DNA of 33,699 bases from a virus. Taxonomy: Duplodnaviria > Caudoviricetes. This document shows positions 1 through 33,699 of the stretch, piece after piece. A program made the translations under genes and the position numbers. The stretch spans positions 1-33,699 of IMG/VR virus record IMGVR_UViG_3300048598_000076; one strand, given 5' to 3'. Every line of letters starts with the position of its first letter. The first letter of the stretch is position 1. The notes beneath the pieces are model-generated. The model saw only the letters and a list, made by a program, of their open reading frames with translations. It was not told the origin of the DNA and did no database searches.

Positions 1-295
1 ATCGGCACACGGGGGCTAGATTCCCTGGATCTAGTGCTAGATCAGGCCGCAAATGCAGCGGGATAATATGGTGTATAGCCTGCGTTGGCTCTGGCCGACC
101 ATGATGCAAGCCCAAAGGGTCGCAACACAACGGGAAGGCTGTAGTCATTGCGGCGCGTAGTCGCTGCCACGATACGCCACTACGGAATTTATATGCCGCT
201 CCTTGTGCGGGATTATTCCATCGCGCTTGCGCTTCCGCTAACCAATCGCGAGAATGGTTTTTTGAGTAACGGAATATTTGTGGTTTATTTGGCAT
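1..295 (-). CDS. HNH endonuclease, packaging-associated (HK97 gp74-like), 3' end truncated by the window edge
   Basis: Not in the ORF track. Manual translation from ATG 295: MPNKPQIFRY...WQRLRAAM...PLCCDP...AIHHIIPLHLRPDLALDPGNLAPVCR, which runs off position 1. The HH-x-IP...NL-x-P-x-C pattern and the position next to terS/cos on circularisation are typical. Confidence 0.88.
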   Translation of the reverse strand, partial: MPNKPQIFRYSKNHSRDWLAEAQARWNNPAQGAAYKFRSGVSWQRLRAAMTTAFPLCCDPLGLHHGRPEPTQAIHHIIPLHLRPDLALDPGNLAPVCR

Positions 296-413
296 AATGC
301 GTTTTTTGCTTGACAGATAAAAATTACCTACTCCAGATCTACATCTGGCACTATGGTATTCAATTTTGGTTTCACTCGCAAGATTCTTATCGCGACGAGT
401 TGGCGAAAAGGAA

Positions 414-692
414 TTAATCGACTGGCAAGTGAACTATCTGCTCGACTTCGCCATTGGTCCGCACCGTTGAAAGATCAGCTATTAGATTCTGTGATACATC
501 TATATTGTATCGCTCAAGCTGATACGCAAGGATAGACCCGGCTTGGATTGCGGCCTTCAATTTATTTTCAAGCGCCTCAAAAGCATCCACAAGTCTCCCG
601 CAATCGTCCGCATCGAGCTCAAGTATCACATTGTTCGATGGTTTGCTGTTCCGCTCTTTTCGGCAGTAATCTAGTATTTCGTTTGCTGTCAT
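414..692 (-). CDS. hypothetical protein (92 aa, start MTANEIL)
   Basis: Fills the gap between the HTH gene and the HNH gene; internal ATG at 692 avoids overlap with 709..1047. Confidence 0.55.
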   Translation of the reverse strand: MTANEILDYCRKERNSKPSNNVILELDADDCGRLVDAFEALENKLKAAIQAGSILAYQLERYNIDVSQNLIADLSTVRTNGEVEQIVHLPVD

Positions 693-708
693 TTTGTTAG
701 ATTTTTTA

Positions 709-1047
709 TTACAAATTAATACGCTTTTCCACCATCGCATACCGCATAGCCTCACTGCACCCGTGGCTTGCTGACCCGAGATGATGCGCAACGAGGTCAC
801 GACTTATCCCGACCTCTCGCGCAATTGCGTTCTGAGATTTTCCCTCAGCGGCCATTTTTGCGATCATCGAGAGCTGATGCGTGGTAAGCTTACACGGCCT
901 ACCCATTCTCAGGGCCAATGCACCAGCACGCAGTTCCATGATATATTTTCTGGCCTCGTTCACGGCCGCCTCGTACGTATCCGGCGCGGAATCACATATT
1001 CCCGCGAGCAAGCGTATTGCCTCTGGCTCTTTTGAGTTGTTAATCAT
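709..1047 (-). CDS. C-terminal helix-turn-helix DNA-binding protein
   Basis: GRPCKLTTHQLSMIAKMAAEGKSQNAIAREVGISRDLVAHHL resembles a resolvase/homeodomain-like HTH; directly follows the initiator gene. Confidence 0.75.
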   Translation of the reverse strand: MINNSKEPEAIRLLAGICDSAPDTYEAAVNEARKYIMELRAGALALRMGRPCKLTTHQLSMIAKMAAEGKSQNAIAREVGISRDLVAHHLGSASHGCSEAMRYAMVEKRINL

Positions 1048-1049
1048 TT

Positions 1050-1946
1050 TTATCCTATTCCTTCATTAATCCGATCGATGCAGAATTGCTGCGTGTCCCT
1101 GGGCAGTTCCGCCCAAGAGTTCGCCGGGAAAGCTCCACCCGGTCCGTATTGGCTATCCTGCACCACCTCGCGCCAACCCACAGGCTCTTTTAGCGGCTCG
1201 GCGGTAGGATGTGGCTGCCGCGCGGCAAATTCGCTCCAATGCGCCGCGAGGGCCATTGCTGTGCATGCCATCCCTCGGTAGGTCTGGCGGTACTTGGCGG
1301 CCCTGGTGTGGATCATCTCAGGTGTGAGGTCCGGTGATGCCGCACGGATCTGCTTGAGCGCCTCGCCGATTGCGCCGCCCTCGGACTTGGTGAGTTCGCC
1401 GCGTTTTCCGCTTTCTTCAGCCAGCGCGTCGAAAAGCGGGTTTGGCTCGCGCTTCTTTGCCGGCGCCTTGGCTTCCGATTCCGAAGCCTTGGAGGCGAGC
1501 ACGCCGGGTAGCAGACCCGGCACAAGACATGTTCCCTGTTCCCTGTTCCCTGTTCCCTGTTCCGTGTTGTAGGACTCCCGTAGTGCTACCTGAGGACTAC
1601 CGTAGTCCTCACTGAAGTTTATCAAACCCTTTATCCTTGAAGGTGTTGGCTTGTTGATGATTTGGTGCTTCGAGAAATTCGTAACAAATCCGTAGATACG
1701 GCCATTCACGCCAGTGTAAAGCCTCACGTATTGCGCGTTGGATAGCTCCGTGAGTCCTACCTGAATACTACGGGAGTCCTCCATGAATGGGAATAATTCA
1801 CCGCGAACAATCGCTGGAGTCGCGATGAAATAACCCTCGTCGTCGGCAAAATTTAGGAGCGCGACGGCGAGAAGCCGGGTGAAATCGGAAAGTCGGGCGA
1901 GGTCTTCATTGCGCCAGAACTCAGGCTTGATCGTGCGTATGCGCAT
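1050..1946 (-). CDS. phage replication initiator (replisome organiser-type N-terminus)
   Basis: N-terminus MRIRTIKPEFW...LLNFADDEG...NFSKHQ and EQGTGNREQG linker. Start at 1946 overlaps the upstream stop (TAATG). Confidence 0.8.
   Translation of the reverse strand: MRIRTIKPEFWRNEDLARLSDFTRLLAVALLNFADDEGYFIATPAIVRGELFPFMEDSRSIQVGLTELSNAQYVRLYTGVNGRIYGFVTNFSKHQIINKPTPSRIKGLINFSEDYGSPQVALRESYNTEQGTGNREQGTCLVPGLLPGVLASKASESEAKAPAKKREPNPLFDALAEESGKRGELTKSEGGAIGEALKQIRAASPDLTPEMIHTRAAKYRQTYRGMACTAMALAAHWSEFAARQPHPTAEPLKEPVGWREVVQDSQYGPGGAFPANSWAELPRDTQQFCIDRINEGIG
1530..1563. repeat. tandem heptamer (TGTTCCC) x4 plus a 6-nt partial copy
   Basis: Read directly; encodes EQGTGNREQGT in the initiator. 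Confidence 0.95.
1571..1780. promoter_or_regulatory. candidate replication origin iterons inside the initiator gene
   Basis: AGGACTCCCGTAGT at 1571-1584, AGGACTACCGTAGT at 1593-1606 (within the palindrome TGAGGACTAC-C-GTAGTCCTCA, 1591-1611), an exact inverted copy at 1767-1780 and a degenerate inverted copy at 1746-1758. Confidence 0.6.
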
Positions 1947-2907
1947 TATTTTTCTCCTTCGCAATTAAGTGTTTTCCATGCGAGCGCTGCCACTGCCGAA
2001 ACTTGCCCATTTCCAATGGCTTTAAGTCGGTCCACCCGATAGGCCACCCCATGAGCCACTCGACCCACTGCGGGTTCAGCGCTCCACCAACTCGAGCATC
2101 CTCCGTGGATAGAGCATTCCCGAGCCTCACTTGCTGGCCTTTCTCCATGCGCTCCTTTTTCGTTATCAAATTCCATTTGTCCGCATCCGAAGCGCATGGT
2201 GTCGGGAACCTCGACCGCGCTAGGACCGCGTGATCCAGTCTGTCGTTTTCCCGGGATGCTCCTGTTGATCTGATCAGTGTATTCATTGATGTCCCCTTGC
2301 TCATGCTTGCAGTTGGTGTGGGCCAGCGTCTCTCTCTCTCTCTTACAGCCGTTGCCAGCCCGTCTCCGCTTGTTGCGCTCGCGTTTTTGCGATTGTAGCC
2401 CCCGCATACAGTCAGCGTTGGCCACTGCCCTGATCCAGATCCGGTCTCGCTGATGAGGTGCGCCCGCGTCGGCCGCTCCGAGCACTCCCCATCTTGCATC
2501 ATACCCCATCTCGGCCAGGTCTCCGAGAACACGTCCAAGTCCGCGAGAAGTGAGCATTGGGGAGTTCTCCACGAAGACGAATCGCGGTCCCACCTCGCGA
2601 ATGATCCGTGCGAACTCGGACCACAATCCGCTGCGCTCTCCGTCGATTCCTGCTCCCTTACCGGCTGCACTGATATCCTGGCACGGAAACCCTCCAGAAA
2701 CCACGTCAACAACGCCCCGCCAAGGTCTGCCGTCAAAGGTGCGAACGTCGTCCCAAATCGGGAAAGGCGCGAGAATGCCATCATTCTGTCTGGCGCACAG
2801 TACGCTAGCGGCATAGGCGTCGATTTCAACAGCGCAGACAGTGCGCCACCCGAGCAGTTTCCCTCCGAGAATTCCGCCACCAGCGCCCGCGAATAAAGCC
2901 AGCTCAT
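1921..2907 (-). CDS. C5-methyltransferase second (beta) polypeptide in the +1 overlapping frame
   Basis: 328-codon open frame with repeated WPT(P) units and the motif IX-like LNPQWVEWLMGWPIGWTD that the alpha frame lacks; matches the M.EcoHK31I arrangement. Confidence 0.75.
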   Translation of the reverse strand: MSWLYSRALVAEFSEGNCSGGALSALLKSTPMPLAYCAPDRMMAFSRLSRFGTTFAPLTADLGGALLTWFLEGFRARISVQPVREQESTESAADCGPSSHGSFARWDRDSSSWRTPQCSLLADLDVFSETWPRWGMMQDGECSERPTRAHLISETGSGSGQWPTLTVCGGYNRKNASATSGDGLATAVRERERRWPTPTASMSKGTSMNTLIRSTGASRENDRLDHAVLARSRFPTPCASDADKWNLITKKERMEKGQQVRLGNALSTEDARVGGALNPQWVEWLMGWPIGWTDLKPLEMGKFRQWQRSHGKHLIAKEKNNAHTHDQA

Positions 2908-2911
2908 TCAA
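1946..2911 (-). CDS. DNA (cytosine-5)-methyltransferase, large (alpha) polypeptide
   Basis: Motif I LFAGAGG, IV GGFPCQ, VI ENSP, VIII HQRDRIW, X RLKAIGNG; no motif IX. Likely TTG start at 2911 behind AAGGAG (the track starts at 2935). Confidence 0.9.
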   Translation of the reverse strand: MNELALFAGAGGGILGGKLLGWRTVCAVEIDAYAASVLCARQNDGILAPFPIWDDVRTFDGRPWRGVVDVVSGGFPCQDISAAGKGAGIDGERSGLWSEFARIIREVGPRFVFVENSPMLTSRGLGRVLGDLAEMGYDARWGVLGAADAGAPHQRDRIWIRAVANADCMRGLQSQKRERNKRRRAGNGCKRERETLAHTNCKHEQGDINEYTDQINRSIPGKRQTGSRGPSAVEVPDTMRFGCGQMEFDNEKGAHGERPASEARECSIHGGCSSWWSAEPAVGRVAHGVAYRVDRLKAIGNGQVSAVAALAWKTLNCEGEK

Positions 2912-3224
2912 TGTTATCTCCTTTTCTAATTGCATTTTTCAAAAACGTTATAGTTTCTCCGCTAAAAACTCCGCTTGGCGTTGTGTGAAAAACTCTCCAT
3001 CCAAGATCGACCGCGGTGTTCCGCTTTTGTTGGTCCGCGATAAATCCCGCGCCCCGCGTGTGCCTTCCTTGGGTCCACGCGCCACCATCGACTTCAAGCG
3101 CGACTTTTTGCTCAGGCCAGGCATAATCAAATCGCCATTTTCGCGTTGCGTGGAATCTGTATTCAGGAACAGGAGCGGCGCCGACGAGTTGGGCAAGCGC
3201 CTGATGTGTTATTGAGTTGTTCAT
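2904..3224 (-). CDS. PD-(D/E)xK endonuclease, Vsr/DUF559-like
   Basis: EYRFH..RKWRFDYAWP..KVALEVDGG....GRH.RG.GF..D..K.N.A...GWRVF; start taken at MNNSIT. Confidence 0.75.
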   Translation of the reverse strand: MNNSITHQALAQLVGAAPVPEYRFHATRKWRFDYAWPEQKVALEVDGGAWTQGRHTRGAGFIADQQKRNTAVDLGWRVFHTTPSGVFSGETITFLKNAIRKGDNIE

Positions 3225-3226
3225 TG

Positions 3227-3262
3227 AAGAAAGCGGGGCACCGCAAGAGCGCAGTGCCCCGC
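3227..3262 (-). terminator. intrinsic terminator-like hairpin closing the small-gene array
   Basis: Minus strand GCGGGGCACTGC-GCTCTT-GCGGTGCCCCGC followed by TTTCTT (12-bp stem with one G.U pair). Confidence 0.65.
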
Positions 3263-3267
3263 GGTGT

Positions 3268-3393
3268 TCACTGGATTTTTGTTGCTGGGATAATGGCCCC
3301 ATCAACGGCGACCCATGCGTGGATCTTACCTGACTTGGTTTTGATCACCCCTTGCCATCCGGCAGCGGGCTGTTTGTATGGTATGTATTTCAT
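3268..3393 (-). CDS. small hypothetical protein (41 aa)
   Basis: Manual translation MKYIPYKQPAAGWQGVIKTKSGKIHAWVAVDGAIIPATKIQ; stops in TGAAC just before the hairpin. Confidence 0.6.
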   Translation of the reverse strand: MKYIPYKQPAAGWQGVIKTKSGKIHAWVAVDGAIIPATKIQ

Positions 3394-3445
3394 GGCGGAG
3401 AAGTGCCGGAAAATTTTTGCTCGCGAGCTGGGTTTCCGCTTTCGT

Positions 3446-3724
3446 TCAAGTGTTGGATTTTGTTACTCGGTCACAGGTGCGACCTTTGCTTAAATACTCT
3501 TCCAAGGCTTCCATATCCTGAGCGTTGTGGCATTCGCTCGGGAAGTGCAGGCCCGGCATACAGCACCCTGGATAATTGCAGTTCATCGTTAGTTCCTCCT
3601 GCTCGAAATCCTCATCATCTGTCCAGTCGCAATGGTTGCATCGGTCCTCACCGTCACTGCATTCCATATCGTCGATGTCGCCGCCACAGTAGCAGGCTTG
3701 TCCGCAATGAGGGCATGTGTGCAT
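3446..3724 (-). CDS. Cys/His-rich acidic protein, probably metal-binding
   Basis: CPHCGQACYC...CNHC...CNYPGCCMPGLH..ECH; AAAGGA upstream; stop lies in the junction motif. Confidence 0.7.
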   Translation of the reverse strand: MHTCPHCGQACYCGGDIDDMECSDGEDRCNHCDWTDDEDFEQEELTMNCNYPGCCMPGLHFPSECHNAQDMEALEEYLSKGRTCDRVTKSNT

Positions 3725-3830
3725 GGGTTGGTCCTTTCGTTCAGGTATTGGTCTTAACCCAGATGGGGAGCCCGGTGTTTGGATCGATTTGGAGTTCCAT
3801 AGTTTTTTTTGCTTGGTTGTTTTCGTTCAG
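3722..3830. repeat. copy B of a ~100-bp direct repeat (junction + mini-ORF + junction)
   Basis: Aligns by eye with 4502-4596, including the shared GATCCAAACACCGGGCTCCCC (minus strand). Confidence 0.9.
3741..3800 (-). CDS. 19-aa mini-ORF MELQIDPNTGLPIWVKTNT
   Basis: Manual translation; a second copy precedes the methyltransferase at 4570; stop lies in the junction motif. Confidence 0.5.
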   Translation of the reverse strand: MELQIDPNTGLPIWVKTNT

Positions 3831-4000
3831 CGCAAACGGCGCTTGGGTTGGTTGTACTTTGCGAATGCCGCTCTGCCTTTTGGCTGGGCTGGCTTTTGAC
3901 TATAACTGCTCACTGCGATTTCTTCCTCAGAAGAGCAGTACTTCCTGATGCGAATCGTGATTCGCTCGGACTCCGAACAGACTAGATAGACTGGTGTCAT
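3827..4000 (-). CDS. small basic hypothetical protein (57 aa)
   Basis: Manual translation MTPVYLVCSESERITIRIRKYC...NQPKRRLR; begins right after one junction and stops in TGAACGAAA. Confidence 0.55.
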   Translation of the reverse strand: MTPVYLVCSESERITIRIRKYCSSEEEIAVSSYSQKPAQPKGRAAFAKYNQPKRRLR

Positions 4001-4006
4001 GTTCGT

Positions 4007-4504
4007 TCAAAAGTTGGGTTTCAGGAACACAATCCAGTGTGTCTTGGCCGTGCGGCCGCATCGGTTCCCGTAGAGCGGCTTGACTGGCGTTAGAGCGAGA
4101 ATTTCCGAAACCGGAATTTGTTCCTCGTTCCATTTGAATACGAGCGTCCCGCTGATCGTTAGCACGCGGAAGCATTCGGAAAATCCGGCCCGCAATTCAT
4201 CGCGCCAGTGGACCCCAAGAACGCCATATTTCTTCGCGAGCCAGCCAGTCTTGCCAGCTCTGATTAGGTGAGGAGGATCGAAAACGACATGCGCAAACGT
4301 CAGGTCTGGGAATGGCAACGCCGTGAAATCGGCCTGGATATCCGGGTCAACGATCAGCGTCCGGATCCCGCCTTTGCTGGAAATGTCGGGTAGCTCAACG
4401 CGCTCACGTCGTTTATCCACGAACACCACGTCGGGGTTTTCGCGGTCAAACCAGAACATACGGGAGCCACAGCAGGCGTCTAAAACTGGAGGCAGTTCGG
4501 CCAT
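4007..4504 (-). CDS. class I SAM-dependent methyltransferase, probably an amino (N6-A/N4-C) DNA methyltransferase
   Basis: VLDACCGSRMFWFD SAM-binding motif and VVFDPPHL catalytic-type motif. Core start at 4504, with an in-frame extension from 4570. Confidence 0.8.
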   Translation of the reverse strand: MAELPPVLDACCGSRMFWFDRENPDVVFVDKRRERVELPDISSKGGIRTLIVDPDIQADFTALPFPDLTFAHVVFDPPHLIRAGKTGWLAKKYGVLGVHWRDELRAGFSECFRVLTISGTLVFKWNEEQIPVSEILALTPVKPLYGNRCGRTAKTHWIVFLKPNF

Positions 4505-4596
4505 GGGTCGTTTAGTTATTGGTGGCACCCAGAGGGGGAGCCCGGTGTTTGGATCAATTCGGGGTTCCATAGTTTTGCTTGGCTGTTTTCGTTCAG
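4502..4596. repeat. copy A of the ~100-bp direct repeat
   Basis: Encodes MEPRIDPNTGLPLWV; see copy B at 3722-3830. Confidence 0.9.
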
Positions 4597-4910
4597 GAGT
4601 TGATTAGTTCGTGCGCGTCGTGCCACTGCTTGTGCTTCCAAACCAGACTCTCAAATTCAAGCCTGACCTGGATTCCTCGGTGTGGATCAATGCGCATTTT
4701 GACCGCGTAGGCATATTTTCCTCCTGGCATATCAGCCGTTCGGTATGGCTTTCCGAGTCGGTATCCGCGGACTGAAGAGTTGGGTGCCATGATTCGTTCT
4801 GGCGTTTCAGCCGATTTGCGCACCACCTGAACGATTTCATCCGCACTGACTCCAATAGCGTTTTTCCTGCACAGCAGATCGTTAATATCTCTCGTGAGTT
4901 GGTCAGTCAT
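4593..4910 (-). CDS. hypothetical protein (105 aa)
   Basis: Bounded by junction motifs at both ends; AAAGGA upstream of the ATG. Confidence 0.7.
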   Translation of the reverse strand: MTDQLTRDINDLLCRKNAIGVSADEIVQVVRKSAETPERIMAPNSSVRGYRLGKPYRTADMPGGKYAYAVKMRIDPHRGIQVRLEFESLVWKHKQWHDAHELINS

Positions 4911-4925
4911 GGGTCGTTCCTTTGT

Positions 4926-5198
4926 TCAGGTGTTGGCTTGGATCTCAATGCGCTGGACCTCATTTTCCGGGATGTACATATCCTGCCACCATAGCGGCAG
5001 GATCGTATCGACCTCGTCTGAAAACTCGAACAGATCAGCATCGGCCTCAGTGGCTGGTCGAGCATCCCAGACGATGACCGTATATTTGCCCTCATCTCCA
5101 TCAATGGCTTCCTTAGCCTCTTTGATGGCCTGCTCAATAGAATCGCAGAGGCTTCCCATTTCGTCGCTTCCCAGGAATTGGTATATGTATTTTTTCAT
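4926..5198 (-). CDS. acidic hypothetical protein (90 aa, start MKKYIY)
   Basis: ATG two bases after the upstream TAA; stop in the junction motif. Confidence 0.7.
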   Translation of the reverse strand: MKKYIYQFLGSDEMGSLCDSIEQAIKEAKEAIDGDEGKYTVIVWDARPATEADADLFEFSDEVDTILPLWWQDMYIPENEVQRIEIQANT

Positions 5199-5200
5199 GT

Positions 5201-5389
5201 TTAGAATCTTGAAAATTCCAGCGTGAGGAAAAGCCACACAAAGCGGACTTCTCCTAGTCCCGGTAGAAGCAACACGGTCGGTAAAACCGAGAAACACCTG
5301 TATTGCCGCCAACGGAGCGAAACGAAAACGTGCGAGTCTCTTCCTCCTATGGAGCGATTGATGAATATTCTGATTTTGGATACTTTCAT
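5201..5389 (-). CDS. hypothetical protein (62 aa)
   Basis: ATGA overlap with the upstream gene; fills the operon gap. Confidence 0.6.
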   Translation of the reverse strand: MKVSKIRIFINRSIGGRDSHVFVSLRWRQYRCFSVLPTVLLLPGLGEVRFVWLFLTLEFSRF

Positions 5390-5973
5390 TTTGTGCCATC
5401 CCGCGCGGCGTCGATGGCGGCCCGAAATGTATCCTCGTTGAACCTACCCGTTGCGGGTGTATCAAACCAGTGGTCCGCCGTCGCAAGCCAATCAAGGCGG
5501 GCTTTGTCTTTTAAGGCTTCTGACAACTTCGCCTTGAGCTTCTCAATCTCAGCGACCAGAGAATCCGATTTGTCAGCTTCTTGTACCAGGTGACTTTCAG
5601 CTTGTGCGCATCCGGCGGCGTAGAATTCCTTTTGTAGCCTGCACTCATCTCGCTCAGAGGAGACGCGGGCCAGTTCGGCCTTGAGCTTGGCGTTTTCCTT
5701 TTCGGAGCACCAAAGCAGATTTTGCACGCAAATCTTGTCGCACTTTTCGCAGAGCACTAGGAATTCTTTATCTTTCAACTCAGCCAACAGCTTGTTGCGC
5801 GTGTCGCGGAGGCGGATAGTCGCACGGAAAAAAAGGCCATGCTTGAATGGCTTTTGTAATTCTCTCTCCAGTTTTTCCGCGTGCTCGTACATTTTACGGG
5901 CGCAATCAGCGGCGGAAATAAGCGGGTTAAAGCACGCGGCCCATGCGGCTTTCGTGCGAGGGGTGTCGCTCAT
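5386..5973 (-). CDS. coiled-coil phage protein (MSDTPRT... with C-terminal DKARLDWL...FRAAIDAA)
   Basis: ATGA overlaps at both ends; these terminal motifs are common in phage early accessory proteins. Confidence 0.7.
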   Translation of the reverse strand: MSDTPRTKAAWAACFNPLISAADCARKMYEHAEKLERELQKPFKHGLFFRATIRLRDTRNKLLAELKDKEFLVLCEKCDKICVQNLLWCSEKENAKLKAELARVSSERDECRLQKEFYAAGCAQAESHLVQEADKSDSLVAEIEKLKAKLSEALKDKARLDWLATADHWFDTPATGRFNEDTFRAAIDAARDGTK

Positions 5974-6164
5974 AGTGTGCCTCCTGTACTGTATATCAGG
6001 ATACACGCCCATATAAGCAGAGCAATTTCTGCGGCAACAACCGACAAGTAATGCCTCTGGTCTCGTTCGATTACGGTAGGCATTTCTCGAAACGCTAGAG
6101 CGTATAGCGCAACTACCAGCCGAAGGACCGAGAGCGCCGACATGACCCAGAGAAATGTACTCAT
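5970..6164 (-). CDS. small two-TM membrane protein
   Basis: Two hydrophobic segments; ATGA overlaps on both sides. Confidence 0.65.
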   Translation of the reverse strand: MSTFLWVMSALSVLRLVVALYALAFREMPTVIERDQRHYLSVVAAEIALLIWACILIYSTGGTL

Positions 6165-6403
6165 AGCGCGCCTCCATTTCTAAATTGCAGATCACGCGGC
6201 GCGTTTTCCTGACTGAACCGCCCGAGAACATCCCGGCGCGGACGCATCTTATTTATCTGCCAGTGCGCCAGCCGGTCGAAAAAACCGTTCTGCCATCCAA
6301 TAGCCAGATACTTTTCTTTGCTCGAAAGTTTACCGAAAACGTATCCGGCTAAAAAGACCAGCACCGAAGCAAACGCGATGGCGAGTATGTGTATTGTTTC
6401 CAT
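6161..6403 (-). CDS. single-TM membrane protein (80 aa, start METIHIL)
   Basis: N-terminal hydrophobic helix and basic tail containing RDVLGRF. Confidence 0.6.
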   Translation of the reverse strand: METIHILAIAFASVLVFLAGYVFGKLSSKEKYLAIGWQNGFFDRLAHWQINKMRPRRDVLGRFSQENAPRDLQFRNGGAL

Positions 6404-6405
6404 GG

Positions 6406-6939
6406 TTACGCCTTTGTTTTGTCGGCTTCTGCCGCAATTATTTTCCACTTGGCGTCTAGGGTTGGTTTCAAAAAGGTTTTGAAATGTAGGGGGATTGAAG
6501 TGAACCATTCCTGGAGTGCCTTCATCCCGTTCTTTGCTGCTTCTTCTCCGTCTGGAATTGGTTCGATGTGAAACGGTTTTCTCTTTCCCCGTCTTTCGGT
6601 AAGCGAAAGCGATACCGGTTCTTTTATGTTGCTCATATGAGATATCTGGATACCTCCGCACGGTTCCCCGGCGTACGACACTAGCGGGTTGCGAAATAGG
6701 CAGAGCGTGCGTCCCGTAAATGTTGTTTCATCCTGCCCCCATGTAAGAATAAGGGCACGCCTCATGCTCAGGTTTGGCTTATATGGCCTTCCATTGTCGT
6801 CCTCGAAATAAATAGAAACAGGCTGCTGCTTGTCTCCGGTAAGTTTTGCCTCAGTAATTCTTATCACGCGGGGGCCTGCGATTAGGTCGTCTGCGTTAAG
6901 CTGGTCGCTTTTCGGAATAATTGTTGATGCAAGGCTCAT
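6406..6939 (-). CDS. conserved phage protein, candidate single-strand annealing/ssDNA-binding partner of the exonuclease
   Basis: TIIPKSDQLNADDL..GP..I.IT...PYKP...MRR.L...WG...G..L.L signature; coupled (ATGA) to the RecE-like gene. Function inferred from position. Confidence 0.55.
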   Translation of the reverse strand: MSLASTIIPKSDQLNADDLIAGPRVIRITEAKLTGDKQQPVSIYFEDDNGRPYKPNLSMRRALILTWGQDETTFTGRTLCLFRNPLVSYAGEPCGGIQISHMSNIKEPVSLSLTERRGKRKPFHIEPIPDGEEAAKNGMKALQEWFTSIPLHFKTFLKPTLDAKWKIIAAEADKTKA

Positions 6940-7823
6940 AGAATTTTTGCTCCTCCAAAATCTCCTGTTTCGTCTTCGATTTCGAAATCCACCCAGCCAG
7001 GGGCCTGAATTTCGACGGCGCCATTCACATATCCCGGCCAGTTATTCGATTCCATGCAGCGCTTCCACGTGTCGATTGCCTTGAATGCCTCCCGCTTCCC
7101 GCGCTCGCGGAAAGAAGCGTCAAGGAAGCATGGCGTCACGGCATAGGGCGGCTCCGTTTCGACAAAAAGAAACTGGAACCCAAGTCCTCCTTTTACCGCA
7201 GGGATTCCGGTGAGTTTCGCGGCCCCCATGAGATAAAACTCAGAGCGCAAATCGTAGTGCATTGCGGGCACGATTCTTGAAATCTGTTCCGGGTGGGCAG
7301 ACTTTCCCGTGGTCTTTATGTCCCAAATCTCATTGCGGGATGGAATCCATCGATCAAACATTGCCCTCATGTAGTGCTCGCCCTCTTTCCATACTGCCGC
7401 CTTCTCGCTTTCTCCCTCGGTAAGCACGTAATCCAGCCCCCACTCGTGAAGGCTTGCCCGCAGGTTTGTAACGATCTCACTGGCGCGGTCGAAGTCCGCT
7501 CGCTTCATTGGAGTCTTTCCGAGCGACTGCGCAAAATCGTAAAATTCTCGCGCTTCTTTTGACCTCCAAGAGTCTCCCTCGTAGATTTCGAACCCTCCAC
7601 CTTTTCCAAGAGCAAGTTCGTGCACAACGCTCCCGAGACTCATGGATGGAGTCTCGTCGCTCGCTGAATATTCCGGGTTAAGCCGAGGATGCTTGAGCCT
7701 CGCTTTCGCTGGGCACGAATAAACAAGGTCGCAGGCAAGCGAAGACGAGAGCGAGGGAAGAAAGCATGGGTCGGCGTGATATTCCTTCGCGGGTAAATCG
7801 TAAAATCCTGGAGCCGTAATCAC
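6936..7823 (-). CDS. RecE/exonuclease VIII-like PD-(D/E)xK nuclease (DUF3799 type)
   Basis: EYHAD...LSSS...GSVVHEL...ESEKA...RAMFDRW...DIKTT...YDL...Y...FLFVETEPPY...WPGY; GTG start overlapping the upstream TGA. Confidence 0.85.
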   Translation of the reverse strand: MITAPGFYDLPAKEYHADPCFLPSLSSSLACDLVYSCPAKARLKHPRLNPEYSASDETPSMSLGSVVHELALGKGGGFEIYEGDSWRSKEAREFYDFAQSLGKTPMKRADFDRASEIVTNLRASLHEWGLDYVLTEGESEKAAVWKEGEHYMRAMFDRWIPSRNEIWDIKTTGKSAHPEQISRIVPAMHYDLRSEFYLMGAAKLTGIPAVKGGLGFQFLFVETEPPYAVTPCFLDASFRERGKREAFKAIDTWKRCMESNNWPGYVNGAVEIQAPGWVDFEIEDETGDFGGAKIL

Positions 7824-8896
7824 AGGAGCACCGCCTTTCCTTCCACCCAAGCAGCGAACTTGTTCACCTGGTCGGCGAGCTGAATCTGCACACGCTTCCC
7901 TTTTTCGGTCGCGAGCGCAGGAATTTGCAAACCGCGTATTGTGGCAGCAAATACGGCCAGCTTCTCACGGTCTGGCGCAAGTGCGGCGCGTTCTTTTTCT
8001 GCTTCTATCTGTGTAAGTCTTGCGCTCTCGCGCTCTGCGACGGCTCTCAGTTCGCGTTCGCACTTCTCCCGCTCGTCTCGCTCCGATTTTGCTTTCGCCT
8101 CAAGCGCTGCGTGCTCAATGCGGGCGATTTCCTGCTGTCTCTTGCGCTCGATTTCTGCGGCCTCGACCTTGGCGCGTGCCTCTGCCTTCTGCTCTTCAAG
8201 TTCTTTCAACGCCTTCTCTCGTTCAGCCCTTGCCGCTGCCTCGCGTACTTCGGCTTCAGCTTTGAGTCTTTCGTTTTCGATCCGCATGCGCTCGCGCTCC
8301 TGTGCTTGGGCTTTCTCGCGAGCCTCACGCGCTTCGGCTTCCGCTTTTGCTTGAGCGAGCCTATCCGCTTCGGCTTTTTCTGCCGCCGCCTTCCGCGTGT
8401 TGAATGCGGCTCGCGCACCCTCAAGAGTGTTTGCAAAATCGACCTCGGACATTTCGGCGAGCATGTAGAATGCCGGATTCACCCCGAGCGGGATGAGCTG
8501 CGCCTCGCGGGTCGCCCGCAACGTTGCCTTGCGCTGCGCCTCTGCGCGTTCGGCGGCGGTTTCGATCTCGCTCAGCGTCAGCTCAAGCGGCTCTATTACG
8601 CCAGTTACGAGGCGCAGCATTCCGTCGAGCGCCTTCCCGCGTGATAGCGTTTCGGCCTTCAGCTCCTTGTGCTTTTTCTCAGCTTCGACGCGGATTTTCT
8701 TCAGCAGTAAGCGAGACTTGCGGGCAAGTTTTGGCTCGGTTACTTCGGAAACCCTTACGCGCCACTCTTCTGCCTGTGCAAAAAAAGGAGAAAATGAGGA
8801 CCGGATAAGAAGGCCAACATCCTCCGAAACTCCGCTTTGAAGAAGGACCGTATCAATAGGCCCGCCTTGGACTAGATCTTGTGTATTCGTAGGCAT
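7820..8896 (-). CDS. long E/K/R/A-rich coiled-coil phage protein
   Basis: Extended charged helical region; lies in the recombination operon; start at MPTNTQ. Confidence 0.75.
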   Translation of the reverse strand: MPTNTQDLVQGGPIDTVLLQSGVSEDVGLLIRSSFSPFFAQAEEWRVRVSEVTEPKLARKSRLLLKKIRVEAEKKHKELKAETLSRGKALDGMLRLVTGVIEPLELTLSEIETAAERAEAQRKATLRATREAQLIPLGVNPAFYMLAEMSEVDFANTLEGARAAFNTRKAAAEKAEADRLAQAKAEAEAREAREKAQAQERERMRIENERLKAEAEVREAAARAEREKALKELEEQKAEARAKVEAAEIERKRQQEIARIEHAALEAKAKSERDEREKCERELRAVAERESARLTQIEAEKERAALAPDREKLAVFAATIRGLQIPALATEKGKRVQIQLADQVNKFAAWVEGKAVLL

Positions 8897-8897
8897 G

Positions 8898-9806
8898 TTA
8901 CGGGTTGTTTTTGTTTTCCGTCCCCGCGTCATCGCGGCTTCCTTCGTCGCTGGGAACGCTCACGGTTCCGGCGTTCGCAAACGCGTGCGCCTTGTCCTTC
9001 TTCGCCTTGGACTCGGCGAGCGCCGCGTCGATGTATCCAATGGCCGCGCACGCGCCGGGAATCTTGTCGGAATTGATCCGCAAAAACTCGCGAAAAACCG
9101 AGATTTCGGCGCGGCCAAAAAGCGCGAGGAGGTTCTTCGCCTCAAGTTTCCGCTCCTCAAAACCGAGCGGCTCCCCCTCGGGCGAGAAAAAGATATTCGG
9201 CAACCGCGAAATATAACCCTGCGCGTCATCGGTCGCATCTTTCGGCAACTCCAGATCTTCGGAGGCTAGTCCGTCCCAGCTCTCGGGGGTGAGCACCTGT
9301 TCCGCTGCGGCTCCGGGAAACGGGATGATATTGGAGGGCTCTTGTTTCGCGGCAGTTTCGTCGGCTCCGCTCACAAGTTTTTCGACGCCCGGAAGCTCGT
9401 TGTTCGTTACGCACACAAGCACAGGAGTCTTTGTTTTGACCCAAACTTCGTGCTCCTTGAAGGTGCGAGCGGGAACATTCTCGCAGGCCTCGCCAATAGT
9501 CTGAGTAGGAAGCAGGCGACCCTTCTTTGTCGTGTTGAAATCGTACGCTGCTTGGCGGATTCTTTCCTCTGTCGTAACAGGACTTGCCTCATCAGGAATC
9601 TGGAGCACCCAGCCGGCAAAGTCGTGACCACGCAAAAACCCTTGCGGGTCGGAAACCAGAATAACGAACTGCTTTTTGACGGCGGGAGTTTTCTCTTTTT
9701 CTTCGAGCGCAAGCGCGGCAAGTTGGTTAAGCAGCGCCTCCAGTTCGGCGGTGGGTATTTTTACGGTCTTGCCAGCCGACAATATTTGTTCTGTGGATAC
9801 TTTCAT
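8898..9806 (-). CDS. hypothetical protein (302 aa, apparently two-domain)
   Basis: Long ORF with GAAGGAAGG upstream and an ATGA overlap; no function recognised. Confidence 0.75.
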   Translation of the reverse strand: MKVSTEQILSAGKTVKIPTAELEALLNQLAALALEEKEKTPAVKKQFVILVSDPQGFLRGHDFAGWVLQIPDEASPVTTEERIRQAAYDFNTTKKGRLLPTQTIGEACENVPARTFKEHEVWVKTKTPVLVCVTNNELPGVEKLVSGADETAAKQEPSNIIPFPGAAAEQVLTPESWDGLASEDLELPKDATDDAQGYISRLPNIFFSPEGEPLGFEERKLEAKNLLALFGRAEISVFREFLRINSDKIPGACAAIGYIDAALAESKAKKDKAHAFANAGTVSVPSDEGSRDDAGTENKNNP

Positions 9807-9982
9807 TTTGCGCCTTCCTTCTTTAGCTGCTTGCGGCCCTTATGGGGCATATAGCAAGATCGAGACTGCTTCGGGAACGCTTCAGGGTCGTGCGTAAGAA
9901 ACGGGTTACTGCGGCGGTGTTTGTTTGCCGCGATTCTCGCTTTTCTTGATGCCTTGACGGCATCTGTTTTTTCACTATTCAT
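9803..9982 (-). CDS. small basic hypothetical protein (59 aa)
   Basis: Manual translation MNSEKTDAVKASRKARIAANKHRR...KQLKKEGAK; AAAGGA upstream; ATGA overlap with the next gene. Confidence 0.65.
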   Translation of the reverse strand: MNSEKTDAVKASRKARIAANKHRRSNPFLTHDPEAFPKQSRSCYMPHKGRKQLKKEGAK

Positions 9983-10003
9983 ACTTTGTTTTCCTTTAGT
10001 TTT

Positions 10004-10030
10004 AGCCCCCGTTCACGCGGGGGCTTTTTT
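10004..10030 (+). terminator. intrinsic terminator-like hairpin facing the plus strand
   Basis: AGCCCCCG-TTCACG-CGGGGGCT followed by a T run on the plus strand. Confidence 0.6.
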
Positions 10031-10040
10031 GTTGATTGCG

Positions 10041-10240
10041 AAAAATAACCCGCCCGTTCCAAAGCTTCCGTAAGTCGGGCGGGGTGCCGAGTACACGCTC
10101 GGCGCGTTTTCCGTAGGGAAATTATGCGTATCACTTATTGCGATACACTAAAATTGTCTCTCGCCGCCGCTTTGCCCCAGCCCGACGGCGAGAGGTTTTG
10201 CCTCCCAAAGAACAGCCCGACTTCGCGGCGTCGGTTGCCG
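10041..10240 (-). ncRNA. candidate structured RNA / attenuator leader
   Basis: Five closely spaced hairpins in a non-coding gap; stems at 10126-10148 and 10158-10194 pair via G.U only on the minus strand. Confidence 0.4.
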
Positions 10241-10242
10241 AA

Positions 10243-10377
10243 TTATTCTCCGTCCTCGCCGTTTGCTTCGTCAAGATCCTTGCTCAAATCGCCCTTGAGA
10301 AGATCCGCTATAACCGCTCCTGCGACCATGCAGGCCGCAAGAAAACCGAGCGCAACAAGAAATATATGCGCCTTCAT
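10243..10377 (-). CDS. small membrane protein (44 aa)
   Basis: Manual translation MKAHIFLVALGFLAACMVAGAVIADLLKGDLSKDLDEANGEDGE; ATGA overlap with the upstream gene. Confidence 0.55.
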   Translation of the reverse strand: MKAHIFLVALGFLAACMVAGAVIADLLKGDLSKDLDEANGEDGE

Positions 10378-10550
10378 TTGTTGAATTCCTTTCGGAGTAG
10401 ATGGTTCTCAATGTCCCGCTTGGGCTTCGTCCTCTCCAATAGAAGTTGGCACGCCGCCCGGAAAAAAGCAGAACGCGAGAATGGCCCGCGTGCAGCATCA
10501 ACGGCCTTTAGCTGCTCAGGGGAATAGCGAACTGGTATAGGCTTCGTCAT
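10374..10550 (-). CDS. ribbon-helix-helix (CopG/Arc-like) regulator (58 aa)
   Basis: Manual translation MTKPIPVRYSPEQLKAVDAARGPFSRSAFFRAACQLLLE; strand-helix-SRS-helix pattern. Confidence 0.7.
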   Translation of the reverse strand: MTKPIPVRYSPEQLKAVDAARGPFSRSAFFRAACQLLLERTKPKRDIENHLLRKEFNK

Positions 10551-10610
10551 AGCTGTGCTGTGTGATATACTCGTATTACTAAGGCAACACTTATTTTTAA
10601 CTAAATTGTA

Positions 10611-10790
10611 TCACTTTCTGCTCACGCGGTTTAGGTGATGTATCACCCATGGAGAAAGCTTTTCTCCCTCCTCCAGGGCCGACCTTACCCACGTATCCCT
10701 GTCGCCTTTTTTTACCCGGATGTGAAGGTGAGCACTTGCGCGTTCCTCCTCTTTTTTTGCGGCGTATTTGTTATTTTTTACGGCTGGCAT
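10611..10790 (-). CDS. ribbon-helix-helix-like regulator (59 aa, start MPAVKNN)
   Basis: AHLHIRVKKGDRDTWVRSALEEGEKLSPWVIHHLNR; CAGGA upstream. Confidence 0.7.
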   Translation of the reverse strand: MPAVKNNKYAAKKEEERASAHLHIRVKKGDRDTWVRSALEEGEKLSPWVIHHLNRVSRK

Positions 10791-10807
10791 TTGTATCCTG
10801 TTATTGG

Positions 10808-10996
10808 CTACTTTTTGGCCGTGCGCTGCTCGTGGAAGAGCGCGTTTTCGAGATTGAGGCTCCACGTTACTGAGCCCTCTTTTCTTGAAAACGTCGTAAC
10901 GCCGTTGTGAGACTTCTTTGACCAGCCTCCGGTGAGGAGATAGAGACCCGCTAAAAAGCGGGATGATGATAGAAGCAATCTGCGAATAGTTTTCAT
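10808..10996 (-). CDS. hypothetical protein (62 aa)
   Basis: Fits the early operon with short gaps on both sides. Confidence 0.55.
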   Translation of the reverse strand: MKTIRRLLLSSSRFLAGLYLLTGGWSKKSHNGVTTFSRKEGSVTWSLNLENALFHEQRTAKK

Positions 10997-11015
10997 GCTT
11001 GTATTTTGTTAGTGG

Positions 11016-11261
11016 TTACACATCAAATTCAGATAGCGGAAGTTTCTTTATCGAAACTGTCGTCGTGTAAAGCGTCTCAACTTTTTTCTCCACGGAGTAA
11101 ACCGTTTTGCCATCAAGTCCAAGAACGGCCTTCGTTGGGGTTCCGTGAGCCGGGGCCAATAGACGAGCAACCGCCAGCCTCTCATCGCCAGCGCACCGGA
11201 GCACATCTTGCGTGCTCAGCTCTCGGTATTGCGGATCGAGTCGGAATTCGTATTTGGTCAT
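11016..11261 (-). CDS. hypothetical protein (81 aa)
   Basis: Operon position; GGAGGGGG upstream. Confidence 0.6.
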   Translation of the reverse strand: MTKYEFRLDPQYRELSTQDVLRCAGDERLAVARLLAPAHGTPTKAVLGLDGKTVYSVEKKVETLYTTTVSIKKLPLSEFDV

Positions 11262-11345
11262 TTTCTTAGGCCCCCTCCAAAGAGGGGGGGGCGGTTAAGG
11301 AGTTTTTTTTGGGGGTTATTTTATCCGCGCCCATGCGCGACCTGG

Positions 11346-11603
11346 CTAGTCGCGCGGGTCGTAGTGGTCGGGCGAAAGCCCGGCCTGGCGTCGGGCACCG
11401 GCCCGGCGCTCGCACTCAAGGAAGAGCGCATTGTACTTCTCCAAGATGATCTTCTTCGTGGCGACCCGACTCGCCAGCTCCTTTCGGGCTGCGTCCTCCC
11501 GTTCACAGGCAGCCGAAAGCGCCTCCTGTTGCCTCCGCAAGAGTTCGTTATCCGCCATCTCGGCGGCCTGCATCGCCCGAAACTTAGTGATTGAGCTGCT
11601 CAT
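11346..11603 (-). CDS. coiled-coil hypothetical protein (85 aa)
   Basis: Helical charged sequence; operon position. Confidence 0.6.
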   Translation of the reverse strand: MSSSITKFRAMQAAEMADNELLRRQQEALSAACEREDAARKELASRVATKKIILEKYNALFLECERRAGARRQAGLSPDHYDPRD

Positions 11604-11629
11604 CTGGATTAAGGGTTGGGGTTTGGGAG

Positions 11630-11854
11630 TTACCGAATGCGGTTTTCAATTTCCGCCGCATCCTGTTTTTCGGACTCATTTAAGGGCCGTGTGACCCCTT
11701 TTTCGCTTACCTTAATTTCAGTGGGAATGTAACTTCCGCGACCGTTTTTTCTCCAGTATTTAGCGTTCTTGACCTCGGCTCTGACCGCCGCCTCAAGGCT
11801 GCGATGGCTGCTCATATCGTTTCCCGAGAAGGTGTTGACTAGTACGTATTTCAT
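11630..11854 (-). CDS. hypothetical protein (74 aa), first gene of the early operon
   Basis: AAAGGAG SD a few bases before the ATG; downstream of a candidate promoter. Confidence 0.7.
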   Translation of the reverse strand: MKYVLVNTFSGNDMSSHRSLEAAVRAEVKNAKYWRKNGRGSYIPTEIKVSEKGVTRPLNESEKQDAAEIENRIR

Positions 11855-11901
11855 GTCGCTCCTTTGTTTTTTTGGGGGGTTGTTTTTGTTTCAATGGTGC
11901 T

Positions 11902-11937
11902 ACAGTACGCCCATCTCATGATTTGTACACACAAATC
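11902..11937 (-). promoter_or_regulatory. candidate early promoter with overlapping palindromic operator
   Basis: Minus strand GTGTAC-N17-TACTGT; perfect inverted repeat GATTTGT-ACAC-ACAAATC (11920-11937) covers the -35 element. Confidence 0.5.
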
Positions 11938-12095
11938 TTGTTACTGTTTTATAACTCTCTGATAATCAATTTGATAAGTATCAATAAAAACGATGTAGCA
12001 GATCAAGCAACGCGCATTCTGCCCAAACCTACGTTATAGTATCAGAAATATGGATACATAATTACAGGCACAAAAATCCTAAAAACATCACGCTA

Positions 12096-12440
12096 TCACA
12101 CGTCCACGGCATCCGCCAGGCAGAGTTCATTCTGCCGCAATCCACCCCCTGTCCGTATCGGCTCCTTCCGCAGGGCTAAATATAACTGGCCGACAACAGT
12201 TGTGGAAGTTACGCCGAGAACCTTGTTGGCTAAGTACGTGTCGAATTTTTGGCCATTAATCCGTAGGGTTGCCAATAAACTAAGATATTCATTTGGCGCC
12301 GAGTCTGATTTTGCCTTAGAAATGAACAAGAAAAACTCAGCATATGCCTCTTTTGTAAACGTATCCACCCTGTAATTACCTATCCTAATGTAGTTACCAG
12401 AAAATCCGTTTGGTAAAGTAATTTCTTTTTGGAGTGCCAT
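12096..12440 (-). CDS. tail-associated hypothetical protein
   Basis: MALQKEITLPNG...YIRI...Y..L...ADAVDV; directly after the tail tip gene. Confidence 0.65.
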   Translation of the reverse strand: MALQKEITLPNGFSGNYIRIGNYRVDTFTKEAYAEFFLFISKAKSDSAPNEYLSLLATLRINGQKFDTYLANKVLGVTSTTVVGQLYLALRKEPIRTGGGLRQNELCLADAVDV

Positions 12441-12444
12441 GGTG

Positions 12445-15400
12445 TTATGCGTATTGGATTAGCTCAATCGAAAAGCGCCGAAGCCCTGCGCCATAGGATG
12501 TACCATCAGGTCGGTTTACTGCAATGTATGCTGTTGTGCTAGAATTGCCACCGTTTATGTAATCGTATGCACAATCAAGCTCGTTGACAGGATAGTCACA
12601 AGTTATTTGGCCCACCTCGGGTGCTGTCGTAAATCCACGGTTGGTCAGATCCACCGTGAACGTCTCGGATGTGCCACCTGCTAGACTCACTACTTTACTT
12701 TCGTGGTACACCGCGACAACCTTCCGCACGCTCGACGCTGAAGCGCTGCCAAGCTTTAGCCCCTCAAGCTCCATTGCATCTACATCCTGGGCTGCCGCGC
12801 TTCCGGCCATTTTTATAAATGAGCCTGAAAGGTTAACTGATGCTTGCAAAGAAGATACTCCGCTTGTATTCACAAATTTGATTTGGGCGTACCCATCAGC
12901 TCCAAGCAGCGTCTTGTAAATCACGGCCCAATTCTGATTCTTTCCAACACGCTGCACGCCTGGTCCTGCGTTGTCGGTGATAACCATTCCCATAAGCGGA
13001 GCCGAGTTGTTTGATGTCCACTCAATAAGCACATAGTCAATATCTTTTTCGGCAGGGTAGTTCCATTTGATTTCTACACCCATCAGCGAATACTTTCCGG
13101 TGCCGCTTGTAAGGCGTGCATCAACGTGAGGATAAGCAGCATCAACCGCTCCACCTGTAGGTGTGGTTGGCACTGTTGAGTTTCCGGGCGCTATCAGATC
13201 TAGCGCCGTACTGTACGCGCTCGGCGTTCCGTTGAAACTGAAGCCACGCAGCGCGAACTCGTAATCAGCGCCTGGTATCAGTCCATCAACGCGAGCGGTT
13301 CCCGCCGTTGCGTTAGCATACTTCCCGTACGAAACCCAACCTTCATCCCCAGTTCCATTCACGCGGCAGAACACCTCCTGGTACTTCATGCCTGCGGTCA
13401 TTGCCGCAAAAGCAATCACGATATAAGCATTCACGGTTCCATCAGTCGCGGTTTGTGTGCCCGAGCTGTCGTAAGTCGGAGCTGCCGGAGTGGCCGGGGC
13501 TGAAGCGTCGGTATCTCCGTCGGTAATTCTGGAAACAGTGGCATATGCTACTGCCGAAAATGCACTCAGGTTTCCGCTTCTATCTATAGCTTTAATCCAG
13601 TAGTATAAGGTTGATCCTAGCAAAACATCTGCATCTACAAATGCACTTACTCTAGCTTCCGCGATTTTTAGCGCCGTTCCGCTGTTATTTGATGTGTTCC
13701 GGTATATCGCGTATACAAGAAGATCAGACTCGGGGTTATCAAACCAGTCCAATGCTATTGCTTTTCCTGTTCCAGCTTTTGCCGTAAGTCCTGTTGGTGT
13801 GGCCGGAGCAACGGTATCTCCAAAAACCTCTACATTTTCTATTGTTACAAATGGAGACGAAACACCTATAGTATTCACTGATTTAATACGGACATCGTAA
13901 CAAGATCCAACTTTTACTGCGGTAATATATGCGAACGTAGCAGCACCGAGCGGCCCCTTTGCTTCGATCCAGTCGCTTGCTGCGTGCTCCTTGTACTCGA
14001 TCACGTAGCGCCCTCCGCTCTGCACGAATTGGTCGCTTGGTGGGGTCCACGCAAGGAGCAGGCGAGGAATCACTGTGCCGTCAGCTTGCAGGCCGTCGCT
14101 CGCGCTTGCGAGCGTGACGGATGAAGGCGCGGTGACTACGTGCGGATTCGGCAGGAAGGTGGCTGGTGCTGGGGGTAGCGCCTTTTCCTCGGCTGCCGTC
14201 CACGCAAAGACATTTACATCAGTCTCTTTCAATGTCATTTCGACCGTTACGCCAACGCCTTCGTCCCCAGATAACTTCCAATTAATTACCTCGAATGTTT
14301 TGTTCACCCACCCAAAGTGGGCAAACGAAAACTGGATTGTGTCCCCAGCCTTCACCTGTAACCCCTTTAGGTTTGTGATTATCTTGCAAGTAATCTCCCG
14401 GCGTATGCGCTCAAGCTCGATCTTTGTGATTCGTTGTGCCATTGAGGCAGAAGTGGTGCATGGAAGATCAAGGTCAATCCACGCTTCGCGGCCATCGTCT
14501 GCGGCCAAGTAGGTTTCAGACTGATACGCAGGATAGTCACTTGCCTGCCATTTATTGCTCTCACTTAAAAAGGTTCCGCGTGCTCCGTTAGCACGGTTAG
14601 CTACGCTTACACGGGTTCCTAAAAGCGTGACGGGGCCTGCAAGGTCGCCTTCTGAAAATGAAACAGTCGGAGTTTGGTACCCGGTTAACAAGAACCATTT
14701 TCCACCAGAGCACACAAGTCGAGCGGCCATGCTCTGTACCATGTCGGTGAGTACGTCTTCCGGGGCCTGATCCGCGGTCGCTAGATAATTGCACTCATAG
14801 GTTGGTTCCGTTCCTCCACCAGCAAGCGCGCGGGCGGCATCGCACGCATTAGCGGAAGCGGTAAAGCTTACCGCGTCGATGTCAGATGTAGCGACGCCTA
14901 GGCCGCGATCTGCGTTTGTTAGATAATCATAAATGCAAAGTGCAGGATTTTTTGAATATGCGGTGCTTCCATCTCGAATATCATACAATGCGAGGCCTGT
15001 TCCGATAATGGTGATGTTCGGAATTCCGCCACCCGGGAAGGTTTCTGTGTCGTACTTGAGCCAGCAGTACAGGTAGGATACGCCGGAAAGCTTATGGTCA
15101 ACAGTCCAGTACGATGGCATCGCTGCAATCAAGCCAGAATCTGCCGCCTGTGAATCATCTCCGTTATGCCAAATAAACTGCGCCTTTTCGACATATTCTC
15201 CGCTTGTAGGTTGACCAAGGCCATTGATTGGAACGACGTCTTCGCCAACCATCACCGATTCAAGAGATGACATTTTATGCGCGGTGAATGCGATCACTAA
15301 ATTCAGGTATTCGTTCTTCACCCCAGAGCATCCGCAAAAAACAAGCACGCCAGGGATGCGCCGCCTCCCGTAAAGGTATTGCGCCGGAGCGATCGCGTTG

Positions 15401-15609
15401 CGGATAGAGACTGGCTGTCGCATTGCCTCCAGGGCTTGCGCCGCCTTCCGCTGCGCCCTATTTTTCGAATAACTTCCATATGCCGCCCCCGCTCCTATTA
15501 TTAGCGCCGCTTGAACGAACGGGATTATTTGCGCTGTGATTACCATAACACCAGCAGCCTGAAGGGCTCCTGCAATTCCATATGCGATAGGATAAACTAC
15601 TGGCGGCAT
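12445..15609 (-). CDS. tail tip / central fibre protein (lambda J-like) with fibronectin type III repeats
   Basis: YLYGRRR.PG, HKLSG..Y, YS.NPALCIYDYL, ANACD, GGKW and several P..PTGL...L.W...Y...Y.IKA.D.SGN.S FN3-like units; start at MPPVVY. Confidence 0.88.
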   Translation of the reverse strand: MPPVVYPIAYGIAGALQAAGVMVITAQIIPFVQAALIIGAGAAYGSYSKNRAQRKAAQALEAMRQPVSIRNAIAPAQYLYGRRRIPGVLVFCGCSGVKNEYLNLVIAFTAHKMSSLESVMVGEDVVPINGLGQPTSGEYVEKAQFIWHNGDDSQAADSGLIAAMPSYWTVDHKLSGVSYLYCWLKYDTETFPGGGIPNITIIGTGLALYDIRDGSTAYSKNPALCIYDYLTNADRGLGVATSDIDAVSFTASANACDAARALAGGGTEPTYECNYLATADQAPEDVLTDMVQSMAARLVCSGGKWFLLTGYQTPTVSFSEGDLAGPVTLLGTRVSVANRANGARGTFLSESNKWQASDYPAYQSETYLAADDGREAWIDLDLPCTTSASMAQRITKIELERIRREITCKIITNLKGLQVKAGDTIQFSFAHFGWVNKTFEVINWKLSGDEGVGVTVEMTLKETDVNVFAWTAAEEKALPPAPATFLPNPHVVTAPSSVTLASASDGLQADGTVIPRLLLAWTPPSDQFVQSGGRYVIEYKEHAASDWIEAKGPLGAATFAYITAVKVGSCYDVRIKSVNTIGVSSPFVTIENVEVFGDTVAPATPTGLTAKAGTGKAIALDWFDNPESDLLVYAIYRNTSNNSGTALKIAEARVSAFVDADVLLGSTLYYWIKAIDRSGNLSAFSAVAYATVSRITDGDTDASAPATPAAPTYDSSGTQTATDGTVNAYIVIAFAAMTAGMKYQEVFCRVNGTGDEGWVSYGKYANATAGTARVDGLIPGADYEFALRGFSFNGTPSAYSTALDLIAPGNSTVPTTPTGGAVDAAYPHVDARLTSGTGKYSLMGVEIKWNYPAEKDIDYVLIEWTSNNSAPLMGMVITDNAGPGVQRVGKNQNWAVIYKTLLGADGYAQIKFVNTSGVSSLQASVNLSGSFIKMAGSAAAQDVDAMELEGLKLGSASASSVRKVVAVYHESKVVSLAGGTSETFTVDLTNRGFTTAPEVGQITCDYPVNELDCAYDYINGGNSSTTAYIAVNRPDGTSYGAGLRRFSIELIQYA

Positions 15610-15610
15610 T

Positions 15611-16021
15611 TTATTTAACCCTCCAAGCTTTACTAATTTTACTAGTATCAATAAAACTGATACCGTATTCACTTACATAGGCGCAAAAGCGCCCGGTGCA
15701 AATACCAAGAGCTGGGCGCGTATTGTTGTTCGTCATTATCGAGACAATATCTCCGCGAAAAACAAACCCACGAGGAACGCATTTAAGTTGTTTGCACGCG
15801 TCAGCAATTTCCTCGACTCCGCCAAATGGAAGCAGCACGCGAGCCGCTCCGTATGAAGTCGAATAAGTTCCTCGAATTCCTTCTGCGGGATCTGTTCCAG
15901 TGATTTGCTTTACCCAGTCTGACGCAAATATACAGCAATCGTTTGATCCCCATAAAAATGGTGCGTTTCTCCTGTTTTCGATGAATGTCTCTAGCGCCTC
16001 GTCGATGCCTTCGCTTCTCAT
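15611..16021 (-). CDS. NlpC/P60-like tail assembly protein
   Basis: PFLWGSNDCCIFASDWV...TG.DP....RG.Y...RGDIV; canonical position before the tail tip gene. Confidence 0.8.
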   Translation of the reverse strand: MRSEGIDEALETFIENRRNAPFLWGSNDCCIFASDWVKQITGTDPAEGIRGTYSTSYGAARVLLPFGGVEEIADACKQLKCVPRGFVFRGDIVSIMTNNNTRPALGICTGRFCAYVSEYGISFIDTSKISKAWRVK

Positions 16022-16023
16022 GG

Positions 16024-16656
16024 TTAATCTCCGGTGTATACGTTTGTCTTTGTCGATGCAGGTAACCCGCCCCCTACGCTTGAAAACCCAGACTTATTTG
16101 CAATTCCCCAATTTATTTCAGCCTGCTGTATTGTTGGAACATAATCAAAGCCCTTATCGTTTGGAAATTTCTGGCGCTGGCTTCCACGAGTGTAACGCCG
16201 AATTCGAGGGCGACCAAGGTCTAGCAGCGCACTCTCTAGCGAAACAGTTATTACCCCAGTGCCCCCTCCGATTTCAGCGCTCATTACATCCATCTTCCCG
16301 GAAAAAATTTGAACAGGGTCAGTAATGATGGCGTCAAGCGAAGATAGAAAAGCAAGCCATAAGCGACCGGGCCTTCCTTGATACGGCTCAGCAAGAGCAA
16401 GCGCCATTAATTCAGATGGCACACTTGAAAGAGTAAGCGTCATGTTCCTTGGCGCAATATCCGTAGTTTCCTCGGCCGGGCCGACACCTCCTAAGTTACC
16501 AACACCAGCCCAAGTCTTGCCATCCCATATTTTATTTCCTACCCCAGACCAAGCGCGAACAGCGCCGGAATCAAACTCAAGCTCGCAAAATAAAGCAGGC
16601 CGAACAGTCGGGCTTTCTGATTGCGTTACTACTGCCGATGTTAAATTTCTGCTCAT
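16024..16656 (-). CDS. minor tail / hub protein
   Basis: RAWSG.G...WDG..W.GVG.LG...LTLS...F.G.MD...RRYT..Q...FPNDKGFDYV...I.WG. Confidence 0.8.
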   Translation of the reverse strand: MSRNLTSAVVTQSESPTVRPALFCELEFDSGAVRAWSGVGNKIWDGKTWAGVGNLGGVGPAEETTDIAPRNMTLTLSSVPSELMALALAEPYQGRPGRLWLAFLSSLDAIITDPVQIFSGKMDVMSAEIGGGTGVITVSLESALLDLGRPRIRRYTRGSQRQKFPNDKGFDYVPTIQQAEINWGIANKSGFSSVGGGLPASTKTNVYTGD

Positions 16657-17009
16657 TGCGCTTGCTCCACTTTGAATGTAATCCCAAACGTTTTTGCGTC
16701 GTCCACATCCCAGCTTGTTTGCCCCTCGGTTAAGCGTAGGGTCATAGTGCCCGTAACGCCGCTAGGAATATAGGCGCTCATATCTTTTGAAAACGTGTCT
16801 GCGGTGTTGGCGAGTGTGTGCAAAAATGTTATCCAGTTTGATGCCTCCGATGCCTTCATTGGTGGAAGACTAATTTCAAACACCCAGCGTGAACCGCTCC
16901 AAAGCTGAGTTTGCGCTTGAAACGTGAAGGGGGAAATCGTCCGCATCTGCGCTTTTTCAAACGTGGTGCGAACGCTTCTAAATCCAGGTGATGAAGGGAT
17001 GGACGCCAT
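16653..17009 (-). CDS. distal tail-like protein
   Basis: SPFTFQAQ...W...ISLPPM; immediately after the tape measure gene. Confidence 0.65.
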   Translation of the reverse strand: MASIPSSPGFRSVRTTFEKAQMRTISPFTFQAQTQLWSGSRWVFEISLPPMKASEASNWITFLHTLANTADTFSKDMSAYIPSGVTGTMTLRLTEGQTSWDVDDAKTFGITFKVEQAQ

Positions 17010-17011
17010 TT

Positions 17012-18685
17012 TTATCGTCTCCTGATTTGATTGTTCCTCACAACTCCGGTAACGCGAGAGTCAAAATTTTGGTTTAAATTTCGCACCATTGATTCTAGTC
17101 TCTGCACTGCAGCAACATCAGCCCCACGTGCGTCAATATGGAATACATTCCCTCCAGCTCCGCTACTTGATGATGTAGCCGCTGCTGAGAGTATTGTTCC
17201 GCTGATATTCGGCCTGAAGTATTCTTTCCCTGTTTCATTTACTCGATAAAGACTACCTGCTTCAACAGGCCCACCAAGGGCACGCGCAGAAACCGAGCCA
17301 GATCCAAAGAATGCCGGGAGGAGTCCACCACCCATCATTCCTCCAAAAATTGCGTTCATTAATGGATTAATAATTGCGAGCCTTGCCGCAATCTCGATCA
17401 TGCTACGCAAAATCAAATCACCTAATTCTGCAAAGCTTGCCTTTCCATCCATTATCATCGACGCAAAGGCTTGTGATGCACGATCGGATACGTTTTCCCA
17501 CATTTGTGACATCTGAATTTGCATTGACTCGGCCCCTGTCGTTACAGTTTTGCTAAGGCCTTCCATCTCGTTTCCAATATCCTCTACCGTCGTAGGCAGT
17601 TTCTCTAACGACTCCCAAAACTCAATAACCTCTGTCTTTGGCCATAAGTCTTTTAGCCCTGAAAACGCATCCTCCATCGTCTTGCCTGTTGATGTAGACT
17701 CGCTAGCTATATCATTTAGTTCCTTGCCAATTGTGGCGCTGTCGATTGCCTTTTCAAACCATCCTCCTCCGTCAATCTTCGTGATTCCCCTCAAATCTTT
17801 TGCGCGGGCGGCTGCCTTCCTAAATAATTCATCCTGCTGTTTCTCAAGGAAAGCATCCATCTCTTCGGTGGTTGCACTACGTGATGCTTGTACACCAGGA
17901 AGCATCCCGGCAATCTGCGTACCAACCTGCTCCCAGTTTCCTGATAAAATATCAGCAAGGAATACAGTAGTGCTATTTTTAATTTTCCTAAATGAATCCT
18001 CTATCTTTTTGCTCGCAGCGTCGATTTTGGTAATTGTGTATTCGGATATTACCTGCCCTGCCTCTTTTGCTTTTTTCGATACGCCATCAAATCCTTCATC
18101 GCCAAGCTGCTTCAACACCTCAATCAGTTTGGGCGCACTTCTCGCCCCAAGTATATCGACTATGGCCGAGAAAGCAGCCGTAGGATCGTTTGCATTTTGT
18201 AGAGCACGCCCAAGCGCCTCCATCTGTAACTCAGGAGCAAGCTGCCTAAGGTCTGACCATTTCATCCCAAGCTTATCGAACAGTTCGACGGCTTTTTCGC
18301 TTCCGTTTTTTGCTTCCTCGAGTTTCTGCGTGAGGCTAGTTAAGCTTCTTTGTAGCTGCTCTTGTGATACCCCGCTTTTACCAGCCGCCCAGCTTAAGGC
18401 CTGAAATTCTTCAACTCCCATTCGCGCCGCCTCGGAGTTGTCCTTTATTTGAGCGGCATTATCGAATAAGCTCTTTGTGAATGTCACGACACTAGCCACT
18501 GATACAGCTGGAAGAATAGTGGCAATTTGCGCCTTTGCAAAATCAGCCATTTTTTTCCAATCATTATTCATTGCTGCTGTCTTTGCGCGCACAGTCTTGT
18601 TCAGGCTGTCGATCTGCGCCGACATGCGCTGGAGTTCAAGTTGAACTTCAACCGTCAGCGTCCCAACTGTGTTCTTGCCGCTCAT
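17012..18685 (-). CDS. tail tape measure protein (557 aa)
   Basis: VGTLTVEV N-terminus, long helical body, C-terminal RALGGPV..G..Y.V.E.G.E.F.P..SG.I and IDARGAD. Confidence 0.9.
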   Translation of the reverse strand: MSGKNTVGTLTVEVQLELQRMSAQIDSLNKTVRAKTAAMNNDWKKMADFAKAQIATILPAVSVASVVTFTKSLFDNAAQIKDNSEAARMGVEEFQALSWAAGKSGVSQEQLQRSLTSLTQKLEEAKNGSEKAVELFDKLGMKWSDLRQLAPELQMEALGRALQNANDPTAAFSAIVDILGARSAPKLIEVLKQLGDEGFDGVSKKAKEAGQVISEYTITKIDAASKKIEDSFRKIKNSTTVFLADILSGNWEQVGTQIAGMLPGVQASRSATTEEMDAFLEKQQDELFRKAAARAKDLRGITKIDGGGWFEKAIDSATIGKELNDIASESTSTGKTMEDAFSGLKDLWPKTEVIEFWESLEKLPTTVEDIGNEMEGLSKTVTTGAESMQIQMSQMWENVSDRASQAFASMIMDGKASFAELGDLILRSMIEIAARLAIINPLMNAIFGGMMGGGLLPAFFGSGSVSARALGGPVEAGSLYRVNETGKEYFRPNISGTILSAAATSSSSGAGGNVFHIDARGADVAAVQRLESMVRNLNQNFDSRVTGVVRNNQIRRR

Positions 18686-19161
18686 ATCGCAGATATTCCT
18701 TTTGATGTTCTCGACCGCTTGCTCCTGTGAATCATTGCCGCCGCTTTCAACTCTTGGCCAAAGACGTTGGACATTTGCTTGAGAGCGTTCATTCCCTGCT
18801 CATCAAACGCAGGCCGCATGAATGGCTTTCCTTGCACGCGCTTGCCGTTCTTCTTCATGTGCCCCTGCTCTACCAAGTGCGCGTAATTCGCTGGCTCGTT
18901 CTTGCCGCTTCCCATGCCACGACGTGCGCCGAGAACAGCAAACGTAAGCCGCCCCCTTCTGTATTTGCGAATAAAGAACCCGATTGATCTGTCTAGCTCT
19001 CCAGTCCTTCTGCTCTTCGCCACGTTTCGCTTTGCAGCCAGTACTAGTGGTTGCATGGCGGATACAACCGCCTTCAATGACGCCTCTTTTTGAAGACGAA
19101 CAGAAACCTTAGCCAGCGTGTTGGCTAATTCATTCTGCCCAGTTATTTTGAAATACATCAT
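18682..19161 (-). CDS. HK97 gp10-like tail completion protein
   Basis: ITG..EL...L...RTGELDRSI...YAHLVEQGH...PFMRPAFD. Confidence 0.85.
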   Translation of the reverse strand: MMYFKITGQNELANTLAKVSVRLQKEASLKAVVSAMQPLVLAAKRNVAKSRRTGELDRSIGFFIRKYRRGRLTFAVLGARRGMGSGKNEPANYAHLVEQGHMKKNGKRVQGKPFMRPAFDEQGMNALKQMSNVFGQELKAAAMIHRSKRSRTSKGISAI

Positions 19162-19466
19162 GATGCAAACGTCTGCTTAAATGCTCGGAATATGTTGTCC
19201 GCTTGCTCTTCGCTATTCTCGAATTTCTTTTTTGGCTTCGGCATCCAGTCATTGATTCTCCAAATCTTGTCCGTATTTTTCTGCCGTTTGCTGTTCAGGT
19301 AAACACAGTACCACTCGGCGCGGTCTGCCAGCCGTCGCTTCTGTCCCTCGTTCCATTCATCTATCAGGGCGGCTTCCTCTACTGGCATCAAGTCAAGGAA
19401 CTCTTCAGTCGATAGCCTCAGCTCTAAGCGTGCGAAGGCCCACTTGCTGAGGCGCTGTCGTTTTTT
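19158..19466 (-). CDS. tail assembly chaperone C-terminal (gpT-like) segment reached by -1 frameshift
   Basis: The -1 frame is open from the slippery site: KRQRLSKWAFARLELRLSTEEFLDLMPVEEAAL...FKQTFAS. Confidence 0.75.
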   Translation of the reverse strand, partial: KKRQRLSKWAFARLELRLSTEEFLDLMPVEEAALIDEWNEGQKRRLADRAEWYCVYLNSKRQKNTDKIWRINDWMPKPKKKFENSEEQADNIFRAFKQTFAS

Positions 19467-19744
19467 TCTGACGTGCTTTCCCTGATACAGACCGCAAGCG
19501 CAGATATTGCGCCTTCGACATCCTCGCGCTTGATCGCTTCAGCAAGGTCTTCAGGCTTAGCGAATGGGCAATCAATTAGGGTTGCCCACAGCCAGTTCAC
19601 AAGTACGGCGAATGTTTTCTTGCGCTTCCCTAGGTCGCTCAAATCGGTGTTTCCATCAAGCGCAGAAAGGCGGTATTGAGCGCGGTTCGTATAGCGAATT
19701 CCGTACTCCTTACCGCCGATGGTAACTGGTGTTGCTTGGATCAT
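19424..19744 (-). CDS. tail assembly chaperone (gpG-like)
   Basis: VTIGGKEYGIRYT N-terminus; follows the tail tube genes; EKN slippery sequence near the end. Confidence 0.8.
   Translation of the reverse strand: MIQATPVTIGGKEYGIRYTNRAQYRLSALDGNTDLSDLGKRKKTFAVLVNWLWATLIDCPFAKPEDLAEAIKREDVEGAISALAVCIRESTSEKNDSASASGPSHA
19460..19466 (-). other. programmed -1 frameshift heptamer A AAA AAC
   Basis: Minus strand GAA AAA AAC in frame, matching the X XXY YYZ pattern. Confidence 0.8.
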
Positions 19745-20163
19745 GAGATAGGGGGGACGCCGGTGGGTTTAAGTGTAAGCGTACGGGTGGCTTTTCCGTT
19801 TACGGGATTAGCTCCCTCCTCAAAGCCGATAACATCGGCATTGAAAAAGATCGGGTTGCTTGGGTCAGAAACCTTCACAACCTTGAACTTTTGCTGAGTG
19901 CCGATCATCGCCGGCAAGAGCATCTGCCCAGGATCAGTTGGGAGGTCGTTCATCTCGGCGGAAACGTCGGAATAGGTGAATGTCCCGATGGGTTCAAACT
20001 CGCGGATGCCGCTCGTTGAACTGTGGCTTGTCGCGTCCGCTGGTTCGTCGGCAACCTTGCTCGGAGGCGTGATGTCAAGCAGGCCCTTGATCTCAGTGTA
20101 AGCGTCAGTCGAAAGCGACACGTCCCAGATTGATAGCGTAATTCCAAAGGTTTTTGAGGCCAT
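19741..20163 (-). CDS. tail tube protein, paralogue 2
   Basis: MASKTFG...DITPP...DATSHSS.SG.REF...GANPVNGKAT..LTLKPTG.P. Confidence 0.85.
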   Translation of the reverse strand: MASKTFGITLSIWDVSLSTDAYTEIKGLLDITPPSKVADEPADATSHSSTSGIREFEPIGTFTYSDVSAEMNDLPTDPGQMLLPAMIGTQQKFKVVKVSDPSNPIFFNADVIGFEEGANPVNGKATRTLTLKPTGVPPIS

Positions 20164-20189
20164 TGTGTTTTGTGGTTAGCGGTTGCGGT

Positions 20190-20594
20190 TTAGGAAGTCG
20201 GATCAACGCCCGTAGGCTTACATGAAACACTGATGGTGGCCTTGCCATTGACGGGGTTCTGCCCCTCTTGGACTCCCAGCACGATGGCGTTAACGAAGCG
20301 CGCTGTAGCAGATGCGGCCTTGATGTGTTTAAACCTCACAACAGTTCCGACGTTGGCGCGAAGAAAGACTTGCGCGGCATCACTCGGGAGGTCGTTCGCC
20401 TCGAAACTGAAGTCCGTGTGATCCTTTGTGCCGGCGTCGATATACTCACGCACGCCGGAAGCGGAGTCGTGCGAAGTGCAGTCAATCGGCTCGTCCGCCT
20501 TGTAGGTCGGCCAAGTTACGTCGATGAGTCCACCTACAAGCTTGTAGGTCGTATCATAAACATAGAGTGCGCTGCCGAATGTTTTTGAGGCCAT
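20190..20594 (-). CDS. tail tube protein, paralogue 1
   Basis: MASKTFG...DVTWP...IDCTSHDS.SG.REYI...GQNPVNGKAT.SVSCKPTG. Confidence 0.85.
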   Translation of the reverse strand: MASKTFGSALYVYDTTYKLVGGLIDVTWPTYKADEPIDCTSHDSASGVREYIDAGTKDHTDFSFEANDLPSDAAQVFLRANVGTVVRFKHIKAASATARFVNAIVLGVQEGQNPVNGKATISVSCKPTGVDPTS

Positions 20595-20609
20595 GATTTT
20601 ATTCCTTGG

Positions 20610-21005
20610 TTAGGTTTTCTGGTAGTGGATTTCAAAATCTGCTGATGCCATATAAAGGGTGGAACCGTCCTCGATTGAGTCAGGCGAGTCGGCAATGTGC
20701 TCGATGAGGTCGACCGTCGTTCCTATCATTGTACCTTTAAATCCGTTGAGTGCTGCAGCCGTATCCTCGCGCATCATCACTGCGTCCGCATAGGTCGCTG
20801 CAATAAAGTCCATTTGCACGCGCTTCATGAGCAGGCCGCTTTCTCCTCCGTGCGTCAGGTCGCGTTCGCCATAAACTTCAAACATGACAACATGCGGGCG
20901 CTTTGAAGAATCCTGCGGAACACTGAGCCAGTAAACGCCGCCCGTCGCCTTCGATGCCACGGAGGAGACGGCCAGAACCTTGGCGACTAAATCAGCCTGC
21001 ATCAT
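20610..21005 (-). CDS. tail terminator (DUF3168/gp17-like)
   Basis: VY...PQ...P.VV...R.Q.D..A.TY..A....AL.GF.G...ADF.I.Y; between head closure and tail tube. Confidence 0.8.
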   Translation of the reverse strand: MMQADLVAKVLAVSSVASKATGGVYWLSVPQDSSKRPHVVMFEVYGERDLTHGGESGLLMKRVQMDFIAATYADAVMMREDTAAALNGFKGTMIGTTVDLIEHIADSPDSIEDGSTLYMASADFEIHYQKT

Positions 21006-21328
21006 GTGCGGCCTTTCGTTTCCTTGGCCGGAAGAACCAGGAGTTCGCGACGCCCTTGCTCTAGCGGTGTTCCGGTGATCTCAAAAATACGACCGTCGCA
21101 AACGATGCGGTGCTCTGCCGTGATTATCGAGAGGTAGCGCGCGGTAAAAAGCGCGGTGCATTCTGCCTGAACCTGTCCGAATGCCTTGAACTCGCGCGAG
21201 CCCTGTTCTGCTTTGGCAGCCCATACGGTTGCAAACGTGGTCCACGTTTCAACAGGAGCGCCAGCCGTGTCTTTCGTCACGGTCTTGGATTGCAGCTGAA
21301 CCCTGCGGTCAAGTTTTCCTGGGTTCAT
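21002..21328 (-). CDS. head closure / head-tail joining protein (SPP1 gp16-like)
   Basis: MNPGKLDRRV.LQ.....D..G...TW...ATVWA.....RE...F..RY...I....RI...GRIFEI. Confidence 0.92.
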   Translation of the reverse strand: MNPGKLDRRVQLQSKTVTKDTAGAPVETWTTFATVWAAKAEQGSREFKAFGQVQAECTALFTARYLSIITAEHRIVCDGRIFEITGTPLEQGRRELLVLPAKETKGRT

Positions 21329-21534
21329 TTTTTTTGCACATCCTTCCAGACACGATGCTGAATCCGCAATGTATACACGCCAACGATAAGCCCGACGATT
21401 GCAGCGATAAAGCCAACAATTTTTGTTGCCGATTCGATTATTCCGAGGAATCCGCCTGTGCTGCTAATTGAGGCGAACAAATAGCCAAAATATGGACGGC
21501 GCTCAAGAAGGCTTGAAAGATAGGAGTGAATCAT
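21325..21534 (-). CDS. holin-like small membrane protein
   Basis: 69 aa with one strong and one weaker hydrophobic segment and a basic C-terminus. Confidence 0.5.
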   Translation of the reverse strand: MIHSYLSSLLERRPYFGYLFASISSTGGFLGIIESATKIVGFIAAIVGLIVGVYTLRIQHRVWKDVQKK

Positions 21535-21540
21535 GGCTGC

Positions 21541-22578
21541 TTATTCCTTTGCGCTTTCTTTGAGGTTTGCCTTGATCCTAAGCACGGTAGCTTTGACGGT
21601 TTTTTCCATGCCGGAAGTTTTGCTTGAAAGAGGGTCGAATACAGTGGCATCGAGAGCCGCCTTCTGCTCGTCCGTGGCGGCTTCATATCCTGCGTCGAGC
21701 TGCTTGACCAAGGGGAGCGCGACATCAGCTTCCTTTTTACGTTCTGCGTGCGCCCAAGAGAGGATAAGTATGTAGATTCCGACTACGCATATACAGGCAA
21801 CCATTGCCCATTTGAACCACGGCTCGCCTACGACTTGAGAAAGCCCGAAAGAGAGGCAGGAGCTCAAGAATAGAAGGCCAGAAATAGGGGCGAGATTCGC
21901 CAAAATTTTGAGGTAAAACCCTACTCCAATTCCAATCACCGCGAGGGCCAGGCAAACCGCCGCGAAACGATTTAGTCCGACCTGTTGTTCTCGCACGTTC
22001 ACGGCTTTTTCTTTCGCGATTCGCTGCTCATACATGTCGATTAGCTTTTGCAGGTCGGATGCGGCTTTCTTTTTTGCGGCCTCCAATTCCTTATCCTTGG
22101 CTTGAATCGTGGCCGATAAGGCATCCTGCGCGGCCTGCGCCGAGGCACGCAGAGACGCAAGCTCTGTAGTTGCTTGCTGCGCCTGCCCGGTGGCGTCGGA
22201 AACTAGCCGCTTAGCCTCTTCTGCCTTCCCCTCGGCGTTTGCGCGAGCGATGCGCTCACCAACGAGTAGTTGCTCAGGATCAGGCTGAGCGTTGCCGTTA
22301 TTTACCTTCGCAAGCTGGATCGCATCGGAGGTCGTTGCCTTCGGCGCGCCGTCTGGGTTTCCCCTGTTTGCCGTGTCGGCCGTATCCAGATTTGCGGCTA
22401 CACGTTGGCGCTGCTTGTCTGCAAGCTCTCTTTCTCGCTCCGCCTTAATCTTCGCGTCCGCCGCCGCGTTTGTGATTACCGTAAGGTCGATTGTGGGAGC
22501 GGCAACGACGGGCTTCTGTGGCTGCTCAGTAATGCAGCCAGAAAGAAGCAGGAGAAGCGCGAGAAAAAGCGGCTTCAT
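21541..22578 (-). CDS. lipoprotein with long coiled coil and three C-terminal TM segments (single-chain spanin-like architecture)
   Basis: Signal and lipobox MKPLFLALLLLLSG-C; Ala/Gln/Lys-rich helical region; three hydrophobic stretches, then a charged tail. Confidence 0.6.
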   Translation of the reverse strand: MKPLFLALLLLLSGCITEQPQKPVVAAPTIDLTVITNAAADAKIKAERERELADKQRQRVAANLDTADTANRGNPDGAPKATTSDAIQLAKVNNGNAQPDPEQLLVGERIARANAEGKAEEAKRLVSDATGQAQQATTELASLRASAQAAQDALSATIQAKDKELEAAKKKAASDLQKLIDMYEQRIAKEKAVNVREQQVGLNRFAAVCLALAVIGIGVGFYLKILANLAPISGLLFLSSCLSFGLSQVVGEPWFKWAMVACICVVGIYILILSWAHAERKKEADVALPLVKQLDAGYEAATDEQKAALDATVFDPLSSKTSGMEKTVKATVLRIKANLKESAKE

Positions 22579-22736
22579 AAGCTACCTGTTTTCGCGGCCA
22601 GCGCCTTGGCGGCATCAATCGCCTTAGTTCCTGAGGTTTTGAATTTCTGCGCAAGCGTTGGGTTGTTGGCGGCAATAAAAATTCCGGTTAGAACAAGCGA
22701 GATGGCGGCTATCGAGATGCAAATAAGTGATAACAT
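22575..22736 (-). CDS. small single-TM protein (53 aa)
   Basis: Manual translation MLSLICISIAAISLVLTGIFIAANNPTLAQKFKTSGTKAIDAAKALAAKTGSL; AAAGGA upstream; ATGA overlap downstream. Confidence 0.7.
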   Translation of the reverse strand: MLSLICISIAAISLVLTGIFIAANNPTLAQKFKTSGTKAIDAAKALAAKTGSL

Positions 22737-22759
22737 TTTGTATCCTTTTTGTGGTTATT

Positions 22760-23326
22760 TCACTCTGGAAAATAGCGAATGATTTCAGCTCGAAACCGGA
22801 TGTTTTTGCGAGGAATCCAGCCGTCGCTTCTGTGGTTGTTCCGCCCCGAGGTAATCACGGCGGTTTTTCCGAGAGCAACAACCTCGTGAATTATCTGCCC
22901 CTTCTCCCAGTCGTAGACCACGATATCACCAACGGCAATATCAGTGCCGTCAGAAACAGTGAGAAGCGCAACGCAATTGTGGTCAAACAGTGGCCGCATC
23001 GAGCCAGTGGCCGCAATATATGACCACGAATGCCGCGCCGGATCAGCGCGGACCCACATTGAGGCGATGCGCAACGCCTGCGCCTTGGTGTGTTGTACTG
23101 GCAAACTCGATACTTCAGCTCCGTAGGAGTTTGCGGAGATGAATTTCAGCAAGCACAAAACAAACAGCACGGCAAACATGGTGCCGATGATGGGGAGTAG
23201 CGGATTTCTTGAGGTTTTTTTCATACGGAAACCACGTAACCACCCGCGCAAATGGAACGCAAGCTTTTGCAAGTCGCGCTTTACTTGCGCGGCGTTTAGC
23301 CTGCGTTCCTGCTTGCGGGTTAACAT
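22760..23326 (-). CDS. membrane-anchored S26-family (signal peptidase I-like, Ser-His type) peptidase
   Basis: TGSMRP (box B), GDIVVY (box C), IIHEV (box D), TSGRNN..SD (box E), N-terminal TM. Start at 23326 (TAATG coupling) or 23224. Confidence 0.75.
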   Translation of the reverse strand: MLTRKQERRLNAAQVKRDLQKLAFHLRGWLRGFRMKKTSRNPLLPIIGTMFAVLFVLCLLKFISANSYGAEVSSLPVQHTKAQALRIASMWVRADPARHSWSYIAATGSMRPLFDHNCVALLTVSDGTDIAVGDIVVYDWEKGQIIHEVVALGKTAVITSGRNNHRSDGWIPRKNIRFRAEIIRYFPE

Positions 23327-23535
23327 TACTGGAACCAGTTTTCGCAACCGGGGTTCGCAATAACAGCAGCTTTGCACGCGGCAATAATCTCGCCGTACGT
23401 GGTGCTATTGACTACGGCGATTTCAGCAACATCACCATCGCGCAAAATGTCGCGGTCATTATCAATATCCACAACTCGGCACTCCACCGCGCCAAGGTCG
23501 GGACGAATCTGCTTAACTACAATTTCGCGTGTCAT
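23326..23535 (-). CDS. hypothetical protein (69 aa)
   Basis: Tightly packed between the fibre-like gene and the peptidase. Confidence 0.65.
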   Translation of the reverse strand: MTREIVVKQIRPDLGAVECRVVDIDNDRDILRDGDVAEIAVVNSTTYGEIIAACKAAVIANPGCENWFQ

Positions 23536-23536
23536 G

Positions 23537-25063
23537 TTAGTATTTTTTTTCGATTGTTAATATGTATACCAAAAGATTCCCGGTGATCGTGCTGTTGTTC
23601 TTCTTCAAGTAGACATTCGTCGCGGCGGTAAGCGAAAAAGGAACCTTCTTTAAGGAGTCCGCTTGGAGTAGTGCAATGGCGGATACATCAAGCGCCGACA
23701 CCACGGCGGCAGGCGTGCCAGAGGTTCCAACCGAAAGAGTTATCCCGGTGCCGAAGCCTTCGGAGACGTTGGCTTGGAACTCAACAGGAACCCAACCAGC
23801 AGGGATGGCAGTGAGTAGGGTGGTGCCAGCAAGGCTGCTGATGGCAGAGTGAAGAATTGAACCCCGAATGTTCACCCGCTGGCCTACAATATCGCGGGTT
23901 GTTGCTGGGACAGCCCCGCTGCCTAACACCCAATCGCGAGCTGCACCGGACGAGTCGGGGTAGTTGGGGCCCAACCCGTTCCAGTTGGGGTCCATTTCGG
24001 CAACGCATCCAAGGACTTCTACCTTATAGGAGAAACTTGCAGACGTATTTGGGGGAAATTTACAAAAAAAGCCATAGGAAGTATTGGCTTCCAAATTAGT
24101 CCTCGAATAAACTCCATCAGCAACACCACTAACAGGTTGATTATTCATCAGATAAAAAGTAACATCTCCACTAACGGAAGCCCCCATAATTGTAATACGT
24201 ATTTGTTTTCCAGCAAGAAGGTTGTTGCCTGAGGATGTATAGAGATTCAGATAAAGATCCGATGCACTGGTATTATTTATATTTACCGCTGAAGCCGTTG
24301 CCGTTCCGTAACTTAAAGCTCCCCCACCGATGGTATCTATCACCTTTTCCCCCGCTCCACCACTAGCGTACCACCAGTTTGGATATTGCCCCTTTGTCGC
24401 CAGCGCGACCGCTTCAGCATCGGTGAATGACCCGAGGTAGGCGGCGCTGCGATGGAAGCCGGAAGATTGGTTTGCCCCATTGATACTTCCCGCGTCTATA
24501 TAGGTCATGTCAACCACCTGAGACCACGCTGGGGGAGTGCCTCCGGTTGATTCCGCAATTGCTAGAGTCGTTCCGTTTACCCGAGGAACAAACGTAGTGC
24601 CATTAAGCTCGCACTGAAGCAAGATGCGTTGGCCTGAATAAGTTGTCCGCGCTCCAGTAATAGTTGCGAGCCGATAATCTGTTGATGCCGTCGCGCCATA
24701 CAGCCAGAACTCAAGATTGTTGCCGTACCAGCTTAGCTTAGCTGAATACGCAGAGCCATCCACACCAGCCAATGAGAACGCGGCTATTACTTGCCTAGTG
24801 CCAACGCTCGCGGTTGGGGTGTCGATTCTAGCCAGTAACCCCTTGCTCCCTGCCACCTGGCCCAAAGCCGTGTAGCATGGTATTCTCCCCTGTGTCCCCG
24901 GCAAGAGAAGCCCTTGAGGAGATGGGCGAGAAGCAAACATCGACGATAATACTGTAGTCTTTAGTTTTCGTGACCCATTTATTACGCCATCGGTTCCAAT
25001 GTAGTCGTCAGGGTCTAGCGACGTTGCTTCGTTCGTGCGGTCTTTTACGCGTAATTGTGTCAT
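23537..25063 (-). CDS. putative receptor-binding / appendage protein with a lectin (LamG/ConA)-like beta-rich domain
   Basis: 508 aa, G/S/T/A-rich and beta-rich; short N-terminal attachment-type segment (DDYIGTDG..GSRK). The fold call is tentative. Confidence 0.55.
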   Translation of the reverse strand: MTQLRVKDRTNEATSLDPDDYIGTDGVINGSRKLKTTVLSSMFASRPSPQGLLLPGTQGRIPCYTALGQVAGSKGLLARIDTPTASVGTRQVIAAFSLAGVDGSAYSAKLSWYGNNLEFWLYGATASTDYRLATITGARTTYSGQRILLQCELNGTTFVPRVNGTTLAIAESTGGTPPAWSQVVDMTYIDAGSINGANQSSGFHRSAAYLGSFTDAEAVALATKGQYPNWWYASGGAGEKVIDTIGGGALSYGTATASAVNINNTSASDLYLNLYTSSGNNLLAGKQIRITIMGASVSGDVTFYLMNNQPVSGVADGVYSRTNLEANTSYGFFCKFPPNTSASFSYKVEVLGCVAEMDPNWNGLGPNYPDSSGAARDWVLGSGAVPATTRDIVGQRVNIRGSILHSAISSLAGTTLLTAIPAGWVPVEFQANVSEGFGTGITLSVGTSGTPAAVVSALDVSAIALLQADSLKKVPFSLTAATNVYLKKNNSTITGNLLVYILTIEKKY

Positions 25064-25065
25064 GG

Positions 25066-25524
25066 TTACATGGAAGATTTAAATGCCCAAGCGACATCAT
25101 TTCCAGATGCGTCGCTTACAGTGTTTCCGCCAGAGTCGATTTCGACCATTGAAGCGCCCGTGACTTCAACCTGCGTCCGAAGCGCGCCAGAGCCAGCAAG
25201 CGCGGTATTTGCTTTCGTACTGAGTGCGACCGTTGCTATAAGTGCGCCAGAGCCAGATACAGATGTGACAAGCTTCGTTTGCTTTGCGACTAAAGCCGTC
25301 AGCGAACCTACGCCAGCAAGCGGCGTAATAGCCTTGGTCGTTTTGGCAACTGATGCGGATAGCGTGCCAGATCCAGAAAGTGCCGTCTGCGCCTTGGTGT
25401 GTTTTTTGACCGATGCGACCAGCGAACCGACGCCAGCAATGACAGCACGAGCGCCCGTGAGCTTGAGCGCACTATGGGCAAGCGTGGCAGTCAGCCGGCG
25501 AACGGTGATAGTCGCGGTTAGCAT
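25066..25524 (-). CDS. fibre-shaft-like protein with 20-aa repeats
   Basis: Five repeats of x(L/I/V)(A/S)G(V/S)G(S/T/A)L.A.V.K.TK. Confidence 0.7.
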   Translation of the reverse strand: MLTATITVRRLTATLAHSALKLTGARAVIAGVGSLVASVKKHTKAQTALSGSGTLSASVAKTTKAITPLAGVGSLTALVAKQTKLVTSVSGSGALIATVALSTKANTALAGSGALRTQVEVTGASMVEIDSGGNTVSDASGNDVAWAFKSSM

Positions 25525-25955
25525 TAGGCGGAAGTCATTGTAAGCACGATGCCAGAAGCGGGGATGGTCACGGTCTGACCAGCGCCGGTGACGGTGAAGG
25601 TGATCGTACTGCCGGCGGTGTCTTTGATTAGCGAACCGGCGAGAAGGTTGCCTGCGGTCGGTGCGTCGTAAAAGCGGACGCAGTTGAATGCCGCGGACGA
25701 GGACCAGGCTGCGCCAGACTCGGGGAAAGAAAACGCATTCGCGAGCGTGACAACGCCCGTAGTTGGCGCCGGAAAGTTAGTATCACTGTTCGTGATACTG
25801 GCGCGCGCGTAACTCGTGCCACTGGCTTCAGTTCCGCCAGTGAGTTCATTTGAGGCACCAGTGATTAACGCGGCATAGATCGTAGCAGGAGAGCCGCCGC
25901 CAAGGATGGCGACAGCTGCGCGGTTCAAGGAAGCGGTGGCGAGGGTTGCACTCAT
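25524..25955 (-). CDS. virion structural protein (fibre/neck-associated)
   Basis: IY.AL.T......GGTE.SG.SYAR.......F.A...G...L......FP.....W......YDAPTAGNLL, a widespread phage structural family. Confidence 0.7.
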   Translation of the reverse strand: MSATLATASLNRAAVAILGGGSPATIYAALITGASNELTGGTEASGTSYARASITNSDTNFPAPTTGVVTLANAFSFPESGAAWSSSAAFNCVRFYDAPTAGNLLAGSLIKDTAGSTITFTVTGAGQTVTIPASGIVLTMTSA

Positions 25956-26281
25956 GAGATGGTTGGTTTGTTGATTGTAATATAGCCCGTGAGCGCCACG
26001 GACTTTTGCGCGGATGTTTCTCCGATGATTGTGAAATGGTAAGAGCCGGATAAATCGTCAGACTGCGAGGCAGGAATCGTGATGAGTACGGTAGCGGTTG
26101 CGGTGGTCGTGCTCGTAACGCTGATACCAGAGCCGAGCGTTTTGCTAATCAGTACGGCGGCGTCTTTCGACGTGCGAAGCTCGAAGCGGCAGCCTGTCAG
26201 AGTGAGCGCGCCGCTTGACTCGGTAAGCACGGCGGAAAGCAGCATGTCCTCGCCTGCGGTGAATGTGATATGGTCACTCAT
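25952..26281 (-). CDS. BppU-N-like Ig-type structural protein
   Basis: AGED......LTG..F.LR......LI.K..GSGI.......I.I......L.G.Y........LTG.I.I. Confidence 0.55.
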   Translation of the reverse strand: MSDHITFTAGEDMLLSAVLTESSGALTLTGCRFELRTSKDAAVLISKTLGSGISVTSTTTATATVLITIPASQSDDLSGSYHFTIIGETSAQKSVALTGYITINKPTIS

Positions 26282-26859
26282 GCGACAAAGCCTCCAATGC
26301 GGTGCATCTCGAGAAGTGCGCGGAATGCGTGCGGAACTTCAGTGACGATGTTTCCTATATTTACGGACGCGCGAACGTCATAAAGATGCGCGATCTGCAA
26401 AAGCATCGCCTGCCTTAAGCCGTGCGGAATCGTGCTCGGTGTGGTGGAGTAGGTGACGCGCACGGCATCAGGACGAATTGCCAGCGCTGGGAAACTGTAG
26501 CTGTCCTTGAAGATCACGCGCGAAGGTTCCCCCTCGGCAAGAAAGTAGTTGCTCGCATCGACCGTGACCGCGGCGCCGTAGCCATCGGGAAGATAATCAA
26601 TCGTTGTGATTGAGGAGGCTGGAGAGCGGTCAAGGTCGATGGAGTAGGTAGTCTCTGGCCAGTCGGCGCAGAGCAGCTTGCGAGTCTCGGCGGCCAGCGC
26701 GCGGCCCGTCAGCATTTCGACTTGTGTGCGCACTGCCTGAATCAGAGATGCAATGTAGTCTTCATCTGCCGTGTCACTGACACGGCAATGACCCATTGCC
26801 TCTTGAACCGTCACAGGCTCAAGCGCGGCAGGCGTGACAAGTATCGTTGAAGTTCGCAT
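26278..26859 (-). CDS. head-tail adaptor (HK97 gp6 / SPP1 gp15-like)
   Basis: P..EPVT..EA..H.RV....ED.YI..LI.A....E..TGRAL...P..LRQAMLL..AHLY..R. Confidence 0.92.
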   Translation of the reverse strand: MRTSTILVTPAALEPVTVQEAMGHCRVSDTADEDYIASLIQAVRTQVEMLTGRALAAETRKLLCADWPETTYSIDLDRSPASSITTIDYLPDGYGAAVTVDASNYFLAEGEPSRVIFKDSYSFPALAIRPDAVRVTYSTTPSTIPHGLRQAMLLQIAHLYDVRASVNIGNIVTEVPHAFRALLEMHRIGGFVA

Positions 26860-26915
26860 GGTCGCTCTAAAGAGCCCTCCTTGCTGAATGGCTCGAAGAA
26901 AGGCCGATGCCTTGG

Positions 26916-27827
26916 TTAAGCGGTGCCAGATGCAGCGCCTACGAATGACTCGCCGGTCACGCCAGTCGGCTGCGTGGTCGGCTCCGATGCGTTGCCGTAA
27001 ACAATCGCCTCAGAACTTGCGACGACTGCGTTTTGCGTCGCGCGCGAAACGTAGAGGCGAAGGTTCGGAAGGCGCGGCTTGCTGATGTCGATATATAAAA
27101 CCGTTCCGTCTGCAGTGTCGGCAACCGTCTGCGAAGTGCCGCTGATGTCGGCGAATGAGTAGTTGAGCGTCCGAAGCTCAAGGTCCTCGGTTGCGGTCGC
27201 TGCCCATGAGCTGCCATCGTTGGCCTGACTATTGCCACCAGAGGCCACGGTCAGCGAACGCCAGATGATATTGACAGTGCCAGAAACGTCGTAATCGCCA
27301 GCGAGAACGAAGTGGTACTTCGTTGTTGCGGCGAGGTCGACGGGCTTTGAGAATGTGAACTTCACCCAATCAAATGTAGTTCCGATGCTTGAGCAAAGCA
27401 CAGTGCCAGCGGTGCCGAGCGCGGTGCCAGTCGGTGCGCCTGAGTTGTCGCCCTCGACGGTAAGCGTTAATATTTTCCCTGCCGCGATTGTGCCAGCGCG
27501 CTTGAGCATCAGCCACACCGAGTCAACCTGGGAAGCGGCTACGGTGGTATAAGTAGCGGCAAGCTTGACTTTTGAGTTCGCTGCCTCGCGAAGCTCATTT
27601 AGGGTTTCGCCTGCGACGGTCTTGTCGATCAAAATAGCGGAATCGGCGGAGTGCTGCGCCTTGATGGAGGTTTCGGCCCCACTGGTGATTACTCCGAACG
27701 TGGTAACGATCAAAGCGCCCTCTGCGCCAGCCATGTCAATGACAGCGCCAGGAATCGCGGTTGTTCCAGCTGCGCCCTCGGTAGGCGTAATGCACTGGAC
27801 GATACGGGAAGATTTGATAAGTTGCAT
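26916..27827 (-). CDS. capsid decoration/cement-like protein with an inserted domain
   Basis: VIDMAG.EG...K.QHS.DS / FADISGT...IDI.KP...LRL.V.R flanks interrupted by ~160 aa; start MQLIKSS after AAAGGA. Confidence 0.6.
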   Translation of the reverse strand: MQLIKSSRIVQCITPTEGAAGTTAIPGAVIDMAGAEGALIVTTFGVITSGAETSIKAQHSADSAILIDKTVAGETLNELREAANSKVKLAATYTTVAASQVDSVWLMLKRAGTIAAGKILTLTVEGDNSGAPTGTALGTAGTVLCSSIGTTFDWVKFTFSKPVDLAATTKYHFVLAGDYDVSGTVNIIWRSLTVASGGNSQANDGSSWAATATEDLELRTLNYSFADISGTSQTVADTADGTVLYIDISKPRLPNLRLYVSRATQNAVVASSEAIVYGNASEPTTQPTGVTGESFVGAASGTA

Positions 27828-27828
27828 G

Positions 27829-28038
27829 TTATCCTTTGCGATTACGCCGAATCCTCGGCGCTTCTGCGGTTTCTGTGTGAAGGATTGGAAGCGCCGCACA
27901 CTCAATGACTGGCTCCGCGCTTGTCGCGTACCCACCGCGCACGAGGGCTAGCGCCTCTTCGTTTGGCAGGTCTGCTTCCTGACCCGGCTGGATAGTTCCA
28001 GCCGGACCAGCATAAAGCGTGATTAGCGTCACTTTCAC
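27829..28038 (-). CDS. small head-associated protein
   Basis: MKV.L.T.YAGP.G...PG...D....EA..LV..GYA, common immediately after HK97-type capsid genes. Confidence 0.75.
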   Translation of the reverse strand: MKVTLITLYAGPAGTIQPGQEADLPNEEALALVRGGYATSAEPVIECAALPILHTETAEAPRIRRNRKG

Positions 28039-28067
28039 GGAATGTGCGGCGCGTTTCGTTGGTTGGC

Positions 28068-29258
28068 TTAGCCGAGCTTGACGCGGGCAAAGCCGAGGGA
28101 ATCGACAGGCGCGCCGTCGGTGGACAGGCGACCGATGAAGCCAATCTGATTCGTTCCAGCATACAGCTCGTTGAGGCGCTGAATGGTGTACGGAATCTGG
28201 TCGACAATCATATACTTCGTCAAATCTGCAAATGCGCCGACATAGAGGCCGGTGGTGAACGTATTCGGCACGTACTCGCTTTCGAGCACGGGATAGCCAA
28301 GCAGCGTGTCAGGCTGACCAGCGGTAAGACCGGCCTGCCAGACGTAGGTTGTATCACCGCTGATGCCCGTCTTTAGCTTGCGGATCATCTTGACTGCATC
28401 GCGATGGAACAGCCACTTTCCGTTCTTGCGATACTGCGCCTTGACTGAATAGAGAGCATTCTGCAGGCCGTCGCTCGTTATTGCGCTGGTGGTGTTGTCC
28501 GTCGAGACATCGCGATCAGTATTAATTCCGTTCGCGCTTGCAGTGAAAATTCCGAGCGGCTGCCCAGTGCCGTTTCCGGTTAGAAAAGCCTTTTCCTGGG
28601 TCACGGCGAACTTGTAGGCCAGGCGCTCATTCACAATCTCCTCAGGGCCGCGAGAGGCGATCTGCAAAAGCTTCATCGAAACCTTTACAAGCTTGGAAAG
28701 CATAGCTGGGGCCATTGTGCGCTTACCAAAGGCCATCGTACTATCGGCAGAAACGGACTGAACTTCGGTGGTCCAGTCGGCGTCAGACGGATCGGCGGTA
28801 ATAGTCGGGACACCGAGATTGGCAAACGCGGTGAGCGTTTCCTTCGTGGCGAACTGGCGAATGTGGAGCAGGTCATCAAGCTTCTTGATGAGCGTGCTGG
28901 ACAGCTGCGTCGGAACGACGATGTTGCCACCCTCGGCAGCGGTGTCGGCGGAGAGGTCGCGGCGCTCGCCGGTCAGGAGGAAGTTCCTGAAGTTCTCGGC
29001 GTACTTCTTGGCGCGGGTTTCGCCTTCGTTCTGCTCGCCCTGAACGGCATTGCTGGAAGTGGCGGCAAGCTCCTTCTCGCGCTTTTCCTGGCGCTCGGCA
29101 ACTTGGATGTTCTGTTCGAGGCCGGCGATGTCTTTTTCGATGTCGTCAACCTTCTTCAGCTCGTCGGCGTTAAGAGCGCGATTGCTCGCGCTGTTCTGGA
29201 CTTTGCGGACCTCTTCAATGAGGGAGGCACGCTTCTGGCGGAGTTCTGCGATAGTCAT
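28068..29258 (-). CDS. major capsid protein, HK97 fold with N-terminal delta (scaffold) domain
   Basis: Coiled-coil N-terminus; EGGNIVVP, AFLTGNGTGQPLGI, IRKLK....YVWQ.GL..GQPDTLLGYPV, R.DG; start MTIAEL. Confidence 0.97.
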   Translation of the reverse strand: MTIAELRQKRASLIEEVRKVQNSASNRALNADELKKVDDIEKDIAGLEQNIQVAERQEKREKELAATSSNAVQGEQNEGETRAKKYAENFRNFLLTGERRDLSADTAAEGGNIVVPTQLSSTLIKKLDDLLHIRQFATKETLTAFANLGVPTITADPSDADWTTEVQSVSADSTMAFGKRTMAPAMLSKLVKVSMKLLQIASRGPEEIVNERLAYKFAVTQEKAFLTGNGTGQPLGIFTASANGINTDRDVSTDNTTSAITSDGLQNALYSVKAQYRKNGKWLFHRDAVKMIRKLKTGISGDTTYVWQAGLTAGQPDTLLGYPVLESEYVPNTFTTGLYVGAFADLTKYMIVDQIPYTIQRLNELYAGTNQIGFIGRLSTDGAPVDSLGFARVKLG

Positions 29259-29293
29259 GTGCGTATCCTTGTTTTGTTGTTGTTCCTCCCTCA

Positions 29294-29872
29294 TCAGAGG
29301 GTCATGGAAAGAAGCTTGAGGCGTGCGGCGTTGAGCCGGTCGCTTGCGGCAGTGTCGCCCGTGTTGCCGATGGCGCTTTGCACCGAACGCGCGGCAATGC
29401 TCGTCTCGGGGTAAGCGGGCATGGTGACTGGAGAGACTTCGTGAAGTTCAACGTCGATCAGCTCGCGAAGGACAATGCCGTCTGCGCGCGTCACCTCGTC
29501 GTTAATGGTCGAGAAACTGAAGGACATGCCCTCGATGTTTCCGCTCTTCACGTCCGCAAGAACGTCACGCGCCGAAGATGAATCATTGAGCGTAATTTCC
29601 ACGCGCAAACCCTTGTCGTCCTCTTCTAGCTTGAGCGTGCCCTTGCTGCGCCTGGCAAGCGGTCGGCTGCGGTCATGGTGAGCAAGCGCAAGAATATCAT
29701 CGTTTGCCTCAAGCGAGCGCTTGAATGCACCCTTGCGGATAACCTCAAAGAAGCCGCCGAGGTCGAGAGAGCGGGAATTAAATAGCGCGGCGTAACCAAC
29801 AAGCACGCTTGGCTTTCCTTCTTCAGATCGCAGCTCAATGCCTTTCAGTGCGCGTTTTTCAAAGTCTTTCAT
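29294..29872 (-). CDS. prohead maturation protease (HK97 family)
   Basis: LVGYAALFN..S.DLGGF.E.I..GAF, AL.HHD, GMSFSF, L.EVSPVT.PAYP.T; start MKDFEKR. Confidence 0.95.
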   Translation of the reverse strand: MKDFEKRALKGIELRSEEGKPSVLVGYAALFNSRSLDLGGFFEVIRKGAFKRSLEANDDILALAHHDRSRPLARRSKGTLKLEEDDKGLRVEITLNDSSSARDVLADVKSGNIEGMSFSFSTINDEVTRADGIVLRELIDVELHEVSPVTMPAYPETSIAARSVQSAIGNTGDTAASDRLNAARLKLLSMTL

Positions 29873-31145
29873 TGCGTTCCTTTTTTGGCTCGGTGATTGC
29901 GCCGAGCCGAGTAAAGTTAAGCGGCTGCATATAGCCGTCTCCACCCTCTATGCGGTTCTGATCCTCCAGGTCGCGAACATCATTCGGTGACAGCCAACCA
30001 CCCTCTCTCCCGATGCGGTAAGCCTCGTATCGGCTTTTCATGTCGCCACGCAAAAGCCCGTCGATTGAGAACTTGATGAAGTAGATCTTGCGCTCTGATG
30101 GAGTTAGAAGAACGCGGTTCATCCGCTGCTCCCATCTGACAATATGTGGAAGCATGCAGTCGGTGACAAACTCGATGGCCTGATGCTCGATGTTCGAGAA
30201 TGTCGCGTTCGTCAGGTCTGCAATCTTGTGCGGAGGAACACGGAAGATTCGCGCGATGTCGGTTACTTGAAATTTGCGCGTATCCAAAAACTGCGCATCC
30301 TCATTGCTCATCGAGTTTGGGTTGTACTTAAGCCCACCCCAAACAACGCCGACCGAAGATTGATTATGGCCAGTTTGCGCGTTGGTCCACTCCTCCTTCA
30401 GCCTTCGCACCTGATCCGGCGTCAGATTACCAGGAGCCTCAAGCACGCCAGAAGGCTTTGCGCCATTACCGAAGAAGCGAGCTCCATGCTCTTCTGTGGC
30501 CATTGCCAGCCCGATTGATTCGCGGGCAAGCGTGATGGGTGAATAGCCCATGAGCCCGTCAGGGCCAAGGCCGCGAACGTGAAGAAGTTCGCCACCGTTG
30601 AAAATTTCGCGAGATCCGTCGCGGTGCGTGAAAGAGTAGTACGGCTTACCACCATTCTCGAATACAGCAACGCGGTCAGGCGCAAGCGGATCAATGGATA
30701 CGACGTTGCCTGCACCATTTCTGCGCACAGCAGCATAGCTATTTCCACGTAGACAGATATGAGACTGCATTAGCTCGCGCAGTTCGTATGATGTCATCAG
30801 GTCATTCGGTGAGTCGTGCAACACTGAATACAAGGGATGATCAACAGCAATATCCTTATCGTTACCATTACGCCGGTATAGATGTAGTGGAAGCGCAGCA
30901 AGTGTGCTTGATATGACTCCTACACATGCATTTACGGCAGACACCTTAAGCGCGGTGCCGATTGATACATTTGCTCCTGAAGCAGTAGGCTGATCAAACA
31001 GCGCCCCAGCCTTGTCGCTTTCGATTGGATACGAAACAAGCGCCGAGCGAACGGCAGCGCTGAAGAGCGAGGAAATGCCAAAGCGGTCTGCGAGCTTACC
31101 AGCTGCGGACTTTACCCAAGAACGGGCTTCGCTTCTTTGTGCCAC
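29859..31145 (-). CDS. portal protein (HK97 family)
   Basis: SAVNACV..IS..LA.LP, L.GNSYA, G.SPI...RE.IG, FF.NGA.P.GVL, DAQFL.TRKFQ..DIARIFRVPPH, FSNIEHQ. Confidence 0.97.
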   Translation of the reverse strand: MAQRSEARSWVKSAAGKLADRFGISSLFSAAVRSALVSYPIESDKAGALFDQPTASGANVSIGTALKVSAVNACVGVISSTLAALPLHLYRRNGNDKDIAVDHPLYSVLHDSPNDLMTSYELRELMQSHICLRGNSYAAVRRNGAGNVVSIDPLAPDRVAVFENGGKPYYSFTHRDGSREIFNGGELLHVRGLGPDGLMGYSPITLARESIGLAMATEEHGARFFGNGAKPSGVLEAPGNLTPDQVRRLKEEWTNAQTGHNQSSVGVVWGGLKYNPNSMSNEDAQFLDTRKFQVTDIARIFRVPPHKIADLTNATFSNIEHQAIEFVTDCMLPHIVRWEQRMNRVLLTPSERKIYFIKFSIDGLLRGDMKSRYEAYRIGREGGWLSPNDVRDLEDQNRIEGGDGYMQPLNFTRLGAITEPKKERNERL

Positions 31146-31200
31146 GCATAAAAACTTGCGCCTCGCGTTTTAAAAGCTCCACAAGCAACAGCTGCAAGTT

Positions 31201-31236
31201 TGTCCGCTATGTCCGCTTGTGTCCGTTGTGTCCGCT
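31201..31236. repeat. four direct repeats TGTCCG(C/T)T
   Basis: Copies start at 31201, 31210, 31220 and 31229 (spacing 9, 10, 9) in the HTH-portal intergenic gap. Confidence 0.9.
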
Positions 31237-31247
31237 AATAATGGATA

Positions 31248-31529
31248 CTATAAGGAAGCGAACCCTGCGCACGTCGGCGCTTTGCTGCAGAACATTGACA
31301 GGCTCTCAGCGTCGATCTGGATGCGGCGCGGCCCAACCCTGCGCCCAGTGATGAAACCTTTTGACCACCAGCGAACGATTGTTTTTTGCGAGACTCCGTA
31401 AGCCTTGGCTGCGTCTTGCGTCCAGAGCCACTGCTCCGGCTTGCCTGGCTTCAAAACAAACGAGCCATCACCACGCGGCAAAAGCTCGGCGCCTGAGATT
31501 ATGTAAAGTCGTCTTGGTTCTTCGTTCAT
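31248..31529 (-). CDS. MerR/Xis-like winged HTH protein between terL and portal
   Basis: WLWTQDAAKAYGVSQKTIVRWWSKGFITGRRVGPRRIQIDAESL; ATG overlaps the terL stop (ATGA). Confidence 0.85.
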   Translation of the reverse strand: MNEEPRRLYIISGAELLPRGDGSFVLKPGKPEQWLWTQDAAKAYGVSQKTIVRWWSKGFITGRRVGPRRIQIDAESLSMFCSKAPTCAGFASL

Positions 31530-33163
31530 AGCGATGCAAACCCGAAGCCGCACGGCGCGGCAGTAGTCATGTCAAGGCCGGTTGCCATGATAGACGCGAC
31601 AATGCCGTCGATGCGCTCGCGGGATTTTTTCTTACTCGGTTTGATGTTCTCCGCTGCGTCGGTTTCTTTCGCGACATGGCCGACCATCCAACGAAGGATT
31701 GGGTTTCCATAGTGGCAAAACTCCCTGCGCAGTATTTGCTTTTCAAATTCCTTGCTCGCCGGGCTCATCGTCTGAAAGCCTTGTCGGAAACTAGTCACGG
31801 CGATTCCGGCTCCTTGAAGCCGTGTCGCCATTGCGGTTGCGTTCCAAGGGTCGAACGCAAGCCCTGTGATTGGCGTCTGCTCGTTCATTGCGATAATGTC
31901 GCGCAGAATGAAGTCGTAGTCCACCACATTGCCGGGCGTTGTGCGCAAGAATCCCTGCCTCACCCATACGTCGTAAGGTACACGATCGCGCTTTACACGC
32001 TCCTTCATTGCTTCATCTGGAACCCAAAAAGTAGGAAGCAATATTGCCGGCGCGCCGTCGACGCGGATTCGGCGAACAAAGGCGGCAAGGTCAATGCTTG
32101 TTGAAAGGTCAAGGCCAGCAACGCAGCTCATTCCCGACACATCCGGCACCTCTTCTTTTCCTGCGCACGCATCCCATGCGCCTAGGTCAAGCCATCGCTC
32201 ATCAGCCTGTACCCATATATTTAGCTGCTTAGTGAGGAATGTATTTAGCTTTCCTGGCGTGGCTTTTGCGAGATCGCTTTGCTTGCGCATGTAGTCCTCG
32301 CTTTTAGCCTCACCGAGAAGTGGATTTGCTTTGTGCCACGTCGCTGGATCATGCGGGTCATCACCATCATCTGCCGAAAATATGATTCCAAAAACGCTAT
32401 CAGCTTGTATTCGCTTTTCGAGAACAGAGCACACTAGCGTGCGCCGCTCCATGCATATTCCCGTGTGATTGCTTCCTGCGGTCGTGATAGCAAACCCAAG
32501 CGGCTGCACTCGCGCGCCCATGCCATCTTCGATTACGTCGAGCAAGTCGCGATTCGTCCAGGCGTGCAGTTCGTCATAGAGCGCGGTCGATGGGTTTAGG
32601 CCGTCGAGCGTTTCAGAATCAGACCCTAGCGGCTTCCATGTAGAGTCTCGATCATCCCAGCGAATTTCTTTTACGCGCAAGGCAAGCCGCTTTGATAGCG
32701 CAGAGCTTCGCTTAATCATCGCGCGACCATCCTTCCATCCGATCTTGGCCTGATCCTCCTTGGTTGCAACGCTGTAAACCTCGGCTCCGCGCTCCTCTAG
32801 TAGACCAAGAATGCCTACACCAGCCGACAGTGTAGTTTTTCCGTTCTTACGGGGAACCTCGACGTAAGCAAAATCAAAGCGACGCTTTCCGCCTCGCTCG
32901 ACCTTCCATCCGTAGATGCTGCCGATGATAAACTCTTGCGATGGGTGAAGCTTGAACGGCCTGCCAGCAAACTGCCCCTTGTAGTGCCGGAGCTTCGGAA
33001 AAATGCTGATAGCCTGGTCTGCCGCCTTCGGGTCGAAGTAGAACTTGCCTGCCTGCAGATCATCCATGTGCCGCTGACAGGCAAGGCGCTCCCATTTACA
33101 ACCGACGCGAACGCCAGATAAAACGCTCTGGGCGTAGGCGGTGACTGGATCGATGTGCCTCAT
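31526..33163 (-). CDS. terL: terminase large subunit
   Basis: Walker A VPRKNGKT, Walker B LYDELH, motif III ITTAG, nuclease GLDLS and RIDGIVA. Confidence 0.97.
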   Translation of the reverse strand: MRHIDPVTAYAQSVLSGVRVGCKWERLACQRHMDDLQAGKFYFDPKAADQAISIFPKLRHYKGQFAGRPFKLHPSQEFIIGSIYGWKVERGGKRRFDFAYVEVPRKNGKTTLSAGVGILGLLEERGAEVYSVATKEDQAKIGWKDGRAMIKRSSALSKRLALRVKEIRWDDRDSTWKPLGSDSETLDGLNPSTALYDELHAWTNRDLLDVIEDGMGARVQPLGFAITTAGSNHTGICMERRTLVCSVLEKRIQADSVFGIIFSADDGDDPHDPATWHKANPLLGEAKSEDYMRKQSDLAKATPGKLNTFLTKQLNIWVQADERWLDLGAWDACAGKEEVPDVSGMSCVAGLDLSTSIDLAAFVRRIRVDGAPAILLPTFWVPDEAMKERVKRDRVPYDVWVRQGFLRTTPGNVVDYDFILRDIIAMNEQTPITGLAFDPWNATAMATRLQGAGIAVTSFRQGFQTMSPASKEFEKQILRREFCHYGNPILRWMVGHVAKETDAAENIKPSKKKSRERIDGIVASIMATGLDMTTAAPCGFGFASL

Positions 33164-33558
33164 TTAATAAAGCCCGAGAACTCATCCGCCTCAGCAGCCT
33201 GCGACTTTGGCACCCTGGCGCGGTCGACGGGCGAGAACCCAAGCTTGGCGGCAGCGGTGAACATCTCGCGCTTGCGAATACCGATTGCCTTGAGCAGCGG
33301 ATTTACGACCGGACCTTGCGGCCCGTTAATAGTTTCCTTGCCGCGCAAGTCCTGCTCCATGCGCGATACGTCCGCCCATGCCTGCGCGTAGGTCGCTAGG
33401 ATCGCCATGTCTGCGTGAGTCATTGAGCTGCCCAGGAGCTTTGCCGCGCGTGTGTATTCGGCGCGGCCTGCATCATCGAGCCATGCAGGAGGCCGAGGCG
33501 TGCCGGCGCGAAATGAGACTGCGCCTGTATGTTTTGGAGCTGGTCCGCGTGTTCCCAT
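33160..33558 (-). CDS. terS: terminase small subunit (P27 family)
   Basis: MG.RGP.P...PP.WL......EY...D...L..Y........VNP.........LGFSP..R.R; ATGA overlap with terL. Confidence 0.93.
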   Translation of the reverse strand: MGTRGPAPKHTGAVSFRAGTPRPPAWLDDAGRAEYTRAAKLLGSSMTHADMAILATYAQAWADVSRMEQDLRGKETINGPQGPVVNPLLKAIGIRKREMFTAAAKLGFSPVDRARVPKSQAAEADEFSGFIK

Positions 33559-33599
33559 GTTTTTTCTTGGTTGAATTGTAAAAGTTTTACATTTGCGCG

Positions 33600-33699
33600 C
33601 ATGGGCTATCCGAAAAACCCCGCGCGTTTTTTTGGAAGGGAAGCTGTCGGTGTGGTGCTAGATCTGTAGACTTTTTGGGGGGCCGCGGGCCGGGGGGGT
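33600..33699. other. probable cos / genome-end region
   Basis: Non-coding with GC-rich G/C runs, upstream of terS; the opposite window end lies in the 3' end of the HNH gene, matching the usual HNH-cos-terS order. Confidence 0.5.

Follow-up and report, generated by a model that had tools for sequence, protein, structure and literature searches.

A small DNA-binding protein with a terminase-like C-terminal tail, encoded between terL and the portal gene, and its possible part in coupling phage head assembly to transcription

Why should a small DNA-binding protein, encoded between the large terminase (terL) and portal genes of a tailed phage, end in the same residues as the terminase itself? The question is raised by IMG/VR record IMGVR_UViG_3300048598_000076 (Caudoviricetes), a linear contig about 50% complete, whose 33,699 nucleotides are referred to here as the window. 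Its minus strand carries, in order, terS, terL, a gene for a 93-aa helix-turn-helix (HTH) protein, and the portal, protease, capsid and gp6-like adaptor genes (Table 1). The ATG of the HTH gene overlaps the terL stop codon (ATGA), and terS lies 141 bp from where the record ends. Verrucomicrobia genomes contain the closest named TerL relatives (~43% identity), and one homologue of the HTH protein was found in an Opitutales genome, which together point weakly to a Verrucomicrobia host; the TerL proteins of cultured phages are less than 42% identical to that of the window among the matches listed. Two large proteins, encoded after the capsid gene (26916-27935) and in the neck region (23537-25063), have no Pfam match and may be decoration or fibre proteins. 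The window TerS ends in DEFSGFIK (33163-33186) and its close relatives in DEFDAFVK or DAFAKFIK; this end is conserved and perhaps serves as the TerL-binding motif.

Table 1. Features of the packaging and head region of the window
Feature	Position	Strand	Basis
terS (P27 family)	33160..33558	-	Pfam PF05119
terL, HK97-type large terminase, 545 aa	31526..33163	-	Pfam PF03354 (TerL_ATPase) and PF20441 (TerL_nuclease); phrog_9
TerL C-terminal tail, AP-CGF-GFASL-stop	31526..31558	-	free, unstructured in single-chain model
BldC/Xis-like winged-HTH gene, 93 aa	31248..31529	-	weak HTH_17; PDB sequence and fold matches
HTH C-terminal tail, AP-TCA-GFASL-stop	31248..31280	-	outside folded domain; pLDDT <50
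Four CGGACA direct repeats, likely HTH binding array	31201..31234	-	spacing 9, 10, 9 bp
Portal gene, GTG start	29859..31145	-	Pfam PF04860
Portal clip region, residues 228-279	30309..30464	-	predicted tail receptor; charge anti-correlation
gp6-like head-tail adaptor, end HRIGGFVA-stop	26278..26859	-	Pfam PF05135

A shared C-terminal end on a terminase and a winged-helix protein

TerL ends in TTAAPCGFGFASL and the 93-aa protein in CSKAPTCAGFASL. Re-reading the DNA confirmed what a sequence-only reading of this stretch had reported, that both proteins end AP-xxx-GFASL and that the shared GFASL is spelled differently in the two genes: GGG TTT GCA TCG CTA in terL and GGG TTC GCT TCC TTA in the HTH gene, with synonymous differences at four of the five codons. 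With the composition of the 27 proteins of the window, the probability that a given pair agrees by chance at its last five residues is ~1.2e-6, rising to 4e-4 when all 351 pairs are counted. The six frames of the window contain three instances of the pattern GF[AV][SA]L?-stop, which was chosen after the data had been seen: the ends of TerL, the HTH protein and the head-tail adaptor. In single-chain models, residues 537-545 of TerL lie free beyond the last helix (pLDDT <50), and the last five residues of the HTH protein (89-93) are likewise of low confidence. The HTH protein thus has a free extreme C-terminal peptide of the TerL and adaptor type.

The AlphaFold model of the HTH protein has an N-terminal hairpin and a winged-helix core (helices 37-44, 48-57 and 74-83 plus the wing) ahead of this tail; the core is MerR-like, without a coiled-coil dimer or an effector domain. 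At the sequence level, the Pfam match to HTH_17 falls under the curated cut-off (E 1e-4), and the matches to PHROG families of excisionases, RDFs and MerR proteins are weak. A 17-row profile searched against the PDB recovered Pukovnik Xis and BldC (4j2n, 6ama and 6amk), with E-values of 5e-8 for 4j2n and 1e-3 for BldC. The top ranks of a fold search were BldC, Xis, RdfS, RacA and the DNA-binding domain of gpNu1 (target TM 0.7-0.8, none at E<=0.001). By its modelled fold, the protein belongs to the BldC/Xis class. It shares this class with RdfS and phage D29 Gp36, and these proteins bind tandem direct repeats; four tandem CGGACA direct repeats, spaced by about one helical turn, lie beside the HTH gene. 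It differs from the BldC family in the extra hairpin, the TerL-like tail and the position in a packaging operon.

Two narrower identities were considered and rejected. An excisionase or RDF, expected beside an integrase or att site, is disfavoured by the position of the gene between terL and portal and by the weak PHROG matches. A gpNu1-type small terminase, which has an oligomerisation and TerL-binding region besides its wHTH and is encoded upstream of terL, is disfavoured by the length of 93 aa, the position downstream of terL and the presence of a separate P27-family terS; the likeness to lambda gpNu1 is confined to the DNA-binding fold, and the fold match is weak.

The tail across terL-portal loci

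With TerL as the query, we drew 362 loci from collections of viruses, metagenomes and genomes; 333 include the whole terL 3' end, and 246 are distinct. We clustered the open reading frames on the terL strand between terL and portal, using queries without their last 12 residues. Four HTH-like families follow terL: A1, the family of the window (2 loci), A2 (17 loci), A3 (5 loci) and A4 (16 loci), cut to 30 members once near-duplicates were removed. Weak Pfam HTH matches occur only in A1 and some A3 and A4 members, and we infer the HTH-like character of A2. Two further families served as controls, B (37 loci, reduced to 29) and C (10 loci, reduced to 9). TerL was chosen as the query because a direct search of viral contigs for relatives of the HTH protein found no locus with the single protein and two with a 4-row alignment. 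Among 401 genomes a related TerL was found in five and an HTH homologue in three.

The stretch between terL and portal is a hot spot for insertions and can carry as much as 2.4 kb of additional genes (L003 2362-3186, L041, L049, L050, L052, L061 and L099, the last with an HU/IHF-like gene). Because the search covered the terL strand, HTH genes on the opposite strand were counted among the "other" loci; one of these, in L212 (2161-2391, minus strand, between terL and portal), is HTH-like, has no TerL-like tail and is accompanied by a GCGACAA array ahead of portal. Family B proteins (60-105 aa, e.g., L112 4682-4921) also follow terL, terminate in basic residues and have named genome matches that include Bacteroidota; this family may be another head-gene regulator.

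A Phi-x-x-Phi-COOH end is present in 17 of the 29 A proteins other than that of the window and in 96 of 217 TerL proteins, and is scarce in the controls (B, from the same interval, 3/29; C, 0/9; TerS, 6/165; portals, 4/132). The other 12 A proteins are without the motif. Scored with a profile of 268 other TerL tails, 15 of 30 HTH tails exceed 0, compared with one of 30 when the same proteins are shifted by seven residues. Of 30 short A1 homologues that the representative search gave, from other or unknown contexts, three scored above 0 and 27 at or below 0. Adaptor ends score higher on this profile than portal and TerS ends (adaptor rows L006 and L013 were excluded from this scoring and from the charge correlation below). 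The tail is seen in at least three HTH families, with matched TerL and HTH ends such as AVSFSLL/RVSVSVL (L033), PDIGFAQL/PEIGISNL (L049), RGLRVI/KRLRIV (L058) and PGMVFDDE/PEMSVID (L037). Unmatched pairs are PGVFVW/TITSNT (L011), GLFFLS/RGTKKT (L015) and QGITFI/WRDRQK (L045); the motif is absent both from L011, the closest same-family neighbour of the window protein, and from P0003, which is 64% identical.

The A1-family genes of L032, L398 and L399 lie among Mu-like prophage genes, where genes of this family are placed at the junction of early and late genes, a long way from terL. These homologues terminate in PxNHLK or RTFERTQ, and the TerL proteins found in the same genomes end otherwise (for L398, the TerL compared is on a different contig). 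Since A1 proteins in this setting end differently from TerL, the sequences compared tie the tail to a location downstream of an HK97-type terL and not to the HTH family. The PxNHLK end is itself conserved in a set of A1 proteins (L398 1179-1466, L399 1501-1767, P0128, P0129, P0136, P0140, P0157 and P0177, two of which are in Mu-like prophages). The same set carries an N-terminal QLxLF, which we take to resemble the sliding-clamp motif.

Whether each tail follows its own TerL is a finer question. Cognate pairs match better than shuffled pairs (p 4.5e-4 overall, 0.0097 within families), and without the window p is 0.001-0.008 overall (about 0.003) and 0.016-0.03 within families over six settings. 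It is A2 that carries the signal (p 0.0026). A3 gave no cognate match (p 0.92), and neither did A4 within the family (p 0.40), where the TerL tails scarcely differ. When each clade is represented by a single member, significance is lost (median p 0.064 with 17 clades and 0.11 with 12), and fine co-variation between the two tails is for this reason only suggestive. The sequence-only reading had proposed comparing the two C-termini over phages with this gene order. That comparison largely bears its idea out, in that the tail is enriched and matches its cognate TerL overall; the limits are the loss of significance once clades are collapsed and the relatives without the motif. On the TerL tree, there are at least five changes of HTH family; the window (A1) falls inside an A2 clade and L037 (A3) beside L040 and L041 (A2). 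The tails of the window and L037 match the local TerL despite the switch of family, acidic ends included.

As to origin, the tail may have arisen when the 3' end of terL was copied. At positions with identical residues in the two tails, the codon is the same at 18 of 38, close to the 14.8 expected from codon usage. This gives no sign of recent DNA copying, and recent duplication was rejected as the whole explanation. Read-through or frameshift fusion between TerL and the HTH protein was also rejected, since the spacing from stop to start varies from -3 to +26, sometimes with genes between, so that the frame is not conserved. It is unlikely, in our view, that the tail is a functionless relic or coincidence, brought in together with the HTH gene as a duplicate of the 3' end of terL, or shaped by DNA repeats acting on its codons. 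Such an origin would suit the relatives without the tail, the failure of the clade-collapsed test, the identity in the window of both AP codons (GCG CCG) and of the GGG codon, and four loci (L001, L004, L033 and L037) in which the repeat array overlaps the tail codons and DNA constraint may shape the tail. It is opposed by residues that are kept while codons diverge, by the occurrence of the tail in several HTH families, by tail codons that lie outside the array in the window and in family A4, and by tail charges that track the portal clip. As far as the alignments tell, it is the protein sequence of the tail that is conserved, and not every relative has it.

The portal clip as predicted receptor of the tails

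The extreme C-terminus of the T3 large terminase takes part in prohead and portal binding. In lambda, the last five residues of TerL are needed for prohead binding, and their loss abolishes it (PMC4856287), as the sequence-only reading had assumed. In SPP1, the last five residues of the adaptor gp15 enter a clip pocket formed by three portal subunits, and this pocket is used in turn by the terminase and gp15 (PMC9701221); the adaptor hook of RcGTA is similar (PMC7296036). In HK97, the TerL nuclease domains lie beneath the clip, with the tail contact not resolved in the parts of the reports available to us (10.1101/2023.02.24.529869, PMC7617512, PMC9410871).

We compared the charge of the last six TerL residues with that of the clip, whose bounds in Table 1 are our assignment from sequence and known portal layout. 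The two are anti-correlated (rho -0.46) over 142 portals less than 80% identical to one another. The anti-correlation is confined to clip windows (rho -0.06 for the portal without its clip), apart from a weak signal in one portal window outside the clip (r -0.16). TerS tails and portal tails gave null results, none of 49 internal TerL 6-mers reached -0.3, and the 6-mer adjoining the tail shares part of the signal. Phylogenetic independent contrasts support the relation (r -0.32, p 5e-5); a count of sister pairs was null (nine opposite, eight same). HTH tails point in the same direction (rho -0.54, n=20), largely owing to four A4 and two acidic-tail loci, and so do adaptor tails (rho -0.47, n=21, not de-duplicated and from few clades). 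Adaptors of the gp6 type, to which that of the window belongs, are of a class that docks in the portal clip. Close relatives of the window adaptor, whose last residues are encoded at 26278-26304, end in NRIGGFIG, HRVEGWVG or KRVGGWVA, and adaptors of the RGLRV[IL] clade in KKVRV, KIRSV or RVRRKI.

Because tail charge complements clip charge, the clip is the candidate shared receptor, and judged from these sequences the tail probably binds the clip pocket. The sequence-only reading had suggested docking on the portal site of TerL; the charge data point to the clip as that site, and the facultative nature of the tail limits the idea. The HTH protein resembles lambda gpA, SPP1 gp15 and the RcGTA adaptor hook in having a short extreme C-terminal peptide with predicted clip docking. 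Unlike the known clip ligands, which are parts of the motor or the virion, it is a DNA-binding protein and a predicted third ligand.

Two other uses of such a tail appear quite improbable to us. One is that the tail only caps the clip, blocking early docking of the adaptor or TerL, or access by host sensors, with the DNA-binding role separate. Three proteins with the same end type would agree with this, as would the host defence protein SpbK, which docks on the portal clip (PMC12847820); SpbK does so via a folded domain, unlike the tail peptide considered here. A mere cap leaves unexplained why the tail is joined to regulators of several families that have an array at the portal promoter. The other is that the tail acts as a degron common to both proteins, its hydrophobic end sending them to a host protease, or that it binds some other phage protein as its receptor. 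Non-polar C-termini are known protease signals and the motif is simple. Yet a conserved host protease needs no phage-specific matching, some matched pairs end in acidic residues, and tail charge follows the clip; the TerL tail is not folded back on TerL in the single-chain model.

Repeats at the portal promoter and a proposed assembly feedback

The CGGACA array lies 14-47 bp past the HTH stop codon, ahead of the portal gene. Its three adjacent pairs compare with none in 100 shuffles, and it is unique as an array in the window. Within 140 bp ahead of the portal start, and with each phage allowed its own repeat unit, helix-phased repeats were found at 12 of 24 A loci, compared with 13 of 133 other loci (p 1.6e-5); of the 17 B loci, three have them. 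Anchoring the test on the HTH stop instead of the portal start gave a weaker result (9/30), and the gap from array to portal start is maintained despite inserts of up to 2.4 kb after the HTH gene. At L055, L057 and L058, it stops a few bases upstream of a -35-like hexamer (by eye, with no shuffle control). These three loci and L001, L004, L122 and L131 have, ahead of portal, a hexamer starting with TT, a 16-17 bp spacer and a second, -10-like hexamer 5-7 bp from the portal start (also by eye). Most array-associated portals start with GTG. A GTG start about 6 nt past a -10-like hexamer suggests leaderless portal mRNAs from a sigma-70-like promoter in these relatives, possibly with low portal output. 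In the window itself, a sigma-70 promoter scan returned no sites and the match upstream of portal is poor. Two loci, L006 (~2080-2105) and L007 (~4635-4665), have arrays without an HTH gene in the interval; an A2-family gene was not found in these partial records, and the gene for their regulator may lie outside the interval.

Head-to-tail binding to direct repeats is known for BldC (PMC5859096), and D29 Gp36, the best-studied of the BldC-like proteins in phages, is a repressor acting via direct repeats (PMC12266134). On sequence grounds, we hold with good confidence that the array is a putative binding site of the HTH protein and that the protein controls the portal promoter. Where the sequence-only reading left a choice between gene regulation and packaging initiation, the position of the array at the portal promoter favours the former.

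The packaging role survives in another form, in which the HTH protein, bound to an array that lies ~2.5 kb from the record end, would catch proheads via the clip pocket and tether them to DNA; packaging of the phage's own DNA would then be favoured, with TerL tails later displacing the HTH protein. The same tail and clip evidence speaks for such a tether, the fold has its weak match to the gpNu1 DNA-binding domain, terS lies close to the record end and the HTH gene is translationally coupled to terL. We nevertheless think both the tether and its consequence improbable: the distance of the array is conserved relative to portal and not to terS or the genome end, the array abuts -35-like hexamers, the phage has its own TerS, and the same-family genes of Mu-like prophages are located far from terL.

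The preferred reading, transcriptional feedback, starts from the gene order, ATGA overlap, fold class, array and tail statistics observed in the window and across phages. The regulator would be made together with TerL by translational coupling, would likely bind the phased CGGACA array and would likely activate portal-protease-capsid transcription, while its tail, of the TerL type in most lineages, and those of TerL and the adaptor would dock in one and the same clip pocket. The protein would be kept away from DNA by free portal or empty proheads, and head-gene transcription would be damped; as TerL or the adaptor fills the 12 pockets, free HTH protein would rise. We give this joined model, a portal-promoter activator titrated by empty portal pockets, an even chance. 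The sign of control is its least certain part because D29 Gp36, unlike the activator proposed here, represses (PMC12266134); activation with negative feedback is put forward with rather less than even confidence. More tentative still is the wider reading of an assembly checkpoint by mimicry, in which several unrelated small transcription factors independently gained a TerL docking tail, empty proheads absorb the head-gene activator until packaging or capping by the adaptor frees it, and head output is matched to packaging.

Among known systems, the late transcriptional regulators of the Ltr group include RinA, LtrC, ArpU and their kin. The Ltr proteins of Gram-positive phages activate via repeats before terS (PMC3753634). 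As in that account, the window has a small phage DNA-binding protein next to repeats that lie upstream of a promoter for morphogenesis genes. In relatives, the place of the array upstream of -35-like hexamers hints at activation of late transcription. The account as available places ltr genes last in the early cluster, upstream of terS, whereas the HTH gene follows terL and its array precedes portal; the HTH fold is BldC/Xis-like, and a terminase-like tail is absent from the available part of the Ltr description (PMC3753634). The HTH protein has no Pfam or PHROG match to the Ltr family, and no pair of CGGACA repeats occurs elsewhere in the window, in a record that ends 141 bp before terS. The protein would work like an Ltr-type late regulator but, judged by sequence and position, is not a member of that group.

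In the flagellar FlgM/sigma-28 system, the state of a machine sets the availability of a transcription factor through export of an anti-activator. The logic proposed here is alike; the means differs, being mimicry of a docking peptide and not anti-activator export. A search of mainly open-access literature found no terL-coupled DNA-binding protein with a terminase-like tail. The feature is real and recurs, and is apparently undescribed, although its parts are known.

These observations touch on two open questions, how head output is balanced against packaging and how TerL grips the portal in HK97-type motors. Three matching ends in one genome and a clip charge mirrored over 142 portals lead to a testable five-residue peptide and pocket. 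If the feedback is true, the HTH protein would be a transcription factor able to sense the assembly state of the virion, and its tail would serve as a natural peptide with which to probe the packaging vertex.
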